From positions 1 through 64,000 of IMG/VR virus record IMGVR_UViG_2799112278_000002: a stretch of 64,000 nt of DNA; one strand, written 5' to 3'. Shown here one piece after another: positions 1 through 64,000 of this stretch. The notes under the pieces were generated by a model that did no database searches, was not told where the DNA came from, and was given only the letters and a program-made list of their open reading frames with translations. This DNA is from a virus. Lineage: Duplodnaviria > Caudoviricetes. The translations under genes were made by a program, and so were the position numbers. How positions within the stretch are numbered: position 1 is the stretch's first letter; the number at the start of each line of letters is the position of its first letter.

Positions 1-306
1 TTATTTTATCATATTTAACTTCTCAACATCCGTAACACGCAAAAATGGCCATGTATTATTCACTCGATCCGTTCCAGGTGTAACAACCCGTTGAATAATC
101 AAGTCCCAAATGATTTCCTGTACCAGCTCTATCTCTTGATTGTTAAGAAAAATTCCATCTTCCGGAATAGGCATTCCGTTAATCAGAGGAATGCCTTTAT
201 AAATATTAATCAACTTTGTAACTTCATTGACGTAAAACTCAAATTGTCCCTTAGGATGTTTTCTCAATACTTCAACCAATAAATTTATTAACTCATACTT
301 ATACAT
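1..306 (-). CDS. Hypothetical protein outside the att boundary (host or neighbouring island)
   Basis: 101-aa ORF with GGAGG RBS. The WDLIIQRVVTPG..WPFLRVT motif resembles N-terminal domains seen in some Abi-associated proteins (weak). Confidence 0.55.
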   Translation of the reverse strand: MYKYELINLLVEVLRKHPKGQFEFYVNEVTKLINIYKGIPLINGMPIPEDGIFLNNQEIELVQEIIWDLIIQRVVTPGTDRVNNTWPFLRVTDVEKLNMIK

Positions 307-520
307 AAATTACCTCCATGTCTCAATTATTCAACAAAAGGCAATTTCTTCCTTTCAGACAATAAAATAAGCTGCCTACCAAATTGAGAATAGGTTAGCT
401 TTAACAAAATAAAAAAAGGACAGGCCAAATAACCTGTCCATTTTACGCACACATTCTCTTAATTTGTCTACTCTATAATACCTTAGGGGACAATCCAGAG
501 AATAACTTAACATAAATAAA

Positions 521-550
521 AAATACGCAGGTTCGCCAACCTGCGTATTT
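521..550 (-). terminator. Perfect hairpin, probable terminator of the original tRNA-Pro gene
   Basis: AAATACGCAGGTT-CGCC-AACCTGCGTATTT, 12 nt downstream of the tRNA CCA end, with a T-run on the minus strand. Confidence 0.75.
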
Positions 551-562
551 GCTGTATTTAAT

Positions 563-615
563 TGGTCGGAGCGACATGAGTTGAACATGCGGCCTCTACC
601 ACCCCAAGGTAGCGC
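563..615 (-). other. att core: 3' fragment of tRNA-Pro(GGG)
   Basis: Minus strand GCG-CTACC-TTGGGGT-GGTAG-AGGCC-GCATG-TTCAACT-CATGT-CGCTCCG-A-CCA gives anticodon arm, T arm and 3' acceptor strand. The 5' acceptor strand and D arm are absent. Confidence 0.85.
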
Positions 616-923
616 GGCAGTTTCATTATCGTAAACTAAAACACTCGTTCACCCTTGATTTACCTAGACGCATGCCGATTATTATGTCAATTTCTCTTTT
701 GCGTTTTGTGCCATGTTGTATCGGGTTATATCGGGTAGGTTGCAGTGATAATTGCAGTACGTTTTTTTGCTGCAAAAAGGTTAATTAGTGAGTACTTAAA
801 TCTATAAAACTAATAAAACTCGTAGTGCTTAAAACTGCTTTTTGCAAGATTACTGCAATCTAACCATTTTTCTTGTAGCACCATGCCACTTATTTAAAAT
901 ATAGCATACTACCAGGCATACTA

Positions 924-1112
924 CTACTCCAAAAGATAAGATAATATTTTCATAATCCCATCTACTACTATAACAAGCACCAACACCCGTATTAAACTTC
1001 TCTCATACCATTGACTCATAAACGATAACACATATACTACTAAACTAATCATAAACAAAGTATACAAATCAGTAGTCGCAGTCTTCATGATAGTTTTAGC
1101 TGCAGTTATCAT
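924..1112 (-). CDS. Small two-TM membrane protein, SpoIIIAC/AD-like
   Basis: 62 aa, hydrophobic; TAATG coupling to the upstream gene. Confidence 0.5.
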   Translation of the reverse strand: MITAAKTIMKTATTDLYTLFMISLVVYVLSFMSQWYERSLIRVLVLVIVVDGIMKILSYLLE

Positions 1113-1405
1113 TAGAATCCCATCCTTGTAAAAGTTCCATCAACTAATTTCCAAACAGTATCTAACACCAAGCCTACCGCAACACATTTAAGAACCAGAT
1201 CTATTCCACCGGACATTGTTTCGTGACCAAAATTATTACAAAGGGTAGTAAGTATCCATCTTGATATTGATAACCCAATCAAAATAATTACTGCAAATCC
1301 GGGTGTATTATATCCGATAGCAGATTGAATTACTGCAGTAAGTCCAGCAAAGCATACCGATAAATGCAGACTTGAAATTACCAAACAAATTATTAACGTC
1401 CGCAT
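1112..1405 (-). CDS. Small membrane protein, SpoIIIAC/AD-like
   Basis: 97 aa; the IGLSISRWILTTLCNNFGHETMSGGIDLVLKCVAVGLVL pattern resembles the SpoIIIAC/AD helix pair. Confidence 0.55.
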   Translation of the reverse strand: MRTLIICLVISSLHLSVCFAGLTAVIQSAIGYNTPGFAVIILIGLSISRWILTTLCNNFGHETMSGGIDLVLKCVAVGLVLDTVWKLVDGTFTRMGF

Positions 1406-1851
1406 AATAAAACCTCCCTCACTTCACAAACTTTTTTATCATCCAAATAGAAAACACTGCCTCCAAAGTCAATTTTTTTCTTACCCACTTCAATTCTGGT
1501 GTATCGCTTATTTCGGTTCAGCTGATTCTCGTATGTCAAGATCAATGTATTGTAATCAAAACTTATTGGCGTATCACCATATGCACACTTTTTCTCTAAG
1601 TACAAGCGTACCCAGTTAATTTTGACTTTGTTTTCATCAACATCATTAATGTAGTATACATTAGGCTGATCAATCTCCAACCTTACACGCTTTACCTTTT
1701 TTCGCTTATAAAGCTCAAGCATGCGTTTTCTGGCCATTCGCTGAGAAGGGAAAAACATTAGGGCCAATTGAAAGGTGTCCAAGCAATGATATTTCTCCAA
1801 CGCCTCTAGAATTTCTCGATCGCGCTTTTTTGCATATTTGAAATTATTCAT
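1393..1851 (-). CDS. Replication-relaxation family protein (wHTH; short, degenerate nuclease half)
   Basis: RDREILEALEKYHCLDTFQLALMFF..ARKRMLEL..PNVYY is typical of the Replic_Relax N-terminus; ATGA overlap with the FtsK stop. Confidence 0.7.
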   Translation of the reverse strand: MNNFKYAKKRDREILEALEKYHCLDTFQLALMFFPSQRMARKRMLELYKRKKVKRVRLEIDQPNVYYINDVDENKVKINWVRLYLEKKCAYGDTPISFDYNTLILTYENQLNRNKRYTRIEVGKKKIDFGGSVFYLDDKKVCEVREVLLCGR

Positions 1852-2909
1852 GTCATAGCCCTCCGGTCAAAGAGCGGAGCCTGTATTTCTATTAAAGCAT
1901 CATCAGTAGTTCTCCATAATGCACGTCCTGGTATCTTCTTCATTGTCACATACTGATCTAAGATCATGTTTGTATCAATTTTACTTGAACAGCTGAATGC
2001 CAATCGACCTATCAAGTTACTTTTCAAGTCTCCGAACTTTGATTCTTTCCCCAGAAACGAACTGCTAGGACGTTGACTTGCTAAAATAAGATGTATGCCG
2101 GTTGCAGCTGCTAATCTCAGCAAGGCGTCGATATGAGCTATGGCTTTTTTTGACTTAACTTCTCCGAGCTCATCTATGATAACAACAATCCTTTTTATCT
2201 CGCCATAATATTTGCGATACTCCTTAAAGTTCTCACATTCAACGTCGTAAAACAAATCCATTCTACGCCGCATTTCTAATTCAACTGCTTCTAGTGCACC
2301 TTCGATCTCTTCCACTGTGGTAAATAGCTTAATTCTATTTTTCAGATAGCTAAACTCACATCTTTTACAATCGCCAACTATAATTTCCGGCTGCAATGGA
2401 TTGTTAAGCAGTGTATAAATCCAACCACTTAGTGTATTACTTTTTCCGGTTCTAGTCGGACCACCGACTAATACATGGTAGGTATTATCAAGTGAAAAGG
2501 TTTGAAGTTCTCCATGTACGTCATAGCCTATAGGCAGTTTAATCTCATAATCATTTATTCCGATGTCTTCAAGATTAAACTTGTAATGCTTACCTATTGG
2601 CTTTTCAATTACTCGCATTATCAATGCTTTTCCCTTTGAAAAGAAAACACATTCACAGCCGGTTATAGATTCAAAATGACCACTACATTTTATAATATCT
2701 GAATGTGAATCGCCGGGAGCAACGTATATTTTGAACTCCCACCCCCAGGACTTTCGTTCTTGATATATTTTGGGCCTAATATCAGTCTCTTCCCACAAAG
2801 CATTAATCGTATGTCGCACGCTGCACGGGATCTCATATCCAATTTTTTTATAAAACCAGTTTTCTAATTTCCTGCAGACTGGCTTTAACAAATAATTATA
2901 TTGGCTCAT
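1848..2909 (-). CDS. FtsK/SpoIIIE-family ATPase without N-terminal TM domain
   Basis: Walker A GGPTRTGKS, Walker B VVIIDE, LILASQRPS, PGRAL. Start placed at the ATGA-coupled ATG 2909. Confidence 0.9.
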   Translation of the reverse strand: MSQYNYLLKPVCRKLENWFYKKIGYEIPCSVRHTINALWEETDIRPKIYQERKSWGWEFKIYVAPGDSHSDIIKCSGHFESITGCECVFFSKGKALIMRVIEKPIGKHYKFNLEDIGINDYEIKLPIGYDVHGELQTFSLDNTYHVLVGGPTRTGKSNTLSGWIYTLLNNPLQPEIIVGDCKRCEFSYLKNRIKLFTTVEEIEGALEAVELEMRRRMDLFYDVECENFKEYRKYYGEIKRIVVIIDELGEVKSKKAIAHIDALLRLAAATGIHLILASQRPSSSFLGKESKFGDLKSNLIGRLAFSCSSKIDTNMILDQYVTMKKIPGRALWRTTDDALIEIQAPLFDRRAMT

Positions 2910-3349
2910 AATTTTAACCTCTGCCACATTTTACTAACTATTGCCTTTCCTCCATCTACTACCTTTGAGATAATAGTTGTCTGTTGGCCTGGGACATCTG
3001 TGATGCTTTTAGAATTGGAACTTTGTTCCTTATCAGAATTAGAATTACGCTGACCGATCTCTTGCTCTTTTTCAACATAGGTTTTCTCTACCGTTGTCTT
3101 TTGATAAAAAGGAACTTGAAATACATTTCCATCAAGCAAAACACCCTTAAAGCCCTCTCGAATTGTAATTATTTTAGTTGTTTGATTACTAGTTTTATCG
3201 TTTGCTGTAGTTGAGCTATCATTGGATTTATCTACGATATTGCTGCTGTTATCCTTTTGGATTTTAGCCACATCATAAACAGGTGTAAGAGCAATTATGG
3301 CAGCTGCTATTACCGGTACTACTTTAAAAGTAATTGGTAGTTCAAGCAC
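2906..3349 (-). CDS. Membrane-anchored or secreted low-complexity protein
   Basis: N-terminal hydrophobic VVPVIAAAIIAL followed by S/N/T/K-rich stretches; GGGAGGG RBS. Confidence 0.65.
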   Translation of the reverse strand: MLELPITFKVVPVIAAAIIALTPVYDVAKIQKDNSSNIVDKSNDSSTTANDKTSNQTTKIITIREGFKGVLLDGNVFQVPFYQKTTVEKTYVEKEQEIGQRNSNSDKEQSSNSKSITDVPGQQTTIISKVVDGGKAIVSKMWQRLKL

Positions 3350-3382
3350 ATTGAACCCTCCCTTGCGATCATAATGGGAATC

Positions 3383-3562
3383 TCAATCATTATCCCACTT
3401 CCAGTCATCTGAGCACGAAGGGCAGCTTAGTGATTCCTCTTTTTGTTGCCATCCACCGCTCAAAGCGTTTTGCTCATATAGCCCAGGAACCAGTTGATTC
3501 TTTTCATTAATAGACCAACACTCACCACACTGGGGATTAAGACATTTAAACAGCCCGATCAT
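3383..3562 (-). CDS. 59-aa zinc-ribbon protein (below the ORF-track cut-off)
   Basis: MIGLFKCLNPQCGECW...LSCPSCSDDWKWDND, with an AGGAGAG RBS, filling the gap in the operon. Confidence 0.65.
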   Translation of the reverse strand: MIGLFKCLNPQCGECWSINEKNQLVPGLYEQNALSGGWQQKEESLSCPSCSDDWKWDND

Positions 3563-3577
3563 TTACTCTCACTCTCC

Positions 3578-3838
3578 TTACGCAAATAAAACACTCATAG
3601 CTTGCTTCGCCTGTTGTTGAGCGTCTTCACGTATGGCAACAGGCGAGGTATTTGAACCATTTGGTAAGTGAGCCGTTAAATATCTAAGAACAATTTCCTC
3701 TATGGTTTCTTCTTGATATTTACTGGCCATCTTTAGATCCAGTAAATTACGAACATACTCACTCCCTCCATTTAAATCAAAGAAATCCTTCTGTTCCTGC
3801 GTACATTTAAACCCGATGAACGCATTTAATTTCGTCAT
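3578..3838 (-). CDS. ParR-like small DNA-binding adaptor (RHH-like)
   Basis: 86 aa directly after parM; N-terminal FIGFKCTQEQKDFF..SEYVRNLL strand-helix-helix pattern. Confidence 0.6.
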   Translation of the reverse strand: MTKLNAFIGFKCTQEQKDFFDLNGGSEYVRNLLDLKMASKYQEETIEEIVLRYLTAHLPNGSNTSPVAIREDAQQQAKQAMSVLFA

Positions 3839-4757
3839 TTCTCGCCACCGCCAATTTATAGCAACCCCATGCGTTTGCCGTAATCGGCCGAGGATGCAAT
3901 ATAGCATTAGACCATATAGCCTTGAAATGAGGAAATAGAGGAATAGCTCCACCGCCACATATAACAACAGCATCAAATCTTGGTTGAGACTTCCAGGGGC
4001 CGATCATAATTTGTTGGACAATTGCATTGGCGAGGTTTTTATAATACGGTGCCGGATTTATTAAATCCAAATTATCTTCTACTTGATGAATAAGGATGTC
4101 TTTCTGTAATTTAATTTCTTTTTGCATGTCATTGTAGGCAGCCCACATACCAAGCGGCGCAAGTGTATCAGATAGCTCATCCTGATAAGTCATTTGGTAC
4201 ATGGCCGTAACATTAGTTGTTCGACTTCCGATATCAATCACACCAATGTTCTTGAACGAATAGCCATCTATGACCCGGCCTTTATTATCTAAAAACAAAT
4301 CCCACGCCGCGCAGCCAGCTTCCGGAGCAACAGTCACGTCTACCACTTCTAAGTTGACTACTTTAAAAGGGAACTTTATCCGGTATACACCTTCTAAGTT
4401 TCGTGCAAACGTTTTTCTTTGCACGCGATAGTCGGATATGGGCAGGCAAGTGACCGGTGAGCAACTAAGATATTGACGATCAGATAAATATGCAGCCATG
4501 GTTAACAACACAGTCTTCGTTACATCATCTGTCGATTTTTTCTTTTCGTAACCTATAAGCGTATCAGAATACTTTTTCGCTAAATTGCCGACAAAGGACC
4601 ATGAATCATTAATGGTTACGTCTAAATCATCGAGATGCTCTTTGCCATTAACCAATGTTCTTTCACGTCCGGGAGCAACAAACGCTGGAATAGTAATTTC
4701 CCTGCCATTCGCAACGGCCTTACCATAGTGATTACCCCCATTAAGTCCGGCCAACAC
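3807..4757 (-). CDS. parM: ParM/StbA-family actin-like ATPase
   Basis: GLNGGNHYGK (phosphate 1), VAPEAGCA, IDIGSRTTN (phosphate 2), VVICGGGA, ANAWG. Confidence 0.85.
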   Translation of the reverse strand: MLAGLNGGNHYGKAVANGREITIPAFVAPGRERTLVNGKEHLDDLDVTINDSWSFVGNLAKKYSDTLIGYEKKKSTDDVTKTVLLTMAAYLSDRQYLSCSPVTCLPISDYRVQRKTFARNLEGVYRIKFPFKVVNLEVVDVTVAPEAGCAAWDLFLDNKGRVIDGYSFKNIGVIDIGSRTTNVTAMYQMTYQDELSDTLAPLGMWAAYNDMQKEIKLQKDILIHQVEDNLDLINPAPYYKNLANAIVQQIMIGPWKSQPRFDAVVICGGGAIPLFPHFKAIWSNAILHPRPITANAWGCYKLAVARNDEIKCVHRV

Positions 4758-4865
4758 TATAAACCACCTCCATTAAATATTTGGTTTAACCGATGGTTTA
4801 ATATATGTATCATTAGCAATAAAGTTGCATATTCTAGCTATTAAATGGGCAAAAAAAATAATACC

Positions 4866-5099
4866 CTATTCCTTAGGGTATATAAGGAGGTCTTGCATAT
4901 TGGCATTTGGAAAGAATTTTACTAAGAATAACCACATAGTTAGCAATTGGTTACCGTTAGGAATATGACCGGTATTCTCCCACTTACAGTACATGGTATA
5001 TTCTACCTGGTAAAACTTCGCCATTTCCTTTTGTGTAACTTCTTTTCCCGTTTGGGCAGCTAATTGCAGCCGCCAATAGCGAAAATTATTTTTTATCAT
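4866..5099 (-). CDS. XRE-family HTH regulator
   Basis: VTQKEMAKFYQV..YCKWENTGHIP. Confidence 0.8.
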   Translation of the reverse strand: MIKNNFRYWRLQLAAQTGKEVTQKEMAKFYQVEYTMYCKWENTGHIPNGNQLLTMWLFLVKFFPNANMQDLLIYPKE

Positions 5100-5185
5100 T
5101 CTTTCACCTACCAGACAGCAGGAATACTTTGGTTATTTATGGTATTTCTACAAATTAGTTAATTTACCTTTAGGGAGGCTATTTA

Positions 5186-5911
5186 ATGAGAAAAAAGATT
5201 CTAGTTCCAATTATCACGTTAATCCTATCATTAATGCTCAATTCGGTGGTATTTGCTAAAGCGAATCACTGGAAAGACAACTCTTTTGATTTCTCCAGCA
5301 TACAAAAAATAGTTATCATGACATATTCATTCGACCAAGATATCCTTGATCCATTCGCCAGTCAAAAAACATCTGAGTATATTGCTGCAGAAATTGCGAA
5401 GCAAGATGTCCAGTTTTTAACGCTCGATCAAGTTATTAAGCAAATAGGCCAGGATCTTAACATTGATATGGCAGCAATCAAAAAACAAAATCCAAATCAG
5501 TTTTTCGATATTATAGCCACCAATATATCAAAATACGCAGATGCAGGTATTAAAATCAATGTATATCAAATGGGCTGGGTTAAACAATATATTCCCCCCA
5601 GTTCATTTAATTATACCAGCTACAACACTTCGTATATAAATGGGTATAATAGTAAGGGAACTAACTTTTCTGCTTTTGTCCAAACCCCACAAACAAATCA
5701 AGTAACTATACCAGGTGGATTTGAAGATTTTGCAACTGCATCAATGGCAATATCAGTTTACGATTTGAAGGATATTAAATTAATTTGGGGATATTCCGAT
5801 TATAAAAGTGATCAATCTCGCGCATTTAAAAAAGCAAGTCCAGAACAATCAATGAAAAAGCTTACTGAAGATGCTTTTAAAACGCTCCCCGTAAAGAAAA
5901 TAAAAAAATAA
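5186..5911 (+). CDS. Secreted/periplasmic protein (moron, opposite strand)
   Basis: Sec-type signal peptide ending VVFA; alpha/beta pattern reminiscent of DUF4136/LpoB-like folds; own RBS. Confidence 0.7.
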   Translation: MRKKILVPIITLILSLMLNSVVFAKANHWKDNSFDFSSIQKIVIMTYSFDQDILDPFASQKTSEYIAAEIAKQDVQFLTLDQVIKQIGQDLNIDMAAIKKQNPNQFFDIIATNISKYADAGIKINVYQMGWVKQYIPPSSFNYTSYNTSYINGYNSKGTNFSAFVQTPQTNQVTIPGGFEDFATASMAISVYDLKDIKLIWGYSDYKSDQSRAFKKASPEQSMKKLTEDAFKTLPVKKIKK

Positions 5912-5937
5912 GCCGTCCACCTAAAAAGGTAGACGGC
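5912..5937. terminator. Hairpin between convergent genes
   Basis: GCCGTCCACCT-AAAA-AGGTAGACGGC, T-rich run on the minus strand. Confidence 0.6.
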
Positions 5938-5947
5938 CGCTTCACAT

Positions 5948-6529
5948 TTATCTTTTCATAATTGGAAACTGCAGCCCACCTGCAGCTGTTTTCTGATCAC
6001 CATACACCCAAAAAGATACGTTTTTATATAATGGACCATTTACCTGAGCAGCCGGCCCATTGATTCCCCAGCCTACTCCCAAATTAACCGCAGGCTTGGG
6101 CGTAGTAAGATTGATATGCATTTCCGTTTGTTCGGTAACAACAAATTTACCGTTCTCAAATTTGCTGTCTTCTTTAACATTGGCTGGAACTTCAAATTCT
6201 TTGCCGTTTACTTTGACATAGATTATTCCCTGCCGCTTATCAAACTGGACATCCGTTTTTTCGGTAATACCGGTAGCGGCATTCGTTTCTTTCGGCACGT
6301 ATACGAGTTCTTTTGTATGGACAGTTTCTCCCTGTACATATACTACTTGTGTTTCACCTGGCTTTGCTGCTTCTCCATTTGTATTTACATTTATAACCGG
6401 AGTGGTGTTTTGACTCCTGCTATGTTGCTTCCATTCTTGATATTCGCTATAAATAAAGCATCCCAGTACTACAACTAATATACTGCATATAATAAGTTTC
6501 CAATTGTCCTTTATGAACTGCTTAATCAT
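5948..6529 (-). CDS. Lysis-cassette membrane protein, candidate spanin
   Basis: One N-terminal TM helix, beta-rich body, amphipathic Gly/aromatic C-terminal strands; last gene of the lysis cassette. Confidence 0.5.
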   Translation of the reverse strand: MIKQFIKDNWKLIICSILVVVLGCFIYSEYQEWKQHSRSQNTTPVINVNTNGEAAKPGETQVVYVQGETVHTKELVYVPKETNAATGITEKTDVQFDKRQGIIYVKVNGKEFEVPANVKEDSKFENGKFVVTEQTEMHINLTTPKPAVNLGVGWGINGPAAQVNGPLYKNVSFWVYGDQKTAAGGLQFPIMKR

Positions 6530-6821
6530 TAATTAACCCCCTTATATCATTTTTATACCTGGCATTCAATTCATCACGTTTAGCATCATTGAAGTTCTCC
6601 ATATTGGAAAGATAGCCTGTTATGCGACGCACTCGGCAAATTGGCGATTTTTCAACAGTTTTGACTATAATTTCTTCATCTTCCAAACTGAGTTCAACCC
6701 GGGCAATTTGCTTGCCTGCTGACAGCCAGAGAAGCCTCTCTTCTGCGATAATACTCTCAATCTCTTGTCGTGTTATCTGCGGGTCCGCGGTTACCGGTAT
6801 ACCGGTTATTAGCATGTCCAT
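6522..6821 (-). CDS. Stand-alone NrdD C-terminal (glycyl-radical motif) domain protein
   Basis: CRVRRITGYLSNMENFNDAKRDE matches the class III RNR C-terminal motif; only ~99 aa. Confidence 0.7.
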   Translation of the reverse strand: MDMLITGIPVTADPQITRQEIESIIAEERLLWLSAGKQIARVELSLEDEEIIVKTVEKSPICRVRRITGYLSNMENFNDAKRDELNARYKNDIRGLIND

Positions 6822-6822
6822 C

Positions 6823-7407
6823 TTATAAACCGCGTTGCCTATACCAATTTGCTTTTCCGCGAAGAACATTGCCGCCTTCTCCCGGTTCTACACCAGGGAA
6901 AAACCATAAATCCCAACGTTCGCAACTATGACCAGGCCCATACATGCCGTTAGGATGACCATTATACTCGTATCCCGGATTAATTCCATCAGCATTATTA
7001 GCTGCTTCAGCATGTGTCATAACTCGACCTACATCGATCGTCAAATCTAAGACTCCCGCCAACACCGCTATTACTTGCGCCATAACTTCTAATTGAGTTT
7101 CAGTTGGCGGTTCAGATCCAAAATCATTAGTTGTGGCTCCGGCACAACATGCAAGCGATATCCCAATTGCACCGGTATTGCGTTTATAGGTATGTGACAA
7201 TATTTGTGATAGATCGTTACCATTGACATAGATACTCCCATCATGATCAATGTGAATGTGATAAGAAGGAGAAAACTGGCCATAATGGCCAGCACTCCAA
7301 TGTAAGTATAATTTAACGTCTCTCCCACAACTTTTAGCAGCTAACCAGAGTTTATTTTTGCTCTGCAGTGCAATTTGCCTGAGCTCCGCTAATGTTATTT
7401 TCCGCAA
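6823..7407 (-). CDS. Endolysin, N-acetylmuramoyl-L-alanine amidase (Amidase_2-like), catalytic domain only
   Basis: LYLHWSAG, YHIHID, HTYKRNTGAIGISL, VMTHAE. Confidence 0.85.
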   Translation of the reverse strand: MRKITLAELRQIALQSKNKLWLAAKSCGRDVKLYLHWSAGHYGQFSPSYHIHIDHDGSIYVNGNDLSQILSHTYKRNTGAIGISLACCAGATTNDFGSEPPTETQLEVMAQVIAVLAGVLDLTIDVGRVMTHAEAANNADGINPGYEYNGHPNGMYGPGHSCERWDLWFFPGVEPGEGGNVLRGKANWYRQRGL

Positions 7408-7684
7408 TTTCTTTCCCTCCTTTTACTTGCCGCCAGGTGTCTAAGCCGCGTTTAACCGTGTTACTTGCTAATTGCAGTCCCAGCGCAGTTAAAACCTTAT
7501 CCAGCATGTCCGTGAGGTTTATGGCCGTATCTGGATACAAGAGCATTCGATAAACAATTACCAACACCGTAACAGCTAACATAGCAATAATAACGCGATT
7601 TAAAGATACGTCTTTAGCATCGTAGCTCTCACATAATACTAATGGTAGGTTAGATACAACCTGCCGTACATTCTGCCAGAACAT
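7352..7684 (-). CDS. Putative holin
   Basis: Two hydrophobic helices and a basic C-terminus, immediately before the endolysin. Confidence 0.6.
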   Translation of the reverse strand: MFWQNVRQVVSNLPLVLCESYDAKDVSLNRVIIAMLAVTVLVIVYRMLLYPDTAINLTDMLDKVLTALGLQLASNTVKRGLDTWRQVKGGKEIAENNISGAQANCTAEQK

Positions 7685-7956
7685 TAGTGTCCTCCCTTCG
7701 GGATATTGTTAAATAAAAAGCTCAAAAACGACACTAACAAGCCCACCGTAGCGCTAATTACTCCTGCCGTCTTATAAACACCGTCAATTCGGTGGTGAGC
7801 AGATTTAGTGCTTGCCTCAAGACTAACAACTGCTTTACCTAAAAATATCAATTCTTCCTGGCATCGTGGGCATTGAACAGTTAGGTTTTTTAGCGTTGTC
7901 TCAATGATGATTAATCTATCAAGCACCTCACGCTCAAACGTTTTCTCTTCCCCCAA
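7684..7956 (-). CDS. XhlA-like/holin-associated protein
   Basis: Coiled coil plus C-terminal TM (SAHHRIDGVYKTAGVISATVGLLVSFL). Confidence 0.6.
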   Translation of the reverse strand: MGEEKTFEREVLDRLIIIETTLKNLTVQCPRCQEELIFLGKAVVSLEASTKSAHHRIDGVYKTAGVISATVGLLVSFLSFLFNNIPKGGH

Positions 7957-8055
7957 GACTTCACCCCCAAAAATATTTAATAACTACATTTACCTTTCAC
8001 ACGGTTCTCTCGGTATTTCGCCCACCTCCACAAAGAGAAATTTATTTAGGGAGGG

Positions 8056-8274
8056 ATGCCTTTGATTTTTTCCAAAGAAAGCCATAAAGGTCTATGCTTC
8101 TGGTTACTTACATTGCCTCTAATACCGCTAGTGATCTTCCTATACCAGTTCGTTGTTGAAGCCCTATTTATTGCCCTTGCTATTTCATGTTTTGTGTGGG
8201 TATTCATCATATGGCCATATCGTTTCTTCAAATGGTTATACGAACAATACCGCAATAAAGAAAAGAGCCGCTAA
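8056..8274 (+). CDS. Small membrane protein (moron, opposite strand)
   Basis: AGGGAGGG RBS, 72 aa, two TM helices, basic tail, followed by a hairpin and T-run. Confidence 0.65.
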   Translation: MPLIFSKESHKGLCFWLLTLPLIPLVIFLYQFVVEALFIALAISCFVWVFIIWPYRFFKWLYEQYRNKEKSR

Positions 8275-8295
8275 TTTAGCAGGCTCTCCTTTTTT

Positions 8296-11200
8296 TTACT
8301 TCTTTTCTTTTTTCAACACATTATCAGTTGCTTGCTTATAAATACTTTTTCCACCTTGCTTTTCTTGCAGCTGCTTTTGCGCTTTTTCAAAAATACTACC
8401 GGTACTGATTTTATTTTTAGTCTGAGTTTTCTTTTCAGGTAGAAATTCGCCTTTAAGTGCTTGATCAGCGATTATAACGGCTTCCCGGTTTAGTTGGTCA
8501 ATTTGCTCTCGCTTAGATTTAGAATCAATTGTTTGAGATACCAGTATGGTCTGTGATTGATCCCTGTTATCTTGCAGTGCCTTACTTGCCAACCGATACA
8601 TTTTTAAGTCCGGTGGAACAGGAACTTCATCGCGAAGCTCTTTTGTGCTTTTTCCTGTTGCTGCAGCTGTATCCATTAATTGCACTTTATGGGCCTGTTC
8701 AAGTTCCTCTAACTGCTTATAGAAGTCACCGATATTATCCGCATTGCGATAATTTTGAGTAAAGAAACGACGCACCACCGGCCATTCCTGCCAGTATCTC
8801 ATTGGGGCATTTTCGTATTTACCATAAGCGAGATCGATGGATTCAGTTATTGTAGTACCAACACCACCGGTATAACCACGAATGTAGTTATCTACAAACC
8901 GGGGAGATACGCCAAAAATTTCACCGACTTTTCTAGCGATCAATGTCGTACTGGGGCCATATTGACGTTCAGGCGGTAAAGTTTTTTCACCCTGAGGAAC
9001 AATGCTTTTATCCGAAAACAGACTGTAATTTGACATGTGTTCGTACACAGGTGTTATGGCCGTAGGTAAAAGAGTCGGCAACTGATTGGTAAGCAGCTTT
9101 CCCACTTGCTTGAAAGCGTCAGGATTATTTTGTACGGCCCATTCCATAAACCGAACCGGCATCGTTGCAAACATTGTTCCAGCCAAAAACGGTTTTGGCA
9201 CACTGAAAGTGAAAGTGTCATTGATTGGCACATTCCAGAACATATCTTTACGCCATTGCGGTAGTTTCTTGTATCGATCGTCATCTTTATACATCCACCA
9301 TAATAGCAGTGAAGGGATTGTAAGCAAGACTATATGCTTAACCCACGCTTGCATGGTTCGATCATACACAACATCCTTAACACTACCTTTACCCGCAGCT
9401 ACATCATTAATTTTTTCTTTTAACTCATTACCGCCAGTAAATAAGACTCTAAATACTTTATCCCAATCAAGAATAGTTACTTTACTAAATACCGCCACTC
9501 GATTCCATACAACGGATGCAGGGCCACCTTTTGAGAAATCTATCGTTAAATCTCTTGCATTAAAAGCTCTTTCCGGTAGACTGAATCCTTGTTCTTTCTC
9601 ACGAATATATTCACCGACACGCGGCGCAGACTCTACCATTTGCCCCACACGTTCCAATAACTCAATCATGTGCATCGGGCTAAACTTCCCTAAGGCAGTT
9701 TGTTTGCGTATCTTTTTTATTGCCTCTTGGGCGAAATTACGGTCAGTAGAATAAAAATCGGCCATGGCCGTCCCGGATGATACATATTCCCACCATAGCT
9801 TATCCTGCTTTGCAATAGCCATCATCCCTCTGAAAAAATCCCCTTTAGGCATATATCCGGATGGAGAGTTAACGTAGCTTGTAACCAAGTCACGCGAAAC
9901 GTTCACGGCTAGAAACGCTGGATTAAGAGAAACAAACCCCGCCCGGGCAACTCGTACTACCATACTTAAAAACTTCAAGAATAGGTTAGATGTATCGACT
10001 TCCTGCTCCATCATAGACTTGTATACTTCCGGCACGCCTATTTGATAAAACTTTGCCTTACCATTAACCAATACCTTAAATACACTATCTTTGTCTGATG
10101 CTCCGTTTCTTACAGGGCGTTTTGCAATGATAGATTCTATCTTGCCATTATCGCTATGGGTAATAATAAGCTCATTGCCTTTTTCATCTACCGGATTTCC
10201 ATCCTTGTCGGTATTCAACCACTTAGGCTCGTTTTTGCTATCATATTCAACAAAAGTTTCGCCCTTTTTGATAATGGTTTCAGCAACATCTTCAAGAGCA
10301 ACCTCTTTTTCTGCATATGCTATTTCTGGAACCTCTTCAATTAACCATCCCATATTGGCATGGTTGTCCGCAATATCAGCAAACAGCTGCTTAACTTTAT
10401 TACGTTCAGCTTGTTCAAGCATCTTGAAGACATTGTGTACTATTGACTCTGCCGGATTCACAATATCGCGTACACTGCCTACCATTTCTTTTAAACTATC
10501 GCCCAACTTTTCATATGCAGCTTCTTCGAAAACACGCATTAAGGGCACATAGTTCGGATATGCCTTTCTCAAGCCTTCCGCTTTTCCCTTTGACACAACG
10601 CCATAGTCAACCATGATATCCATTAGAGTATTACTAAAATCAACAATTTGCCTTCCTGCATTTACTATTTCCGGCCGTGCATCTTCAACTGTATTTAGCC
10701 AATCATCATAATCAAGCGGTGCTTCTTTTTTGTTTGCTACGGTAAGCATATGTTTAGAAACAACATACTCAAATAACTCTTGGTAAACCTCTTCATTTCG
10801 ATCTGCACCGATAGAGCTCATGATGTCAGACAACGGGACAAACTTACTGAAATCTACACCCGGATGGACTGCTTTGAGGCCATCACGTACAGCCTGGGCA
10901 TTAGTGCTTTTATTTTTGCCGATACCAAGCATGGCATTAGCCTTCCCTGCTAAGCCGCGGGTTAATAAGGCTTGAATATAAGGATTCTGTTCCATTGGGA
11001 GCTTTTTACCAATCAGCTTTTCCACCTGGTCAATTGCTTGTTTTATTGGAAAACGCCGCTCAACTAATTGCCGATAAACATAAGCCAACGCTTTACCAGC
11101 CTGTTCTTTACTTTTAGCAGACAGGGATCGCAGCGTAAGCTTTTCTTTTTGATCCCAAGAAATAACCCCACTTACTCTTTCCCTGGAAGTTTGGTTATAC

Positions 11201-14200
11201 CATCGATACATCATATCTTGAATCAATCTTACATCGCGAATTTTTGAACCAATTGCCTTCTCAAACTCATTAGTAAAGTTAGGGTACTGAGCAGTATTGC
11301 CAGTAACATAATCAATAAAAAATTGCCCTACGCCGCCTTTGAGTTCAATAGCATGAGGCAATTCACTTAGTCTAAACTGATTGTCTAAGAGTTCTCCAAT
11401 TGACTTTAGCAGCCCAGGGAAATCATAAGCTTTTTGGCTTCGGATAACATTTGCAAATTCTTTAAATTCATTTGAAGATGCTGCTCTACCCCACCGTACC
11501 GGTGCAAATAACTCCGTAATCTTGTCACGTATCGATCTACGGCTAATTTTTTGAACATTGGGTTTCGTAAATTTAAACTCCAACTTATCCGGCACTTTTT
11601 CTGAAGCGGCTCCTGCTCTTACCTGTGTGTTTGTTGCAGAAATTACATCTGCAGCTTTTGGGGGCTGCTGTTCGTTTTGCTGATAAGTTATTGAGCCATC
11701 TTGGTTTTCAATCCGCTTCCAGCCACGTTTTTCAAGCCCTGCCATCATACGCTTGTTTTGTTCTGTAAAGTCGGTTTTTCCATCTTTGGCAGCAGGCCGG
11801 AATGTCATTTGACCTTTTGCTTCAGCTTTTCTATCTTCCGCAGCCTTTGGCTCCATGTAGTTCGACTGACTTCTCCCTTGTGTTTGCTTTAGTACATCTG
11901 TAAAAACATCAGGATTCTCTGATAAATAATAGGCCAATCCCTCTTGCTCAAAAAGTTTATCGAATAAGCTAAATTGCTGCTTGCTTAAAGTATCTTTTGC
12001 TAAAGCATAAAGCGCAACCAAATCAGAATATGTTTTATCACCATCACCGAGGCGCCGCAAATTAGAGTTAATTTCACGAATATCACTATCTTGATTTTGA
12101 ATAAACCGTTTTATCAACTTGTCTAAATTCCGCTCACTTCTAATGATGTCAATGAGCTTTTCGTATGTGAGTTTGTCATTACCTCGAAGCCCTTGAAGTA
12201 CGGTATTTCCTTCGACTATCCATTTTTCTTTAATATAGCTAAGCACTTCATTATCGAAAACACCATTGTGGTCCATTCCATGAATAGTTTCATGAACGAA
12301 TATTTGAGCTAAGTCATCACCAAAACGACTTGGATTAAAGATAACCTTTCTCTCAAGAGGTAGGTATCTGGCCATCTGCAAAGATCGAATTCCGGAAAAA
12401 TCCTCTACAGTTCCAAGTGCATAAGTAACCTTGCCGGCCGCTATGAATTTTATAATTTGTTGAGCTAACTCACCATGAAATTCATCAATCGCATTTAAAA
12501 TTTGATCTACTTGTTCTTTTGATAAGCTGCTCTCAAAGCGTTCTCGTACTCTTGCCCTTTCATCAAAAGATTTCTCAGATTCGTTTCGGCCCATTCCGAT
12601 TCCATTGGATCTTCCCCGGTTATTTCGATTATCTTTTTCCGGGCCTCTTCCTCCAGGCTCTTGTTTTCCGCTTTGTCCACCATTGCCACCTCCAGCAACA
12701 TCACTTGTACGTTTATTAGCCGCGGTATCCCGCACTTCCTTCCATACACTACCGATTACAGATCTAAAGTTATTCCACATATGACCAAGAGTTTCACGCA
12801 TCTTCGCCATCCACTCTTTACCGGTTGTATTACCTTGCTCCATTAAATGCTGGCCTAATCGGACTAAACGCGGAATTGCTTCTTTTGCTTTATTGATGTA
12901 GGGAAGAAGTGCTGCTTCGATGTCAACGTCATCAAATTTCCCGAAAGTAGGATCAAGCCCTACCGCCAGCTTATCAATACCTATATCTTGCTTTTTATCC
13001 TGAGCGAATTCGTCTAAAAAAGCTTTTCTATCTGCAGCATTTTCAAATGCAAATCCTTTAAGTGCTCCACCTTTATTAAAACTGTTGTACCAGCCATTAT
13101 GTTGCTTAGCAATTTTAGATATTTTACTGAAATCATCACCCAAATGCTTCGTGGGAGTAGCAACATACAACGTTTTTAAGGTTTTCGTATGCTTAAATTC
13201 GCCAAGATCGAAGTTTACAGTTTCGACATTTTGATCCTGCACAACTTCAAGCTGAGATTGTTCTGACTTAATAGCTCTCTCAGGCATTGAAAGGTTTTCT
13301 AACCGGTCAAATAACTCATTAATATTATCGGCATTAGAAAGGTCAATATTTCGCTGCTGCAATTTGTTAAGCTGTTCATTGTCTTTCTCTCTATACTTTT
13401 CGATAATGACAATCTTCGTTCTAATACTGGTACCGGCTCGTTCAAATGTAACAGCAGGAAGTTTAACCGCCCCAACAAGATAAGCATCTTCAGCTGCATC
13501 TGATTCCATCCAACGCTCAAATCGCCTATCAGCTAGTCCACCATCGGGAATTAACGCGACAATTCTACCCCCATTATATAAGTGCTGAAATGCTTTAGCT
13601 ACATGTTCTATTGCTGTTTTGCCACCATGGCCATAAGGCGGGTTCATTATGATTGAATGAAACTTATTGATTATGTGATAGTTTTCAAATCGCTCAGCAA
13701 CAAGCCTTGCCGGACTGTTCATCGCAGCTAATGGGCCAAGCTCATAACTTGGCTCAATCATTACATGATCGCCTTTTTCCGGAAAAAATCTAGCAATAGC
13801 TCCATGACCAGCTGAAGGTTCAAGCGCCCTTTCTCCTTCTTTCATATCTGCCCACTCGACCATTTTTAAACCGACTGGCTCAGGAGTAGCAAAATAATCC
13901 GTTCCCTCAGCCGCCTTACTTCTGCTTGTCTTCTTCTGCTGACCAAAGTAGTATGATATAGCTCTTTTGAAATTGGTCATTTCCTGCCGACTTGCCCGAT
14001 CCCCGGCCTTTCCACCCTTACCCTCTCCAGGGGCACCGGCCGGATAATCATCACTCAATTGATATGCATCAATAAAAGCTTCTCTTAACCTTCGTGCATC
14101 TTGCCCTAATGCAAGGTTTTCAGCCGTGGTAGCACGTTCAGCTATTTTAGTCGCAAATGTATAACGTTCAAAACTCGTTCCTGTATTCAGATATCTAAAT

Positions 14201-17200
14201 ATAGCATCCGATTTTTGTCCTACTCGGTAAATACGTCCTTCAATTTGTATTGCTGCTGTCGGTTTTACAGGCATGCCAAGATTGATGAGTACTCTTTGAT
14301 GTTTGCCAGTAGTATCGTGTAAACTAATCCCTTCCCGGCCAGCATCAGACTGAACCACAAGTAAACTCTTTTCACCGTCATCCCGATTAAATACATCAAC
14401 ATTATTCCTGCGCACCTTATCTGGAACTGTACCATTGAAGAATAGAGCTTTTTCCCCAAAGGAAGCCTTCATTTGAGCAATTGGAGACTTCAAATCACTA
14501 AAATTCAGATTGATTAAATCACGTCGCTTTGCTGAAAAGCTATTGTATTGTTCCCGAATATCATTTGGTACATAATCAAACTTAAACGGATGGAACCCCC
14601 CGCCTTTGTTAAAATCATGGAATACCACTACCTTGCGTCCTAGCGCAATATGTTCTTTAATCATATTCACGGCATGCCGCGATTTAATTGATTCTAAAAG
14701 ATACATTCGATCATGGTATTTAAAGCGTTCCATTACAAAGTCATATAGCTCACGGTACTCACCTCCATCGGTTTCCCATAACCACTGAAGGCCTTCATCA
14801 ATTTTAGCACCAATTGCATCATTTACCAGCGAAAACTTACGATCGTAGTCTTTATCTACAGAAAGCATTCGGCCCGAAAGAGCGCCTTGCTTGCGCAGCC
14901 ATTCATGGAATTGTTGTTCCATTACTTCATTATCAACTTGTGCATCTGGTTTTGTCAGCTTATTGTATCTCATGCGATAACCAAAATGGTTAATAAAGAA
15001 TTTTTCCCGTGCATCAGGAGCGTTATAAGCTTGAGAATCTGAACTTTCTCCATAGTTAAAGAGAAATCCCTCAGCATAGTCAATGTTCTCGACATAAGCA
15101 AAAGGCGTAGCAGATAAAAATAAAACTCGCGGTCTATCTTGCGGCTTAATTGCATCCCATTCTTTGAAATATTTCTCCCGTAACGAATTAACTTTTGCCG
15201 ATATTTCTCTCGCCTTACTTTCAAGAACAGGTATTTTGGCGAGACTTTTTTCATCTTCAGACTTTTCAAGAAGCCTTAATTCTTCCCAAGCATCATGCTC
15301 CTGCTGCTTGAGTTCTTTTTCGATATTATTAAAACGAGTGTAATAACCTCTTCTATGAAAAGCAATTGCACGGAGATTATCTGCAGCCCCTGTAACGCCA
15401 CCATTTTGACTACTTGCCAAGTAGTGTGATTCATCAGTAACAATCAAATCCCAATTGCGACTCGTAAGCTCTTGGTTTTGATTAAGATTTGCGTATGTTG
15501 TAATAGTAATACCGGTACCTGCAGATTTGGTATCATCCAATTTTGATATCGTCAGGTTTAGATTTTTCCCCGAATTAACCCACCCATCAATAATTTTGCT
15601 GTTAGGTGCAGCAATAAGAATATTATCCTTGCCTTGCATGGCAAATCGCTTTACGACACCAAGGCCAGAGTATGTTTTACCGGTACCGGTACCATTTGTA
15701 AACAGTACACCATATCCATCGGGCAGTTTAAATCTTTGTTCAGCAAAATGAACATCTTCTTGTTGTTCTGGCATCAAAAAAGGCAGCGTATCCCGGATGT
15801 TATCCAGGTCTGCTACCTTGACACTAATAGAATCAGCTTTTTTCTGCGCAGCTAATTTTTCTGAAGTTTCGGTTCTGTCTGCAGAAGATTCAATAACTGC
15901 TTCTGCTGCTCTTGGGTCAGAAGGTACTCCCGGGAGGCCAGTATTATCGCTTCCTCCAAAGAGGTCACTTCCGGAATGGCGTTTCTTATCCAAGGATGAT
16001 TTTGAGCGTATTCCCTTATTCCCTTCGCTTCCGCTACCAAGGGAGCCACTGTCAAGTACGCCTGCACGACGATCTGATCCAGCCCCGTCGCTTCTAGCCT
16101 CGTCGCCTCTTCCTCCATCGCTTCGGCTATTTCCTGCTGGTCCATCGGGAAGTATTGCTGACCCCATTCCGTCTCGATCGGACAAGTCTGTGCTATTTCG
16201 TTCCATATCCGCGCTGCTATCCCTACCATTAACCTCACCTTCTTTCTTTGATTGTACTTCAGCTTCCGTTTTTTCCGCAACATCATTTTTAAATCCTGGC
16301 CACTCAGATACGCCATTATAAATGGCATCAATTATATTATCGTACTCAGAACCTATATCTTCATTTATACGGCGCTTAACCTCTTCTTTACCGGTAATAC
16401 CATCTTGATATAAAACACCAACGTATTCAAACATGGTATTAGCCAAATCACTGTCGTACTTAACATCAACAGGCCATGATGTAATTGACTTCCAGACACT
16501 ATTTAAAAAAGGTTCAATTTTATTACCAACCGTCTGCAGCATAACTTCTGACCAGGATGTAAAGGAATTAATTCCACGCTGCATGTGAATAGCGCCCACC
16601 TTAAACGCGGCACTCATCAGGGCTGGATTAAATACAGGATTCGAAGAAATGTTCTGCAACTCTTTTTGTAATTCTTTAAGTGCATCTTGCAATGCGGCAT
16701 CCGAATCATCTACGATATTCATTTTTTTAGATTGCTTCGGTTTCTTACCAGCCTTTTCAAGCAATTTATTTTTTAAGCGATTACGATTATCTTCACTGCC
16801 ATTAAAGCCACCTTTACCTTCACCTTGTGCCAGTGCTTCGGGAGAATCATTACGCACTTCTTTAGCTGCTTCATCCGGATTAACTTCGGCATTCTTATCA
16901 ACTATTTCCGGCCGTACATCCTCAGCTTGATCTATAACCGAGGCCTTTTCACTTGACTGAATAATTGGAGCAACATCATTTACTGGTTTTCCAATTTCTC
17001 TGGCAACCGGTATTGCATCTTTTGCTGCTGTTTGAATACTTCGAGAGTCTTTTGTGCCACTGGACTCATTTGCTCGTAAATATTCGTCGAGGGCCGGGGT
17101 AACTTCTTCTCTGATTTGCTTGATTCCATTTAAAGCTGCCTCCATATCGTTATAAAAGTCAACATCTTGCTCAGATATTTGTGGCCCATATGTTGGGTCA

Positions 17201-19596
17201 GTATACCCATTACGCAAATGATCTTCGGCTGTCTGCCGTAGGATATACTCCCAATCCTCTTTCTTTGGATATCCGACATATTCCTTACCAGTTTTTCCGC
17301 TGGTCATTTGGCGCTTGTAGGTTTCCAGTGCATCACGGTACCATTTATAATTCATAGATCCACCGCGACTAACAACACCCTGTTTCATTTGTCCACGCAA
17401 AAGGTTTATATAATCAGCCACCATGCGATTACGGGTAGATTCAATTTCGCTTTGGACAAGATTAATCGGGGCTTTATGATGATCCAATACATCTACAAAT
17501 AGCTTGCTCAAATCATTAAGCTTATTATAATTATCTGCCCGTTTCAGTTCATCGATCGTTAGTCTTTCACGGACATTCGGTTGAATAACCGAGTTTTCAT
17601 AAAGTTTTACTCTACTGCCAAACCCAAGATCCCGGGCAATATTAGCAGCCGCAGCTAAATCTTGGCGTTGCACAGCATTCGCTAAACGCCTACGCATCCC
17701 GGCTTGCCAAGAATCCGGTAGAGGTTCTGCTTTTTGAGGAATAAGTCTTTGCCTCAATTCGGCTAATGCCTGAATACCGGCTGCGTTAGGTCCATCTTGA
17801 CCTGGCAATACAATACTGACATCGCTCTGGGCTGCCGGAGTGATGATATTTGCTGGTTTTTGCCCAGTAATATCAAGCAACTGTTTCTCTGCCTGCAGCC
17901 TATCTTCCTTTTGCTTTATTGAATCCTGTCTTTCTAACTCTTGCTGCTTTTGTTCCTGCGTCATAAACGGCTGTATTGGTTCAACACTTGGCAAATCCGG
18001 CCGTTGCAGGACAGAATATTCATGAGGCATATTATCGGCCGGCAAGGTAGTTTGTTGAATACTATTTATAAAAGCGTTACGTTGCTGCTCAAGATTTAAA
18101 AGGAGTTCCGTACCTTTAGGCGTAATTGGTGTAATTCCATCTTCAGCAGAAATATCTCCACTATCAATAGCTTGCATGATTGCTTCGACTTCAAAATTGT
18201 TCAGATCTTCTTCCGATCTAAAAGCAGGTGTTTTCATTTGAGGCAGATCCGAATTGCCATTGATCACTGGCTGTTCGCTTTGGGTCCCGTTCTTCTCGGA
18301 AGTAATATTCTCTGCAGGCTTTTCTTTAGAGAAATCTCCGTTTTTAACACGCGAAATCGTACCTGGTACATTAAACAGAATCCCAGCGCCGAAACCACCG
18401 GCAGCTTGCTCCATCAAATCATCATCCCAGTTTAAGGGATTTATTTGTGCTTCTGGAATTTTACTACGGGCTTCCATTAAATTCTTGCGCCTCTGTTCAC
18501 CTTCAGGTGTCGTAGCGTCTGCCATCTGGATTTCCTTATCCAAGGCTTCAATTAAAGCCGAACGCTTGACGTTTTCTTGCCCGACTTCCTCACCGGCGTT
18601 TTGTAATCCCGCGATTCCATAACGGGCAGATTCACCCAATACATTTCTCAGAATTCGCTGTGGTCCCTTGAAAGGCAATTCAGTAAAAGCAGTTGCGATT
18701 TCGAATGCATTAGATCCAGTCAAAAGCTTAATGTTTAACTCAACAACCCTATTACGAATCTGGGATGCTTGTTCATGCGAAAGTCCGGACTCAATTGCCT
18801 CATTATAGGCATCGTTTCCCTCAACTTGCGCTTCAGCATAGGCAGCAGGTGCTTGTATATAAGCCCCGCTTAATACATTGCCTGCATATTTTGATAACAC
18901 TGCCGGAGCGTTCGCAGCAATTTTAGCAGCTGTAGGAGAAAGCTCTGACAACTTTTCAAAAGCATTTACTGCAGCCGGAACATTCTTGGCAGCGCCGATA
19001 CCACGGCCAAGTACATTCATCGCTGCATATTCTCCTGATTGCGATAATGCAGATGGATTCCTTGACTTTAATCCTGTTAATGCGGCCAGGCCAAGTCCAA
19101 CACTGGTAGGAGCCATAGTAGTTAAAGTCTGACCCCACCACTCAGGAGAATAGCTCTCATACTTCTGCTGGGGTACTAATTTTTGTAATCCATCACCGAT
19201 ATTATCAATCTTCTTAATTAAAGGAGTTTGTTTTTCATTCCATTCCTGGTCCGTCATATATTGAGGTTTGTGCATCGTTTTAACAGCGTTATTGATAAGC
19301 GAAACTGCAGTACCAATACCATAAGGGATTGCGTCAGAGATTGCCTTAGTGACTCCTGAAAACTTGGGCGGCCCATCATTTGCAACACTAGCTTCAGAAG
19401 AAAGCTCCCATGGCTCTAACCCACCAAAGTCAACTTGAATATCCTCTGGATGGCTAGAAGAAAGGCCGTCAAGCGACGGCCTTTCAAATGTTAATGGGAT
19501 ATTTGCATATTGTTCTGCCTGGACATCCATTATTTTTTGTTCATTTTCTTTTATTGCAGCCTGCAAGTCCTGCGAAAAATTACGTGTAAAGCTCAT
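8296..19596 (-). CDS. Giant polyvalent ejection protein: SF2 helicase + adenine MTase + HExxH peptidase + LPD38-like C-terminus (DarB-like)
   Basis: GTGTGKT, DESH, LSATP, GREGISLHD, QIEGRIYR; DYFATP, EPSAGHG, NPPY; HETIH; RDLTIDF..WRKDMFW..PKPF. Confidence 0.88.
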   Translation of the reverse strand: MSFTRNFSQDLQAAIKENEQKIMDVQAEQYANIPLTFERPSLDGLSSSHPEDIQVDFGGLEPWELSSEASVANDGPPKFSGVTKAISDAIPYGIGTAVSLINNAVKTMHKPQYMTDQEWNEKQTPLIKKIDNIGDGLQKLVPQQKYESYSPEWWGQTLTTMAPTSVGLGLAALTGLKSRNPSALSQSGEYAAMNVLGRGIGAAKNVPAAVNAFEKLSELSPTAAKIAANAPAVLSKYAGNVLSGAYIQAPAAYAEAQVEGNDAYNEAIESGLSHEQASQIRNRVVELNIKLLTGSNAFEIATAFTELPFKGPQRILRNVLGESARYGIAGLQNAGEEVGQENVKRSALIEALDKEIQMADATTPEGEQRRKNLMEARSKIPEAQINPLNWDDDLMEQAAGGFGAGILFNVPGTISRVKNGDFSKEKPAENITSEKNGTQSEQPVINGNSDLPQMKTPAFRSEEDLNNFEVEAIMQAIDSGDISAEDGITPITPKGTELLLNLEQQRNAFINSIQQTTLPADNMPHEYSVLQRPDLPSVEPIQPFMTQEQKQQELERQDSIKQKEDRLQAEKQLLDITGQKPANIITPAAQSDVSIVLPGQDGPNAAGIQALAELRQRLIPQKAEPLPDSWQAGMRRRLANAVQRQDLAAAANIARDLGFGSRVKLYENSVIQPNVRERLTIDELKRADNYNKLNDLSKLFVDVLDHHKAPINLVQSEIESTRNRMVADYINLLRGQMKQGVVSRGGSMNYKWYRDALETYKRQMTSGKTGKEYVGYPKKEDWEYILRQTAEDHLRNGYTDPTYGPQISEQDVDFYNDMEAALNGIKQIREEVTPALDEYLRANESSGTKDSRSIQTAAKDAIPVAREIGKPVNDVAPIIQSSEKASVIDQAEDVRPEIVDKNAEVNPDEAAKEVRNDSPEALAQGEGKGGFNGSEDNRNRLKNKLLEKAGKKPKQSKKMNIVDDSDAALQDALKELQKELQNISSNPVFNPALMSAAFKVGAIHMQRGINSFTSWSEVMLQTVGNKIEPFLNSVWKSITSWPVDVKYDSDLANTMFEYVGVLYQDGITGKEEVKRRINEDIGSEYDNIIDAIYNGVSEWPGFKNDVAEKTEAEVQSKKEGEVNGRDSSADMERNSTDLSDRDGMGSAILPDGPAGNSRSDGGRGDEARSDGAGSDRRAGVLDSGSLGSGSEGNKGIRSKSSLDKKRHSGSDLFGGSDNTGLPGVPSDPRAAEAVIESSADRTETSEKLAAQKKADSISVKVADLDNIRDTLPFLMPEQQEDVHFAEQRFKLPDGYGVLFTNGTGTGKTYSGLGVVKRFAMQGKDNILIAAPNSKIIDGWVNSGKNLNLTISKLDDTKSAGTGITITTYANLNQNQELTSRNWDLIVTDESHYLASSQNGGVTGAADNLRAIAFHRRGYYTRFNNIEKELKQQEHDAWEELRLLEKSEDEKSLAKIPVLESKAREISAKVNSLREKYFKEWDAIKPQDRPRVLFLSATPFAYVENIDYAEGFLFNYGESSDSQAYNAPDAREKFFINHFGYRMRYNKLTKPDAQVDNEVMEQQFHEWLRKQGALSGRMLSVDKDYDRKFSLVNDAIGAKIDEGLQWLWETDGGEYRELYDFVMERFKYHDRMYLLESIKSRHAVNMIKEHIALGRKVVVFHDFNKGGGFHPFKFDYVPNDIREQYNSFSAKRRDLINLNFSDLKSPIAQMKASFGEKALFFNGTVPDKVRRNNVDVFNRDDGEKSLLVVQSDAGREGISLHDTTGKHQRVLINLGMPVKPTAAIQIEGRIYRVGQKSDAIFRYLNTGTSFERYTFATKIAERATTAENLALGQDARRLREAFIDAYQLSDDYPAGAPGEGKGGKAGDRASRQEMTNFKRAISYYFGQQKKTSRSKAAEGTDYFATPEPVGLKMVEWADMKEGERALEPSAGHGAIARFFPEKGDHVMIEPSYELGPLAAMNSPARLVAERFENYHIINKFHSIIMNPPYGHGGKTAIEHVAKAFQHLYNGGRIVALIPDGGLADRRFERWMESDAAEDAYLVGAVKLPAVTFERAGTSIRTKIVIIEKYREKDNEQLNKLQQRNIDLSNADNINELFDRLENLSMPERAIKSEQSQLEVVQDQNVETVNFDLGEFKHTKTLKTLYVATPTKHLGDDFSKISKIAKQHNGWYNSFNKGGALKGFAFENAADRKAFLDEFAQDKKQDIGIDKLAVGLDPTFGKFDDVDIEAALLPYINKAKEAIPRLVRLGQHLMEQGNTTGKEWMAKMRETLGHMWNNFRSVIGSVWKEVRDTAANKRTSDVAGGGNGGQSGKQEPGGRGPEKDNRNNRGRSNGIGMGRNESEKSFDERARVRERFESSLSKEQVDQILNAIDEFHGELAQQIIKFIAAGKVTYALGTVEDFSGIRSLQMARYLPLERKVIFNPSRFGDDLAQIFVHETIHGMDHNGVFDNEVLSYIKEKWIVEGNTVLQGLRGNDKLTYEKLIDIIRSERNLDKLIKRFIQNQDSDIREINSNLRRLGDGDKTYSDLVALYALAKDTLSKQQFSLFDKLFEQEGLAYYLSENPDVFTDVLKQTQGRSQSNYMEPKAAEDRKAEAKGQMTFRPAAKDGKTDFTEQNKRMMAGLEKRGWKRIENQDGSITYQQNEQQPPKAADVISATNTQVRAGAASEKVPDKLEFKFTKPNVQKISRRSIRDKITELFAPVRWGRAASSNEFKEFANVIRSQKAYDFPGLLKSIGELLDNQFRLSELPHAIELKGGVGQFFIDYVTGNTAQYPNFTNEFEKAIGSKIRDVRLIQDMMYRWYNQTSRERVSGVISWDQKEKLTLRSLSAKSKEQAGKALAYVYRQLVERRFPIKQAIDQVEKLIGKKLPMEQNPYIQALLTRGLAGKANAMLGIGKNKSTNAQAVRDGLKAVHPGVDFSKFVPLSDIMSSIGADRNEEVYQELFEYVVSKHMLTVANKKEAPLDYDDWLNTVEDARPEIVNAGRQIVDFSNTLMDIMVDYGVVSKGKAEGLRKAYPNYVPLMRVFEEAAYEKLGDSLKEMVGSVRDIVNPAESIVHNVFKMLEQAERNKVKQLFADIADNHANMGWLIEEVPEIAYAEKEVALEDVAETIIKKGETFVEYDSKNEPKWLNTDKDGNPVDEKGNELIITHSDNGKIESIIAKRPVRNGASDKDSVFKVLVNGKAKFYQIGVPEVYKSMMEQEVDTSNLFLKFLSMVVRVARAGFVSLNPAFLAVNVSRDLVTSYVNSPSGYMPKGDFFRGMMAIAKQDKLWWEYVSSGTAMADFYSTDRNFAQEAIKKIRKQTALGKFSPMHMIELLERVGQMVESAPRVGEYIREKEQGFSLPERAFNARDLTIDFSKGGPASVVWNRVAVFSKVTILDWDKVFRVLFTGGNELKEKINDVAAGKGSVKDVVYDRTMQAWVKHIVLLTIPSLLLWWMYKDDDRYKKLPQWRKDMFWNVPINDTFTFSVPKPFLAGTMFATMPVRFMEWAVQNNPDAFKQVGKLLTNQLPTLLPTAITPVYEHMSNYSLFSDKSIVPQGEKTLPPERQYGPSTTLIARKVGEIFGVSPRFVDNYIRGYTGGVGTTITESIDLAYGKYENAPMRYWQEWPVVRRFFTQNYRNADNIGDFYKQLEELEQAHKVQLMDTAAATGKSTKELRDEVPVPPDLKMYRLASKALQDNRDQSQTILVSQTIDSKSKREQIDQLNREAVIIADQALKGEFLPEKKTQTKNKISTGSIFEKAQKQLQEKQGGKSIYKQATDNVLKKEKK

Positions 19597-19611
19597 ATGA
19601 CATCGTACCCC

Positions 19612-20745
19612 CTAACGATTCTTTGCCTGCCATCCATCCCCAGAGGTGCTACTCACATACGAATTAGGCAACCCTCTGCGTTCAGATTCCATCAATATAT
19701 ACGCAATGTGATTTTCGGCAGCTTCAGTGCCTAACGCTTTCTTAAAAAAGTTTTCATATGCTTCCAAGTTCTCGCGTATCTCACCCGCATCATTCATGCT
19801 CGCTATACTTGCCAACATTGTCTTAGCGGTATCAACATCTTTCGGGTTAGTGCTTGGGCCAGTATAATATTTTTCTTCGCTGTTAGAACCAGATCCCTTG
19901 CCTGATTTGCCAGAACTACCCGCACTAGGGGTCTGTTTTCGTAATAACCCATACTGCCCATTAATATTAGCCGTATCAATTCTGCCTTTATATCCCATAT
20001 CGGCAGTATATTTATTGGTAGGATCTATACCTTTGCCGAATTGCTGCATGGAAACTTTGCCATACGGACCACCTTTCTTATCATACATTGTTTGTACTAC
20101 TCGATCGCCAAGATCATCTTCTTTTATGGCATAATCTCCAATACCTGCCTTGTAAATATCAGGTAATTCTTTTGTATTACCGGTAAGAGCCATATACTCA
20201 ACGAGTGCGTTATTCCGTGAATTATAGTCAGGTGAACCTTGATATTTTGTCAAAAAGCCATTCAGTAAATATGCCTGCCTTGCTTGATCTTGTTTTGCAT
20301 TAAAATCACCGGCCATCGTACCCGCGAGCTTATAAGCCTGGTCGGGCGACATTCCTGCTTTTGCTCCCGTGGTTGCTATAGAAAGGATATCAGCAGCACT
20401 GAGTTTTTGCGGATTTATTTCTGCATTACGTTTTTGCGTTGTATATTGATTTCGCGCCTGTTGCGATTGCTGCGCAACAGCCTTTTGTTCACCAGCGTTA
20501 TCATCCCCCAAGATTGCAGTCATTCCATCATCCAATGAGGGAACATTTCCAATGTAGGTATTATCTATAGCTGCAGATTGCTCTTGCTGTTGCTTTTGAA
20601 TGCCCTGTTCTTTGGCATTATAAGCAGCCAGAAGCTGGTTCATCCCTTCTCTTTCTCTTTTTTGAGCTCCTTGATGAGCCAAATAACTCCCTATTAAACC
20701 GCCGATTTCTCCCCAACGATTATCTGCAGGTATAAGAATAGCCAT
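19612..20745 (-). CDS. Probable ejection (internal virion) protein
   Basis: N-terminal GEIGGLIGSYLA Gly-zipper and Q/A-rich helices, in the podoviral ejection-gene position. Confidence 0.55.
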   Translation of the reverse strand: MAILIPADNRWGEIGGLIGSYLAHQGAQKREREGMNQLLAAYNAKEQGIQKQQQEQSAAIDNTYIGNVPSLDDGMTAILGDDNAGEQKAVAQQSQQARNQYTTQKRNAEINPQKLSAADILSIATTGAKAGMSPDQAYKLAGTMAGDFNAKQDQARQAYLLNGFLTKYQGSPDYNSRNNALVEYMALTGNTKELPDIYKAGIGDYAIKEDDLGDRVVQTMYDKKGGPYGKVSMQQFGKGIDPTNKYTADMGYKGRIDTANINGQYGLLRKQTPSAGSSGKSGKGSGSNSEEKYYTGPSTNPKDVDTAKTMLASIASMNDAGEIRENLEAYENFFKKALGTEAAENHIAYILMESERRGLPNSYVSSTSGDGWQAKNR

Positions 20746-20760
20746 GTTTCATCCTCCTTC

Positions 20761-21345
20761 CTACCACTGTGGCTTTTTAAAGCCACCTGATGCCCACCCG
20801 CTTAATGCAGAACCTAATAAACCACTACTCCCCTGCGTAACTGCAGTTTGAGCAGGCTGACTCATACTTTGCCTAAATCCTAACCAATTATCGTACAGGC
20901 CACTTCCCAGAGCAGTATTGCCTTGACCCATGCTATATAGGCTTTGTGCATTTTGTGCCTGCTGATTCAGAACCGACTGCAGATTATCCATTACCCAATT
21001 ATTAGCATCTGTACCGGCCTGTGCTAATGCATTTTGTGTCATGGAATTTGCCCCAAGATTTCGAAAGGCCATATTATTAGCAATTGATCCGACTTGCTTA
21101 TTGTAGTTATCCAAGCTTAGGCGCTGCAGATTAGCTGCGACATCACCATTTACTTGCCCATTAGCGGTTTGCGACATTAAGTCCGTCCCTTGATTGATCA
21201 AACCGCTTGCTGACCCTAGAAGCCCTGAAGCAACTCCCGTAAGCTGCTCTCGCATAGCTTTCTCATAGTCGGTTTCAGGTTGAATTTGTGCAGCTACGCT
21301 TTTAACCTTCGGGCTTGACCCGAATAGTCCACTTAAGAGTCCCAT
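20761..21345 (-). CDS. Probable ejection/pilot protein
   Basis: MGLLSGLFGSSPK start and GLLGSALSGWASGG end; G/S/N/Q-rich. Confidence 0.6.
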   Translation of the reverse strand: MGLLSGLFGSSPKVKSVAAQIQPETDYEKAMREQLTGVASGLLGSASGLINQGTDLMSQTANGQVNGDVAANLQRLSLDNYNKQVGSIANNMAFRNLGANSMTQNALAQAGTDANNWVMDNLQSVLNQQAQNAQSLYSMGQGNTALGSGLYDNWLGFRQSMSQPAQTAVTQGSSGLLGSALSGWASGGFKKPQW

Positions 21346-21346
21346 G

Positions 21347-22015
21347 TTATCCCTCCTGTTCAATACTGACTGAAATAGACTCAATGTAGCATGAGTTATG
21401 GTCCTTTGACGTGCATTTAGCCCATATACAAAGCCCTACCGTGTGAGGCCCAGCATCTACCGTATAGGCTTTTTCATCGGCTATTAACTCATTGGTATAG
21501 GTAACAGTACCTGTTTTACCGTAAGAAGCATACTCCCTAATCATGTAAGGTGTGTTATCAATATGTAGGCCTATTTTGGTATAAACCTGATCGGCCCACC
21601 CACCGCCTGTATCGGTATGGCCGGTGAGTCTTAGCGTGATAAGTAAGGGTTTGTCTTTGTCCTGCGATACAAAGGGGATACTGCCGAAGTAATAATATTT
21701 TCCCGGTACGCTCCCGCTAAGGTTGTACAGATAGGCATTAGATTCGATATCCTGCGAGGCATCGAATGGTGAGTACTCTGTTTTAGCCTTGTAGATCGTA
21801 TTGTCTTGCCCCCTAAAGGTTAACGCCGAAGCAAAATAGCTGTTTAGATTCTTTGTTACTGGCAAATAGACCGGATTACCGGCTACATCTTTTAGTTCAA
21901 TGAAATTCCCATCCGCAATATCGTCAGTAGAGGTATACAGTTTGTGAACAGTAGTCACAGCACCTAACGTATCATCTATCCTACGGGTATAAAGCTTATA
22001 ATCACTCACTGCCAT
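21347..22015 (-). CDS. Tail-associated beta-sandwich protein
   Basis: Beta-rich, within the tail module; start placed at ATG 22015. Confidence 0.5.
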   Translation of the reverse strand: MAVSDYKLYTRRIDDTLGAVTTVHKLYTSTDDIADGNFIELKDVAGNPVYLPVTKNLNSYFASALTFRGQDNTIYKAKTEYSPFDASQDIESNAYLYNLSGSVPGKYYYFGSIPFVSQDKDKPLLITLRLTGHTDTGGGWADQVYTKIGLHIDNTPYMIREYASYGKTGTVTYTNELIADEKAYTVDAGPHTVGLCIWAKCTSKDHNSCYIESISVSIEQEG

Positions 22016-22019
22016 ATTA

Positions 22020-22328
22020 TCACTTCGCAATCCATATATTGCCGCCAACGTCAGATGTAGGTATGTTCCAGGCTGTTCCCTCGGTATCGTTTGTAAGTCT
22101 GATGCTACCATTAAGCAAGGGAAGATTATTTGCTGTTCCGTCTGCGTGCTTGCCGTCAACAGTATCTACATCACCATGCTGAATTAAAATAGCGACCTGC
22201 TGTTCGAAGTTAGACAGATCGCCGTAAGCTTTTGCAAATTCGAGTATGAATTTTTCAGCAGCCTGCTTGACTGTATCGCCGTTTGGCCCTGGTCTTGTGT
22301 CTACCGGAAATCCAGTACCATAGGTCAT
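22020..22328 (-). CDS. Tail fibre-associated protein
   Basis: DVDTVDGKHAD motif typical of fibre shafts. Confidence 0.5.
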   Translation of the reverse strand: MTYGTGFPVDTRPGPNGDTVKQAAEKFILEFAKAYGDLSNFEQQVAILIQHGDVDTVDGKHADGTANNLPLLNGSIRLTNDTEGTAWNIPTSDVGGNIWIAK

Positions 22329-22392
22329 TTAATCTCCACCTCCATTCAATATAAAAGAGAACTAAGAATTACCTTAGTCCTCGATAGTGTAT

Positions 22393-23055
22393 CTATAATC
22401 CAGTTACGTCTAGGATTAAATAATTGTAAAAAGCGTGTTTATACTGGGCTATATAGGCGTGATACGATGTGATTCTTGTATAATAGGAGTTTATTGTTCC
22501 TGCACTAAAACTAAACACTTGGATATAGACCGTGTCACCTGCATAATGAGGCATAACATAGCTAGTGCAAACTCCAGGCAAAATAGCATAAGTTTTTTCT
22601 GGGGGAATGCTATGAGAAGCAATTCCCCTCCCATTATAATCCTCGCCATAGTGTGTAGTGCTTAAACTATCATATCCAGAGTTTGCCAATACTACATTCA
22701 TATACCCTTTCCCTGCTGAAAAAACCGGGACTCCACTTGGATCATACACAGTAAATAGTCCGTTGTCAGTAGAGGGGTATCCGAACACATAGTAGTATAT
22801 AGTTCCGTTGCCAATAAATCTATATTCAGTTGCAGTGGAGGTTGCTATCGGTGTTCCTGCAAGGTAGGCTGAATTATAAGTGTATACGTTTGCCCAACTA
22901 CCAGGAGCAGCACGTATAGCTATTACTTCATCTGGCCCAACTGTAACCGCTCCTCCACTTGTAGTAGTTCCTACGCTAATAAGCTGTAAGTTCTTATAAA
23001 GACCATCAATCTGTATAATCCCATCGTTATTAAAAACCTGCAATCCGTAATTCAT
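22393..23055 (-). CDS. Tail-tip accessory protein
   Basis: MNYGLQVFNNDG..IDG..KN start, typical of genes following gpJ-like tips. Confidence 0.55.
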   Translation of the reverse strand: MNYGLQVFNNDGIIQIDGLYKNLQLISVGTTTSGGAVTVGPDEVIAIRAAPGSWANVYTYNSAYLAGTPIATSTATEYRFIGNGTIYYYVFGYPSTDNGLFTVYDPSGVPVFSAGKGYMNVVLANSGYDSLSTTHYGEDYNGRGIASHSIPPEKTYAILPGVCTSYVMPHYAGDTVYIQVFSFSAGTINSYYTRITSYHAYIAQYKHAFYNYLILDVTGL

Positions 23056-23056
23056 A

Positions 23057-23368
23057 TCAGTACACCCCGTAAGTTACGATGTAAGGAACATTATGAGTTG
23101 ATATTCCTGAAGCATTTGTTACAGAAAAAGTCCATGATAATGTTTCTCCTTGAAAGCTTACAACACACTGTCTACAGTAATCCCTAACACTGCTACTTGG
23201 AATCTGTGTAAAATACCACGGATTTCCCATTAAAAGATTGACATCTACTAAGCTGCCAGGAGAAGTACCTGTATTGAACCTTCCAAGTACCCTAGTTATT
23301 CTTCCAGTCACATCTAGAATAACATTCCCGTTTGCATCGAAGCATTGCAATCCCTGTGGCATCACCAC
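23057..23368 (-). CDS. Tail-tip accessory protein
   Basis: MPQGLQCFDANGNVILDVTGRITRVLG, same family context. Confidence 0.55.
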   Translation of the reverse strand: MVMPQGLQCFDANGNVILDVTGRITRVLGRFNTGTSPGSLVDVNLLMGNPWYFTQIPSSSVRDYCRQCVVSFQGETLSWTFSVTNASGISTHNVPYIVTYGVY

Positions 23369-25401
23369 ACCCCCATTCTTACCCGTATTACATTATTCTC
23401 ATCATACACTATGATCAAATTATCTTTTATCTCTATCCTCGCCCCTGTAGTAGCAGTACGCAGCGTTCCTATAACCCCGCCCGAGAGAGCTCCGAGATTA
23501 CTGGCTGTAAGCTTCCCGGTTATATCAAGATTGCCAGAAATGACTGTATTTCCATCAATCTCAATCATCCGGCCTTTTAACTTAACCCCAGCAGGACTTA
23601 AATTAATCCGCGAAACAATAATCTCACCAGTTAAATCATCGTTGCCTTGCGACACAAGATCTATTTGATCCTTTAAAGCGGTAATTGCTGAGTATGCACA
23701 GTTTTCTGGGGATTTTTCTAATTCTGTAACGATTGCGGATATACTGTTGTTGGTTATTTGAAGATCTGCAGTACTAGCTTTTGAAGCTACTGTTGTTTGA
23801 ATGCTATCTGCCTTTTGGTTTACGGCCGATATCTGTCCGGCTTGATTACTAACCGTAGAGGTTAAGCCTTCAATACTTACCCTTAAATTCGCTAAGTTTG
23901 GCATCTTATTAGAGGGTGCCGTCGGCGATTGAGTAACAGCCAAATTTATCTGATCAGGTAATTGGTCAATTCGTGTAGCCTGCTGTGACACCTTGCCATC
24001 AGCATCAGCTTTGTTCGCCACGACTGTTTGATGTATTCCATTGACATCAATTTCAACCGCTGCAAGCCGTGTTGTCAGAGGGTTAATTTGAGTAGTTGCT
24101 ATGTCATTTTTAGCGGATGTGACTGCTGCAGTTATCTGCCCGGGTACTGCATTAATCTGACTGTTCAGTGTGGATACTTTCCCGTCAGCATCCGTTTTGT
24201 TTGCCGAAACAGTAGCCTGTATAGCATCCGTAGTTTGTTTAATTTTCGTAAACGAGATGTAAGGCTGCGTAACATTTGTGAATGGATCAGTATTTAAGTT
24301 GGTCACAACAGAAGAAATCTGACCAGCCGTCTGCGTAATTTGACTAGCCTGCTGAGATAACTTGCCATCCGTATCGGTTTTATTGGCCGAGACAGTTGAA
24401 GCTATACTATCAGCTTGCTGCTTCAGGCTTGAAATCGCAGTATACTGACTAGCTGCACCGGGAGCCTGGTTGAGTTTACCAACTACAGCCGTAATGCTAT
24501 CAGCGTTTTGGGTAATAGAAGAAGATTGCTGCTGAAACTTATTGTCAGCATCTGACTTGTTTGCAGATACGATTGATGCGATACCATCCGTGGTTTGTTT
24601 GATCTTAGTGAAAGATACGTAGCCAGGCTGATCTTTGTCCAGCTCAGCTACAACAGAAGAAATCTCGCCTGCCGTCTGAGTTAGCTGGCTGGTGAGATTT
24701 GTTATTTTACCATCAGCATCTGACTTGTTTGCAGATACGATTGTAGATATTGAATCTGCTGTTTGCTTTAAGCTTGAAATCGCAATATATTGGTCTTCTG
24801 CTCCCGGGGCTTGATTGAGTTTGCCGACAACAGAAGAAATGTTATTGGCCGTTTGTGTAATTAATGATCTGTTTTCACCGTCAGCTTGTGCTAATTCATT
24901 AACTTTATCATTGAACGTGGCATGACTAACTTTCGCCTGATCCAGTGCTGCAATTGCTTGATTAACACCCTCTTGCATGTTTGGAAGATCGACATTTTTG
25001 ACCTCATCAATCTCCCCTCTCAGAATATCTTCAGCCTCAGCAATCGCATTTCGGATACTAGGGATATCGACGTTTTTGACTTCATCGATCGTACTATTAA
25101 TACTGGCTTCGACTGCCGCAATAGTCTCTCGAATTTCAGTATCAATATTGACGGCTAACTCCTGCTGTGATATCAACAATTCAGTGATGTAATCGTTTAA
25201 AGCCTTAATTCGCTGCTCAATAAACTCATTTACCTTTCTTATAGCCTCGTTCATTGCTGCAATTCTCTTTTTTTGCTCATCAGACAATACATTTTCGAAT
25301 TGTGTTAGTGTTTTCGCATTAGCATCCAGAATACGATTCAGTTGTTCAAAGTTCCTCTCCAAACTCTCCGGGGTAACTCGTGTATCTAGTCGCTGAGCCA
25401 T
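23362..25401 (-). CDS. Coiled-coil tail fibre/needle with internal repeats and gpJ-like C-terminus
   Basis: Repeated VSANKxDADxK..QITQTA units; ends TATTGARIEIKDNLIIVYDENNVIRVRMGVW. Confidence 0.7.
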   Translation of the reverse strand: MAQRLDTRVTPESLERNFEQLNRILDANAKTLTQFENVLSDEQKKRIAAMNEAIRKVNEFIEQRIKALNDYITELLISQQELAVNIDTEIRETIAAVEASINSTIDEVKNVDIPSIRNAIAEAEDILRGEIDEVKNVDLPNMQEGVNQAIAALDQAKVSHATFNDKVNELAQADGENRSLITQTANNISSVVGKLNQAPGAEDQYIAISSLKQTADSISTIVSANKSDADGKITNLTSQLTQTAGEISSVVAELDKDQPGYVSFTKIKQTTDGIASIVSANKSDADNKFQQQSSSITQNADSITAVVGKLNQAPGAASQYTAISSLKQQADSIASTVSANKTDTDGKLSQQASQITQTAGQISSVVTNLNTDPFTNVTQPYISFTKIKQTTDAIQATVSANKTDADGKVSTLNSQINAVPGQITAAVTSAKNDIATTQINPLTTRLAAVEIDVNGIHQTVVANKADADGKVSQQATRIDQLPDQINLAVTQSPTAPSNKMPNLANLRVSIEGLTSTVSNQAGQISAVNQKADSIQTTVASKASTADLQITNNSISAIVTELEKSPENCAYSAITALKDQIDLVSQGNDDLTGEIIVSRINLSPAGVKLKGRMIEIDGNTVISGNLDITGKLTASNLGALSGGVIGTLRTATTGARIEIKDNLIIVYDENNVIRVRMGVW

Positions 25402-25402
25402 A

Positions 25403-26848
25403 CTACACCTCCACCAATTCTAGTTTTATATTGTTTAGCGAAAAAGCACCTTTGGTGGACGTAATTTTAATAGAAAATTCCTTTATACGATAAGTCTGCC
25501 GTTTTGCCTCTGGAGTAAGTCTTGTGAGTGTCCATAAAGGATACTCGGCATCAGCTAAATATTCGTTACAGTCTGCAACATATGGGCTGTAAGATGCATA
25601 TCTAATAGGTAATTCCAAATCACCTATTAGAACCTTTGCATCTACGTCACCCCGGGCATCGATAGAAGCCGCTATTCGCTTAATAAGAAACTCATCTAAG
25701 GTGGTGTACAGTTTGCCTTCCACATCAACTTGAATTAAATTACCGTCTACTTCCGTGTCTGCGTTTTCGTCCATCCGGTAAATGGTATCACCGGCCAAGA
25801 CGTAAACCGTATTACCAACAAGGCAAACATCTGAAATAGGAACGCTAAACTTACGTACCGTAAAAGCCCCCGAAAAATAATGAAAGAGATAGGTTGTCCC
25901 CATCTCATCAGCACGAATCCATATTTGTTTTTTAGGCTGTACATCCCATAACTTAGCATTTTGGCTGACACCTTGCAACAGGAGTTGGTTGACAGCAGCG
26001 CCTACCTCACTTGATCGAAGGGTCCCGTATTCGCCACTATTAAAGGCAATGGCACTAAATCCATCTTTGCCAACATAGTACAAGCCATTACCGGCGAATA
26101 TCACACCGTTTTGCCCTACTGTATATACTCCGCTAGGTCCATCATAAGCTTGCCAATAATAATCACCCGTGAGCCTGAATGTCTTCCCTGAACGCTTTAC
26201 AACGACGATATTGCCAAATAGCTCTTTGACCGCAACAATACCGCCTCCGTCTTGGTATCCTATTTCTGCATACCATGCGTCCTGTTCATTGTCGGTTTTG
26301 AAGTTCCAGTTTTCAATGTCACCGGTTCCGCACCAGTTGATGATGTCACTTCCAGTATTACAAATACCTAATCTACCAGACCTAACGTAGCACATATCGG
26401 CTATAGGAGAAGCAGTAGCCTCCTTGAAGTTATTCTCATAGTCGATATATTGTACTCTACTACCAGATACAACAGCTGTATACGAACCGTAGACGGCATA
26501 GCTCGGGCGTTTAATACTGTTTAGCGAACCAGTTAAGACAGGCACTGTTTTAGGCGTTAGGTTGCCATTTAAGCGATAAAGACTACGACCACAATTAGTT
26601 AGAAAATAATTATCTTTATAATTGTAAAACAGGGTGTCGGCATTTGCCGGCAGCTTTATTATCGGCACTAAACCGTCCACAACCTTTAGCTTCCCGGAAA
26701 CATAATCGAGTTCAACGTTCATAGCCTTTTGTAACATGTTCGGCAAGAACTTATTTGATACTGGCGCAATATCTAATCTCAAACCACCTGAATAATCATC
26801 TATCGAAAGGGGTTGCACATTAGCATGTTTAGATGAGCGTTTAGGCAC
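25403..26848 (-). CDS. Tail hub/nozzle (P22 gp10- or T7 gp12-like)
   Basis: SGGL start, NMVELD, beta-propeller-like repeats, WCGTGDIENW; position after the adaptor. Confidence 0.7.
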   Translation of the reverse strand: MPKRSSKHANVQPLSIDDYSGGLRLDIAPVSNKFLPNMLQKAMNVELDYVSGKLKVVDGLVPIIKLPANADTLFYNYKDNYFLTNCGRSLYRLNGNLTPKTVPVLTGSLNSIKRPSYAVYGSYTAVVSGSRVQYIDYENNFKEATASPIADMCYVRSGRLGICNTGSDIINWCGTGDIENWNFKTDNEQDAWYAEIGYQDGGGIVAVKELFGNIVVVKRSGKTFRLTGDYYWQAYDGPSGVYTVGQNGVIFAGNGLYYVGKDGFSAIAFNSGEYGTLRSSEVGAAVNQLLLQGVSQNAKLWDVQPKKQIWIRADEMGTTYLFHYFSGAFTVRKFSVPISDVCLVGNTVYVLAGDTIYRMDENADTEVDGNLIQVDVEGKLYTTLDEFLIKRIAASIDARGDVDAKVLIGDLELPIRYASYSPYVADCNEYLADAEYPLWTLTRLTPEAKRQTYRIKEFSIKITSTKGAFSLNNIKLELVEV

Positions 26849-27578
26849 TACCTATCACCCCGATTGCCTGTAGAGATTGAGCTAATAGTGCCTCATCTTG
26901 TGTAATGTCATACTCATCACGATTGAGCGCAATGATAGCAGTTTTCTGAATTAGCACGCCATCATATATTGGCTTAAATACAGAATACGTGGGCAGGTAA
27001 ACATCCACTTCATTTACGGTTATATGCGAACGGTTCGCAAAGTATTGAAATTCAAATGCTTCAGAGTCATCTAAGATACGAAAAGTGTTACCATTTCTTT
27101 TTATCGGATATAACCCACACGCTTTGATAAAGTCATTAGGAATATTCATCCCGTCCGTTATAATAATTTCTTTCATCATTTCCTTATCGCCGTTTTGGAT
27201 AAGCTGTAAACTCAACCAGTCTATAGCATTGTTAAGAAATCCTACTAAATCGCTTGTTTCAAATTCAATACCATCTTTATCTGAAATTAATGCTCGTATA
27301 CGCTTAATAATCTCACCATTAGGAGTTGCAGTAGTGTCACCAATAAATGTTTCAGAGGCCTCAATCACATATCGCCAAGGCCCAGTAGCAATTATGCTAA
27401 TCAAATTAAATGGAGAGAAATTTCCCTCAAACTGTTCTAGCCCAAGCACTTTAATTATTTGGCCATTCACCGACACAGTTAATTCAGTTGCTCCGTCATT
27501 GATAATATTTACACGGGTGGCATACTGTTGCAGCGCCTTTGTATGATTACCAGTACCGCTATTGCTGCTGATAATCAT
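26841..27578 (-). CDS. Head-tail adaptor-like protein
   Basis: EIIKRIRALISD..DLVGFLNNAIDWL helical motif; ATGA-coupled start. Confidence 0.6.
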   Translation of the reverse strand: MIISSNSGTGNHTKALQQYATRVNIINDGATELTVSVNGQIIKVLGLEQFEGNFSPFNLISIIATGPWRYVIEASETFIGDTTATPNGEIIKRIRALISDKDGIEFETSDLVGFLNNAIDWLSLQLIQNGDKEMMKEIIITDGMNIPNDFIKACGLYPIKRNGNTFRILDDSEAFEFQYFANRSHITVNEVDVYLPTYSVFKPIYDGVLIQKTAIIALNRDEYDITQDEALLAQSLQAIGVIGSA

Positions 27579-27823
27579 AATAAACTCCACAGCGCTACTT
27601 TTGCGCAATATAAAACGCCGCCTGCAATAGTGCAAGCAGCGTCTTTCCATTCGGGCGTGCCAGTTTTGGTTTTATAGTCATACACCTCTTTACCTATGCC
27701 AGTTAACATTGCCGCAAACAGTCCAATATCCCCCGGAAACAGCGAGGCAATAAAATACCCGCCTAATAAGTGTATAAGCTTATCAGGCGGGATCTTCTTT
27801 AGCAACTGTATTAACTTATTCAC
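27575..27823 (-). CDS. Small membrane protein
   Basis: DKLIHLLGG..GIGKEVYD..EWKDAACTIAGG (YfiM/DUF2279-like pattern). Confidence 0.55.
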   Translation of the reverse strand: MNKLIQLLKKIPPDKLIHLLGGYFIASLFPGDIGLFAAMLTGIGKEVYDYKTKTGTPEWKDAACTIAGGVLYCAKVALWSLL

Positions 27824-30800
27824 AGACTCAATTCCTCCTTTTGCTGTTGTCTTTCCAGCCTCTCCACTTTAGCCGATAACTCTTGGACAGCTTTAATAAG
27901 TGGTGCTATAAACTCTTCATAGCGCAATCCATAGTTCCCTTGCTCGTCAACCGTAAATATTCCTACGTCCTTGCCGTTTAATGCTTCCTCTACCTCTTGA
28001 GCAATAAGGCCAGCATGTGTTCTTACGCCAGGCAATGGTATTACGACTTCTTTATATACGGGACGTTCTTCAGTAACAGCAGGAATCATTACGTCTTCCG
28101 TTACAACCGCAGAAACTAATCGCTGCTCTACTACGGCTTCTTTCTCTAAGATAGTTTCAGTTACGGCTTCAGTGATTAGATTGCCCTCTTCATCGTATTC
28201 TGCCGGAATAATTTCAATAGTGCTGTAGATTGCGGGAGATACTTCTACCGTCTCATATATGGCTGGAGAAACTTCCTGTATCTCAGTACGCTCTGGTTCA
28301 ATTTCTACTGTTTCTACTCCGCATTGTTCTGAAGCCACTTCATTCTGCCTTACTTTGTATTTAAACTCTACAGGGCGAAGGGAATTGATGAAGTCTAAGC
28401 CTAAATCTAAATCGGTAATATCCTTTTTGGCGTTGCGATCTGAGGTATTGATAGTGGCTGAAACAGCGTAAATTTGACTCCATCTAGCACCAGATGTACC
28501 CAAAGTGAGGGAATTATCTGTATATGGCCTTGCACTACCTGAATCTACAACAAATTTTGATGATACTGCCCCAGATGAGCGTGTAAGAAAAACTAAGGCC
28601 CCTGACTCTGCTCCTGCGGTATAGCCAGTTGTTGTAGCATATATTCCTGCGTATTGTACATCGCTTGCGCTAACATCATTTCCTCCATAGAAAGCAAGGT
28701 ACCCTAGTGTAGAATTCGCAGTAAATATAGACGATCTTCGAAAGTTTAACGTAGGATTACCAGATGAATTATTGATAGCAGTAGTATTAATAAACACAGG
28801 ATTTTCTATTGTAGCAAGTGTTTTTACCGTAGGAGTAACTATATTAGTAATGCTAGATTCATCAGTTATTACAGATATATTCCATCCTGCTCCGTAAGAT
28901 GCTACGTTGCTGTTTCCTATAAACGCTTCTACCACTATTTTGATGTTATCCCATGCCGTGGTAGCCGTGCCAAGTAAAATGCAACATTTACCCGCAACAG
29001 AATCGTATCCAAACCTTACAGAACTAAAAGGGCAGTTAGGGTGTAGTGTGGCAGCGGTCAATATCCAATTACCTGATCCTTGGGTGTAGCCTGACACGGT
29101 CGCATCCCAATGACTAACATTTGTTCCAGCAGAACTCCAACCTTCAATACTCAATACCAGAGTAGTAGATAGCCAAGATGTAGGTAACATTATTTTAACT
29201 GTTCCTGTAGTGGTACCAGAAAGATGATAGGCCGTTACATCCCGATACTTATACACTGTTCCGTTTGCCAAAGAATTAGAGGAATTTAATTTGGTATTTA
29301 TCGCCGCATCAACAATATCTTTCGTATAAGCATCCAGAATCCCATAATCAGCTAATGTCTTAGGATGTTGATTAGCTGTAGCTCCTACAAGATCAACAGG
29401 ATTAATCTTAAAGTAAGCTATCTTTTGTTCTGTGGAGTCTAAGGCAAAATTACGTTGGCGAGTAGGAACAGGGTTATCAATAGCAAAGGTATCTACAGCA
29501 TACAGATACTTGTCGAGTTGTTCATAGGTTACAGTGTAGATTGCGGTAGTATCATAATTAGATTGTGCTGTATAATATTCCAAGGTATCTGACGCGTGTG
29601 TATTCCATGTTATATCTACTATCCCGTTTTTAAAACACGCGAGGTACAACTTAGGTCTATAGGCTAATAAAGAACCTAATCCAGAGGAATTTATATAATA
29701 TGCAGAAGAGTATAGTTTAGGATTAGATTTTTCCCTCCACACTACCCCATTTCTCTGCTCTATCTGCGTTACTCCCTGTGGAATATTTATTACACTACCT
29801 GCGCTCATTATTGGCTTAGTTGGATCGTTATTATAGTAATTTATGTGATACACAGGAGTAGCAAGTTTATAATGCAAAACATACGGTGTATATCCAGAAT
29901 AACTTGCTGTAGGTAGAGTAGAAGTTATTCCGGTTCCATCAGTTATCTTCTTCCAGTATTTCGTGCCAGATACATAAGTACCACCATCGGAAGCACACAT
30001 TTTCCAGCCATAAAAATAAGCTTTTATTTCGGCGATAGTAGGGGTAAATGAGCTATTCCATCCAGAATCGATATCATAGACAGAAATGCCTAATTCTATA
30101 TCAGTGTGGATACGGCTCATATCTCCTGCATTCCAAGTGTTTCCAAGCTGGGTGGTGTGAGTCAGTGGTTTTCCATCATATTTTACAACAACCTCAGAGT
30201 CGGTTATAAATTTTGTTGAAACATGCATTAACACTCGTTTAGCCCCTGTATAACTAACATCTACTCCGGCTATTGATGATGAGTTCTCAGGTAGCTGTAC
30301 ATTCTTCTTCCACACCTCTTTATACACAGAAGTATTAGGAGTTAGCCATACGCTTTCTCCATCGGCTATTTGCATAGGTGTATGAGCATATGATTTTACT
30401 TGTGGTTCAAAGGCTGTAGCGGTAGAGCCTAATTCTAACTGGGGATTAGTAAAGGTGAATGTTCCTGATGTCGTAGTATCATTTGTAATAAATACTGAAG
30501 CTGATACAAAGTCTGTAGGTGTTGTAAACGGTAGGCTACTATAGGTATTTACCAATGTAAAATAATTGGAGCTTCCATCTGCTTTTACAGTTTGAACAAC
30601 AAAACGAGAGTTTCCCCCTGTTGCGGTTCCACTTAGAACATAATTAGTGTTCGGCTTTAGTGAAACGGGAACACGTGATACTTGGGAAATTGTGGTCGCA
30701 TTCAAAGTTAAGTTATATGCACTATTCACAACGGCGTTAGCATGTAAAGTCCACTCTCCAGAATTAAACGCAGGAATCAAGTTTTTCCCTATCTGGGTAA

Positions 30801-32412
30801 CTAAAACATCCTTCTTAAACTGTACTGAATCTACATAGGGATATTTAGCTGCTACTTGATCTGCAGTCATAGAATCAATAGCATTGAACTCTGCTTGAGA
30901 TATTTCGTATAGCCTTGCTCCGTCGAAGTAAAAAGTATTGGTGTTTGGTGTAGCTTGTGCAGTATAAAACTGGACCATAGTAGCATCAATAGTTGGATTC
31001 AATTTGCGACATATTGTAGACCAGGAGGAGGATATTTGATGAGCAGCAAATGTAAGTCCCCCGGAATCCGATCCAAATCTTGTGTAGCATACAGTCGCAT
31101 TAGGGCTTTTCACATTAGCTAGTAAGACATAATATTTACTAGCTGATATAGCGTAGTTTTTGGCAATCGAAGTATAAGACCCATTTCCAGAGCCAACTAG
31201 TTTTTGACTTTTTGTACCTATGTATGCGTCAGTATCTAATGCTGTAGTAGACCAATGCGCTGTAGAACCCAAGCCCCACCCATCTGCCATTCCGTTTCCG
31301 TCAGTATCTACTTCAAAATTCCCATCCTTACCAAGCAAATTGACCAAAGTACGGCCTTTAATCTCTACGCCTAATTCTCCTTGTTCTGCACCAATTTGAG
31401 TAGCGGCAAATCCATTATAATTCGCTAATTCATCAACTGCATTTTGTACATTTACAGACTTAACAATACTTCCTGGCGCATTGGTAATATTCATTGCGGC
31501 ATGGGCCGTAGTGCTGTTTAAGTGGTTATTGGTTACTACGTCAAGTGCAGCTTTAGTGTAGGCATCAGTAATACCATACCCGTCCAGTGTTGTAGGCGTA
31601 CTGGTTATAGTACTCCACGCCTGGTTATGGGCCGCCGGGGTGAAGGAACTCGGCACGTTAGCCAATACTGCCCACGGAAATTTTCCATTTGCATCTAAGC
31701 GCAGCACCTTATTAGCAGCAGCAGATGCAACCACATCCGAAGCATTAAGCTTAGTACCAACAAGATTCAGCATTGTAGACGCGAAATTAGGATCGTCGTT
31801 GATAGCATTAGCTAATTCATTAATGGTGTTCAATGTTTCGGGAGCACTATTCACAAGAGCCGCGACTGCCGCTGCTATATTGGCATCTGTTTGTGGCTTA
31901 GTGTAGGCATCGGTTATCCCATACCCGGCCAAAGTTGCCGCAAGGCTTGCCTTAGCAGCAAGCAAATTTGTCATCTCAGTTTTTGTGTAAGCGTTCGATA
32001 TGCCGTACCCTGCCAATGTAGTTGGCTTATCCGATACCCCAGTAACAAAACTGTGCGTGCCGGTAGCAATATGTGTTGCTAAGTTAACCTGCACAGCATT
32101 CGCTTTGGCCTGAGCTCCAGTCGGAGTTTCCGCTCCGACCTGAGCAGCCGTCACCATATGCGGATTATCCGTGCGTTCAGTATGATTTGTTAAATTTGCC
32201 TGTACAACATTGACTTTGGCTTGGGCCCCGGACGGGGTTTCTGCACCTACCTGACTTGCAGTAACAGCATGCGGGTTATCCACTCTTGCCGAATGTTCAT
32301 CTATGTGAGATTTTACATTCTCAATTTCATCATTGATTTTTTTGCTACTCCACAAGGAGGTTAAAGTTGTCAAGGCATCGTCAATAAAAGCGGGAAGCTT
32401 ATTCCAGTTCAT
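27820..32412 (-). CDS. Tail fibre/receptor-binding protein with carbohydrate-binding-like modules and C-terminal peptidase S74 chaperone
   Basis: TLAGYGITDAYTK repeats; NTSDRNAKKDI..LRPVEFKY..HAGLIAQEV..LRYEEFIAPLIKAVQEL. Confidence 0.85.
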   Translation of the reverse strand: MNWNKLPAFIDDALTTLTSLWSSKKINDEIENVKSHIDEHSARVDNPHAVTASQVGAETPSGAQAKVNVVQANLTNHTERTDNPHMVTAAQVGAETPTGAQAKANAVQVNLATHIATGTHSFVTGVSDKPTTLAGYGISNAYTKTEMTNLLAAKASLAATLAGYGITDAYTKPQTDANIAAAVAALVNSAPETLNTINELANAINDDPNFASTMLNLVGTKLNASDVVASAAANKVLRLDANGKFPWAVLANVPSSFTPAAHNQAWSTITSTPTTLDGYGITDAYTKAALDVVTNNHLNSTTAHAAMNITNAPGSIVKSVNVQNAVDELANYNGFAATQIGAEQGELGVEIKGRTLVNLLGKDGNFEVDTDGNGMADGWGLGSTAHWSTTALDTDAYIGTKSQKLVGSGNGSYTSIAKNYAISASKYYVLLANVKSPNATVCYTRFGSDSGGLTFAAHQISSSWSTICRKLNPTIDATMVQFYTAQATPNTNTFYFDGARLYEISQAEFNAIDSMTADQVAAKYPYVDSVQFKKDVLVTQIGKNLIPAFNSGEWTLHANAVVNSAYNLTLNATTISQVSRVPVSLKPNTNYVLSGTATGGNSRFVVQTVKADGSSNYFTLVNTYSSLPFTTPTDFVSASVFITNDTTTSGTFTFTNPQLELGSTATAFEPQVKSYAHTPMQIADGESVWLTPNTSVYKEVWKKNVQLPENSSSIAGVDVSYTGAKRVLMHVSTKFITDSEVVVKYDGKPLTHTTQLGNTWNAGDMSRIHTDIELGISVYDIDSGWNSSFTPTIAEIKAYFYGWKMCASDGGTYVSGTKYWKKITDGTGITSTLPTASYSGYTPYVLHYKLATPVYHINYYNNDPTKPIMSAGSVINIPQGVTQIEQRNGVVWREKSNPKLYSSAYYINSSGLGSLLAYRPKLYLACFKNGIVDITWNTHASDTLEYYTAQSNYDTTAIYTVTYEQLDKYLYAVDTFAIDNPVPTRQRNFALDSTEQKIAYFKINPVDLVGATANQHPKTLADYGILDAYTKDIVDAAINTKLNSSNSLANGTVYKYRDVTAYHLSGTTTGTVKIMLPTSWLSTTLVLSIEGWSSAGTNVSHWDATVSGYTQGSGNWILTAATLHPNCPFSSVRFGYDSVAGKCCILLGTATTAWDNIKIVVEAFIGNSNVASYGAGWNISVITDESSITNIVTPTVKTLATIENPVFINTTAINNSSGNPTLNFRRSSIFTANSTLGYLAFYGGNDVSASDVQYAGIYATTTGYTAGAESGALVFLTRSSGAVSSKFVVDSGSARPYTDNSLTLGTSGARWSQIYAVSATINTSDRNAKKDITDLDLGLDFINSLRPVEFKYKVRQNEVASEQCGVETVEIEPERTEIQEVSPAIYETVEVSPAIYSTIEIIPAEYDEEGNLITEAVTETILEKEAVVEQRLVSAVVTEDVMIPAVTEERPVYKEVVIPLPGVRTHAGLIAQEVEEALNGKDVGIFTVDEQGNYGLRYEEFIAPLIKAVQELSAKVERLERQQQKEELSL

Positions 32413-32831
32413 TAACCAGATTCACCTACCTCTTCATCATCTTCAATTTCATCATTATATCTGAGGTTCCAACAATCTGCCTGCATGATTTTTTCCTTTT
32501 TAAACGTGCCGGCCAGGCTAATCACTTTACTTTTCCAATACGATTTTGCCTCTTCTTTAGTAGCATAATCGCCAGCAGACAACAATATAAGACTATGATC
32601 AATGATAAGACTATCAAAATCATCTGGCCATCCAGTCTCATCTGACTCCTTTAACTTAACAGCATCCGGAATAGGAAAGGTCATCTGTTTATAATAAAGC
32701 TTCACCACTTGCCGCAGTTCGCTAATTGTCTCATTTATTGCATCCATTACTTCATACGCACTATATTTTGCAGCATCCATATCTCTAAGCTTCAATCGTA
32801 CTTTAATTACTAGTGTTTTAATTATAGACAT
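32412..32831 (-). CDS. Head-completion/adaptor-like protein
   Basis: VRLKLRDMDAAKYSAYEVMDAINE; start placed at ATG 32831 with a GGTGGTGA RBS. Confidence 0.6.
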   Translation of the reverse strand: MSIIKTLVIKVRLKLRDMDAAKYSAYEVMDAINETISELRQVVKLYYKQMTFPIPDAVKLKESDETGWPDDFDSLIIDHSLILLSAGDYATKEEAKSYWKSKVISLAGTFKKEKIMQADCWNLRYNDEIEDDEEVGESG

Positions 32832-32889
32832 GTTTTCACCACCTATATAGCAAATAGGCCAGGGCTTTAAACCCTGGCCATTTTCATTA

Positions 32890-33882
32890 CTAGTCAGCTT
32901 TGTTACCGGTAAGCACATGGATAACTGCAAAGTCTTCAGAATCAAACTTAGATTTTGCAATACCAAAAATAGAGCCAACTTCAAATCCAGTCTTGTTTTT
33001 GTAGTCGAATGTTTCTTCATTCCACTCTTGTTCGCCGCCGACAGCAAAGGCACCGGCCTGAGCACCAAGCAGCATAGCATGTCCTACATTCGCTCCGGAG
33101 GCACCAGTCGTAGTTACCAGCACGCTCTCATGTGCATAAATAATTACGCCATCATAGATACCCTCAGATCCGGATAGAATGGGGTTGTCTTCGCCGCGGA
33201 CATTTGCATTTTCTTGCGCGGCAATCCAAACAGGATCATTACGAAGATCGCGCAGTTGCTCCAATGTAATGAGCATGATATACGCTTTTTTACCATTAAC
33301 TTTTAATGGCCGAATTTTAGGAAGTACATGCGTCGTGTTATAAACAACGCGTTTGGATGCTGAACGTTTTGCTTTAGAAATAACAGCTGTGCTGAATTTA
33401 TCTGCATCAGTAATGGCATTCTCAGCCGTTACACTGCCAGCATAAATAGTCCGACGAGCCGAAGGGCTTGCAGCCAATGCAGCAAAAATCATGCTGTCAA
33501 TCTTTTCGGTATACCAGTCTTTCAGTGCATCTTTCGCTTCTGCACGTAAATTCTTCGCCGTTCGCTTTTCTTCCATCTTGCCTTTCAGTTTTACTGCATG
33601 ACGAAGCTGCTTAATCTGCACAGAGAAGTCATAGTATTGCATAGCTTCTTCATTACCTTCAAGCATATCATCATCTTCTACGCCAGCACCTAAGAGCGGC
33701 ATGCGCAGGGAAATGGTGATTTGGTCACCAGCTTCTTTCTTCAATTCTTCCTTAATTTGAATTAAGGAATCAGACGTTTTGCCCATAAAGTTAGCGAAAA
33801 AGCTTTCTTTAATTGCTGCCGTCCAGGTATCTTTTGCCCACGCTTTCTCTCGAAGCGCCGCAGGAATTACAGTTTCAGCCAT
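32890..33882 (-). CDS. Major capsid protein (N4-gp56/DUF4043-like)
   Basis: KEAGDQITISL, LEGNEEAM, LRAEAKDALKDW, GSEGIYDGVIIY, GIAKSKF; GGAGG RBS. Confidence 0.88.
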   Translation of the reverse strand: MAETVIPAALREKAWAKDTWTAAIKESFFANFMGKTSDSLIQIKEELKKEAGDQITISLRMPLLGAGVEDDDMLEGNEEAMQYYDFSVQIKQLRHAVKLKGKMEEKRTAKNLRAEAKDALKDWYTEKIDSMIFAALAASPSARRTIYAGSVTAENAITDADKFSTAVISKAKRSASKRVVYNTTHVLPKIRPLKVNGKKAYIMLITLEQLRDLRNDPVWIAAQENANVRGEDNPILSGSEGIYDGVIIYAHESVLVTTTGASGANVGHAMLLGAQAGAFAVGGEQEWNEETFDYKNKTGFEVGSIFGIAKSKFDSEDFAVIHVLTGNKAD

Positions 33883-33950
33883 ATTAACATCCTCCGTTAA
33901 ATACAAATTTGGTAATAAAAAATGCACCACGCGGAGGAATCAAAGATTGG

Positions 33951-35159
33951 TTATCCACCAAGCAGCATATCGCGATACTCGGACGGTATTTTATCCCAAT
34001 CAGTCTCTTGGAGCATTCGCTCTAAGTCGGCCACAGACGGACCGGCTTGCAAATTACCACCATTGACTTGATTCACTCTGGGGTGCTTCTCAATTTCATT
34101 TAATTTTTGTTCAAGACTCATTGCTTGTGGTTGCGCCGGGACCGTAACCGGTGCGGTTGTAGTGGTCGCTGGCGAAGGTGCTGCAGGTGCCGGGGCGGGT
34201 GCAGCAGTCGTTTGTTGAGTCGGTGCAGATTCGGTTGTAGCCGACTCAGTAGCCTTTGCCTTTTGTTCGGCTTCCCACATCAGTTTGGAATTGTTCCAAA
34301 GAGTTTGCACAGCCATAACATCTGACATCGTACCCGTACCACTGCTTGCCTTTTCAAAGGCTTGTGTAAAGGATTGCTGCAGCGCTGGCGGCATCTTGGC
34401 GACTTGATTAACCATGTAATTCCAAACATCGTTATATTCAGGCTTTGCAGTTTCCCTTGTGGCAAATTCCTGATAGGTATTTACAACTAATTGACGTTCA
34501 CTTTGCAAACGATTTGCCTCAGCCATAACATTGCTATGCAACTCGTTAACCAGGATCGATATTTCTGCATTGTCATCTTCATTGCCGTAAATATCAGGTT
34601 CTCTGCCGTTTTCTTCTTTAAATCGTTCTTTTGCAGCTTGGATCAATTGCTTACGATAGTTACTAGATTGTTGCTTTGAATCTTCTGTAACCGGTTGCTG
34701 CTGCCCGGGCGTTTGTTGCCCACTTAAAGGAGTCTGCACCGGCTGTTGTGATGGAAGAACTTGCGGCTGTTGAACTCTCGCAGCTTTTAATTCCTGAAGT
34801 TCGGCTTCCAATGCTGCTAACTTCTTATCGTTTTCCTGGCGCTTACGTCTTTCATCGTGAAGCGCAGCCAATGGGACCATTTTGTCTTTATCATCGCCAG
34901 TATCCGTACTCTGCGTGGTAACGGGAGCAGAGGCCCCGGTGGATTCCGGCGCTTTTACCTCAGGTTGAGTGGTCTGAACATTGGTTTCAGTTAACGTAGT
35001 GGCAGCAGGCGCAGCCACATTTGACTGTTTGTCTTCAGGTTGTTTGGTTTCCGTTTTTGTTGAAGATTTCAACTCTGCAGCTTCTTGCATAATTTCAAGT
35101 GCTATTTCCCTTGAGATACCTTCCAATTCTTCAGGTATTACTACATCATCATTAGGCAT
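33951..35159 (-). CDS. Scaffolding protein
   Basis: MVPLAALHDERRKRQE motif, acidic and Q/P-rich, directly upstream of the capsid gene. Confidence 0.75.
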   Translation of the reverse strand: MPNDDVVIPEELEGISREIALEIMQEAAELKSSTKTETKQPEDKQSNVAAPAATTLTETNVQTTQPEVKAPESTGASAPVTTQSTDTGDDKDKMVPLAALHDERRKRQENDKKLAALEAELQELKAARVQQPQVLPSQQPVQTPLSGQQTPGQQQPVTEDSKQQSSNYRKQLIQAAKERFKEENGREPDIYGNEDDNAEISILVNELHSNVMAEANRLQSERQLVVNTYQEFATRETAKPEYNDVWNYMVNQVAKMPPALQQSFTQAFEKASSGTGTMSDVMAVQTLWNNSKLMWEAEQKAKATESATTESAPTQQTTAAPAPAPAAPSPATTTTAPVTVPAQPQAMSLEQKLNEIEKHPRVNQVNGGNLQAGPSVADLERMLQETDWDKIPSEYRDMLLGG

Positions 35160-35280
35160 ATTTCAAATCCTCCTTGCGCCCATAACGTCGGCGGCACGAA
35201 ATTCCCGCTTAAAGATATTGGCTTAGTCACGGGGTATACTAAGCCATGTCGTTGCTGTAACGCCGCTACTATCGCATAAT

Positions 35281-35310
35281 AAAAAGAGACTAACTTATTT
35301 GTCAGTCTCT
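35281..35310 (-). terminator. Intrinsic terminator between portal operon and scaffold gene
   Basis: AGAGACTGAC-AAATAA-GTTAGTCTCT-TTTT on the minus strand. Confidence 0.65.
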
Positions 35311-35702
35311 TCAATCGCCACTTCTTCGTTTGTTTCTGTTTCAACCGCTTCAGCCAGTGAGCAATATCTCACAGCAATAAGGTTAAACTTATCGCACATC
35401 TCAATGGTTTTTTCCACCTGTCCAAGCAATGGATGATCTACCGCGCTGCCTTTTGCCAGGCGTTCAGTAATGAATGTCAAGGCTGTACCGCAATCGCGGA
35501 TAGCTTTGAACCGCGAAGCATCAATATCTGCTAAACATTCGTTTACTTCTTCATTATTTGGCGTTGCTTGCTCCTTCAGTTGATTCTCCAGCTGTATCGG
35601 TTCCGGTTGTAGATCCTGTTTGCCCTCCAGCCTCGGCTTCTCGCTGTTTCCGCGCCGCCGATTCTTTACCGGTGTTTTTTCCTGACCGTTTTGTTTCAAC
35701 AC
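35295..35702 (-). CDS. Hypothetical protein
   Basis: GTG start with a strong AAGGAG RBS; overlaps the upstream ORF by 149 nt. Confidence 0.55.
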   Translation of the reverse strand: MLKQNGQEKTPVKNRRRGNSEKPRLEGKQDLQPEPIQLENQLKEQATPNNEEVNECLADIDASRFKAIRDCGTALTFITERLAKGSAVDHPLLGQVEKTIEMCDKFNLIAVRYCSLAEAVETETNEEVAIEETDK

Positions 35703-36063
35703 TATTCACTCCTTCTTCACCACTTAACGTAATACTACCGGGACCCATTCCCCCAGTAGGCAGTCCAAAAGGTTCAATCGCCACCATTTGGCGAGGTTCG
35801 GCATCTTTATCAATATGAACGAAGGGCACAAAACATAGTGCCTGTGACAAGGCATAGCTGCCGTCAAAATTACGCTGTTGCGTCTCCGTCTGAACGAGAC
35901 AACCTCCCGGAAGATTCATAACTTTAGTCGTTTTCATAAACCCTTGCTCATCGCTAGATGCTTTTGCCAGCAATGTAAACGGATTTGCAGCACCGTATAG
36001 TTGCAAATCTCGAATCACTGAACCGGCTTGATTGACCGTAGATGAGTTAAGCACTCTGTCCAA
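35554..36063 (-). CDS. Conserved phage hypothetical protein
   Basis: LAKASSDEQGFMKTTK..GCLVQTETQQRN.DGSYALSQAL, a motif familiar from other phage proteins. Confidence 0.65.
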   Translation of the reverse strand: MDRVLNSSTVNQAGSVIRDLQLYGAANPFTLLAKASSDEQGFMKTTKVMNLPGGCLVQTETQQRNFDGSYALSQALCFVPFVHIDKDAEPRQMVAIEPFGLPTGGMGPGSITLSGEEGVNSVETKRSGKNTGKESAARKQREAEAGGQTGSTTGTDTAGESTEGASNAK

Positions 36064-36110
36064 TTCGAATCACTCCTGCAATAAAAATAACGGCTATTCG
36101 CCGTCAATAC

Positions 36111-38339
36111 TTACATACCTATTTGGGCCGCGCTTAGCATTTCCCTGACGGCCGGCTGAGTCATGGTTTGTGGGTTGGGACGCTGCTGCACCTGTTGCGG
36201 CACCTGCGGTTGGCTTCCACCGGCAGCACTACTTACCTGCACGGCAGCATCATGGAACATCTGGATGACTTGCTCAGGGGGTATTCCTTGAATCATTTGC
36301 CCGACCTGAGCCTGTATTTCTGGCGGCATCTGTCCAAATAACATTTTAATCGCCCCATACAATTCTTGCGGCCCCATCTGGCTTATGGCCATTATCACTT
36401 GAGGCGGCAACTGCTGAAGAACAGGAACAAACGGATTCTGTTGCTGTATAGGTAATTCAATGCCGATCCTAGCAAGCATTTGAGCCTGCGCTTCCGGAGG
36501 AATGTCCTTTATGTTGATATTCCCAGTTAGCTTAATTGGAGTTTGTTGGCCAGCCTCTTGTTGAGCTTGCTGCCTTTCCATCCAGCGCTTCTTAATTTCT
36601 TCCCGATTCGGAATATCGGACATATCAATCAGCATGTCAAATACCATATCACCAGGTATACCAAGCTTAGATATAGCATCAACAAGCGCCCAGAATTGGC
36701 TTTGGCGCTGTGTAGCAGTGCTTGGCGTATCAGACACAACAATATCAAACTCGCCTACACTCAGGTCATTGAGCGTCTTATGTATGACACCCAATATAGG
36801 ATCTTCTACTTGGACCCTTTGATTGATCGTAATGAAATCCTGTTCGCCATTATCCCCCACGATTCTAAACGTTTTCTCATCCGTATAGTACTGTTGCACT
36901 AACCCCTTCTTGCCACGCTTGCCCCACATAATGAACAGTATCTGCTGTTTTGCACGGCGAAGATTATCAAAGAGCGCTCCAATATGAGTAACAGCCTGTC
37001 TCTGCCGGAGCTCGATCGCCTTGCCGCTTGCCGATTGCGAGATATCAGTACCAAGCATTCCTTCATTAATGCCCGATATATCCCGTATATCCTGCACAGC
37101 TTCCTGCTCAGCTTGAAACAGCCCCACCGGTGGATTCGGAGGATTAATACGCTGCAGCTTAGTCATCATCCCCGGCTTCGTTTCGATCATGACACCAGGC
37201 ATAGAGCCGAATTTGCGGACGTTCGATTTTTGTTTAGCATCGAAAACGCCCTCTTCATGAATCCAGCCACTATTAGCCTGAGTACCGAGTATATGTAGGG
37301 ATTGACTACGGCGCTTATTTACTTCTCGCTGTGGGTCCTTAATATCACGAACAACACCGGCCGGAATATCACCCTCACCAAGATAATAAGCAATAAAGGG
37401 AACATACGGAAACATGCCATGCTCATAAGGAGATTCCTTTTCTTCAAGAACATGCTCACCTATAAACACGGTGCAATAAGTCTTTGTAATCGGCAAGCTC
37501 ACCGGCCGTTTTACCTGACCGGAAACAAAATGATCAACCGTGATCTCTTCCTTTTTGAGCAAACTTTCTTTCCCATCGATCACGACTAAGTAGTATTGCT
37601 GAGATTCAGTACGCCGCCCCCAGCGTTCAACCAGCCTCAGTTTATGCGTGTTCTTTTGGTACCATAACGGTTCCAAGCCCACTAATGTAATATCTTCAGC
37701 CCGGTCATACTCATTCGTCGTAAAGTCAATGATATCGGCATGCTGCGGGTATACAGCTTTGAGCTCGTCTTTGTCTGCCCATTTACACCGGAAAAGAAAT
37801 TTAGCGTCGGAATAATCCGGCGCCACAGATTCAGGATCTGGATATATATCCATAGGGGAAACACGCTTTATCTTGATATCACCATCAAGCGAAGCATAAT
37901 CCCAGTCATAACATACCTCGAACCAGCCACGCCCGCAAATCGAACCATCAAGGAATACGGCCGACTCAACACTGGCATAATCGCACTGGTCCATAATGTA
38001 CTTGGTGACACCCTTGCGCACTGAACATAGATCAATGTCATTCTTAGTTCTCGGCAAAAACTCCGGTTCAAACCGGTTCAGCCTTTGATAACCAGAAAGC
38101 AAATTGATGAGCGGCTTTATCCGGTTAATCGTCAGCGTCGGCCTGCCTTGTTCATTAAGGATTTGCCGATCTCGATCATCCCACTGTTTGCCGCAGAAAA
38201 ACTCAATGTCTTCTCTGGCCTCAACTCGCCAGTCTCTATCCTTATCGACACTCGCTCTAAATTCGTCGCGGTATCGCATAAATTCCGGGCTATGGTCACT
38301 TTCTACTGTATCTTCCATAGGAACAGCAAACAAACTCAA
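36111..38339 (-). CDS. Portal protein (P22-like)
   Basis: FFCGKQW, PTLTINRIKP, DGSICGRGW, IKDPQREVNKRRS, DISGINE, SGKAIELRQ; Q-rich barrel tail. Confidence 0.9.
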   Translation of the reverse strand: MSLFAVPMEDTVESDHSPEFMRYRDEFRASVDKDRDWRVEAREDIEFFCGKQWDDRDRQILNEQGRPTLTINRIKPLINLLSGYQRLNRFEPEFLPRTKNDIDLCSVRKGVTKYIMDQCDYASVESAVFLDGSICGRGWFEVCYDWDYASLDGDIKIKRVSPMDIYPDPESVAPDYSDAKFLFRCKWADKDELKAVYPQHADIIDFTTNEYDRAEDITLVGLEPLWYQKNTHKLRLVERWGRRTESQQYYLVVIDGKESLLKKEEITVDHFVSGQVKRPVSLPITKTYCTVFIGEHVLEEKESPYEHGMFPYVPFIAYYLGEGDIPAGVVRDIKDPQREVNKRRSQSLHILGTQANSGWIHEEGVFDAKQKSNVRKFGSMPGVMIETKPGMMTKLQRINPPNPPVGLFQAEQEAVQDIRDISGINEGMLGTDISQSASGKAIELRQRQAVTHIGALFDNLRRAKQQILFIMWGKRGKKGLVQQYYTDEKTFRIVGDNGEQDFITINQRVQVEDPILGVIHKTLNDLSVGEFDIVVSDTPSTATQRQSQFWALVDAISKLGIPGDMVFDMLIDMSDIPNREEIKKRWMERQQAQQEAGQQTPIKLTGNINIKDIPPEAQAQMLARIGIELPIQQQNPFVPVLQQLPPQVIMAISQMGPQELYGAIKMLFGQMPPEIQAQVGQMIQGIPPEQVIQMFHDAAVQVSSAAGGSQPQVPQQVQQRPNPQTMTQPAVREMLSAAQIGM

Positions 38340-38755
38340 CCACCTCCACCTTTACGATTATTGGACCGCAAATACTCCTGAACCAGTTCAGGATTTACAA
38401 TGCTATGCTTACTGACCTCCTGCACTTCGTTATCAGAAGCCGCAGGATCGTACTTGCTTTGTATGAAAAGGTCAAGAAGTGTTTTGTACTTATAGGTGGG
38501 ATGGTCCGGCAGTTTCCATGGTGATGTGAAATGCACCAAGCCATCAGATTGAACGGATGTTTGTGCAGCAGGATCTCCAGCCTGTTGCGCTTTATAGAAT
38601 CCACGGTAATCGTAATGATGGTCTGGGCTATCAGGGTTAGGATCAAGTTGAAAGCCAGTCTTTATCGCAATACCATTGATAGTATCACCGTACCATTTCC
38701 TAAAAGCCTGTTCTTCTTCCGGATTTAACGTTACCACCCAGACCACCACCCACAA
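38336..38755 (-). CDS. Hypothetical protein (true start probably ~38737)
   Basis: YDYRGFYK..HFTSPWKLPDHPTY motif; overlaps the portal start. Confidence 0.55.
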   Translation of the reverse strand: MWVVVWVVTLNPEEEQAFRKWYGDTINGIAIKTGFQLDPNPDSPDHHYDYRGFYKAQQAGDPAAQTSVQSDGLVHFTSPWKLPDHPTYKYKTLLDLFIQSKYDPAASDNEVQEVSKHSIVNPELVQEYLRSNNRKGGGG

Positions 38756-38773
38756 AATAAAATAAACGGCCTA

Positions 38774-39034
38774 TTAGCCGTTTTTAACCGTAAAGCGAAT
38801 TGCAGACCTTTCTTCGCCGTCAATTTCCGTGTTAGCAAAACCCGGGATACACACCAAGTCAACTCCTTGCGGCGCTAAAAAACCTCGCGCAATGGCAATT
38901 GCTTTGACCGCCTGGTTTACTGCACCAGCACCGATTCCTTGCACCACTGCCTTTCCTTGCCCACGCACTGCACCAGCAATTGCACCAGCTACTTTACCAG
39001 GTACTGAATTAGACGATACTTTAATCAATTCCAT
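38774..39034 (-). CDS. spoVS: Stage V sporulation protein S homolog
   Basis: KVS..S.P..VAGAIAG..IGAGAVNQAVKAIAIARGF.AP.GVDL.CIP.F...IDGEER.AI, full 86-aa family signature. Confidence 0.93.
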   Translation of the reverse strand: MELIKVSSNSVPGKVAGAIAGAVRGQGKAVVQGIGAGAVNQAVKAIAIARGFLAPQGVDLVCIPGFANTEIDGEERSAIRFTVKNG

Positions 39035-39090
39035 GTTTGTTTCACTCCTTAATTTGCGTTTAAAATATAAACCATCTTTGACGGTCTATT

Positions 39091-39312
39091 TCATGAAAGA
39101 AAACCTATTTTGTTTAACAGCTTAGGCTCCAGTACACAAACAACATTTACATTTTTCATTTCAAAGCCGGTTTTGCCCTCACAATCCCTAAGCTCAATGA
39201 GGCCATCAATTTTATTAATAAACTTGTCATATACCGCTTTAGCCTCTTCATCTTTTACATTGGTAAAATACAGTACATGTCCGCTTATTAAATTAACCTC
39301 TAAATCTTTCAT
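39091..39312 (-). CDS. Hypothetical protein
   Basis: 73-aa ORF abutting neighbours in the operon. Confidence 0.55.
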   Translation of the reverse strand: MKDLEVNLISGHVLYFTNVKDEEAKAVYDKFINKIDGLIELRDCEGKTGFEMKNVNVVCVLEPKLLNKIGFLS

Positions 39313-39693
39313 TTACCGACTAGCCGGATGCTGGCACTGCAAATGATAACCTTCTAACTTCCAAATTTGACTGGCAGCATCTTCCCTTGCATATGTCTTG
39401 CCAATCGCCATATCGAAGTTGGCCGGATCAACACAACTGCCGGTACCGACGATTTCAAAACCATTCTTAAGGGTTAACAAGCACACGACTGTTTTCTTCC
39501 CCATTTTGATATACTCTTCAGATACAATGGCCTTGTCGATATCTTCCTGAGTTAAACTTACTTTGCTTGCATTTAAACTTACGGCAGCGGCTGGACCATT
39601 TGGCCACGTATGACCGCAGCTGCCGCAGATATTATTTCCATTAGGCCTTCTTTCGGTAGATACCCTAACACCCTGGCACTTTGGACATTTCAT
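39313..39693 (-). CDS. Zn-ribbon + phage gp49/66-family domain (Acb4-like sponge candidate)
   Basis: CPKC..CGSC followed by TVVCLLTLKNGFEIVG..SCVDPANFDMAIGK..IWKLEGY. Confidence 0.7.
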   Translation of the reverse strand: MKCPKCQGVRVSTERRPNGNNICGSCGHTWPNGPAAAVSLNASKVSLTQEDIDKAIVSEEYIKMGKKTVVCLLTLKNGFEIVGTGSCVDPANFDMAIGKTYAREDAASQIWKLEGYHLQCQHPASR

Positions 39694-39707
39694 AGTAATT
39701 CCTCCTG

Positions 39708-40226
39708 TCACTTTAAAAACAACCGCAAATGTTTTTCTACATCCTCAGACGAAAACATAATTCCCTCATCAGAAGTTGGTACTTGCAATTGCTTCTCCAT
39801 CCGATTAATAATTTTTTCATCCAGCCGTGAAATGGCTCGATTCCTTTCGCGGCAAACGTCTCCCGTCGTATCAACATTATAAATAACCAGAGTCTTACCA
39901 AACTCCCAGGCTATGTGCCGCCACATCTTACGCCGTTCAACAGTAGTATTAGTTGCATCAATAATGACTGTGTATCCTTGTTTTAGTAGTGTTCTGGCCA
40001 TGATCTGGGCTGTAGCCCACACAAACGGTTCAGCTAAATCAATAAACTGATTACCATGCATAGCTAACCTGATCGTGTCTGGACAAACAACCGCAACTTT
40101 GGCCGTAAAGCGTGAGCATTTTTCGACTAGTGTACTTTTCCCGCTTAACGGTAATCCCACTGTGATAATTAAGTCACCATGATGCAAAGGGTTTCGTGTG
40201 TTTCCATCATTTTGCATATTCATCAC
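39708..40226 (-). CDS. AAA_33/polynucleotide-kinase-like P-loop kinase
   Basis: VGLPLSGKST, VCPDTIR, IIDATNTTVERR, RERN. Confidence 0.8.
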   Translation of the reverse strand: MMNMQNDGNTRNPLHHGDLIITVGLPLSGKSTLVEKCSRFTAKVAVVCPDTIRLAMHGNQFIDLAEPFVWATAQIMARTLLKQGYTVIIDATNTTVERRKMWRHIAWEFGKTLVIYNVDTTGDVCRERNRAISRLDEKIINRMEKQLQVPTSDEGIMFSSEDVEKHLRLFLK

Positions 40227-40237
40227 CCTTTATTGCG

Positions 40238-40621
40238 TTATACCTTATTCATTCCCTCTACTCCGCGATTCTCACGGCCAATTGTACGTTTGCGCAACCA
40301 CAACAAAGCCTCTTCCAGTTTAGTAATGGCTACTGCGTTATCCCGGCAGGCAAACGGCCCCTTCTGGTAATGTTCCAGTCGGCAGATGATCATTGCAATC
40401 AAATCCTCATGGTTGACACCATTAACTCCACGTTCTTTAATAGGACCTTCTTGGAAGTGAATCTCCGCTAACGGAGTACCTGAACCATCCTTATTGCTTG
40501 CAATTACAGTAAAACAATGGGGTGCTCCAAACTGCATCAATTCCGTAGGTTCGTGATAAACCTCAGTGTATTTGCTCGTAAGCAGGTCATGTTGCAGTTT
40601 AACATGCTTTTCTTCAGACAT
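40238..40621 (-). CDS. tad1: Tad1-family anti-Thoeris/anti-CBASS sponge protein
   Basis: GAPH, IHFQEGP..GV..EDL....RL..YQ.GPF.CRDNA.A.TKLEEAL.WL..R..RE.RGVEG matches the Tad1 signature as recalled. Confidence 0.85.
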   Translation of the reverse strand: MSEEKHVKLQHDLLTSKYTEVYHEPTELMQFGAPHCFTVIASNKDGSGTPLAEIHFQEGPIKERGVNGVNHEDLIAMIICRLEHYQKGPFACRDNAVAITKLEEALLWLRKRTIGRENRGVEGMNKV

Positions 40622-40673
40622 TCATTTTCGCTCCTTTGTTGAAATATAATAACCGCCCTAATATTGGAGCGGC

Positions 40674-40829
40674 TTAATGTTGTTTAACCCTTTGAGGACA
40701 ATTTGCTACCTTAGGGCTCCTATTCACTTTGCACACATGATTATTATCCGGCCATCTTTCTAAGCCGGAATTAGGAGCATACCTTGCACATTGCTCCCTA
40801 GTACAACATAACTCCCGACGTTTACCCAT
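40674..40829 (-). CDS. Small Cys-rich protein
   Basis: 51 aa from ATG 40829, overlapping the upstream stop region. Confidence 0.4.
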   Translation of the reverse strand: MGKRRELCCTREQCARYAPNSGLERWPDNNHVCKVNRSPKVANCPQRVKQH

Positions 40830-40962
40830 CTGCAGCTTGCTCACTTGCCTTACGCTCAGCAGCTTTCTTTGCGCACACCGGGCCAAGCCCTTCTTCTTTC
40901 GACTTTTGTGTCTTCAGCTTCCGGCTGCACATGCCGCAACGCTCATGTAGGATCGGATTCAA
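40822..40962 (-). CDS. Small zinc-finger protein (DUF6011-like), not in the ORF track
   Basis: TTG start; RCGMCSRKLKTQKSKEEGLGPVCAKK. Confidence 0.65.
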   Translation of the reverse strand: MNPILHERCGMCSRKLKTQKSKEEGLGPVCAKKAAERKASEQAADG

Positions 40963-41440
40963 CTTTCTTCACCTTCTCTTTTTGCGTTATATACCGAACG
41001 CCACCCTTAGGTACGCTTGTCTGGTAGCCATTATCGCCTTTTAAAACATAGCAATCAGAATAATCTTCAACACTTTTGCAATCAAAATCAGTTACATTGT
41101 TATCATGCCAGCAGACCCGAACTGTTAAAATTGGCCTATCGCCAACTTCCCGATATGTTTTTGCATAGATACCAGGCTTAATAGCATAACGTTCACCTTC
41201 TACTCCGGTAATGATATGGTCATCTGGACTAATAAAAATAGGCCCCTCACGCGTTGCAATATACGGACGAAAACATTTACATCCCCCGCACCCCTGGTTT
41301 TCCTGCCGAGAACACCCACTAAGATCAACACCAAACTCACTATAACAACCTTCTTCTGGCTTAAAACCATCCTCCATCCCCAGTTGATAAAGTTCTGCAT
41401 CCACTTCAACCGGAATTTTGAAAACCTTTGGCACGAACAA
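40943..41440 (-). CDS. PGDYG-like domain protein with Cys-rich insert and C-terminal extra domain
   Basis: YIATREG..ISPDDHIITGVEGERYAIKPGIYAKTY. Confidence 0.65.
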   Translation of the reverse strand: MFVPKVFKIPVEVDAELYQLGMEDGFKPEEGCYSEFGVDLSGCSRQENQGCGGCKCFRPYIATREGPIFISPDDHIITGVEGERYAIKPGIYAKTYREVGDRPILTVRVCWHDNNVTDFDCKSVEDYSDCYVLKGDNGYQTSVPKGGVRYITQKEKVKKVESDPT

Positions 41441-41517
41441 CCACTTCCTTTTGCATATTTATACTAATGAATTTTTACTACGTCGGGAATTTTGATACTT
41501 TTATGCACCAAAATGAA

Positions 41518-42915
41518 TTAAACCGCCATCCAGCTGCGCGATTCTGATTCACCGCGGTATTTATCGCGTTTCTCTTTTTCCTTCGGTTTATCCGGAGTCC
41601 ACGGCCGGGATGTACATGCATACATCGTTTCATCAAAGGCATGATCCTCACCATTGGTATCAACCTTTTCAGGATTATGCTTATCATGTGTCAGCATTGG
41701 AAATGTCCTGATTGTATGGAAGCAGGTTTCAAAGAAAGTAATCCCCGGTATCTGCTTACCCTCTTTATCGGTGTAACCGGTTAGACGGATTTTTACCTGC
41801 TCAGCGCCAGCTTCACGACCTTTAGTAGAGGGAATAAAAAGAGTCTTGCTCTTTTCAGACAAGACGTTGTTAATTTCCTCTGCGACTGTCGGACCCTCTG
41901 TGCCGGTTTTATTCCAACAAGCACTATCCAATACTGCATAGGACATAGGCAAATCTTCTTTTTCAGCTTGAGCAATCTTTAATGCAACCTGTTTAGCCGT
42001 TTCTTTGGTACCTACATTGGCCTTGCCTCCATACCCATATAGCTCACGGTATTTCCACAAGCGACTGTCATAATCAACCGCATACCATCCAACAGAATAA
42101 GGATGATAGCTGCCCCAGTCCATCGCTCGGAATCTTGTCCACTCTCGCGGAATGGCAAAAGGCTTACAAACATGCAGGGAACTTGACCACATATCGTAAA
42201 AGCGGCCGCCGGTGATTCCCCATTCGCCTTCACCATATACCTTGTAGCCTTCTGGATCTTGCAGCTTCCTAAGCTCCATACGCCGGTAATACGCTTCATC
42301 AATAAACCGGTTATCCTTATAAGTGCTGTGATGAGTGAATATATCAGGACTGGTTATATCAAAGTATTTGGCTTTAATCCAATGCGAAGCGCTGACTGGG
42401 TTAAAGCTAAACGTCATCTGGTAATATAGGTTCGGGTTAAGCAAAATGCCGCGCAGCCGATCATCTAAAATATCAACATCGGACTCATCGAGCTCCGTTG
42501 CTTCTTCTACCCATATGAAAACTAATTTGCCAAATTCAAAGCTTACTGACTTAATTTTTTCACGCTGGCTATCATCTTTCATACCACGAAAAATGATCTT
42601 ATTACCTGTCCGATTACAGACAATTTCCATTGGACTTTGCCGAACGGTCCACAATACAGATGCAAGTTTGCCACAAATCCTGTTGATTGCAGCTTTTAAC
42701 TCAGCATAGGTACTGTCCCGGTGTGATTCATCGATCTTCCTGACTACCAGTAAATTCGCACCAGCGTTCTTTGGGTCCATGAGCTTCAGTATATAATCCT
42801 GCGCTATATTTACCGACTTACCGCTACCGGCGCTGCCTTTAGCGCATCGATACCGGCACCGCGTTCTGTTAAATTCCCGAAATATAGGATTAAACTGAAC
42901 GACAGTTTCAGCCAT
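41518..42915 (-). CDS. terL: Terminase large subunit (PBSX-like)
   Basis: KGSAGSGKS, IWVEEATE, SFNP, AMDWG, EDHAFDE. Confidence 0.93.
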   Translation of the reverse strand: MAETVVQFNPIFREFNRTRCRYRCAKGSAGSGKSVNIAQDYILKLMDPKNAGANLLVVRKIDESHRDSTYAELKAAINRICGKLASVLWTVRQSPMEIVCNRTGNKIIFRGMKDDSQREKIKSVSFEFGKLVFIWVEEATELDESDVDILDDRLRGILLNPNLYYQMTFSFNPVSASHWIKAKYFDITSPDIFTHHSTYKDNRFIDEAYYRRMELRKLQDPEGYKVYGEGEWGITGGRFYDMWSSSLHVCKPFAIPREWTRFRAMDWGSYHPYSVGWYAVDYDSRLWKYRELYGYGGKANVGTKETAKQVALKIAQAEKEDLPMSYAVLDSACWNKTGTEGPTVAEEINNVLSEKSKTLFIPSTKGREAGAEQVKIRLTGYTDKEGKQIPGITFFETCFHTIRTFPMLTHDKHNPEKVDTNGEDHAFDETMYACTSRPWTPDKPKEKEKRDKYRGESESRSWMAV

Positions 42916-43429
42916 CGTCCCCACCATCGCCGTAATCAATTACGATTCTAAGCTCAGTATCAATAGGGCCACCGCCCTCACCAGTATGTTCGACCTTCTT
43001 CTGCTCCTTGTACATGCCTTTCATTTCAAAAAACAGCTTAATAGCCGAAACATCGCCCATCTTCGCCTTACGAATAAGCGCTTTCCAAACCTCTGCCGTC
43101 TCGGCATCCGTATACTGATTAATAAGGCTGTTGAGATAAGCAACAAAGTTCGGATCTTGCATCCAAACCCACAAAGTTTTATAGGTAATCCCGGCATCCT
43201 TCGCTTTTTGCTCTTTGGTCCCGCGATTTTCAGGATTAACAAGTAATCGAGCAATCGCTATTTGCTTCGCGTGAGGAACCCATTCATTACTTTTCATTAC
43301 GTCAACCGGAGTATCCGCAGCAACCTTATCTGCCGGTTTCTTTCGGGTATTTCTTGTGTTCCCCGGCTTCTTCCGCTTAGCCTTGCTTACCTTTTCTTGA
43401 CCTTCTACCTTTTGCTTTGTCATCATCAT
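42908..43429 (-). CDS. terS: Terminase small subunit-like HTH protein
   Basis: AKDAGITYKTLWVWMQDPNF..GDVSAIKLFFE..KVEHTGEGGGPI, directly upstream of terL. Confidence 0.7.
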   Translation of the reverse strand: MMMTKQKVEGQEKVSKAKRKKPGNTRNTRKKPADKVAADTPVDVMKSNEWVPHAKQIAIARLLVNPENRGTKEQKAKDAGITYKTLWVWMQDPNFVAYLNSLINQYTDAETAEVWKALIRKAKMGDVSAIKLFFEMKGMYKEQKKVEHTGEGGGPIDTELRIVIDYGDGGDDG

Positions 43430-44042
43430 CACCTGCCAATATGTTCGGAATATCAGCATCAGGCGCTGACCAATGTATTCCATATGTTTCAATAATTGCA
43501 CGGAAGTCTTCGACATCATGCGGTACCAGCTTGCCGGACATCGGTATATGCTTGAGCTCATGCCACATCAATAAGGCCATCTGTGCCTCACTCATATAAT
43601 CTACATGCGGCTCGTACACCGTAATTATGTACTGATAATCCATAAATGCCCTGAAAGGCGGCTTTACCTTACGACAGTCAGCATGAACCATCTTGCCTGT
43701 TGCCCTGTCCGTTTTAGGCTCGTAACTGAGTACATAAGCAATGTTCTCGCGGCCTATATACTCATCTATAAACCACAAATCCGGCATCTTCGAGATAACC
43801 TTGCTGGCTAATTCCCGCAGCGCCGGAGATATTTCACAGTCATAACACTGTATATCTTCAGTGTCATAGTCTTTTATGATAATAGTCTCAATGTCACAGG
43901 GAGTATCATCTTCATACACCAAGTTAAGCTCGAGCTTTATGTCGAAGCGCTTTTTTCCTGCTGCTTCCATTTGGGCCTTGTTGCGTCTTTTTAAGATTAC
44001 TCCCTTTACCGGTACAATTACATGGTCCCCTTTATCGAACAT
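43377..44042 (-). CDS. Putative phage metallopeptidase
   Basis: YIITVY..LMWHELKHI..HDVEDFRAIIETYG. Confidence 0.75.
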   Translation of the reverse strand: MFDKGDHVIVPVKGVILKRRNKAQMEAAGKKRFDIKLELNLVYEDDTPCDIETIIIKDYDTEDIQCYDCEISPALRELASKVISKMPDLWFIDEYIGRENIAYVLSYEPKTDRATGKMVHADCRKVKPPFRAFMDYQYIITVYEPHVDYMSEAQMALLMWHELKHIPMSGKLVPHDVEDFRAIIETYGIHWSAPDADIPNILAGDDDDKAKGRRSRKGKQG

Positions 44043-44054
44043 AAGCGCTCATCC

Positions 44055-44354
44055 TTATGCTTTATCGTCTGCCTCATAACGGGCCACACCCTGTAGCGAA
44101 TACCCCGCACAATCTGCCCAAGGATTCTCGCCGAATGCCCTAATGTCCCCTTTGGCTATCCTGCTGAACTTATCTAAGATGCGCACTATGATTAGAGCAT
44201 CTTTGAATTGGTCTAAGCTTATCCCGTTCGGGTACAGAATGCACAGTATACCCTCTACCGTCGTTATGGCCTCACCGTAGGCTTTATCCTTTTGATCTAC
44301 CAGTTGGCCGATTCGATTCCCGACGACTTGAAATCTCCCTTGCACTTGCTCCAT
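44055..44354 (-). CDS. Conserved phage hypothetical protein
   Basis: KDKAYG..LYPNGI..RILDKFSRIA..ENPWADCAGYSL. Confidence 0.6.
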   Translation of the reverse strand: MEQVQGRFQVVGNRIGQLVDQKDKAYGEAITTVEGILCILYPNGISLDQFKDALIIVRILDKFSRIAKGDIRAFGENPWADCAGYSLQGVARYEADDKA

Positions 44355-44633
44355 TAGGCTCTTTCCTCCTATCTTTACACGGCATATGATGCTGCCGGCC
44401 ACATTCATGATAATCAGAAGAGTAATACGGGCAAGTCTTGTCGTAACATGTGCGTTCGCTCATTTCTTTTTCCCCCGATAAATAATAATGCCGCCCTATT
44501 CGGACGGCACATACTCAAAATGCTTGAATATCATTGGGCTTATGATCCTTTGCTTTTTAACAGGATCTTTGATCTTATCAGTTTTTTCTTGCTGCTTAGA
44601 CGCTACGTTCATTTTAACCTCCGTTAAATGTTT

Positions 44634-44707
44634 TGGTGGAGCGACTAGGAGTCGAACCTAGGACTGTCGGGTTACGGCCGAGCGTGATACCATTTCACCA
44701 TCACTCC
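44634..44707 (-). tRNA. Atypical tRNA with GTA (Tyr) anticodon
   Basis: GGAGTGA/TCGCTCC acceptor, GTGA/TCAC D stem, CTAGG-TTCGACT-CCTAG T arm, A73, CCA. Loop is CCGTAAC, with a 4-nt variable loop. Confidence 0.75.
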
Positions 44708-44710
44708 ATT

Positions 44711-44787
44711 TGGCAGGGATAACTGGACTCGAACCAGTGCATAAGCGGTTAACAGCCGCTTGCCTTACCTTGCTTGGCTATATCCCT
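44711..44787 (-). tRNA. tRNA-Asn(GTT)
   Basis: AGGGATA/TATCCCT acceptor, AGCGG-CTGTTAA-CCGCT anticodon arm, ACTGG-TTCGAGT-CCAGT T arm, G73, CCA. Confidence 0.9.
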
Positions 44788-44795
44788 ACATTCTT

Positions 44796-44962
44796 AACCC
44801 CCAAGGGGTTCGCCGGAATGAGCGGTACCGGCATGTACACTCTCTCATTGTCCGGCGCTTTATTTGCAGCATATGCCGCGACTTTCTTATCCGCTGCTTC
44901 TACATCTTCCCCCCAGACCTAAACCTGAGGCTTCAAAGCAATGCAGATATACACGGCATATG
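44796..44962 (-). ncRNA. Candidate structured RNA (three hairpins) upstream of the tRNAs
   Basis: Hand-paired stems 44870-44962, 44811-44857 and 44796-44810, with several G-U pairs on the minus strand. Confidence 0.5.
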
Positions 44963-44975
44963 GGGCGCTTACTGT

Positions 44976-45224
44976 TTATTGGTCTGGATTTATCTTTGCT
45001 TCCAACCAGGCCATAAGATCATTTACAGCAACTTGTTCCAGGCTCCCCGGTATCTTCTTGGTATTCAGTTGCACCATGGCCCCGAGGTTGTACACCGGAA
45101 CATCAAGGACATATCTGTCACCGCGTTCTCTATGCGCCTCATTAGCTAAAAAGATAATGCCGATTAGTTTATCATCTTCTTTGACAAGATACAGACCATC
45201 CTGCACTTTTGAACACCTTATCAT
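44976..45224 (-). CDS. Hypothetical protein
   Basis: 82 aa; ATGA-coupled to the ACP gene. Confidence 0.55.
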   Translation of the reverse strand: MIRCSKVQDGLYLVKEDDKLIGIIFLANEAHRERGDRYVLDVPVYNLGAMVQLNTKKIPGSLEQVAVNDLMAWLEAKINPDQ

Positions 45225-45445
45225 TTTGAGGTTTGCCGCTTATCGATATATTCAACAACCTGGCCAACTGTTTTAAGTTTTTCGGCCTCTTCATCCGGCA
45301 CTACTTCCAACTCCATGAAGAGCCCCGCCAGATCCAGTGAATCGGCACCAAGATCCTCAATAAGTTTAGCGTCCATAGTCACATCTACTTCATCCACACA
45401 AAGGCAATCGACTATAACTTCTCTTACCTTTTCAAACGTATTCAT
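45221..45445 (-). CDS. Acyl carrier protein-like
   Basis: FEKVREVIVD.L.VDE..V..DA....DLGADSLD..PDEEAEKLKTVGQVVEYI. Confidence 0.88.
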   Translation of the reverse strand: MNTFEKVREVIVDCLCVDEVDVTMDAKLIEDLGADSLDLAGLFMELEVVPDEEAEKLKTVGQVVEYIDKRQTSK

Positions 45446-45634
45446 ATATATCATCCTTTCGGCAACTTACATCGGTGCCAGCCATCCCCTACTGGCACCA
45501 TATATAAAAAAGGAGGAGGTACCTTTCACGAAGGCTGCTCAATCCCCGCGAAAGCGAAATAAGCTATCGGCTATACTCTCACAAACCCAGTATATCTTAG
45601 TTACATAGGGGTTTTGGGGTACCCTAAAACATTT

Positions 45635-45964
45635 TTATTGAAATCTTCCACCTGGAACATAATCAGCTTCCTTTTTATCACAGAACCGCTTCTTGAAATC
45701 CGGGAAGTGTTTCTCAACTACCCTCCACACTGCTTCCTCATCTGTCGCATCAATTACCGCACAAATTGCACAATCATCACGGCCGGAATCGTCGTTTCGA
45801 TCACTGTATCCGCTTATCCAGAATTTAAAAGGAGGCTTAGTGCAACCTTCATCAGCATAATTACCAGAGTACCAGCTGGCCCAAAACCTTTGCATATGCT
45901 GTTCCTCCATCAGTATTTTATTGGCCTCATCGTTTCTTGATGCCACCTTGCCGTTTTTAGACAT
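45635..45964 (-). CDS. Hypothetical protein
   Basis: 109-aa ORF in the operon. Confidence 0.6.
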   Translation of the reverse strand: MSKNGKVASRNDEANKILMEEQHMQRFWASWYSGNYADEGCTKPPFKFWISGYSDRNDDSGRDDCAICAVIDATDEEAVWRVVEKHFPDFKKRFCDKKEADYVPGGRFQ

Positions 45965-46146
45965 TCATGTCGGTACGCAGCATGATTAGCTGCTTCTCTT
46001 ATTTCAACGGGAGTAAGTTGATTCGATTCAATCAGTCCCACCAGAACATCTACTACACTACGGAACATCTGATCATTGGCATACCGGTATTCAGGAGTTA
46101 AATTAATGTCCTCACCGCATCTTGAACACTTCGGCATTACAGGCAC
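45910..46146 (-). CDS. Hypothetical protein
   Basis: 78-aa ORF with a CxxC. Confidence 0.5.
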   Translation of the reverse strand: MPVMPKCSRCGEDINLTPEYRYANDQMFRSVVDVLVGLIESNQLTPVEIREAANHAAYRHECLKTARWHQETMRPIKY

Positions 46147-46646
46147 CCCCTACGTTGCGCAACTCTAACCGTGATATTAATGACATCCTTCCACCAGCTT
46201 TTGACCGTCTTCTCAGCTGGCAAATGATAATAACCATATTGCTTCTCGATCAAGTTGCAATATTGCTTTGCCGTCTCAGCAACCCATCCCGGCCGCCCCT
46301 GTTTTGCATCATAATAGGTTATTTCAGCCTGACGCCGAGCTTCCAGAAATATAAGCTTTTTAGGTGAGAGCACCTTATATACATCTTCAATCGTCATGAT
46401 CCAAATGTTTTGCTGACTTAATTCAACCAGGCCAATTGCCTTATCCTCGGCTGGACGGCCAACATCTGAACCTTTTGGCATACCGGTGTACAATGTTGCA
46501 GCCACTTCGCTTGCATATTCACCATTCGTGTTGTACATCTTTGCCATGCTTTCAAAATAAGCTTTGCGCTTATCAGGGAAATTAAGCAACCATTCAGCAG
46601 CCTGCTTATCTTGTTCATTCATTTCATCCCATGTTAACGGTTTCAT
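46137..46646 (-). CDS. ArpU/RinA-like late transcriptional activator
   Basis: GSDVGRPAEDKAIGL..C-terminal helical HTH-like region; position before the late operon. Confidence 0.6.
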   Translation of the reverse strand: MKPLTWDEMNEQDKQAAEWLLNFPDKRKAYFESMAKMYNTNGEYASEVAATLYTGMPKGSDVGRPAEDKAIGLVELSQQNIWIMTIEDVYKVLSPKKLIFLEARRQAEITYYDAKQGRPGWVAETAKQYCNLIEKQYGYYHLPAEKTVKSWWKDVINITVRVAQRRGCL

Positions 46647-46837
46647 TTGGCCTCTGCCTTATTCTGGGCTTTCTTTTTAATGTACTTATCTTTTAGCCTC
46701 TTAAATGCGTATACCGGCAAAGCACATATTACGATTAAAAATGCAATAATTAACATAATCAGAAAAAAAGCAGTGCCAACCCAAACAGGAGAACTTATTG
46801 CTAGTCCAACAATAGTAACTGCCGTCGGCCATTCCAC
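46643..46837 (-). CDS. Small membrane protein
   Basis: Long hydrophobic segment plus basic tail. Confidence 0.5.
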   Translation of the reverse strand: MEWPTAVTIVGLAISSPVWVGTAFFLIMLIIAFLIVICALPVYAFKRLKDKYIKKKAQNKAEAK

Positions 46838-46839
46838 AA

Positions 46840-46995
46840 TTATCTAACTCCTTTCTCCTTTGGTTTCCATCCAGGACGTTCTATATTGGAACCACACTTT
46901 AAGCAAGAAGGTACTCTTGGCATTACTTCGCCCAGCACCGGCACTTTCCAATACTTACAGGTACCACATACTCTTAAAATTTGATTATCCAGCAC
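46840..46995 (-). CDS. Small CxxC..CxxC protein, not in the ORF track
   Basis: MLDNQILRVCGTCKYW..CLKCGSNIERPGWKPKEKGVR. Confidence 0.45.
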   Translation of the reverse strand: MLDNQILRVCGTCKYWKVPVLGEVMPRVPSCLKCGSNIERPGWKPKEKGVR

Positions 46996-47007
46996 GTCGA
47001 AATCCCC

Positions 47008-47451
47008 TTAATTTGAATCTTTCCAATCCCCGTAAAGCATACGCCCTTTGAATTTCAAAGTGTTTTCCACGGCTTCAAGGTCTGCTCGGAGATTTTTAAG
47101 TTTCTCATATGTTCCGGCAGCAGCAGCCTCATCCCGGCGCTTTTGTCGCATTGCCGCTTCCGCTTCCATATCCAGCTGCTTAGCAGTAAAAGACTTTTTT
47201 GTTTCAATATAATCTAAGTGCCTTTTAGTCCATTCACTGGCAGTATCAGATTTGCGATCTCCTTCTGCCATTTTACTTATTTCCAGTGCTTCACCAGCCA
47301 ACTCGCCAACTCTAACCTTCACAGCTGAAATATATTGCAGTTTCTTTAATATAAATTCTTTCGATGTAATTGTTTGATTCTCAAGCGCTGCTATTGCCGC
47401 ATAGACTCCACGGAGCGCCATAACTGACTTTTGCACTTCTTCTAGTGTCAT
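47008..47451 (-). CDS. Coiled-coil hypothetical protein (UvsY-like pattern, weak)
   Basis: All-helical, 147 aa. Confidence 0.5.
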   Translation of the reverse strand: MTLEEVQKSVMALRGVYAAIAALENQTITSKEFILKKLQYISAVKVRVGELAGEALEISKMAEGDRKSDTASEWTKRHLDYIETKKSFTAKQLDMEAEAAMRQKRRDEAAAAGTYEKLKNLRADLEAVENTLKFKGRMLYGDWKDSN

Positions 47452-47463
47452 ACTTTGCCCTCG

Positions 47464-48033
47464 CTATAACTTGTATAAAAACAACTCTTCCCCTATCGGT
47501 AACGGACAATCATCTTTCCATTGCAGTTTCCGCACAACATCCCATGCCGAAAAATCAATATTCGAAAAGTCATATCGTTCATATAACCGGCCATCAATCG
47601 CAAGCCGCAGCTGCCTATCAGAGAATATTTGCAAGAACTTAGATAGCTGCTTTAATTCGTTTATTTCCTTATCCCCGGCTTCGTTGTGAACCGTGAAATG
47701 CAAACCATTTAATAGCGCCTTAAACCCTCCAGTTGAGCGCCTTAGCAGTTCAACATACACCTCGCGCAACGTATGATTATACAATGCAGAGTACATATAA
47801 ATCAGCCCAGAATAATTCATCCCGCGCAGAGTTTGGCAAAATTCAATTACCTTTTCAGGTATAAGCATTGGCTCCCCGCCTGATATAATCACTTCATCGT
47901 ACTGCAGCAGCTGATCAATGCTTGATAGCGCCGCTATATTATTTAGAGTCAAATTATCATTGCAGCATCCCTCACAGGAACGCGGACAGTCCAATGTTAC
48001 TAATACCCTTGCTTTCATAGAAACAATCCTCAC
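47464..48033 (-). CDS. Short radical SAM protein
   Basis: CPRSCEGCCN (CxxxCxxC) and IISGGEP. Confidence 0.8.
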   Translation of the reverse strand: MRIVSMKARVLVTLDCPRSCEGCCNDNLTLNNIAALSSIDQLLQYDEVIISGGEPMLIPEKVIEFCQTLRGMNYSGLIYMYSALYNHTLREVYVELLRRSTGGFKALLNGLHFTVHNEAGDKEINELKQLSKFLQIFSDRQLRLAIDGRLYERYDFSNIDFSAWDVVRKLQWKDDCPLPIGEELFLYKL

Positions 48034-48431
48034 TTCGTATCCGGATACCGTTTATAAAGATAATCCAAACAAAACTGCCGTAGCTCTTGGCTATCAGGCC
48101 CATTATGCCGCCGGTAGTGGCACGGGTTCACCGGCGCATCCTGGCATAGCATTACCATGTCTTCTTTCCGGTCCTTACCACCCCGGCCCTTTGGCTTCTC
48201 ATGGTGTGGTATCGTACCTTGCGGAATCGGCCGGCCACAATAAATGCAGCGCTTTTTATCCCTCTTCCAAATGAATTCATAGAGTTCTATTAACTCATCA
48301 CCATATAAGCGCCCCGGTTTCTTCTTTTTACTTTTGGCTTTAATCCTTCCCCGGGACTTTAACGAAGCTCGACTGCTCAGCCTGGTTTTAGCTTGCAGCG
48401 AGCTTCGCCTTTTCAATGGAGTTTGCTTCAT
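48030..48431 (-). CDS. HNH-family endonuclease
   Basis: CIYCG..HHEKPKGRGG..VMLC..PCH. Confidence 0.75.
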   Translation of the reverse strand: MKQTPLKRRSSLQAKTRLSSRASLKSRGRIKAKSKKKKPGRLYGDELIELYEFIWKRDKKRCIYCGRPIPQGTIPHHEKPKGRGGKDRKEDMVMLCQDAPVNPCHYRRHNGPDSQELRQFCLDYLYKRYPDTK

Positions 48432-48522
48432 TTACTCCACTTGCCGCAGCGGTTACACTGCGAGAACCGGTAAGGCGGGTATTTATTCCCTAATATCAGG
48501 CAGATTATTTTACGTACCAAGA

Positions 48523-48840
48523 TCATACTAACTTCAAGTTGCCAAGCTGGCTTTCAATAATTGAACATACTTCTTCGAGTCGGATATTGCTTGCCTCAAC
48601 GTCGTTTATTAACTCTCGCAAATTTTCTTCAAGCGTATTACATTGCGTAGTATCGCAATTCGCCGCCTGACACTTTATAGGTTCAGGCCTGGCGACAGAA
48701 TCCATCAAATCACGTGATAATTGCCGATTTCTAATAACACGATCTCTGAGTTGATTAAGAAACGATTCCACCGTAGCCACCTTCGTGCTTATTGGGCCTG
48801 AATTACCTATGCCGCAAGCACCTAGTATTTCATTTCTCAC
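48523..48840 (-). CDS. Hypothetical coiled-coil protein
   Basis: GTG start with a GGGGGAG RBS. Confidence 0.55.
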   Translation of the reverse strand: MRNEILGACGIGNSGPISTKVATVESFLNQLRDRVIRNRQLSRDLMDSVARPEPIKCQAANCDTTQCNTLEENLRELINDVEASNIRLEEVCSIIESQLGNLKLV

Positions 48841-48895
48841 TTTATCTCCCCCTTATTTTTGCGTTGAACCTATTATAAAACAAGTCCATTTCCTA

Positions 48896-48912
48896 TTTCG
48901 GAAATTCCGAAA
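48896..48912. promoter_or_regulatory. Palindromic operator candidate upstream of a TATAAT
   Basis: TTTCGGAA-A-TTCCGAAA; minus-strand TATAAT at 48872-48877. Confidence 0.45.
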
Positions 48913-48989
48913 CAATATTTTTAAAAAATGATAATATAAAAAAAGCCGCCCAACCTTGTGTTAGGCGACTGCTGCATATTCTCATATTT

Positions 48990-49181
48990 TTAATAGTTAT
49001 CAATAAAATCCATTGCCTCCTGTAACGAACCAGCATCCCATTCAGATGATCTTAGGTTAGCGGGATAATCCAATTCCTCCGGGGTATAGCAGCGGAAAAT
49101 TATGTGTTCAACACCGTCGCCGCTGCGCTCAATATCCTGTTTGATTGCCCAGCCTTTATATTTCCGTGTTATCTTACGCAC
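48990..49181 (-). CDS. Small hypothetical protein (cassette array, gene 4)
   Basis: AAGGAGG RBS and GTG start. Confidence 0.6.
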   Translation of the reverse strand: MRKITRKYKGWAIKQDIERSGDGVEHIIFRCYTPEELDYPANLRSSEWDAGSLQEAMDFIDNY

Positions 49182-49217
49182 TTATTATTCCTCCTTGTGG
49201 CGGGGCTGTTAGCCCTG

Positions 49218-49298
49218 TCACTCTGCGTTATATTTACGCCACTCTTCGCGGCATTGCAGGAAAACGCGTAACGACATCCATTTATATCCCTTTTTCAT
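49218..49298 (-). CDS. 26-aa peptide ending YNAE-stop (cassette array, gene 3)
   Basis: AAGGAGG RBS; MKKGYKWMSLRVFLQCREEWRKYNAE. Confidence 0.5.
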   Translation of the reverse strand: MKKGYKWMSLRVFLQCREEWRKYNAE

Positions 49299-49350
49299 AT
49301 TCATCCTCCTTAGTTGACCCCGCTTGCCGCATTACCGGCCCCGGAGGCCG

Positions 49351-49653
49351 TCACTCTGCGTTATAGGTGTAGCCTAATACTGATTTTGAGTAAATGGCCT
49401 TATCGGTTTTGGCTAAAGTGCGACTGCCTGCAAAAACTGCATATTCATAATTTCCTTCTGACCATTTGTAAACCAATGACTGGTTATAATCTATTGTCCT
49501 ACTGCGATAACGCTCCATTCCTGACTTACGAATAAGACCTAACAGCCAGTTTAATTGTTTGTCCGAAAGTTTCATTCTTGCAGTACCGTAACAATCCGGC
49601 TTGCGTTGGCCGGTAAACATATTAGCCAATTCGGTGTGTGTCATCGCTATCAT
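49351..49653 (-). CDS. Hypothetical protein ending YNAE-stop (cassette array, gene 2)
   Basis: 100 aa; GAAAGGA RBS. Confidence 0.6.
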   Translation of the reverse strand: MIAMTHTELANMFTGQRKPDCYGTARMKLSDKQLNWLLGLIRKSGMERYRSRTIDYNQSLVYKWSEGNYEYAVFAGSRTLAKTDKAIYSKSVLGYTYNAE

Positions 49654-49715
49654 TCCTTTCGTCTGGCTGTGGTTGTGACCGTCTGCCTGCCAGCATTAGG
49701 CCGGGATAACCCGGC

Positions 49716-49868
49716 TCACTCTGCTTTAATCTTGTTCAGCCTTTCGGCTGCTCGTTCCGCGTCATCGCGGGTGTGGTGCCTGCTTTCCGTGTTGTAATTT
49801 ACGTCAACGACTACCCATCTATATCCGCAATGATACAAGCTTGGGTTAGCAACTGCTCTGTATACCAT
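49716..49868 (-). CDS. 50-aa protein ending IKAE-stop (cassette array, gene 1)
   Basis: GGAGG RBS; MVYRAVANPSLYHCGYRW..AERLNKIKAE. Confidence 0.6.
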   Translation of the reverse strand: MVYRAVANPSLYHCGYRWVVVDVNYNTESRHHTRDDAERAAERLNKIKAE

Positions 49869-49996
49869 CGTTACCGCCTCCGTTTATTTATCTTGATTTA
49901 ATTATAAACTAAGATATTTATAAATGTCAATAATTCTTATAAATATTTTTATTGATTTATAAATTAAGATATTGTAGTATGATAGTTGGAGGGGAT

Positions 49997-50251
49997 ATGA
50001 TGCCAAGATCGCCAAGAGTGCCAAAAGAAGAAGCCTTGCAAATTGAATTTGAATTTAAAAAGCATATAAATGCTGCCGGAAGCAATGTTACCGACACTGT
50101 ACGCCGCTTAAATGAAGAATACGGCACCACAGAAACTCCGCAGGCCGTAACTCAACAGCTAAAGAATGGTACAATGCCAGTATGGAAGCAAAATCGCATT
50201 GCTAAGGTACTGGGTTTTAAGATCAAATGGGAACGGGAGGAAGAAAGATGA
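49997..50251 (+). CDS. Small HTH-like DNA-binding protein
   Basis: VTDTVRRLNEEYG..TPQAVTQQLKNGT..IAKVLGFKIKW; GGAGGGG RBS. Confidence 0.65.
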   Translation: MMPRSPRVPKEEALQIEFEFKKHINAAGSNVTDTVRRLNEEYGTTETPQAVTQQLKNGTMPVWKQNRIAKVLGFKIKWEREEER

Positions 50252-50394
50252 GCCTAAATAACGAAATAAAAAAACTACCCCGAAGTCAGGGGCAGATAGA
50301 TGAAATGATGATAATTGAACTCATTGGCATAGAAAAATACGATGCTTTGCTTAAAATGGGTTTTGTGATAGTAAGAAAAGAACCCCAGCAATAG
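50248..50394 (+). CDS. 48-aa hypothetical protein
   Basis: ATGA-coupled to the HTH gene and followed by a terminator. Confidence 0.45.
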   Translation: MSLNNEIKKLPRSQGQIDEMMIIELIGIEKYDALLKMGFVIVRKEPQQ

Positions 50395-50406
50395 CCGGGG
50401 TAATGT

Positions 50407-50437
50407 CGCTCATCCTTCGGGGTGGGCGTTTTTTTGT
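50407..50437 (+). terminator. Intrinsic terminator
   Basis: CGCTCATCC-TTCG-GGGTGGGCG-TTTTTTT. Confidence 0.8.
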
Positions 50438-50450
50438 ATTTTATTACCAC

Positions 50451-50501
50451 TTTACAAAGGAGAACATTTGTTCTAAAATGACAATGCTAAAACATATGTT
50501 C
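50451..50501 (+). promoter_or_regulatory. SigA promoter with two Firmicute LexA (Cheo) boxes
   Basis: TTTACA-17nt-TAAAAT; GAACATTTGTTC (50462-50473) in the spacer and AAACATATGTTC (50490-50501). Confidence 0.82.
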
Positions 50502-50517
50502 TATTGAGGTGGTAAGT

Positions 50518-50751
50518 GTGACAGATAAAAAATTCGTGGACGTAACAGCGAAGCATAGCCGGGACGGTAAAGTAAAGCTACTGTCAATAACGTGGGAAGA
50601 TGGGAAGGAATACAGTGTTGATCGGGTGCTGGATGTGAGAATGGCTGCTGCTCTTAAAGCTGGGGGCCAGGGCATGCGATATACTTGCCGAATTCATGGT
50701 CGAGAAGTCTACTTGTTCTTCGATGAAGGTCGCTTTTTTATTGAAAGTTGA
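50518..50751 (+). CDS. Small partner protein of Y-family polymerase
   Basis: ITWEDG..Y.VDRVLDVR.AAALKAGGQG.RYTC.I, the usual neighbour of Firmicute UmuC/DinB-like genes. Confidence 0.75.
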   Translation: MTDKKFVDVTAKHSRDGKVKLLSITWEDGKEYSVDRVLDVRMAAALKAGGQGMRYTCRIHGREVYLFFDEGRFFIES

Positions 50752-50810
50752 AGGTCACATTATAGATGTGGCCTTTTTATTCTATGTTTGCTCGAGGGGG
50801 TAATCGCAAT

Positions 50811-52049
50811 ATGAGCCGTACCATTCTCCATATCGATCTAAATAACTTTTACGCCTCCGTCGAATGCCTGTATAACCCAGAAATCCGTGATAAGCCAGTA
50901 ATCGTATGCGGCGATGCAGAAGCCAGGCACGGCATTGTCCTTGCCAAAAACGGACCGGCAAAAGCCATGGGAGTTAAAACCGGCGATGTAATTTGGCAGG
51001 CCAAACTCAAATGCCCAGGCTTAATTGCGGTACCGGCAGACTTCCGCAAGTACCTGCGTTTTTCTCGCCTGGCCAAGTCAATATACGCTGACTATACAGA
51101 CCGCATCGAAGCATTTGGCATTGATGAGTGTTGGCTGGATATAACAGGTACGGAGCAGATTTTCGGGGATGGTGAAGCTGTGGCAAATAAAATACGACAC
51201 CGCTTCAAAGAAGAATTGGGCCTCACGGCTTCAGTCGGTGTCTCCTGGAGCAAGATTTTTTCTAAGCTCGGCAGCGATATGAAAAAACCGGATGCAACTA
51301 CTGTCATTACTCCGGAGAACTTTCGTGAAAAAGTATGGCCTCTGCCGGTGGGCGATTTATTATATGTCGGCCGATCCACACGAAAGAAGCTCCAGAACCG
51401 TGCGATATTAACCATTGGCGATTTAGCGAATCGAGACATACATAGCCTACGCCTGCTGCTGGGCGTATGGGGCGAAACACTTTGGCATTTTGCGAACGGA
51501 CTTGATACGGCGCCAGTGAAATTTCTTGGCGAAAAAAGCATTGTTAAATCTGTTGGCAACAGCACCACTGCTGTGCGAGATCTACAGAATAATGAAGATG
51601 TCAAAATGCTTGTTTTCGTCTTAGCTGAAAGCGTTGCGGCTCGCCTCCGGGAGCATGGACTAAAATGTACAACTGTATCGATCAGCGTCCGAGACAAAGA
51701 ACTCAATACGTTTGACCGTCAGGGTAAGTTATCTATGCCGACGTTTCTTTCTGGGGACATTGCCCAAAAAGCGCTCGATTTGTTTGCTGCAAACTACCGA
51801 TGGGATAAATCGATCCGGAGCATTGGTGTTCGGGGAGCCGACCTGGTAACGGCTGACGGCCATATTCAGTTAGACCTATTTAGCAAGGATCAAAGACAAA
51901 TGGAAAGGTTGGAAGCCACGATCGATACAATCCGCAGACGCTTTGGACAATACAGTCTGCAGCGCTGTACAATGCTGTTCGACAAGCGCCTAACTGGCTT
52001 TAATCCCCGTGAGGAACATGTTATTCATCCTGTTTCATACTTTAAATAA
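50811..52049 (+). CDS. Y-family translesion DNA polymerase (DinB/UmuC-like)
   Basis: ILHIDLNNFYASVE, IDECWLD, SKLGSDMKKPD, SIRSIGVR. Confidence 0.93.
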   Translation: MSRTILHIDLNNFYASVECLYNPEIRDKPVIVCGDAEARHGIVLAKNGPAKAMGVKTGDVIWQAKLKCPGLIAVPADFRKYLRFSRLAKSIYADYTDRIEAFGIDECWLDITGTEQIFGDGEAVANKIRHRFKEELGLTASVGVSWSKIFSKLGSDMKKPDATTVITPENFREKVWPLPVGDLLYVGRSTRKKLQNRAILTIGDLANRDIHSLRLLLGVWGETLWHFANGLDTAPVKFLGEKSIVKSVGNSTTAVRDLQNNEDVKMLVFVLAESVAARLREHGLKCTTVSISVRDKELNTFDRQGKLSMPTFLSGDIAQKALDLFAANYRWDKSIRSIGVRGADLVTADGHIQLDLFSKDQRQMERLEATIDTIRRRFGQYSLQRCTMLFDKRLTGFNPREEHVIHPVSYFK

Positions 52050-52050
52050 A

Positions 52051-52074
52051 AAATAGCTGCCTTAGCAGCTATTT
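52051..52074. terminator. Bidirectional terminator
   Basis: AAATAGCTGC-CTTA-GCAGCTATTT between convergent genes. Confidence 0.75.
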
Positions 52075-52077
52075 CTT

Positions 52078-52263
52078 TTATACCCATTTCCTACTTATGC
52101 CAAGCTTTCGCACCAAAGTTCGAATACGCCTATCTGAATAGCCCAATATTTCAGCTGCTATTTCAACACTTCCGTACTTATTTAATGCATCAACAAGTAT
52201 CCCTCGTATCGGCTGGCCGTACTCTTTTTCAAGAGCTCTTGCTTTGCTCAAATTCTTCACCAC
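52078..52263 (-). CDS. Small Fis-type HTH protein
   Basis: ALNKYGSVEIAAEILGYSDRRIRTLVRKLGI. Confidence 0.65.
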   Translation of the reverse strand: MVKNLSKARALEKEYGQPIRGILVDALNKYGSVEIAAEILGYSDRRIRTLVRKLGISRKWV

Positions 52264-52582
52264 CTAATACGTCCTTTGCCAATTTAGCGAAATAAGTCCA
52301 ATGGTTGCAATCGCACGGTCCAGGGCAACCACAACTTTCGGTTTCTGCAATTTTAACCAATACATTGCGCAATCGAAAGCATTCATCAACGAGTGCTATA
52401 TTATCCTGACCAATTTGATTGAATGTATCTACTCCTGTTTTTAATTGATGTTGAATTAGTAGCGTTAGAACTTCAGCACGTATATCACCCTCTACCCGTA
52501 CAAAGCCCCTAGGACTATCTAGCCCCACCTTTTTAACAAGTAAGTTGCGTTGCCCGATTGCGTTTAACTCACGCTGTTTCAT
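52229..52582 (-). CDS. Hypothetical protein
   Basis: ORF with a Cys cluster CGCPGPCDC. Confidence 0.5.
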   Translation of the reverse strand: MKQRELNAIGQRNLLVKKVGLDSPRGFVRVEGDIRAEVLTLLIQHQLKTGVDTFNQIGQDNIALVDECFRLRNVLVKIAETESCGCPGPCDCNHWTYFAKLAKDVLGGEEFEQSKSS

Positions 52583-52592
52583 AAAATCCCCC

Positions 52593-52856
52593 TCAGCCAC
52601 CTGGTGCCGACTTTTTCATATCAATATTACCCTTGCATATCGGGCATGCCGGATACCAGTCTGCCATGCTTGTTTGTAATCCACAGTCTGTATTCCAACT
52701 AACGTCCACCCAGTACCCTTTATGTCCATTGGCGCATAACCACATACCGTCCGTTGTCCTTCTTCGATCTAACGGGTCCTTCCCTTGTAAAACATCATAC
52801 ATAGCCTCGTCAATTAGCTTTTGCAATCCACGTGCTAATTCCTCTTTGCCCTTCAT
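52593..52856 (-). CDS. Hypothetical zinc-binding protein
   Basis: CANGH..CPIC. Confidence 0.5.
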   Translation of the reverse strand: MKGKEELARGLQKLIDEAMYDVLQGKDPLDRRRTTDGMWLCANGHKGYWVDVSWNTDCGLQTSMADWYPACPICKGNIDMKKSAPGG

Positions 52857-52857
52857 G

Positions 52858-53520
52858 CTATATTGTCCGATTAATGCTGCCGGCACTATTAAACCCTTCA
52901 GGATATCGCTGCTTCAACTTAGCGATATTGGTATCACATATGTCCTGCATATTAAGATTGTAGCGCTTACAAAACAGTTTCATCCAAGATAGAACGTTGC
53001 CAATGAGTTTTCCTAACTTTGCCTGATCCAATTCATGGCCGTGATACACAACCTTTTTTAGATATTCCGTAACATCACCAGAGGCTTTACTCAACCTTCC
53101 GATACACACATACAATAAAGCCGGTGCAGCTTCTTCAGCCGCCTCTACAACTACCTGATAACTAATCCCTGCCGTCGTACAGAGTGTTGCGCAATACCAA
53201 TTCACATCACCGGCCTCCTTGATCATTGCCTCATGGTTTCCACCAGCAATTTCAAAGTTGACAACTGCATCAATAAACTCTGCCGTTTCTCCCGCTATTC
53301 CCATCCCAAAGTTCCCCAACCTTTGCATGGCACCTTGCCCATTATTAGCAGTTCGTTCAGCAAGTCGCTGATATTCTTCGAAATAGGGAAAGCCCTCATG
53401 CCAATTCCCATTTTGGAAAACAAAAGTCTTTTCGCACATACAAGATGTCTTTTGCCCTTCTACCGGTATTGAAAGTTCTAACCAGGTTATCCCGCAATTC
53501 GGGCATTGCTTTTTAGCCAT
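52858..53520 (-). CDS. MazG-like nucleotide pyrophosphohydrolase (tandem domains, N-terminal Zn knuckle)
   Basis: GIAGETAEF..KEAGDVNWY, then a degenerate copy ending NIAKLKQRYPEGF. Confidence 0.75.
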   Translation of the reverse strand: MAKKQCPNCGITWLELSIPVEGQKTSCMCEKTFVFQNGNWHEGFPYFEEYQRLAERTANNGQGAMQRLGNFGMGIAGETAEFIDAVVNFEIAGGNHEAMIKEAGDVNWYCATLCTTAGISYQVVVEAAEEAAPALLYVCIGRLSKASGDVTEYLKKVVYHGHELDQAKLGKLIGNVLSWMKLFCKRYNLNMQDICDTNIAKLKQRYPEGFNSAGSINRTI

Positions 53521-53524
53521 ATTA

Positions 53525-53758
53525 CTAACCCCTTTCTTCTTTTAATTCATCCAGTAGCTTTGCACACTCCGAATAACTCATATTGTCAACGTTATAGTTT
53601 TCCAGGTCATAACCCAATTGCTGAATTAAGTCTTTCGCAAATTCAATCATGGCCGGAGTCGGCTTGTCCTTTATAAGATGATTACTTTTTACCAGCTTAC
53701 AGTTTTTAAGATGCGGGGCCGTCATTAGCGATCCGCAGTAAGGGCAACGTTCAGCCAT
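53525..53758 (-). CDS. Hypothetical protein
   Basis: CPYCG..PTPAMIEFAKDL. Confidence 0.5.
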   Translation of the reverse strand: MAERCPYCGSLMTAPHLKNCKLVKSNHLIKDKPTPAMIEFAKDLIQQLGYDLENYNVDNMSYSECAKLLDELKEERG

Positions 53759-53759
53759 A

Positions 53760-54065
53760 TTAACCACGCTCCATTTTAGAATCCGCAATATAATACCCCT
53801 GCTTATTTTTGGGCAACAATTTAAACCGATAATACATTTCAAACTGGTAATGATCTTCGTATTGCTCAGCTATAATTATTTTACTAGGCTCATTGGCAAT
53901 TGCGTCCCACATAGACATGGATATCAATTGTTCCCCATATTTTTCAATTAACTTAACCATTAATGCTTGGAGAATTCTATGCTTTTCTTTGTATATTTCC
54001 GCTTCCTCTTGCGGACCAATGCCAATAGGTATCTGATTAAGTAAGTTAAGATTGATTTGATCCAC
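53760..54065 (-). CDS. Hypothetical protein
   Basis: 101-aa ORF with RBS. Confidence 0.5.
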   Translation of the reverse strand: MDQINLNLLNQIPIGIGPQEEAEIYKEKHRILQALMVKLIEKYGEQLISMSMWDAIANEPSKIIIAEQYEDHYQFEMYYRFKLLPKNKQGYYIADSKMERG

Positions 54066-54078
54066 TTACATTCCCCCT

Positions 54079-54345
54079 TCAATAGTCAATAAATCTAACA
54101 CTCTTGAATCGTGTAGTGGCAAATTTCCTCAACTCAAAATATGGTTCGTAGTGGTTATCGGGAGAGTGAGTAAAGATAATAGGCGTGTCTGTCGATATTC
54201 CCTTAAGTTTTTCGATACTACATACCATCTTAAAGCATTCTGGATTGAGTTTATTAAACCTAAGAAATTCACAGCAATTGTGTAGACTAGTGGAAACAAT
54301 TACTGCTATAAGAGGCAGTTTCCGTTTCTCCAATTTATCCATCAA
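54079..54345 (-). CDS. Hypothetical protein
   Basis: 88-aa ORF coupled to the helicase stop. Confidence 0.5.
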   Translation of the reverse strand: MMDKLEKRKLPLIAVIVSTSLHNCCEFLRFNKLNPECFKMVCSIEKLKGISTDTPIIFTHSPDNHYEPYFELRKFATTRFKSVRFIDY

Positions 54346-56108
54346 ACTACCCTCTTTTTCCCTGGTTTCATAGCCTTAATCTTATCAATTACTTTCTTCA
54401 TGTGATCGGTTGCTACATTCTGGGCTACCGCTCGATCATCGTTGGTTTCAGCTTTATCGCCCATCAATCCCACAAATTGGCTGACCTTTAACCCTAGCGA
54501 TTCTTGAATGTTTTCGTCTGACCCCTCTTCGCACACAAGGTAATACACCAACACAGAGTTTTCCTGTCCGATACGGTGAGCTCTATCTTCACACTGAGCA
54601 TGTACAGCCGGTGACCAATCAAGCTCCCCGAAAACTACGCACGTCGCAGACTGTAACCCATTCAGTCCAGCTGCAGTTCTGAGCGATATGCAAGCCAAGC
54701 TTGTTGAACCATCCATAAATGTTTCAATCGCCTTATCCTTTTCCTGTCCAGTCTCTTTACCGGTTATTTTTACCGGCTTGTACTCTTTAAGCTCCTTCAT
54801 GTAAATGTCGAATACCGCATGATGGTACCCAAACAGCAGCACCTTCTCACCAGCATCTAAAAGCATTTTTACAAAAGCACATACATGTCCAGCTTTTGAT
54901 ATGCCGGTAGCCATACGTGTATCATTTACAATCTCCCGACCTAAACGGCCGCGCTCCAAATAATCCTCAATTGCATCATAACCTTTTGCCTTTTCAATAG
55001 CCTTTTGAATTAAATCCCCAAATACTCCCTGGTCCAAATCGATTGGCTGTATTACCCTTCGTTTAGGTAGAAGTTCATCTTTGAGCACTTCCTTAGTTCT
55101 ACGTAATAACAAACCTTCTCGCTTTAAGTGCTCACCTAACAATTCCGGATCAACAACCACATCAGAACCGTAGCCATAGCACCAGGTACGTGAAAAGCTC
55201 TCCCAATCTGACAAGCAGTGGAAATCAATAATGTTCATGACATTCCACATTTCTCCACCCCGGCCATGAATTGGCGTACCGCTTAGCCCTATAACATTCT
55301 CAGCGCTGCAAGCCACTAACGATGCTGCACTATACTTTTCTGTTAGCCGATGACGCAGTTCCTGGATTTCATCAAATACGACTGATTTAAAGCCAACTTG
55401 AGGCAAGTAATTTTTCCACCCGCGCAGTAAAAGATAATGGATTATATAAATCTTAGCGTCAGGAAGAGGATATGGCTTCAACCCTTTAATTACATGAATA
55501 TACGAAGGTATTTTCCCGTTCTTAAATAACTCTGTATTATCCCCTACTGACACCGGTAAGTCTAAGAATTTATCCGACTCATGAATCCAGCCTTTTATCA
55601 TGTGGGGAACTACCACAATTAAAGCTGGCCATCCCTCTGCTGCAGCTAAAAAAGCAAGCGCCTGAGGCGTTTTACCTAACCCCATGTCATCAGCTAACAG
55701 TGTACGCCGATTATGCAACAGAAACGCAGTTCCCTCTTGCTGAAATTCTCGCAGCACACCGGTAAACGTCGGTGGCGGTACTATCTTATTCGGCCGTGCA
55801 TTTATTTCTTGTCGCTTTAAAACATGAGCTACAGTTTCTTGATGTGTCTTATTCCACTGTTCCTGGTCCTTTATCCTAAGCGGATACCGTAGCATTAGCC
55901 AATTGAGATCGCCATTTGTACGCTTATTAAGCATAAAACGTGCTTTGGTTCTATTCAATGATTTGCACCCAGGGAAAAGCCGCTGTGCCATTTCAATTAC
56001 ACAAGGTTCACCCTCTATTACCCAATCCTTTTTACCTTCATCCCATGATAAAGTGCCATAATAATAATCTGCTTCACCAGGAGCGGAAAGATATGCAGGA
56101 ACATTCAT
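54342..56108 (-). CDS. SNF2-family helicase/translocase
   Basis: LADDMGLGKT, VFDEIQ, LSGTP, QCEDRAHRIGQ. Confidence 0.9.
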   Translation of the reverse strand: MNVPAYLSAPGEADYYYGTLSWDEGKKDWVIEGEPCVIEMAQRLFPGCKSLNRTKARFMLNKRTNGDLNWLMLRYPLRIKDQEQWNKTHQETVAHVLKRQEINARPNKIVPPPTFTGVLREFQQEGTAFLLHNRRTLLADDMGLGKTPQALAFLAAAEGWPALIVVVPHMIKGWIHESDKFLDLPVSVGDNTELFKNGKIPSYIHVIKGLKPYPLPDAKIYIIHYLLLRGWKNYLPQVGFKSVVFDEIQELRHRLTEKYSAASLVACSAENVIGLSGTPIHGRGGEMWNVMNIIDFHCLSDWESFSRTWCYGYGSDVVVDPELLGEHLKREGLLLRRTKEVLKDELLPKRRVIQPIDLDQGVFGDLIQKAIEKAKGYDAIEDYLERGRLGREIVNDTRMATGISKAGHVCAFVKMLLDAGEKVLLFGYHHAVFDIYMKELKEYKPVKITGKETGQEKDKAIETFMDGSTSLACISLRTAAGLNGLQSATCVVFGELDWSPAVHAQCEDRAHRIGQENSVLVYYLVCEEGSDENIQESLGLKVSQFVGLMGDKAETNDDRAVAQNVATDHMKKVIDKIKAMKPGKKRVV

Positions 56109-56515
56109 AATGCAATCCCCCACAACTTATTGAGCCCTATAGATCGACATGGCTTACCGTTAATCTCCGAAGGTAAATAAGCAATATTTCTTTCAATAAC
56201 CAAAATAATTGCCTCAATTTGCTCATGCATCGCATATCGTTCAAGTTGCTTCAGAATACTTGTGCTGTTCGGCTTACCCTTCTTTACTTCTATTCCAATA
56301 CCGCCATTACAGAGAAAATCAATTCTGTTTCGCGGCCCCAAGCGATATTCTTTTTTGCATGTCAATCCTTGTTCTTTGAGCGCAACATTAATCATGTCTT
56401 GAAGCTGATACTCTTCTATAATCTTAGGTATTCTTATTCGCGTAACGGCAGCAATTACTTCTTCTAAACGCTGCTCGACAGGAACTATTCCAGTAATACT
56501 TATCCCTCCCATCAA
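56105..56515 (-). CDS. PD-(D/E)XK nuclease-like protein
   Basis: EYRL..RIDF....IGIEVK..QLERY. Confidence 0.65.
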   Translation of the reverse strand: MMGGISITGIVPVEQRLEEVIAAVTRIRIPKIIEEYQLQDMINVALKEQGLTCKKEYRLGPRNRIDFLCNGGIGIEVKKGKPNSTSILKQLERYAMHEQIEAIILVIERNIAYLPSEINGKPCRSIGLNKLWGIAL

Positions 56516-56537
56516 AACCCAGTATTACTATTTGCCT

Positions 56538-57392
56538 TTAAGCATGTAACCTCCGCTTGTTCATTTCCCTTAACAAGTCTTTATCACTCAACTTGCTTAG
56601 ATTTTCTATTTTTTGAAGATACGCTTTAGGCTTTCTGTCCTTAACCTTACGGCGTATTTTAAAATCTTCCTCAGTTGGGTCAAATAATTCAAAATCAGCC
56701 TCATTGGTGTACTTAAACTTGTTTATGATTACCCACCACATGTTGTTGATATTGTGATAGACAATTCCGCGCATCAATCTACCACGATATCTAAAATATT
56801 TAACCTGCCCATTACAAATTGTTTTTCCATCCCTATCAGTGTTGTTATAACTGCCTTCACACGTGGTACCGTGTAAATCTTTTAAATCGAAGTTCATATC
56901 CTTTTGGGGACGATGACAATTATCAACTAAATGTTTTTTTACCTTATCTTCAGCAAATTTATATTTTTCATCAGATCTACTGTTGGCCCCCAAAGATTCC
57001 AAAAACATTGCTATTTTATTAGTTTCGTTAATCCATGAAAGCCTGATTAAATAAGGGCACTTTTCATATTTATCAAAATCGTAACGGCCACCATTTTTAT
57101 TTTCTGTAACAATTTCCTGATAGAATTGAAATTTAAACCCCCGGGGGTACCTATCCACGGCAAATCTTAATTCCCCCTTACTACCTACCCAATAGTCTTT
57201 TCTTATGCATTTTGCAACATCCTTATCATAGCGAATATCAAACCCTCGATCTTTCATGTAATTGAGCAATCTATGCAGAATTACATAGTGACTATATTTA
57301 TTACGGCTTGCCCAGTCATGCTTTTCATCAGTATCATTTACGAAACTAAAAGACATGCGTTCACGGCAGCAATTATAGAAAAAACCCTTCAT
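56538..57392 (-). CDS. Conserved phage hypothetical protein
   Basis: 284-aa ORF, ATGA-coupled. Confidence 0.6.
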   Translation of the reverse strand: MKGFFYNCCRERMSFSFVNDTDEKHDWASRNKYSHYVILHRLLNYMKDRGFDIRYDKDVAKCIRKDYWVGSKGELRFAVDRYPRGFKFQFYQEIVTENKNGGRYDFDKYEKCPYLIRLSWINETNKIAMFLESLGANSRSDEKYKFAEDKVKKHLVDNCHRPQKDMNFDLKDLHGTTCEGSYNNTDRDGKTICNGQVKYFRYRGRLMRGIVYHNINNMWWVIINKFKYTNEADFELFDPTEEDFKIRRKVKDRKPKAYLQKIENLSKLSDKDLLREMNKRRLHA

Positions 57393-57868
57393 ACCCCTTT
57401 CCCCTCCCAAACAACAATTTCAGTGCGGCACCACTCCCAAGTACCAGGATCTACACGCCAATCCAAATCCACTTCTTTACTGTTATCATCTTTAAGCACA
57501 CCAGCCTTAACCAGCCCATCCATGATCCACTTAGGAGCCATATTATCTTTATCTCGGTCACGGTCAATATTGTAATAAAAGTTTATCCTCACAATGGGCT
57601 TGTGAAATACCCGCTTCACTTTTCTTTTCCCGGACAGCAGCGCTCCTATCAACTCTTCCCATTGTTTCTTAGTCTCAGCTTTTTTCATGTAGTGCCACTT
57701 ATCCCAATCATTTAAACTTGGAGGCACATCATAGATAATAATGGTCAGTTTGCCAGGTTCATTTTTGACTTCAGAGTCTGGCCGCCTGCTCTTTTTCTTA
57801 GCGCGGCCATTTTTTTTATTTACAATTAAGCCGAGTTTCCTCGCTTCTGCCGGTGATAATCGAAGCAC
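57389..57868 (-). CDS. rusA: RusA-like Holliday junction resolvase
   Basis: PPSLN..DRDKDNM..KWIMDGLVKAGVLKDDN. Confidence 0.75.
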   Translation of the reverse strand: MLRLSPAEARKLGLIVNKKNGRAKKKSRRPDSEVKNEPGKLTIIIYDVPPSLNDWDKWHYMKKAETKKQWEELIGALLSGKRKVKRVFHKPIVRINFYYNIDRDRDKDNMAPKWIMDGLVKAGVLKDDNSKEVDLDWRVDPGTWEWCRTEIVVWEGKGV

Positions 57869-57887
57869 TATTGAATCACCCCGCTAA

Positions 57888-58574
57888 TTACGAAATAAGC
57901 CTGCTTTCCAAAAAATATCTTTTTAGTTTTTCATTTACTTGTTGGGACACTTTCTCATATACCCGCCAGCTACGTCCTAATCGCTTAATAATCGTTGCTT
58001 GCGTCGCACTCTCAATGTAAAGCCCAGTGAACACTATTCGTTCATGACCATCAAGAAGTTCAAAGATTTCGCGATACATTACTGGTGATTCAAAGTCTTC
58101 ATACGACTTAACGCAGTCTCCTAAAGTAACAGGCTCCCCATCGCCGCTGTCGTAAACAACTTCATTCAAAGAAGATGTATAGCGCAGCCGTGAATACTCA
58201 AAAGCCCTTTTAACCTTTTTAACTGATACTTTCATTTTCTTAGCTATTTCCGTAACCTCTAATTTATCTAAGCCCTTTTTGCATATAGCTTTGTAAAGCT
58301 CTTTTGAAGGCCTTGCAAAAGTAATTAAGTCTGTTGAATTTCTCACAAAATGCTTAATTTCACCACATATTGTTAAGCTTGCATATGTACTAAACTTAAA
58401 CCCTTTCGATGCATCAAAACCTTTTGCAGCTTTAACCAGGCCAACATTCCCTACCGCAACTAATTCGTCAAATTCAAAATGATTAAGCTGTGTAAAGAAA
58501 TTCTTTGTGACGATGTAAACTGGCAACTTAATGTTGTCAGTAACAAGACGTTCCACCGTTATAGCATCATTCAC
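57888..58574 (-). CDS. Sigma-70-family factor, SigF/SigG/SigB-like
   Basis: VGNVGLVKAAKGFD..GFKFSTYA..I.GEIKHF.R..SSLNE..VTLGD. Confidence 0.88.
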   Translation of the reverse strand: MNDAITVERLVTDNIKLPVYIVTKNFFTQLNHFEFDELVAVGNVGLVKAAKGFDASKGFKFSTYASLTICGEIKHFVRNSTDLITFARPSKELYKAICKKGLDKLEVTEIAKKMKVSVKKVKRAFEYSRLRYTSSLNEVVYDSGDGEPVTLGDCVKSYEDFESPVMYREIFELLDGHERIVFTGLYIESATQATIIKRLGRSWRVYEKVSQQVNEKLKRYFLESRLIS

Positions 58575-58680
58575 TTATAGCACCCCTATCATTGATATTA
58601 TAGCCAACTATATTGCTAATTTTAGCAATCACAAGGGGATGGCAGTGCCACAAAAAACCATCCCCCGCAGCAATTACAAA

Positions 58681-58950
58681 TTATTCACCGGCGTAAACCT
58701 TATCCATCATTGTTAATGCTTCTTCGCCTTTGGATGATAGTTTAATCTTTTTACCAGCGTAATCTCGCTGCAAGTATCCCCGGCGAAACAACTTATTGGT
58801 TAGGTAGTATTTGTACTTCTCTCCAATTTCACATAACATCTTTTCAGCCATATCGTACAGTTCATGGCTTCTTCCCGGTCCGTAAAAAATCAAAATAGCT
58901 TTTTCAACCACTGCTTGCGCATGCTGCTTTGTTACGTTTTTATCTTCCAC
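58681..58950 (-). CDS. Hypothetical protein (wHTH-like)
   Basis: LFRRGYL..IKLSSKGEE. Confidence 0.45.
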   Translation of the reverse strand: MEDKNVTKQHAQAVVEKAILIFYGPGRSHELYDMAEKMLCEIGEKYKYYLTNKLFRRGYLQRDYAGKKIKLSSKGEEALTMMDKVYAGE

Positions 58951-58961
58951 TGATTATCCTC

Positions 58962-59372
58962 CTAAAACGGAATTTCTTCATCGATTACGTCACGTCCGAA
59001 TTGCCCAAAATCAACTGGCTTGCTGGAGCTCGAAGAGCTATTACTATTAGATGACTCCATGCTTTGAGCGACAAAATTGGCGACTATCTCAGTTACCCGT
59101 CGCTTTTGTCCATCCGTAGTTTCATACGAACGAACCTGCAGACGGCCTTCCACAAATACCCGGTGTCCTTTCGCCAGGTTATTGCCGCACATCTCAGCTA
59201 AGTTTCCCCATGCCACAATAGGGATAAAGTCCGTTGATTCCCGTTGTTCTTGCCCAGGCGCTCCAAAACTGCGAGAAACAGCTATGGTAAACGAACATAC
59301 CGCCTTTCCTGTTTTGGTATATCGCACTTCTGGATCTTGTGCCAAGCGGCCAATGAGTTTAACTGAATTCAT
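58962..59372 (-). CDS. ssb: Single-stranded DNA-binding protein
   Basis: MNSVKLIGRL..DPEVRYT..VFVEGRLQVRSY..EEIPF. Confidence 0.95.
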   Translation of the reverse strand: MNSVKLIGRLAQDPEVRYTKTGKAVCSFTIAVSRSFGAPGQEQRESTDFIPIVAWGNLAEMCGNNLAKGHRVFVEGRLQVRSYETTDGQKRRVTEIVANFVAQSMESSNSNSSSSSSKPVDFGQFGRDVIDEEIPF

Positions 59373-59874
59373 TCTGTTCCCCCTTAAAATAATCTTCAGC
59401 TAACCTTTTTGCTTCAGTCAGCTTTTTAAACTCTTCTACGCTACCACCAACATCCGGATGCGCAGTTTTTATAAGCTCTTTATATTGATTCTTGCATTCT
59501 TCAAGTGTCGGAATTTGCGCAAAGCCCAATGTCTTGAAAAAATCCGGAATTACAATAGCGGCCGGCAGCATTTTAAATCCTTGTGATAATTGTCCAAAAT
59601 CATATATCCCGCGCTCACTTAATCTTGCGAGAGCTTCTAATGCGAGTACTACCTGAGCAAACGCATCACTGCCAAAACTGATCTTTTGCCCCTTTTCTAC
59701 AGCCTTAGCCACAGTATGTTCAAAACGGTATTTCTCGCCCATGTAGGTTACGTCTACATATCCACCATGCCGGTCATAGTTCCAGTCATACTCCGTTACT
59801 TTAAACCGCTCCATAACACGCTTCAGCTTTTTTTCATAAGCGGCAGCAGCGCCGTATTGCTTACCGGCCATCAT
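59359..59874 (-). CDS. J-domain-containing protein
   Basis: C-terminal YKELIKTAHPDVGGS..EFKKL (HPD motif). Confidence 0.8.
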   Translation of the reverse strand: MMAGKQYGAAAAYEKKLKRVMERFKVTEYDWNYDRHGGYVDVTYMGEKYRFEHTVAKAVEKGQKISFGSDAFAQVVLALEALARLSERGIYDFGQLSQGFKMLPAAIVIPDFFKTLGFAQIPTLEECKNQYKELIKTAHPDVGGSVEEFKKLTEAKRLAEDYFKGEQNEFS

Positions 59875-60233
59875 TCTCCCCCTTCCTCAAAATCTGGTTT
59901 ATAAGCTTTACAATACTTATGACCGGAGCAGCTGTTATCTCCACAAGTCCACGTTTCACCATGACTATCTCTCAGCCATTTTGCACACCGGTCCAAATCA
60001 GCCTGAAATATTTTCCCTAAAACTATATAGCGTTCCTGGCTCTCAATATTATTTGCTGCACTTTGGATTTTGTCAGGAATATTATTTCTAGCCTTAAAAT
60101 CATTAATGTTTTCGGTTATCTCTTCAAAAAGCTTTTCTTCGTCCTCATTCTCATGTGGTTTATCGCGCAAAGCGTGTTTTACAATATAGGCCTTTTTGAG
60201 TGTTAAGCGGAAATAAATCTTTTTATTACTCAT
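59871..60233 (-). CDS. Hypothetical protein
   Basis: ORF with a C-terminal Cys/His cluster. Confidence 0.5.
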   Translation of the reverse strand: MSNKKIYFRLTLKKAYIVKHALRDKPHENEDEEKLFEEITENINDFKARNNIPDKIQSAANNIESQERYIVLGKIFQADLDRCAKWLRDSHGETWTCGDNSCSGHKYCKAYKPDFEEGGE

Positions 60234-60474
60234 AATCTTCCTCATACCACTTAGGCAAACATTTCTTGCAGACGTAGTTATTCGTTGCAACCTTCTTTAG
60301 CGTAACGCCGCGGGCATTGCACGTTGCACAACGGACAACGCCAGGTTGATTAGGCTTAGATGCTTCTTTAATTGCTGGAGCAAGCATCGCTGCCGTAAAT
60401 TGTAATGAATCCAGAGTAGAATATGGGCCGCAAAAACTACTTGCAAGCGCTAATATAGGATTAATCATTACCAA
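60226..60474 (-). CDS. Small zinc-binding protein
   Basis: CATC..CKKC. Confidence 0.5.
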   Translation of the reverse strand: MVMINPILALASSFCGPYSTLDSLQFTAAMLAPAIKEASKPNQPGVVRCATCNARGVTLKKVATNNYVCKKCLPKWYEEDYE

Positions 60475-60970
60475 CCCTCCATTTTTCTACTGGCCATTCC
60501 CATAGCCTCTGCATGCCCTTGGCTGGAGCCGGATCTATCCGGCGGACGTTTGCTAGTATCCATGCGTAACGGCCACGGGTATAGTCCCCAAATTTCAGTT
60601 CATGGCCGAAGATTACACGCCCATCTAACAGCCTCACCTTCTCTGTAATAACACCGGATACAAGACCCATATAACGATCTACGACTTGCAGGCAATCAAC
60701 TAAATCAGCTATCGCTATAACTGCGCCGACTGGCAAAAGCTGCGTTCTGCCGTATCCGTTCATTGCTAATTCTTCTTTTGTCATGCTAGGCCATAGTGCA
60801 GAGTGGAATGGATCGCGGTACGTAATTTCACGCCTTGCTAGTGACCAGTTCGCTCCTGCATGAATTGCAATCGGCCCCCGATATTTTGTAGACCAGCTTC
60901 TTGTCTCTATCCCCTTCACTTTACGTGCAATGAGACTTGCCCACGGCTGCAGGATTGTTATAGCTTTCAT
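60461..60970 (-). CDS. ASCH-domain protein
   Basis: MKAITILQPWASLIA..KGIETRSW.T.YRGPIAIHA..KGMQRLW. Confidence 0.88.
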   Translation of the reverse strand: MKAITILQPWASLIARKVKGIETRSWSTKYRGPIAIHAGANWSLARREITYRDPFHSALWPSMTKEELAMNGYGRTQLLPVGAVIAIADLVDCLQVVDRYMGLVSGVITEKVRLLDGRVIFGHELKFGDYTRGRYAWILANVRRIDPAPAKGMQRLWEWPVEKWRVGND

Positions 60971-61278
60971 TTCTCCAACCCCTTCGATTTAATATAATCC
61001 CTGCAGTCATCACAGATCCGCAACTCGTTTCCGTTGAACTTATTTTTTATAACCTGTTTTGCTGGATGCTCACCGCACGTTTCACATTTATATTCGCACG
61101 CTTTATCCGAAGGACACTGTATTACTATGGTTGGCATGTTAGTCACGCCCCCCGCTTTCAGCGTCCGGTCCCTCTCCATAATCTTTAGCGCACCTCTTGG
61201 AGTTCGGTACCATATACATGCACCCACTGCCGGATACCGAGCAATCCCATCTACCGCTATCAGGATCATAGCTGGCAC
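60967..61278 (-). CDS. Hypothetical zinc-binding protein (start uncertain)
   Basis: CETC..CDDC at the C-terminus. Confidence 0.4.
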   Translation of the reverse strand: MPAMILIAVDGIARYPAVGACIWYRTPRGALKIMERDRTLKAGGVTNMPTIVIQCPSDKACEYKCETCGEHPAKQVIKNKFNGNELRICDDCRDYIKSKGLEK

Positions 61279-61297
61279 ATTTACAACTCATTTCTGC

Positions 61298-61483
61298 TCA
61301 CCCCTCCTTCTTCGAATTAAGGTAGTCGCCCTTTGCCTCGAAGTAAATATATCTACTACTCTGCTTAGCCGGTGTTGTAATGCCGTATTTATTCAACAAG
61401 CCTTTATACAAAGGATATTGAGACTTTAGCACTTTAAACCTTGTAAATGTTTCACCAGCGACCTCGAAGATGCTCAACTCCAT
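61298..61483 (-). CDS. Hypothetical protein
   Basis: 61 aa with RBS. Confidence 0.5.
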   Translation of the reverse strand: MELSIFEVAGETFTRFKVLKSQYPLYKGLLNKYGITTPAKQSSRYIYFEAKGDYLNSKKEG

Positions 61484-61486
61484 TTC

Positions 61487-61807
61487 TTATCTCCCCTCCT
61501 GCTCTGGTAGTGCCGGTAATGGCATATGATGAGTTACACCCGGCACTACATGTTCAAAGTCTTTTGTTAGATATTGCTGCTGATAATAAACTCCTTCCAT
61601 CACGCCATACTTATAGGCCAACAGTAACCTTGCTTGTTTCGGCTCTTCCGTTACCGGTATCCAGTCCCTTTGCTGGCCTAACTTGGCTAGGCGCAATATT
61701 TCTCCGTTCGCTTCTGGCTCTTTTGTGTAATAATCTCCATTGTCCCATTCGTGATATTTGCAGAGTGCTAAGTCTCCCCGCTCTATCTGGCTTATTAGGT
61801 CGTTCAT
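61487..61807 (-). CDS. DUF551-like protein
   Basis: WIPVTEEP..VTHHMPLPALP. Confidence 0.6.
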   Translation of the reverse strand: MNDLISQIERGDLALCKYHEWDNGDYYTKEPEANGEILRLAKLGQQRDWIPVTEEPKQARLLLAYKYGVMEGVYYQQQYLTKDFEHVVPGVTHHMPLPALPEQEGR

Positions 61808-61819
61808 ATTTGACCCTCC

Positions 61820-63580
61820 CTATCCTCTCGCATAGCGTTTAGTAACCTTTTCTTGTGGTACGCACAATTCCGGTAAATTGGCTCTTATAAGGGCTTCGGA
61901 GAACTGAGGCGGGACCGCATTTCCGCACCTGGCTACCTGGTCAGCTTTAGAATATTTCTTGCCGTCACAATCCCGGTCAATAATATAGTCTTCAGGGAAT
62001 CCCTGGGCATTGAACAATTCACGCGGTTCTAACATTCGCATGCCAATATCGACTATTTGGTAATTCTCGCCGTGTATGGTGACAAGGCCAAATTTGTCTT
62101 TTGTGGTTACTGTGTGCATCGGTTCATCTACCGCTTGCCCTTCGCCAGTTCCGTAATATTTCATGAGGAAGGCCCTGACCTCTCCAAAGTGCAACCCGCC
62201 GGCTGTTATGGTTTGAATTGGTTCCGTTACCTTCTGCCCTATATTTGTGCCTTTCATTTTAACTAAATGGCTTGTGACCAGGGCATTATGATCTACTGTT
62301 GTTACTGTAGGTATTGGCTTATCCATTCCTGAGCCAGGGCCAGTGTAATTGCCGCCGTAATGCTTTGCTAGAAAACTAGCTACCAGGGCGTACCTGGGCG
62401 ACGCATCAACCACCATAAGCGGCCTTCCAAGGCTTTGCCCCCGCGTTTCTTTGTCCGATTGTTCGCCGTGGTACTGTATAAGTGTAGGTGTTACAAGAAA
62501 CTGCTGATTTCCCGTTGTGATAGTTCTTGTCGGTGTGTCGACGCCACTACCTGGATGGCCCGTTGTATTAACCATAAGAGTTGGTGTAATCAGTAAGTGT
62601 TCTGCCTTTGTTACGATGGTTGTTAACGGCTCCTCGATGCTGTATTGCATCCTATCAGCGCCAAACCCAGTCTGTCCGATTCTCGCAATGTAGGGGGTAA
62701 CTATTCCCCATCCATTTTTTGCGGTTACAGTTTGCAGCGGCTCGTCTATTCTCTGCCCCCGGAAGTCAAGGCCATGATGATTGACTTTGATCACAAAAGG
62801 TTCGGGATTTTCTATTACGAATTTTTGTATCCCCCTGGCTATCCGCTTCATTGTGTTTTCAGCCAGCGGCTTCTTCCGCTCAAATATCGATGGGCAAGGC
62901 AACGACCAGTCTATGCACTCTGCCGCCGTCCTCCAAGGCTTCAGTTTGCCGGAAATGACCGCCTCGCTCTTTGGGTCGCCGTGTGTTGGTTTGGGCCAGC
63001 TAATCGGCATATTATCGCGTCTGGCAACTAGAAAGAAGCGTTTGCGAATAGTTGGTGATCCAAAGTCACAGGCTCTAAGTTCTTTCCAGTCTACATGGTA
63101 GCCATGCCGTTTTAAGGCATTAACGAAAGCTTTGAACGTATGGCCTTTTTTATCCGGGTCGGGCATTCCATTTTTCAGCAACGGCCCCCATGTTTTGAAC
63201 TCTTCCACATTTTCCAGCATAATTACCCTTGGTTTCACCACTGCCGCCCACCGAACAGCAACCCACGCCAAACCGCGAATATTTTTTTCTACCGGCTTCC
63301 CGCCCTTGGCTTTGCTGAAGTGTTTACAATCTGGGCTAAACCAGCACAATCCAACTGGCCTGCCCCCTGTTACCGTTAAGGGGTTAATATCCCAAACCGA
63401 TTCAAGGTAATGTTCTGTACCTGGGTGATTGGCCTTGTGCATCCTTATTGCGGCTATGCTATGGTTTATAGCAACGTCAACCTCTCTGCCTGTAGCCTGC
63501 TTTGCTCCCTGGGAATCTCCGCCGCCGCCGCAAAAGTTACTAACTAGGATTTCTCTAAACAAGTCCTCTAAGGGCTTCAA
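61820..63580 (-). CDS. C5 cytosine DNA methyltransferase
   Basis: NFCGGGG, SPDCKHFS, LENVEEF, RKRFF, ELFNAQGFP, CGNAVPP. Confidence 0.92.
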   Translation of the reverse strand: MKPLEDLFREILVSNFCGGGGDSQGAKQATGREVDVAINHSIAAIRMHKANHPGTEHYLESVWDINPLTVTGGRPVGLCWFSPDCKHFSKAKGGKPVEKNIRGLAWVAVRWAAVVKPRVIMLENVEEFKTWGPLLKNGMPDPDKKGHTFKAFVNALKRHGYHVDWKELRACDFGSPTIRKRFFLVARRDNMPISWPKPTHGDPKSEAVISGKLKPWRTAAECIDWSLPCPSIFERKKPLAENTMKRIARGIQKFVIENPEPFVIKVNHHGLDFRGQRIDEPLQTVTAKNGWGIVTPYIARIGQTGFGADRMQYSIEEPLTTIVTKAEHLLITPTLMVNTTGHPGSGVDTPTRTITTGNQQFLVTPTLIQYHGEQSDKETRGQSLGRPLMVVDASPRYALVASFLAKHYGGNYTGPGSGMDKPIPTVTTVDHNALVTSHLVKMKGTNIGQKVTEPIQTITAGGLHFGEVRAFLMKYYGTGEGQAVDEPMHTVTTKDKFGLVTIHGENYQIVDIGMRMLEPRELFNAQGFPEDYIIDRDCDGKKYSKADQVARCGNAVPPQFSEALIRANLPELCVPQEKVTKRYARG

Positions 63581-63668
63581 CCTCTTCCCCTCCCACTATG
63601 TTACATACCGTATCTATATATTTGTTTTGTTACATGTATTGGTGTGTTAATGGCCTAATGACGGGCTA

Positions 63669-64000
63669 TTACTCATAAATTACGGTTTGGTTTGGGTCTA
63701 TTTTTTCGCCTCTCCCATCGTCATACACCCACCAATTATACATATCTACTCCCGACTTCCATTCTTCCGGCATTTTGTGTCCAAGTGGTTTTTTTCTGTC
63801 AAATGCCATTTCACACATTTTTAGATAATTACGAGCGTATGCAGGCCATCTTTCTGCTTCTTTGATCCTGTTAGCTACAGAAGTTAATGGACACATCACG
63901 CAGCCGATCCGGGTAAATCCTTCGTCGTAAAGCGAGCAATACGGTAGGTTGTTTTGTTTTATATATTGCCAAACCTCTTGTTCAGTCCAGTCGATAATTA
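63669..64000 (-). CDS. PAPS-reductase-family protein, 3' part only
   Basis: IIDWTEQEVWQYI..LPYCSLYDEGFTRIGCVMCP, open to the window edge. Confidence 0.8.
   Translation of the reverse strand, partial: IIDWTEQEVWQYIKQNNLPYCSLYDEGFTRIGCVMCPLTSVANRIKEAERWPAYARNYLKMCEMAFDRKKPLGHKMPEEWKSGVDMYNWWVYDDGRGEKIDPNQTVIYE

Follow-up and report, generated by a model that had tools for sequence, protein, structure and literature searches.

Several phages carry a cassette of an XRE-type regulator, an FtsK-type ATPase, a Replic_Relax (RR) protein and a small membrane protein, known from Bacillus-type phages as the phage "DNA translocation operon" (Pathria 2012). In 0305phi8-36 and SPO1 an operon of relaxase, translocase and membrane anchor is accompanied by an actin-like gene, deletion of the cassette from 0305phi8-36 caused no growth defect, and virulent phages have the cassette too (PMC3357382). 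The cassette, 2.5 kb long, has been gained or lost whole between two 96%-identical B. subtilis phages (PMC9476937), and it is "often encoded next to plasmid segregation systems" (PMC9658697; also PMC11526630). Among partition systems in general, ParMRC is present in pCW3-family plasmids (PMC9426499), ParMR loci are also chromosomal (PMC12270681), and in the integrated prophage CGP3 the actin-like AlpAC works in phage DNA transport and replication (PMC4446434).

The original prediction for the locus described here had reasoned that a phage able to integrate has no need of partition genes, a premise which CGP3 AlpAC and the chromosomal ParMR loci contradict. It had also suggested that phage DNA may be pumped into the forespore, an idea which is not new, as similar speculation is found in PMC4113786 and PMC3853050. 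While the cassette of XRE, FtsK, RR and small membrane protein is already known, here it is joined by ParM/ParR and its RR protein has lost its nuclease residues. The operon is best explained as two accessory modules of a temperate phage that have become fused, namely a type II partition pair and a DNA translocation cassette.

Structure and setting of the operon

The window, i.e., the whole 64,000-nucleotide stretch of viral DNA that was analysed, holds nine minus-strand ORFs at 924-5099, exactly where they had been predicted (Table 1). The couplings can be read in the sequence: parM and parR overlap by 32 nt, an ATGA is common to the TM147 and FtsK genes and another to FtsK and RR, the RR and TM97 genes overlap by 13 nt, TAATG is common to TM97 and TM62, and the two remaining intergenic gaps (15 and 33 nt) each contain an RBS. 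Compared with a 97%-identical IMG/VR contig (L004), dN/dS is 0.04-0.19 across all nine genes, which are therefore real and under purifying selection. As had been proposed, one operon unites a partition pair with a motor of the FtsK type, a DNA binder of the Replic_Relax type and membrane proteins.

Table 1. Positions of genes and non-coding elements in the window
Feature	Position	Strand	Characteristics
attR	555..615	.	61-bp direct repeat; copies 3' part of tRNA-Pro(GGG); prophage end
Non-coding tail of the operon	616..923	-	short direct repeats; imperfect inverted repeat 733-749/849-865; hairpin + ACTACGAGTTTTATTAG motif
TM62, small membrane protein, 62 aa	924..1112	-	hydrophobic sequence; dN/dS 0.17
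TM97	1112..1405	-	signal-peptide-like N-terminus, then two hydrophobic helices
RR152, short Replic_Relax-fold protein	1393..1851	-	wHTH (residues 1-72) + alpha-4beta-alpha core
Soluble FtsK/TcpA-type alpha-beta motor ATPase, 353 aa	1848..2909	-	PF01580, phrog_1358
TM147	2906..3349	-	N-terminal TM helix; Ser/Thr/Asn-rich linker; small C-terminal domain
Zn-ribbon protein, 59 aa	3383..3562	-	CxxC...CxxC; lineage-specific; dN/dS 0.19
ParR-like RHH adaptor, 86 aa	3578..3838	-	strand-helix-GxS-helix motif; overlaps parM end
ParM-type actin-like ATPase, 316 aa	3807..4757	-	PHROG 691, ALP_N, MreB-like_C, NCBIfam ParM
Hairpin + T-run	4861..4881	-	directly 3' of XRE stop; possible attenuator between regulator and parM
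Private XRE-type regulator, 77 aa	4866..5099	-	homologous small HTH genes 5' of other cassettes
Operator-like dyad GAAATAC-N14-GTATTCC	5121..5148	-	86-bp divergent promoter region

The operon belongs to an 84-kb prophage integrated at a tRNA-Pro gene of an Anaerospora-like spore-former, and has the lysis genes on one side and attR on the other. The second copy of the attR repeat (C1:216830-216890, 98% identical) is inside the intact tRNA-Pro(GGG), beside a tyrosine integrase, confirming the predicted prophage end. The host belongs to the diderm-type Negativicutes and carries Spo0A and the spoIIIA operon, marking it as a spore-former, and the predicted SpoVS and sigma-70-family proteins were both found on the phage. 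The arm with the operon is low in GC (36-39%).

The XRE label stands on motif, position and homologues and has no Pfam match, the sole database match being a weak one to RstR; small HTH homologues lie 5' of the cassette in L004, L007, L017-L019 and L055-L064. No sporulation-type promoter was read upstream of the operon, where the conserved element is the operator-like dyad, kept in eight divergent cassettes. At the other end, L004, L005 and L007 also have the ACTACGAGTTTTATTAG motif 3' of their last gene, and the tail is a candidate cis site (parC, clt or oriT-like). Neither a centromere nor a site bound by RR could be defined. The repeats of the tail are short, and its folding energy is not exceptional.

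Partition proteins, motor and membrane proteins

ParM is identified by PHROG 691 (5e-39), ALP_N (2e-11), MreB-like_C and NCBIfam ParM (2e-13), and matches the PDB ParMs 6izr and 6ixw at 1e-9 to 1e-10 and Dh-cParM1 at 0.002. The ParR-like protein found no match in HMM or PDB searches, Pfam included; its label is upheld by motif, position and homologues, among them a 39%-identical protein in L010 encoded directly 3' of the ParM C-terminus. The Zn-ribbon gene is confined to the window and L004.

The motor is, as predicted, a soluble ATPase of the FtsK/SpoIIIE type: it matches PF01580 (2.7e-12) and phrog_1358 (6e-45), aligns with Walker A, Walker B and QRPS motifs, and has neither a TM segment nor a gamma domain. 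The best fold match of its model is the pCW3 coupling protein TcpA (6o1w, E 1.8e-22, TM 0.71, 351 columns), followed by FtsK motors, with HerA weaker (TM 0.47). TM147, whose gene (dN/dS 0.10) is coupled to that of the motor and whose homologues hold the equivalent position in L004, L005, L007 and L010, is a candidate membrane anchor for it.

RR152 scores below threshold against Replic_Relax directly (E 0.016), but 30 of its 44 phmmer relatives match PF13814 in a family of 53 clusters, its whole model (pLDDT 94.7) aligns at TM 0.70 with an Atlas cluster of the Replic_Relax family, and its wHTH region has PDB matches. Among the 31 long family members, 29-31 have each of the conserved residues H, D, E and K; RR152 retains E alone, with a dN/dS of 0.05 despite the loss. 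The earlier description as relaxase-like consequently holds for family and fold and fails for the conserved H, D and K. With three of the four nuclease-motif residues gone, RR152 cannot, judging from its sequence, be a nicking enzyme here.

TM97 is predicted to have a pilin-like topology, and A|GL is invariant in an alignment of nine homologues. It has no match to Pfam TrbC, to TrbC/VirB2 HMMs or to SpoIIIAC. TM62 has homologues in L004, L005 and L007 and found no match in a family search. The label "SpoIIIAC-like", given previously to these small membrane proteins, was rejected: PF06686 finds the host spoIIIA operon alone, and hhalign against SpoIIIAC returned probabilities of 1.9% and 0.2% (the latter for TM62). 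For TM97 there is a weak structural lead towards SpoIIIAC, solely in the Atlas.

TcpA as the closest solved fold and the MOBC relaxases as the only characterised Replic_Relax members both point to conjugation rather than segregation (PMC5357655, PMC3357382). FtsK might then be a TcpA-like coupling protein, RR part of a relaxosome at an oriT near attP and TM97 pilin-like, with the excised circle or a phage-plasmid leaving the cell by way of either a helper type IV secretion system or its own minimal pore, and ParMR delivering the substrate like the partition proteins of plasmid R1. PF13814 is the MOBC relaxase family (PMC5357655) with an HHpred link to CloDF13 MobC (PMC3357382), and the order of coupling protein, relaxase-like gene and att/int is that of streptococcal IMEs (PMC5357655) and of BtCS33/GBSV1. 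Furthermore, the Bacillus-phage equivalent of TM97, which has a signal-peptide/2-TM topology, is annotated as TrbC/VirB2 (PMC9658697), L079 has an M23 peptidoglycan hydrolase behind its cassette, and partition proteins enhance conjugation (PMC4949242, PMC12421886, PMC8716806). However, we consider such mobilisation unlikely, given the residues missing from RR152, the lack of a TrbC/VirB2 HMM match for TM97, the absence of VirB4 and VirD4 families from both the host genome (99.98% complete) and the phage, and the carriage of the cassette by virulent phages (PMC3357382). A minimal pore is also hard to picture because the host is diderm-type.

Conservation of the cassette and its linkage to partition genes

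Of 33 viral loci with an RR gene, 31 keep the FtsK-RR-TM97 triad, TM97 being its third conserved component, whereas ParM is near only two of the 33 and ParA near one. About 90% of the surveyed cassettes have no detectable par gene within 8 kb, although the ParM model is narrow, so that par genes may be present more often than counted. What is conserved as a unit is XRE-FtsK-RR-TM97, and ParMR is an occasional add-on; the idea that the nine genes form one obligate machine does not hold.

As most cassettes are par-free, including those of the close relatives L007 and L017-L019, ParMR and cassette may be independent. The former would position phage DNA, act in its replication or partition the episome, as AlpAC does in CGP3, and the latter would be a separate moron of unrelated role, the common transcript arising because accessory genes accumulate between lysis genes and attP. 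XRE and cassette travel together without ParMR in at least eight lineages, in L005, another close relative, ParA/RHH/Rep_3 on the other strand replaces ParMR, and in the low-GC arm of the window ParMR sits between XRE and cassette as if inserted. This is nevertheless an improbable reading: the co-directional order of par and cassette is found in three distant lineages, running ParM-ParR-x-(anchor)-FtsK-RR-TM with overlapping starts at FtsK identities of only 39% (L010) and 26% (L079). Moreover, three par types adjoin the cassette (also PMC9658697, PMC11526630), which exceeds expectation for rare unrelated modules; in L012, ParM/ParR are divergent beside it.

Three related genomes of the host's order carry the cassette, always between lysis genes and prophage end, and its distribution is patchy (3/40 genomes in the order, 10/301 in a phylum sample). 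All ten RR-positive genomes have Spo0A, a count that is uninformative because 85% of the sampled phylum has it as well. Patchiness, moron-like position, low GC and a private repressor would also suit defence or superinfection exclusion, in which an FtsK/HerA-type ATPase, a nuclease-fold partner and small membrane effectors made by the prophage would sense or expel foreign DNA or abort infection. Gain and loss as a unit (PMC9476937), the caspase-like gene attached in RBClin15 (PMC11526630), the similarity of the ATPase to PADLOC mad8 and SspH ATPase modules and the HerA-nuclease defence complexes among the weaker fold matches fit this reading. We hold it to be very unlikely, since PADLOC gives generic ATPase similarity alone (RR, TM97 and TM62 being without a match), the fold is far nearer TcpA/FtsK than HerA, the nuclease motif is gone from RR152, repeated par/rep linkage is atypical for defence systems and virulent phages carry the cassette.

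Proposed function and comparison with known systems

Our preferred, tentative reading is that the phage uses the operon to handle DNA of its own that is outside the chromosome: ParMR would position this DNA, and a hexameric motor, guided by RR and docked at the membrane, would pump it as dsDNA. The substrate would be either the circle formed on excision or a phage genome in the course of replication or infection. XRE would hold the operon low via the conserved dyad; once expressed, ParR would occupy a centromere-like site and ParM filaments would shift the DNA to the membrane or pole. RR152 would bind a specific site, probably in the 308-bp tail by attP, and recruit the motor, for which the flanking genes would supply TM anchor and gamma-like DNA reading in trans. 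Because RR152 lacks the nuclease residues of its family, this variant most likely moves double-stranded DNA in the manner of FtsK/SpoIIIE/TraB and not a nicked single strand. The favoured destination, and the weakest step, is vertical, i.e., the phage genome would be kept in the correct compartment while a division or sporulation septum closes.

The lack of VirB4/VirD4 families in the host, its sporulation and the phage SpoVS suit a vertical role, as does the cassette in virulent phages, where conjugative spread makes little sense (PMC3357382). Against own-DNA handling stand the 0305phi8-36 deletion without phenotype (PMC3357382), the large par-free majority, the failure to define a centromere or an RR site, the lack of a sporulation-type promoter, and the fact that an integrated prophage enters spores passively. 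The operon may also serve spore entrapment, for which the analysis found no positive evidence.

The closest described system is the phage DNA translocation operon itself, named in 0305phi8-36 (orf200/201/203/207), SPO1, GBSV1, Gamma/Wbeta/Fah, BtCS33 (ORF21-23) and B. subtilis 268TH007 (PMC3357382, PMC9476937, PMC4113786). Common to these and our locus are an FtsK-type ATPase with a Replic_Relax (MobC-like) wHTH encoded 3' of it, flanking small membrane proteins and HTH regulator, and, in temperate phages, the site between lysis genes and int/attP; the known operon is accessory and non-essential, with an associated actin-like gene in 0305phi8-36 and SPO1. Here, however, the host is an Anaerospora-like Negativicute and not one of the Bacillaceae, RR is short (152 aa) and lacks H, D and K, a bona fide ParM/ParR is co-transcribed upstream, the Zn-ribbon and TM62 are extra, and FtsK shares only ~25-27% identity with its BtCS33 and GBSV1 counterparts.

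Among conjugative systems, the nearest are the TcpA and non-canonical relaxase modules of Firmicutes (pCW3; Tn916/ICEBs1; streptococcal IMEs) and the MOBC pairs pAD1 TraW/TraX and CloDF13 MobB/MobC. The TcpA modules share the motor fold and an ATPase gene directly 5' of that for a DNA-processing protein near att/int, whereas our motor has no TM domain, our RR no catalytic residues, phage and host no mating-pore genes, and the carrier is a complete tailed-phage genome.

With type II ParMRC, CGP3 AlpAC and cParMR the locus shares an actin-like ATPase whose gene overlaps that of a small RHH-type adaptor behind it (PMC4446434, PMC12270681, PMC8026635), as well as the setting in an integrated element with adjoining Cro/CI-type regulator and lysis-type amidase genes. 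It differs in that no centromere was found, in forming one operon with an FtsK cassette, and in a ParM only distantly similar to the solved ones.

Finally, the alpha-beta motor fold is that of FtsK, SpoIIIE and Streptomyces TraB. Here the three functions are separate polypeptides, the wHTH is of the Replic_Relax type rather than a gamma domain, and recognition repeats were not found; the gene order of anchor, motor and wHTH nevertheless appears to mirror the domain order of those proteins, i.e., TM, linker, alpha-beta and gamma.

Organisation and regulation of the operon

Reading the sequence directly, we found nine minus-strand ORFs exactly where the original prediction had placed them, encoding an XRE regulator, ParM, a ParR-like protein, a Zn-ribbon protein, the candidate membrane anchor TM147, an FtsK-type motor, the 152-aa Replic_Relax (RR) protein RR152, and the small proteins TM97 and TM62, and the gene coupling it had claimed was confirmed. 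ATGA occurs at two junctions (TM147/FtsK and FtsK/RR), TAATG at the TM97/TM62 junction, RR and TM97 overlap by 13 nt, and parM and parR overlap by 32 nt, the true parR start being the ATG at 3838. At the remaining two junctions the genes are 15 and 33 nt apart, with a good ribosome-binding site in both cases, and a hairpin and T-run lie 3' of the XRE stop. When compared with L004, a 97%-identical IMG/VR contig, dN/dS was 0.04-0.19 in all nine genes, with many synonymous and few non-synonymous changes, therefore even the 59- and 62-codon ORFs can be regarded as real genes.

The GC content of the operon arm is 36-39%, compared with 41-47% in the remainder of the phage, and a divergent secreted-protein gene stands between this arm and the late operon, which makes the arm its own transcription unit. 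Secreted or lipoprotein-like genes were seen divergent from the XRE gene in several prophages; the window's protein matches no Pfam family, and these genes may encode a surface or exclusion protein using a common divergent promoter region. A dyad of the form GAAnTAC-N14-GTATTCC lies right before the XRE start in eight divergent cassettes (XRE-FtsK-RR-TM97 units). The window's copy is probably the operator of the XRE repressor, and a private, autoregulated repressor would fit the dyad's conserved place. A sporulation-type promoter 5' of XRE was rejected by eye rather than by a model, this reading giving no -35/-10 pair with proper spacing; the dyad is the conserved element there.

Between the last gene and attR, the tail at 616-923 holds short direct repeats (GCATACTAC and ACCCGATAYA, two copies each), an imperfect 17-nt inverted repeat, and the motif ACTACGAGTTTTATTAG, the last of which is kept in L004 and in the related contigs L005 and L007. 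A search for a parC-type iteron array gave short two-copy repeats only and no clear array. A structured DNA or RNA element in 728-872 was rejected, as folding z-scores of -1.6 to 0 are not exceptional.

The prophage and its host

The window corresponds to C1:132092-196091, on contig C1 of a 4.6-Mb, 33-contig host genome. Given that the host EF-G falls in a cluster with Anaerospora sp. proteins at ≥90% identity, and that Spo0A and the spoIIIA operon are present, we infer that the host is a spore-forming Negativicute. An integrated temperate phage of 84.2 kb is bounded by two 61-bp repeats, and the copy beyond the window belongs to an intact tRNA-Pro(GGG) gene, where it makes up the 3' part. Beside this gene lie a tyrosine integrase, a cI-like HTH gene and an early operon that includes Rad52-type, SbcC-like, UvrD and pol III beta genes. 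Nearly all phage genes are on the minus strand, and the operon sits at its far end, 3' of the lysis genes and 308 bp short of attR. A separate IME or satellite in tandem with the prophage was ruled out, as the att repeat occurs in two copies only, both flanking the whole 84-kb phage. Rfam returned no RNA gene in the 300-930 gap, the tRNA-like stretch there being tRNA-Pro sequence duplicated at att, and at the nucleotide level the region has no similarity to known phages except for 46 tRNA-like bp.

Just beyond attR, a host Sir2-family gene is seemingly in two ORFs (profile positions 1-49 and 80-180), and may represent a frameshift or pseudogene. Within the phage we found two tRNA genes and the SpoVS homologue that had been claimed for it. 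The 3766-aa ORF is taken to be a polyvalent protein because its counterpart in the close relative L007 carries ddrB-ParB, helicase, LPD3 and ART-PolyVal domains.

Features of the phage, the host flank and related contigs (coordinates without a prefix are those of the window)
Feature	Position	Remarks
61-bp direct repeat (att)	555-615 and C1:216830-216890	
Host Sir2-family gene, host side of attR	L001:17124-17944 (C1:131123-131943)	
Dyad GAAATAC-N14-GTATTCC	5121-5148	just 5' of XRE start
Secreted/lipoprotein-like gene divergent from XRE	5186-5911 (+); L018:5933-6547; L019:10593-11210	
ORF of 3766 aa	8296-19596 (-)	
SpoVS homologue and sigma-70-family protein(s)	38786-39031 (-), 57888-58574 (-), C1:198141-198281	SpoVS E 3e-34; sigma-70 at least one, possibly two
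Two phage tRNA genes, Tyr-GTA and Asn-GTT	44634-44787 (-)	
Cassette with ParM on a distant viral contig	L079:4846-10506	
Closest non-identical cassette	L005:3522-6286	

Proteins encoded by the operon

The window FtsK is a motor ATPase of the FtsK/SpoIIIE/TcpA type with an alpha-beta motor fold. It scores 47 bits against PF01580 (cut-off 24), its Walker A (GxxGxGKS), Walker B (DE) and QRPS motifs are all conserved, and in Foldseek its AlphaFold model (pLDDT 83.7) can be aligned from end to end with the soluble motor of pCW3 TcpA (E 1.8e-22, TM 0.71/0.71), with FtsK motors nearly as good a match (6e-20). While FtsK and SpoIIIE proper have an N-terminal membrane domain and a C-terminal gamma wHTH, the window protein has neither, its 353 aa comprising the alpha-beta motor alone, with no hydrophobic segment and no PF09397 (gamma) match.

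Searched directly against PF13814, RR152 is sub-threshold (15.8 bits, cut-off 25.3), and exhaustive phmmer found just 53 related clusters among 1.8 billion representatives, with 30 of the 44 aligned relatives matching PF13814. Its model (pLDDT 94.7) has a winged helix and then an alpha-4beta-alpha core, and the entire model could be aligned with a Replic_Relax cluster of the Atlas (TM 0.70, 134 residues). By its relatives and fold (wHTH plus PD-(D/E)XK-like core), RR152 is a member of Replic_Relax/MOBC (PF13814), the Pfam family of the MOBC relaxases (PMC5357655). Against the PDB its wHTH alone was matched and its C-terminal core was not, and tblastn of the subfamily at 1e-3 gave no match in the GenBank phage and PLSDB plasmid collections. 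A PD-(D/E)XK-type motif (H, D, E, K) has been assigned to the PF13814 family (PMC3424549), and the 31 long relatives (≥200 aa) conserve H in 29, D in 30, E in 29 and K in all 31. At these positions RR152 has E, but N in place of H and gaps in place of D and K, the H, D and K being lost there and in most of the short subfamily. RR152 was thus ruled out as an active relaxase or nuclease, its H...D...E...K motif being reduced to E.

The parM product is a type II partition actin-like ATPase with an actin fold, matching ALP_N (2.4e-11) and MreB-like_C (2.2e-9), both over cut-off, PHROG 691 'partition protein' (5e-39) and, in the PDB, solved Clostridium ParMs (6.5e-10). The ORF overlapping its end encodes the 86-aa ParR-like protein, which has no HMM or PDB match but an RHH-like pattern (strand-helix-GxS-helix) when read by eye; in the related contig L010 a 39%-identical homologue lies immediately 3' of the ParM gene.

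TM97 has a signal-like N-terminal segment ending in an invariant A|G, then two hydrophobic helices, a topology that fits the TrbC/VirB2 pilins (leader peptide plus two hydrophobic helices); none of nine homologues matched the TrbC/VirB2 Pfam models. TM62 is small and hydrophobic and, from its sequence, presumably a membrane protein. The SpoIIIAC label once attached to these small proteins had to be dropped, as neither has a Pfam match, hhalign probabilities are 1.9% (TM97) and 0.2% (TM62), and a six-frame PF06686 search of the genome matches just the host spoIIIA operon on contig C10. The one remaining lead to SpoIIIAC comes from a low-confidence Atlas model, whose shape matches weakly.

Recurrence, possible function and known cassettes

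Motor relatives were traced into their own contigs, related genomes and 80 IMG/VR loci. The unit conserved across them comprises XRE, FtsK, RR and a TM97-type protein, with an RR gene directly 3' of FtsK in 33 of the 80 FtsK loci and a TM97-family gene in 31 of those 33. Three genomes of the host's order have the unit between lysis genes and prophage end, as in the window, with par genes absent, and the same layout is found beside integrases in Bacillus phage BtCS33 and Geobacillus phage GBSV1, where the partners are bona fide PF13814 proteins. The partition genes are a recurrent but minority companion of the cassette. Of the proposed DNA segregation or translocation system, the type of gene set stands and the obligate nine-gene machine does not; synteny bears out the recurrence of XRE-FtsK-RR-TM97, with ParMR in only a minority of loci. 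ParMR and the cassette may be mere neighbours. At least three distant lineages have the ParM/ParR pair and the cassette co-transcribed, and this ties the cassette to episomal DNA handling.

Partition genes beside the cassette in the window and related loci
Locus	FtsK identity to window	Arrangement
Window and L004	100% / 97%	ParM-ParR-x-anchor-FtsK-RR-TM, co-directional
L010	39%	ParM-ParR-x-anchor-FtsK-RR-TM, co-directional, as in window
L079	26%	window's order, then M23 peptidase
L012	29%	ParM/ParR divergent from FtsK
L005	79%	ParA/RHH/Rep_3 in place of ParMR
L007	76%	par genes absent

On L079, the genes run serine recombinase, ParM, an 82-aa gene, a 91-aa gene, FtsK, RR216, TM82 and Peptidase_M23, a peptidoglycan hydrolase being appended to the cassette. 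The L005 cassette adjoins Rep_3, an RHH protein and a ParA-type ATPase. Its phage looks like a phage-plasmid while that of the window integrates, so the cassette passes between phages of both lifestyles.

The reading with the most support has the cassette acting on extrachromosomal DNA of the phage itself, given that ParMR is in the same transcript and that par or rep genes lie beside the cassette elsewhere. The premise that an integrating phage needs no partition system is contradicted by the integrated prophage CGP3 with its actin-like system AlpAC (PMC4446434), and chromosomal ParMR loci have been characterised (PMC12270681). The motor lacks an anchor and a DNA reader, whether by loss or from the outset. 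Its coupled neighbours would supply both, in a gene order that parallels the domain order of FtsK/SpoIIIE/TraB. As the winged helix of RR152 is under purifying selection and the nuclease residues are absent, a recognition and docking role on a double-stranded substrate is suggested for the window variant. Strong purifying selection on the cassette persists in this sublineage after loss of the nuclease motif, therefore the Replic_Relax partner probably has a conserved role in recognising DNA or in docking, and not in nicking. This constraint, the motor's lack of anchor and reader, and the co-transcription with ParM/ParR together make the function of the cassette more testable.

As marks of a conjugative or mobilisable element, VirB4 (the mating-pore ATPase) and VirD4 were sought in element and host, and PF12846, PF02534 and PF03135 gave nothing above cut-off in the 99.98% complete genome. 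Conjugative transfer can be stimulated by partition proteins (PMC4949242, PMC12421886, PMC8716806). We lean weakly towards a vertical destination, i.e., retention across division or sporulation septa, since phage and host lack mating-pore genes, the cassette also occurs in virulent phages of spore-formers, and the host sporulates and the phage carries SpoVS. The lean is weak because the closest characterised relatives are conjugation proteins, no sporulation promoter was read, and the phyletic test of a sporulation link is uninformative, with Spo0A in 10/10 RR-positive genomes and in 255/301 of the genomes sampled anyway. We consider it rather unlikely that the locus is, in full, a split SpoIIIE/TraB-like dsDNA pump with separate anchor, motor and nuclease-dead Replic_Relax reader, fed by ParMR, that actively carries the phage's extrachromosomal genome across a septum, whether as programmed spore entrapment, with the forespore of a diderm spore-former as its destination, or, capsid-free, into a neighbouring cell. 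If true, it would mean capsid-independent phage persistence or spread. Defence is a smaller rival, for which PADLOC gave one weak PDC-M09B match and otherwise only ATPase similarity of a generic kind (mad8, SspH), and no multi-component system.

The locus is a variant of a known, still unexplained phage cassette. FtsK-Replic_Relax cassettes are found in many Firmicute temperate and virulent phages, and also in phage-plasmids, and have been annotated for about twenty years; to our knowledge no function has been shown, though the name 'DNA translocation operon' has been in use since 2012. In phage 0305phi8-36, the operon that Pathria et al. described under this name combines a MobC-like relaxase with a translocase, membrane anchors and an actin-like gene; it has homologues in SPO1, GBSV1 and the Gamma/Wbeta group, and its deletion caused no growth defect (PMC3357382). 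Two 96%-identical B. subtilis phages differ by a 2.5-kb insert of exactly FtsK, replication-relaxation, HTH and one small gene (PMC9476937). Genome papers have placed cassette genes next to plasmid segregation genes (PMC9658697, PMC11526630) and have speculated on a role in sporulation or DNA injection (PMC4113786, PMC3853050). The present locus widens the known range of the cassette to phages of Negativicutes. Compared with the known phage cassette, it is new in this host group, in having a short Replic_Relax form that is nuclease-dead, and in the fusion of ParMR and the cassette in one operon.

Follow-up and report, generated by a model that had tools for sequence, protein, structure and literature searches.

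The junction between the genes for the large terminase subunit (TerL) and the portal protein in this prophage most probably serves as a cargo slot into which genes are inserted, and from which they are lost, within the lineage, and its present content is best explained as a counter-defence cassette of two sponge genes mixed with unrelated, heterogeneous cargo. The prophage resides in a spore-forming group of the Bacillota, and the window is the whole 64,000-nucleotide stretch that was analysed. One of the two genes encodes a Tad1-family protein, and the other a zinc ribbon joined to a domain of the Acb4 family.

Organization of the terL-portal interval

The slot lies on the minus strand, as do all of the features described below. 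Its upstream border is terL (41518-42939; Pfam Terminase_3, E 1e-45; 94% identity in the nearest relative, L001), which is itself preceded by a TerS-like gene (42908-43561), and its downstream border is the gene for a P22-type portal protein (36111-38339; Pfam P22_portal, E 5e-141). Between them are 3.1 kb containing exactly nine ORFs (38336-41440), in agreement with the preliminary description of this DNA. The intergenic gaps are short or the ORFs overlap, roughly 93% of the interval is coding, and the nine genes are tightly coupled and share the orientation of the late operon. Purifying selection acts on those ORFs for which a comparator exists: in the seven that are common to this prophage and L001, dN/dS is 0.05-0.14 at dS 0.6-1.6, and these are therefore real genes.

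Terminator-like hairpins, identified by pattern scan, bracket sub-blocks of the interval; one, with a T-run, lies at 40651-40674 between the Cys-rich ORF and the Tad1 gene, and the other follows the SpoVS gene at 38764-38783. Together with the presence of SpoVS, a sporulation-linked family, these hairpins could indicate that the block is lysogenic conversion cargo (morons) expressed from the prophage and altering host physiology, for example sporulation, rather than acting against defences in the lytic cycle. This is very improbable, however, as promoter-like sites are not enriched (12 seen versus 17.8 expected from shuffles in a pattern scan, none of them prominent), all of the genes are co-oriented with and tightly coupled to the late operon, and published work on both sponge families has these proteins acting for the infecting phage.

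Variability of the slot among relatives

The interval was compared across related genomes, and five different slot contents were found in eight of them, so that it is far from invariant. L001 carries seven of the nine genes and an added DUF3307 membrane ORF, lacking only the kinase and the 73-aa ORF, while the slots of two further close relatives hold the Cys-rich ORF and SpoVS (L003) or SpoVS alone (L002). In three more distant prophages from the same host order (L038, L040 and L041), only 19-55 bp separate terL from the portal gene. The expectation that these two genes normally adjoin one another is thus correct for this phage family, but other phages depart from it. In SPP1 three small genes (genes 3-5) occupy this position, with gene 5 directly before the portal gene, and phiV10 has an Sf6-gp66-like (Acb4-family) gene there, phiV10p03. 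In the prophage studied here the Tad1 gene and the Acb4 relative are no more than 1.3 kb apart in a slot that differs among close relatives, as in an anti-defence island or accessory hotspot.

The SPP1 arrangement raises the question of whether, leaving aside the two sponge genes and SpoVS, the small ORFs might be accessory morphogenesis or packaging factors comparable to SPP1 genes 3-5 instead of conflict genes. The core of the PGDYG-like protein described below is shared by SPP1 gene 5 (E 4e-4), and the YDYRGF gene overlaps the start of the portal gene in this prophage and adjoins it in L001 and L023. We nevertheless consider such a role quite unlikely. L002 and L003 have intact terL and portal genes without these ORFs (apart from the Cys-rich ORF in L003), which are therefore dispensable for assembly, and PGDYG-like genes occur in many nonstructural contexts, for instance among arrayed small hypothetical genes in SPO1L5 or beside thymidylate synthase in Weasels2.

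The Tad1-family protein

The 127-aa ORF at 40238-40621 had been called a Tad1 sponge, and the sequence comparisons bear this out. A phmmer search aligns it with CmTad1 (8KBB) at E 9e-38 over 122 residues (5-126) with about 56% identity, and with CbTad1 at E 4e-14; it also matches phrog_2428 (E 8e-45). The Pfam Acb2_Tad1_hairpin model, which spans the hairpin only, gives 21.2 bits, under its gathering score of 27, and ten Tad1-locus ORFs of relatives match the same model at E<=1e-3. The likeness to known Tad1 proteins (CmTad1, 8KBB-D; CbTad1, 7UAV and 8KBE-H; SBSphiJ7 Tad1) extends over the full length, and 127 aa is comparable to the 123-138 aa of the solved chains. Judged by these similarities, the protein is a clear member of the Tad1 family.

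In CbTad1, the binding of gcADPR and cyclic dinucleotides is abolished by mutation of F82, N92, R109 or R113, and that of cA3 by mutation of R90 or T97. When aligned with CbTad1, the 127-aa protein keeps N92, R109 and R113, with the conservative replacement Y for F82, and both residues of the cyclic trinucleotide pocket (R90 and T97). At the hexamer interface W103 and K106 are retained, while Q98 is replaced by E and M102 by L. By analogy with its family, the protein would form hexamers that soak up the gcADPR signal of Thoeris as well as the cyclic di- and trinucleotides of CBASS.

A further difference from these known Tad1 proteins is the place of the gene in the packaging module. The Tad1 proteins of L005 and L022 are 79-83% identical to it, while the portal proteins of these phages are just 46-57% identical, and in both the Tad1 gene is downstream of the portal gene. 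In L010, which is unrelated, Tad1 immediately follows terL, ahead of the portal gene. Tad1 therefore appears to be a mobile gene that adjoins terL or the portal gene in unrelated phages too.

The zinc ribbon-Acb4 protein

The second sponge candidate is a 132-aa ORF (39313-39711; the start is likely the ATG at 39693). Residues 53-125 match PF13876 (Phage_gp49_66) at E 3e-25, scoring 89 bits against a gathering score of 27. The preliminary description had equated gp49/66 with the Acb4 sponge family, and rightly so: PF13876 is defined by Acb4 of Bacillus phage SPO1, and all eight of the homologues tested (8/8) bound 3'3'-cGAMP. Direct similarity to SPO1 Acb4 (PDB 9E4W) is weak (E 1.4e-5). Six of the ten residues that contact 3'3'-cGAMP in the SPO1 protein are nonetheless identical (K36, F48, E49, F62, I66 and K81), among them the whole of the guanine pocket (K36, F48 and E49). 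The changed contacts are V56C, Y57V, N63D (a backbone contact) and T70Y, of which Y57V and T70Y alter phosphate contacts. Because four of the ten contact residues differ, the ligand specificity of this protein may differ from that of SPO1 Acb4.

The protein also differs from SPO1 Acb4 in having an N-terminal zinc ribbon of about 45 aa (CxxC...CxxC), which was observed in this prophage and L001 only and which the Zn_Ribbon_TF model matches at E 9e-6, under its cut-off. On present evidence the ORF encodes an Acb4-family member fused to a zinc ribbon, which would be expected, as a member of this family, to form tetramers that sequester CBASS signals of the cGAMP type.

The P-loop kinase

The gene located exactly between the two sponge genes (39708-40226) encodes a 172-aa protein that matches Pfam AAA_33 (E 8e-20). 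It has a P-loop (GLPLSGKST), a D-x-x-R motif 17 residues later (CPDTIR) and an Arg-rich lid with spaced arginines, features shared with T4 Pnk, bacterial Pnkp, Pnkp1 and PSTK. The nearest solved relatives are PSTK (3adb), Pnkp1 (4xrp) and the CthPnkp kinase domain (4jst), and its phage relatives are annotated as polynucleotide kinase. NCBIfam models for Pnkp and PSTK match over the kinase domain alone, and the equivalog model TIGR04075 likewise covers only this domain, at 35.9 bits versus a cut-off of 750. These motifs and matches place the protein in the polynucleotide kinase/PSTK clade. Unlike the 5'-kinases of RNA repair (T4 Pnk, Pnkp and Pnkp1), it consists of a kinase domain without a phosphatase or ligase domain, and a profile search of the 99.98%-complete genome found neither a PF09414 ligase nor RtcB (PF01139).

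Among the relatives compared, the kinase gene was seen in this prophage only, and it is probably a recently inserted polynucleotide kinase-type enzyme. It could be imagined to act with the two sponges as a new enzymatic counter-defence factor, either by phosphorylating an immune nucleotide signal at a free hydroxyl or by repairing RNA after cleavage by an anticodon nuclease or a nuclease that a signal activates, via a pathway that dispenses with a dedicated ligase, though we think such a role doubtful.

SpoVS and the YDYRGF protein

An 86-aa ORF (38774-39034), which the preliminary description had left out of its list of neighbours, encodes a SpoVS homologue (PF04232, E 4e-35, 119.9 bits against a gathering score of 24, residues 2-83 of 86). 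SpoVS is located between terL and the portal gene in L001, L002, L003, L022 and L039, and it is the conserved core, or fixed cargo, of the slot in all close relatives. Its product is probably a modulator of host physiology or sporulation.

The last gene before the portal (38336-38755) encodes a 139-aa protein, here called YDYRGF, with a conserved N-terminal domain of approximately 80 aa and a helical tail. Its stop codon overlaps the portal start; in L001 and L023 the gene likewise comes immediately ahead of the portal gene, and in L022 it follows the portal gene. No Pfam family matches the protein, and its AF2 model (pLDDT 84) has no neighbour in the PDB or BFVD. The domain was found in 324 representative proteins at E<=1e-3, either standing alone or within proteins of up to 3660 aa, and its multidomain members bear SLT, phage lysozyme, amidase, ART-PolyVal and crAss cargo domains. 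This company is shared with polyvalent, virion-packaged effectors, and Iyer et al. 2017 (PMC5512222) ascribed such architectures to proteins delivered at invasion; in contrast to those effectors, the domain here is alone on its protein. The YDYRGF gene is thus portal-coupled, and its domain is a module of large proteins with cell wall hydrolase domains; these proteins are probably packed in or delivered by the virion, a reading that draws on domain co-occurrence and gene position.

The remaining ORFs

The first gene of the slot (40943-41440; the true start is likely the GTG at 41434) encodes a 165-aa protein with an N-terminal PGDYG-like small beta-barrel of about 95 aa, interrupted by a four-Cys insert, and a lineage-specific C-terminal beta domain. 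Its homologues span the N-terminal 58% only. The match to Pfam PGDYG (PF14083) is 16.3 bits, under the gathering score of 27, and phrog_419 matches at E 1e-11. One homologue (P0003) bears PF14083 and the ITGVEGERY core is invariant across 14 sequences; the ORF is therefore a divergent PGDYG relative. The AF2 model (pLDDT 64) has its top PDB match, at Z 4.0, among SH3/Tudor-like barrels, and dN/dS against L001 is 0.135. A 46-aa protein (40822-40962) matches the DUF6011 zinc finger above the Pfam cut-off (E 1.8e-11) and is 89% identical in L001 (dN/dS 0.07). Its stop codon is overlapped by the ATG of the Cys-rich ORF (40674-40829), which yields 51 aa from an internal start in a 70-codon frame. 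Family searches, including Pfam, phrog and NCBIfam, placed the Cys-rich protein in no family; it is conserved in L001 and L003 with every Cys kept (dN/dS 0.05). For the 73-aa ORF (39091-39312), present in this prophage only, the searches returned neither a family nor a homologue. These four ORFs are counter-defence candidates only; that either the PGDYG-like or the Cys-rich protein is a new binder of signals seems unlikely.

The preliminary description went further and named six neighbours of the sponges as strong candidates for new counter-defence factors. On this view the entire 3.1 kb would be one island, with the majority, if not all, of the seven other ORFs serving as new inhibitors of signalling immunity, either sponges or signal-acting enzymes. 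Anti-defence genes are known to cluster, fusion to or neighbourhood with sponges has exposed new sponges (Sequestin), and the block does contain two true sponge-family genes with a kinase inserted precisely between them. Moreover, L022 too has a YDYRGF homologue upstream of its Tad1 gene, two small ORFs away, and phrog_419 matches the Acb4 domain as well as the PGDYG-like ORF, though weakly (E 0.003). Even so, the one-island proposal is unlikely, since the genes do not form a single coherent counter-defence set: SpoVS belongs to a known non-defence family, YDYRGF is tied to the portal and to cell wall hydrolase-domain proteins, and the kinase falls in a polynucleotide kinase clade. When 15 other Tad1 loci were searched with tblastn, homologues of six of the ORFs (PGDYG-like, DUF6011, Cys-rich, kinase, Acb4-like and 73-aa) were not detected, the L022 YDYRGF gene being the one slot unknown found beside Tad1 in the other phages examined. 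The families near other Tad1 loci are mostly structural or unrelated, and a PGDYG-Acb4 fusion that was looked for is unconfirmed in real proteins.

Defence context and comparison with published phages

A two-sponge cassette with unrelated cargo remains our preferred explanation, and the two proteins, acting together during virion assembly, would weaken two classes of nucleotide-signalling immunity. Ligand binding, oligomeric state and expression timing are inferred here from sequence, as is any anti-defence role of the neighbours. ThsB-type TIR genes are present in 7 of 31 genomes of the host order and SMODS cyclases in 3 of the 31. The lysogen's own genome has no SMODS or ThsB match, and the targets of the sponges would therefore be in other strains.

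Small, non-essential-looking genes in the terL-portal slot are a feature that this prophage has in common with phiV10 and epsilon15 (Uetakevirus) and with SPP1. The Acb4-family gene of phiV10 lies behind a terminator and is encoded on the other strand, whereas all nine genes here follow the late operon, and this prophage differs from the phiV10/epsilon15 and SPP1 slots in combining two different sponge families. The arrangement may accordingly be regarded as a further example of a known cargo slot between terL and the portal gene.

Organization of the terL-portal region

The window was located in contig 1 of a bacterial genome of 4.63 Mb in 33 contigs, and the element is therefore a prophage. 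Its nearest public relative (L001) is a viral contig of 81.7 kb that has also been deposited as a MAG labelled Anaerosporomusa subterranea. The minus strand carries every gene of the terL-portal region: a TerS-like gene (42908-43561) lies upstream of TerL (41518-42939; Terminase_3, E 1e-45), and a P22-type portal gene (36111-38339; E 5e-141) follows 3.1 kb after TerL. Directly upstream of the TerS-like gene, and overlapping it, is a putative phage metallopeptidase gene (43377-44042, minus strand; PF18894, E 3e-23), which is kept in L001, in the close relatives L002 and L003, and in the more distant L039.

The preliminary description had placed nine ORFs between terL and portal, and nine are indeed found in 38336-41440, overlapping or separated by a few bases. 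From the terL side these encode a 165-aa PGDYG-like protein, a 46-aa DUF6011 protein, a 51-aa Cys-rich protein, Tad1, a kinase, an Acb4-like protein, a 73-aa product, SpoVS and a protein with the motif YDYRGF. Seven of the nine are common to the window and L001 and show dN/dS values of 0.05-0.14 at dS 0.6-1.6 in this single comparison, which marks them as genuine genes subject to purifying selection; the 73-aa ORF is without a comparator, and the kinase rests on a strong Pfam match. A pattern scan placed terminator-like hairpins after the Cys-rich ORF (40651-40674) and after SpoVS (38764-38783). No internal promoter was indicated, promoter-like sites being fewer than in shuffled sequences. Cys-based mini-domains are abundant in the slot (40674-40962 and 39600-39711, minus strand), with the patterns CxxC...C in the DUF6011 protein, CCx4C...HxC...C in the 51-aa protein, CxxC...CxxC in the ribbon of the Acb4-like protein and Cx8CxxCxC in an insert of the 165-aa protein; no common explanation for them was found.

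Relatives in the host order were obtained by whole-genome searches within that order, a scan of a genome collection with the portal alignment having given no matches. In three prophages of the order, whose portals are 44-51% identical to that of the window, terL and portal are spaced by 19-55 bp. The gap holds SpoVS alone in L002 and the Cys-rich ORF with SpoVS in L003, while in L001 it holds the PGDYG-like, DUF6011, Cys-rich, Tad1, Acb4-like, SpoVS and YDYRGF genes together with a DUF3307 membrane ORF, and is without the kinase and the 73-aa ORF. The DUF3307 gene (L001 9231-9548) stands between SpoVS and the YDYRGF gene, a position occupied in the window by nothing but a terminator-like hairpin. 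In the more distant L022 (portal 57% identical) and L005/L039 (portal 46%), SpoVS and other ORFs without assigned function precede the portal gene and Tad1 follows it; a YDYRGF homologue also follows the portal gene in L022. The contents of the slot thus differ between relatives, and the invariant interval that the preliminary description had named as evidence against an anti-defence island was not seen.

Two sponge-family genes

The 127-aa ORF (40238-40621, minus strand) matches apo-CmTad1 (8KBB) with an E-value of 9e-38 over residues 5-126, and its identification as Tad1 is secure, the ligand residues being kept with F82 replaced by Y. CbTad1 is matched at E 4e-14; in the alignment, residues F82, N92, R109 and R113 of its gcADPR/CDN pocket correspond to Y, N, R and R, and both residues of the cyclic-trinucleotide pocket, R90 and T97, are present. 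The CbTad1 numbering was taken from the alignment itself and is consistent at all six residues, the positions at which mutation abolished binding by CbTad1 (Li et al.). The Pfam hairpin model, which spans only part of the protein, scores 21 bits against a cut-off of 27. Tad1 of the window is 79-83% identical to the proteins of L022 (5909-6274) and L005 (6001-6375), where the gene occupies another slot, after the portal gene, whereas the portals are only 46-57% identical. A Tad1 identity so far above that of the portal suggests recent horizontal exchange of Tad1 between phages.

The second sponge-family gene encodes a 132-aa relative of Acb4 (39313-39711, minus strand), in which a CxxC...CxxC ribbon is followed by a Phage_gp49_66 domain (89 bits). 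The preliminary description had named gp49/66 as the Acb4 family, and this is correct, since Chang et al. place SPO1 Acb4 in PF13876; they also report that eight of eight purified Acb4 homologues bound 3'3'-cGAMP. The Acb4 structure 9E4W matches the ORF at E 1.4e-5 and shares with it K36, F48, E49, F62, I66 and K81; V56, Y57, N63 and T70 are replaced by C, V, D and Y. Judged from this alignment, the guanine pocket is predicted to be intact and the phosphate contacts to be altered. The fusion of a ribbon to Acb4 was seen in the window and L001 only. A different fusion, of PGDYG with Acb4, for which phrog_419 was the lead, was not confirmed: a search did not return any longer homologues, and PF13876 was absent from three longer PGDYG-core phage proteins (of Ralstonia phage Darius, Aeromonas phage 65 and Rhodococcus phage Weasels2).

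Of 31 genomes from the host order, 7 carry ThsB-type TIR genes and 3 carry SMODS cyclases, so that targets for both sponges exist in the wider host group. In the lysogen itself, neither a ThsB-type TIR nor a SMODS cyclase was found.

Sponge genes beside the packaging genes

At 12 other Tad1 loci, a Pfam tally of the neighbours counted five portal genes no more than 3 kb from Tad1. The TerL of L010 is only 26% identical; there Tad1 comes immediately after terL, and four small ORFs separate it from the gene for a distant P22-like portal. Tad1 lies before the portal gene in L008 and after an SU10-type portal gene in L009, and the annotation of phage phiV10 places an Sf6-gp66-like gene, of the Acb4 family, in the terL-portal interval. 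These arrangements make the placement of sponge genes beside packaging genes a recurrent one and not peculiar to this phage. In SPP1, genes 3-5 occupy the terL-portal interval.

When all island proteins were compared by tblastn with 15 other Tad1 loci, the matches were to TerL, portal and SpoVS only. Across all loci fetched, the sole island protein found near Tad1 outside the slot of this lineage was the YDYRGF homologue in L022. AAA_33, PGDYG, DUF6011 and PF13876 were absent among the 25 families listed in a Pfam tally of 117 ORFs neighbouring Tad1. A pooled tally of the loci L009-L016 showed an RtcB RNA ligase near one Tad1 gene (PF01139, E 4e-60) and Mom, DNA methylase, PhoH, thymidylate kinase and dUTPase near others.

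Other genes of the slot

The 172-aa kinase belongs to AAA_33 (E 8e-20) and has a P-loop, a D-x-x-R motif and an Arg-rich lid. Among solved structures it is closest to PSTK, Pnkp1 and the Clostridium thermocellum Pnkp kinase domain; its NCBIfam matches to Pnkp and PSTK cover the kinase part alone, and polynucleotide kinase is the annotation of phage relatives with 30-34% identity. A search for an RNA-repair partner found neither a PF09414 RNA ligase nor RtcB in the genome, and there is thus no evident classical heal-and-seal pathway for it to serve. The gene is placed between the Tad1 stop and the Acb4-like start, which in L001 are 15 bp apart, so that it is a recent, precise insertion. The kinase may plausibly be a new counter-defence factor.

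In the 165-aa protein a divergent barrel of PGDYG-like type carries a four-Cys insert and is joined to a lineage-specific C-terminal beta domain; the model of the protein is of middling confidence (pLDDT 64) and gives weak SH3/Tudor-like matches (Z<=4). Phages commonly carry the PGDYG-like core (75 records), whose contexts vary. It is present in SPP1 gene 5 (NC_004166.2, 2063-2332; hypothetical), which Pfam fails to recognise and which is directly upstream of portal gene 6 (tblastn, E 4e-4). Pfam, PHROGs, NCBIfam and a protein atlas were all uninformative for the 73-aa and 51-aa ORFs, and a tblastn search of phages with the 73-aa ORF was no more informative; profile searches with the 46-aa protein gave nothing beyond DUF6011.

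SpoVS (E 4e-35) recurs in all close relatives as the fixed occupant of the slot, and nothing ties it to defence. The YDYRGF protein (38336-38755, minus strand) has no Pfam, PHROG or NCBIfam match, and an exhaustive phmmer search found homologues in 324 representative proteins or clusters at E<=1e-3. The conserved part comprises about 80 residues at the N-terminus, among which E, F, W, Y, D, R, H, K and H are nearly invariant. The AF2 model has a pLDDT of 84, exceeding 90 over the domain, and no neighbour in the PDB (none by Foldseek; best Z 3.0 by VIA) or in BFVD. The domain stands alone or within proteins of up to 3660 aa, and its recognisable partners in 53 multi-domain members scanned are SLT (4), phage tail lysozyme (3), phage lysozyme (2), amidase, PG_binding_1, ART-PolyVal, a crAss cargo domain and RadC. 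Iyer et al. (PMC5512222) ascribe such architectures to proteins that are carried within capsids and enter the cell at invasion. The large members with cell-wall hydrolase domains are probably virion-delivered. One 938-aa protein with YDYRGF, lysozyme and amidase domains (L043/L044, 6001-8817) agrees with its recorded product only when TGA is translated as Trp, and its contig probably uses genetic code 4. The YDYRGF gene overlaps the portal start in the window, abuts the portal gene in L001 and in L023, and lies just after it in L022. From context only, we infer a portal-linked gene whose product is probably virion-associated.

Conclusions

The terL-portal junction is best regarded as a slot for gene exchange, which holds a two-sponge counter-defence cassette and unrelated cargo. 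The preliminary description had viewed the whole interval as an anti-defence island and the neighbours of the sponges as strong counter-defence candidates. For the PGDYG-like, DUF6011, Cys-rich and 73-aa products the only evidence is adjacency, the kinase is a plausible candidate, and the case for SpoVS and the YDYRGF protein is weakened. In order of promise, the candidates are the kinase, the PGDYG-like protein, the Cys-rich and DUF6011 mini-proteins, and the 73-aa ORF. The region also draws attention to a naturally occurring Zn-ribbon-Acb4 fusion, and the widespread ~80-aa YDYRGF domain, which is without a family name or structural neighbour, may merit its own family description. In this little-studied group of Bacillota prophages, the terL-portal junction is a gene-exchange hotspot at which sponges of two families are stacked, and this supports searching for counter-defence genes both there and in the slot directly downstream of the portal gene.

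Follow-up and report, generated by a model that had tools for sequence, protein, structure and literature searches.

Eroded copies of the type-P5 twister ribozyme lie between the accessory genes of a prophage operon and coincide with the borders of variable gene cassettes

A short DNA element recurs at the junctions of unrelated small genes in the prophage operon studied here. Judged by its sequence and the structure deduced from it, this element belongs to a family that is already catalogued, the type-P5 twister self-cleaving ribozymes (Rfam RF02684), and is no new signal. We consider it very probable that copies of this ribozyme lie between the accessory genes of the operon and that they also mark the cassettes that have been gained, lost or exchanged there.

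Results

Genomic setting of the operon and its small genes

The operon is located in a 64,000-nucleotide stretch of viral DNA (the window), which corresponds to C1:132092-196091 in the coordinates of the genome. A prophage gene set is present in the window, comprising the genes for the large terminase (41518-42939), the portal protein (36111-38339), a helicase, a sigma factor, a methyltransferase and MazG; HNH and radical-SAM-like genes adjoin the operon on its downstream side. At the DNA level, the closest relatives are from two Negativicutes, Pelosinus fermentans and Propionispora sp. Four small ORFs, all on the minus strand, make up the operon, which possesses a consensus promoter and a terminator of its own. 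The features of the locus, together with two intact reference ribozymes, are given below in the order of transcription of the operon; R1 denotes a covariance model that we built from 14 intact relatives.

49988..50251, plus strand: divergent gene for an 87-aa protein, with homologs that adjoin twister-bearing operons in other loci
49901..49930, minus strand: operon promoter, TTGACA-18 nt-TATAAT (pattern scan, 12/12 consensus positions)
49716..49868, minus strand: gene 1, 50 aa, ending in IKAE-stop (ORF list, reverse-complement reading)
49663..49725, minus strand: twister-P5 copy 1, near-complete (Rfam 29.6 bits, R1 37.3 bits, alignment to L028/L024/L026, fold)
49351..49653, minus strand: gene 2, 100 aa, ending in YNAE-stop (ORF list, reverse-complement reading)
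49315..49360, minus strand: twister-P5 copy 2, 3'-truncated relic (Rfam 29.9 bits, R1 48.1 bits, alignment to the intact C11 copy and L010)
49218..49304, minus strand: short ORF, a putative gene, 28 aa (26 aa from the second ATG), ending in YNAE-stop (ORF list)
49194..49227, minus strand: twister-P5 copy 3, relic with internal deletions (aligned with the intact L018 twister of the orthologous junction)
48990..49181, minus strand: gene 4, 63 aa (ORF list; homologs in other loci)
48935..48970, minus strand: intrinsic terminator at the operon end, 11-pair stem followed by a T run (terminator scan)
C11:134430..134377: intact twister on contig C11 (reference relative)
L028, 9810-9870: intact twister in the phage contig L028 (reference relative)

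An inverted repeat with 35-nt arms (49889-49971) encloses the promoter and looks like an operator. The protein encoded by the divergent gene gave no Pfam match; our guess is that it may be a repressor-type (HTH) regulator. Its homologs were found beside twister-bearing operons in six other loci (L001, L010, L012, L014/L027, L023 and L024). When the region 48700-50100 was scanned for terminators, the one at the operon end, flagged at 48970..48944, was the sole terminator-like site on the minus strand, and one further match was recorded on the plus strand at 48896-48912.

The four encoded proteins have no similarity to each other, as the original prediction had stated (the third ORF being counted there as 26 aa), and no Pfam match was obtained for any of them. 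The 50-aa protein accounts for the single PHROG match among the four, a marginal one to a group of unknown function (phrog_11443, E 0.0085). For the 100-aa protein, a search of 5.8 billion protein clusters uncovered only two other homologs, pattern scans of the genome contigs and viral contigs revealed no close relatives of its gene, and the AlphaFold model was poor (mean pLDDT 57.8). A lead from the ESM Atlas connecting this protein to DUF5680 (score 0.90) was dropped, since Pfam gave no confirmation, even at E<=10. The ESM Atlas provided no lead for the 63-aa protein; homologs of its gene in L018, L028 and L022 likewise follow a twister or the remnant of one. No homolog of the 28-aa ORF was present in any of the relative loci that we compared, and a blastn search of the locus against the INPHARED phages returned no match.

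The repeated element conforms to the type-P5 twister family

The original prediction drew attention to three consecutive genes that end in ..AE-TGA inside a common sequence and are directly followed by hairpins, and our ORF list and exact-match searches bear this out. The exact 9-mer GCAGAGTGA occurs at three sites in the 64-kb window (49724..49716, 49359..49351 and 49226..49218), all of them on the minus strand and each holding the stop codon (TGA) of the upstream gene; the calculated chance expectation for an exact 9-mer on both strands of 64 kb is about 0.5 matches. A GC hairpin, whose sequence differs among the copies, is positioned directly 3' of each site, and copies 1 and 2 run on past this hairpin as UAAUGC(U)GGCA..GGUCA. 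At two of the three sites, which are 133 nt apart, the repetition extends to a 16-nt exact direct repeat, TATAACGCAGAGTGAC. The whole genome contains 21 exact GCAGAGTGA 9-mers, and only the three sites in the window are followed by such a hairpin. Two variants of the 9-mer, AAGAGTGA, are present in a second prophage on contig C11.

Searching Rfam with cmscan yielded RF02684 at both of the fuller copies, and nothing else plausible, with E values of about 5e-4 on 1 kb; the matches cover 49360..49321 at 29.9 bits (copy 2) and 49725..49667 at 29.6 bits (copy 1). These scores are under the RF02684 gathering score of 37.6, and copy 3 gave no Rfam match. We attribute these low scores to the deletion in P4 of copy 1, the truncation of L4 in copy 2 and the loss of the cleavage site from copy 3. 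In the same genome, the twister found on C11 at the 3' side of a ~95%-identical 100-aa gene attains 43.6 bits, a value over the gathering score. The Rfam consensus, which reads cGCAGAGgG, P1 hairpin, UAAUGCgGCAaga and then cCGGUCcCAAGCCCGg, agrees letter for letter with the motif in the window. Scores of 48.1 bits for copy 2 and 37.3 bits for copy 1 were obtained with R1, a model by which copy 3 remained undetected at E<=10. A weak R1 match at 34082..34042 (12.9 bits, E 0.08) lies inside a 402-aa ORF and was taken as chance.

Twister-P5 (clan CL00120) was described by Roth et al. (2014; cited in PMC6765202) and has since been reviewed (PMC5408937). We mapped the window motif on the published architecture, which is composed of P1, L1, P2, L2, P4, L4 and the pseudoknots T1 and T2, with cleavage occurring at N^A adjoining P1 (PMC5408937). 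In this scheme, (C/A)GCA represents the 3' strand of P2, and GCAGAGUGA this strand plus loop L1. GAGUG(A) constitutes L1 on its 3' side. The initial G acts as the general base, and T1 results from base pairing between the GUG and the CAC of L4. The variable hairpin corresponds to P1, closed by a loop, and is followed by the cleavage site U^AA, in which A is the general acid (role as given in PMC11662667), and by UGC(G/U), the 5' strand of P2. Next come GC or GG, which form T2 with GC or CC in L4 as the partner, and ..CGG-UCACAA(G/C)C..CCG, which provides P4 and L4. A U-A pair occupies the middle of T1 in this bacterial class, versus G-C in the majority of the Rfam members. The UGA stop arises from this U-A pair, and the genes end in ..AE because the UGA of L1 serves as the stop codon of the upstream gene. 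Copies 1 and 2 both possess the general-base G and the N-A cleavage dinucleotide 3' of P1 (U-A at 49698/49697 and 49334/49333, respectively). Intact twisters occupy the same junctions in the second prophage of the genome and in a metagenomic relative.

Covariation among 25 aligned copies is consistent with this assignment. All five pairs of P1 covary (5/5), with 96.5% of the cells being paired, and P2 is paired to 91%. When the whole structure including the pseudoknots is considered, 87% is paired versus 74% in shuffled alignments, and none of 500 shuffles (0/500) reaches the observed value. The hairpins had been described beforehand as having a different sequence but the same shape; this description was correct, and the covariation of P1 explains it. 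Building a covariance model and searching Rfam, as had been suggested, placed the element in a catalogued family with a covarying hairpin. The window elements share with RF02684 the element order and the conserved nucleotides (cGCAGAGgG, closed P1, UAAUGCgGCA and cCGGUCcCAAGCCCGg), the loop-closed P1 that type P5 demands, and a setting between small phage-like genes of an anaerobic Firmicute; partners for T1 and T2 can be read in copy 1. They differ from it in that all three copies stay below the gathering score and in that the middle T1 pair is U-A instead of the G-C of the Rfam majority.

All three window copies carry lesions

The P4 stem is incomplete in every window copy, being 4 nt short in copy 1 and having lost its 3' strand in copy 2 and its 5' strand in copy 3. 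The damage to all three copies had not been part of the original prediction.

Copy 1, within which the last three codons and the stop of gene 1 are located, is the best preserved. P2 (AGCA/UGCU) and P1 (GCCGGG-UUAU-CCCGGC) are in place, and both T1 (GUG/CAC) and T2 (GG/CC) are available; the T2 register GG/CC is a reading that is supported by L005 and L017. The predicted cut would fall between U49698 and A49697. In comparison with L028, L024 and L026, 4 nt (CGAU) of the 3' strand of P4 are gone from copy 1, which is otherwise unchanged; in its nested fold, the inner part of P4 is lost, while P2, P1 and the outer GGC/GCC helix still form. The subfamily to which copy 1 belongs has the signature UAAUGCUGGCAGGCAGACGGU(C/U)ACAACCACCGAnAGCCAG. 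A pattern search for relatives of copy 1 recovered eight genome and phage-contig copies in which the full ACAACCACCGAnAGCCAG end is kept, as well as L022, L023 and L025, which diverge at this end or are relics, and L021, which is a CRISPR spacer. At the C11 junction upstream of the 100-aa gene, the same 4-nt deletion as in copy 1 is accompanied by a 10-nt loss of AAUGCUGGCA, and the cleavage site is gone. Since copy 1 has its deletion in common with a C11 relic that then lost the cleavage site, the copy 1 lineage was perhaps already inactive. In an assay of about 1,900 natural twisters (CHiTA), mismatches and deletions in P1, P2 and P4 were well tolerated, while cleavage was abolished upon loss of the general-acid A and strongly reduced by two or more mutations at conserved residues, and joint defects in both pseudoknots were not tolerated (PMC11662667). 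Copy 1 may still cut, because its catalytic residues and, on our reading, the partners of both pseudoknots are kept and P4 defects are tolerated in the CHiTA data; its sequence leads us to lean, by a small degree, toward a copy that still cleaves.

In copy 2, P2 (CGCA/UGCG), L1, P1 and the UAAUGCGGCAAG segment are intact, and up to GGGGUCA it departs from the intact C11 copy at just two single bases and by an additional G in P1. It stops after GGGGUCA inside L4; the 12 nt that follow in the intact form (CAAGCCCACCGC) are absent, and the sequence leads straight into the RBS of the 28-aa ORF. In the Rfam alignment, the last 17 model positions are deleted. Due to the break inside L4, copy 2 has neither a T2 partner nor the 3' strand of P4, and it contains one T1 mismatch as well. 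From these lesions, copy 2 is almost certainly inactive.

Copy 3 retains CGCAGAGUGA, P1 (CAGGGCUAACAGCCCCG) and CACAAG as a remnant of L4. T2, the 5' strands of both P2 and P4, and the UAAUGC cleavage site are missing; neither pseudoknot can form, and P2 is left as its 3' strand only. Compared to the L018 twister that precedes the homolog of the 63-aa gene, copy 3 has lost the 16 nt that hold these four missing parts, along with a further 10 nt. The U-A site that copies 1 and 2 possess is therefore missing, and copy 3, to judge from what is left of it, is almost certainly inactive.

The 28-aa ORF lies in a 133-nt segment that is bounded by the 16-nt direct repeat, consists of the 3' part of copy 2, the ORF itself and the 5' part of copy 3, and is absent from L018. 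We considered a split or trans-acting ribozyme assembled from the halves of copies 2 and 3 and dropped this idea, since the alignment of copy 3 with a single ancestral twister, that of L018, extends from end to end.

Gene content between the ribozyme copies varies among related phages

Near the operon, a single block is shared between the window and C11. This block of 408 nt (49315-49722; 95.6% DNA identity) is the 100-aa gene, and its ends fall within AGAGUGA of copy 1 and GGGGUCA of copy 2. The phage contig L028 shares both flanks with the window (48287-49198 at 75% and 52072-53774 at 85%), and has in common with it the 63-aa gene and an island of 84 nt that covers copy 1. The L028 operon otherwise contains five other genes in between and one intact twister, the remaining junctions being relics; one of its genes ends in ..NLNAE, with a UAA inside a decayed GCAGAGUAA-CGGC element. 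In the metagenomic contig L018, the 100-aa gene is followed by one intact twister, and this in turn by the 63-aa gene. L019 carries the sole homolog of the 100-aa gene that has no downstream twister, and this homolog ends 10 residues earlier, without the GYTYNAE tail. A comparison of 14 related operons showed that they have hardly any gene families in common. Related phages hence possess different genes between conserved elements while the flanks are kept, an outcome in line with the variable cargo that had been proposed at the outset. The breakpoints are found at varying positions within the element, namely in L1, in L4 and on the 3' side of P1.

A search of the genome for tyrosine recombinases (PF00589) detected none inside the window, the nearest one being situated at C1:216176, ~20 kb past the window end. 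The simplest reading of these sequence comparisons is that cassettes would be swapped through ordinary recombination at short conserved ribozyme sequence and not by a dedicated site-specific system. It could be that the placement of breakpoints at ribozymes partly reflects the fact that the ribozyme is the sole conserved sequence in the gaps, rather than a preferred crossover site.

Wider occurrence of the element and of AE stops

Twister-P5 is present at E <= 0.001 in 11 of 151 sampled genomes of the same class (G000 included), and in eight of them above the cut-off; in one genome of this sample, a single strand carries three copies. In IMG/VR, a pattern scan located this twister-P5 variant on at least 117 contigs. 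Among the matches listed, the UGA of L1 terminates an upstream ORF of at least 35 aa, ending in xAE, in 26 of 132 distinct instances (20%). Most other instances among the listed matches stop 2-10 nt upstream, with a UAA directly before the first C being the commonest arrangement, and arrays of up to at least six copies occur among them. In the class-level sample, the UGA serves as the stop in 5 of 16. Half-elements that are devoid of the cleavage site number about 2, versus 134 full copies, among the phage matches listed for the wider sample. Because relic halves are this rare, the erosion in the lineage studied here is unusual for the class.

Discussion

If an intact copy is transcribed in such an operon, it would be expected to cleave the polycistronic mRNA immediately 3' of P1. 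This would leave a stable hairpin with a 2',3'-cyclic phosphate at the end of the upstream cistron, and a 5'-OH at the start of the downstream one. In parallel, the conserved ribozyme blocks may act as sites at which cassettes are gained, lost and exchanged by recombination at short shared sequence.

One alternative deserves serious attention even though we regard it as the less probable one: all three copies could be dead, with selection keeping the stop codon and a REP-type hairpin that blocks 3'-exonucleases, and no cleavage taking place in the operon. It is in keeping with such fossils that only GCAGAGUGA and P1 are kept in all three copies and in the relics of L011, L028 and C11, that folding gives a P1 of 5-6 GC-rich pairs in each copy, and that the 4-nt deletion of copy 1 is common to a further-decayed relic on C11. 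However, the catalytic and pseudoknot nucleotides of copy 1 are all unchanged relative to its intact relatives, flaws in P4 are well tolerated in natural twisters (PMC11662667), and a hairpin can shield a 3' end only if something makes that end. The hairpins might also be viewed as transcription terminators, attenuators or antitermination signals, given that they are GC-rich and come directly after stop codons, but none of the three is followed by a U tract, the terminator scan flagged none of them, and the conserved flanks are those of a ribozyme core and not of a terminator; we consider this reading very unlikely. The original prediction had offered RNA processing or antitermination as one possibility; its processing half agrees in kind with a type-P5 twister core, while its antitermination half belongs to the reading just judged very unlikely.

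The other possibility put forward there, a cassette junction resembling that of integrons, holds as a description, since flanks are kept, genes differ and breakpoints fall in the elements. An integron-like system in the strict sense, that is, dedicated DNA recombination sites with a site-specific recombinase acting on hairpin DNA, might be suspected from the highly variable gene content between conserved elements, from the 133-nt segment flanked by a 16-nt direct repeat, and from hairpins that keep their shape and not their sequence. This is nevertheless highly improbable: the window encodes no tyrosine recombinase, the RNA family fully explains the conserved sequence, the pseudoknot partners covary on one strand only, the breakpoints lie at differing element positions with no fixed crossover, and neither the R''/L''/L'/R' layout of attC nor an R' box (GTTRRRY) beside the hairpins is present. 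Almost no credence can be given to the notion that the UGA and the hairpin constitute a recoding signal, such as SECIS-like selenocysteine insertion or read-through. In each of the three copies, a stable hairpin does follow the UGA immediately, and the TGA that closes the read-through frame of copy 1 overlaps with the next ATG. The read-through frames, however, pass through the ribozyme for 21-22 codons, show no conservation from one copy to another and lead to no in-frame downstream ORF, and relatives have UGG or UGC at this position or stop further upstream.

Twister-P5 copies between accessory genes, the reading that we prefer, have their closest parallel in the hammerhead ribozyme arrays of prophages, which flank single genes or short gene blocks whose identities change, and in which all tested tandem arrays cleaved in vitro (Perreault et al., 2011; PMC3088659). 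In both cases, several ribozymes are located in one phage operon between small genes of inconstant identity, and the role proposed for them is the conversion of a polycistronic RNA into single-gene mRNAs. The ribozyme class is a different one, however, and the tested hammerhead arrays cleaved, whereas most of the copies in the window are eroded. Twisters share the gene contexts of hammerheads, and processing of polycistronic mRNA has been proposed for them; this proposal, like the role of bacterial and phage twisters in general, is still unproven (PMC6765202). Integron attC sites resemble the window elements as imperfect hairpin-forming repeats at the 3' end of promoterless cassettes with variable cargo, but the window elements come without an integrase, attI, R and L boxes or a fixed crossover, and their conservation is at the RNA level. 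The hyperplastic regions of T4-type phages are said to have cassette boundaries formed by PeSL (promoter-early stem-loop) elements, reportedly described by Arbiol et al. in 2010. The likeness here is by analogy only, with a short conserved regulatory stem-loop sequence between small accessory genes offering shared homology for shuffling; PeSLs differ in being promoter and terminator DNA motifs of another phage group, while the window elements are ribozymes.

We tentatively extend this comparison to the idea, doubtful as it is, that phage twisters serve as junction modules of hypervariable gene arrays, in which 40-60 nt of near-invariant sequence, common to phages that are not otherwise related, would provide portable homology for the insertion, deletion and swapping of single-gene cassettes. 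Over 30/35 nt, copy 1 is matched by a CRISPR spacer from a Pelosinus fermentans MAG. If the idea of junction modules were true, the conserved ribozyme would be a good CRISPR target, and targeting could select for deletions of the kind seen here. Likewise, the stop inside L1, which is found in 20% of the phage copies listed, would make a terminating ribosome and the folding of the ribozyme mutually exclusive, and cleavage would be coupled to translation.

Prophage layouts punctuated by ribozymes were already published between 2011 and 2014; less ordinary in the present case are the decay series and the cassette boundaries inside ribozyme sequence. In routine annotation, such eroded copies, which score below the Rfam thresholds, will be overlooked or mistaken for new repeats. 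At orthologous junctions, the series proceeds from intact via P4-deleted, L4-truncated and internally deleted to almost erased copies, and it offers a ready set of variants for asking what cleavage does to the expression of the neighbouring genes. With cassettes that are common to different prophages ending in ribozyme sequence, a gene-shuffling role of these RNAs becomes testable.

Control region and neighbouring genes of the operon

We found the consensus promoter of the small-gene operon overlapped by a large inverted repeat and several 10-nt AT palindromes, which together look like an operator set. The following features were annotated in and around this part of the prophage.

Window 49889-49971: inverted repeat with 35-nt arms, 77% complementary, between the operon and the divergent 87-aa gene
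Window 50766-52049 (+): Y-family (DinB/ImpB-type) DNA polymerase gene, within the prophage
Window 47464-48033 (-): gene for a 189-aa protein with a 4Fe-4S/radical-SAM-like N-terminus (PF13353)
Window 44634-44787 (-): adjacent, prophage-borne tRNA-Tyr(GTA) and tRNA-Asn(GTT) genes

The majority of the phage genes lie on the other strand from the polymerase gene, which is situated downstream of the divergent 87-aa gene; this block is missing from the related phage L028. Just downstream of the operon, the gene for the 189-aa protein, a match to phage family phrog_31524 (function unknown; E 6e-45), adjoins an HNH endonuclease gene. Just upstream of the tRNA pair is a weak match to the DUF3800-VIII RNA motif (window 44885-44952; 28.7 bits, below the gathering score of 40.2).

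Twister-P5 elements in other phages

G000 C11:132877-135930: second prophage region (L001) in the genome carrying the window
L028:10050-10100 and 10590-10630: two scar-like junctions in the related phage operon

The second prophage, in one genome with the window's and largely unrelated to it, is laid out in the same way. It comprises a consensus-like promoter, a divergently oriented homolog of the 87-aa gene, small genes and two twisters, one intact and the other a dead relic. Much larger arrays than that of the window are present on four IMG/VR phage contigs, which carry six (L130), five (L051), four (L132) and three (L081) intact copies, those of each contig on a single strand and within a few kb. 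Both L028 junctions resemble ribozyme scars. One consists of the 3' tail CCUGAUAGCCAGA and lacks the 5' part; in the other, AUAACGCA is fused directly to AUUAAAGG, as if the entire ribozyme had been lost by deletion between two CGCA repeats.

A CRISPR spacer matching ribozyme DNA

L021:1360-4900: CRISPR array of a Pelosinus fermentans MAG (DAMATJ010000009.1), at least 37 repeats

With a period of 65-66, the repeat unit of this array is ATTTCAATACATCTAATGTGTTTGTTACTC. At 30 of 35 nt, the first of the spacers agrees with positions 49698..49669 of the window, within the twister of copy 1, the near-complete element, and this match indicates that a host has acquired immunity directed at conserved ribozyme DNA from a related phage.
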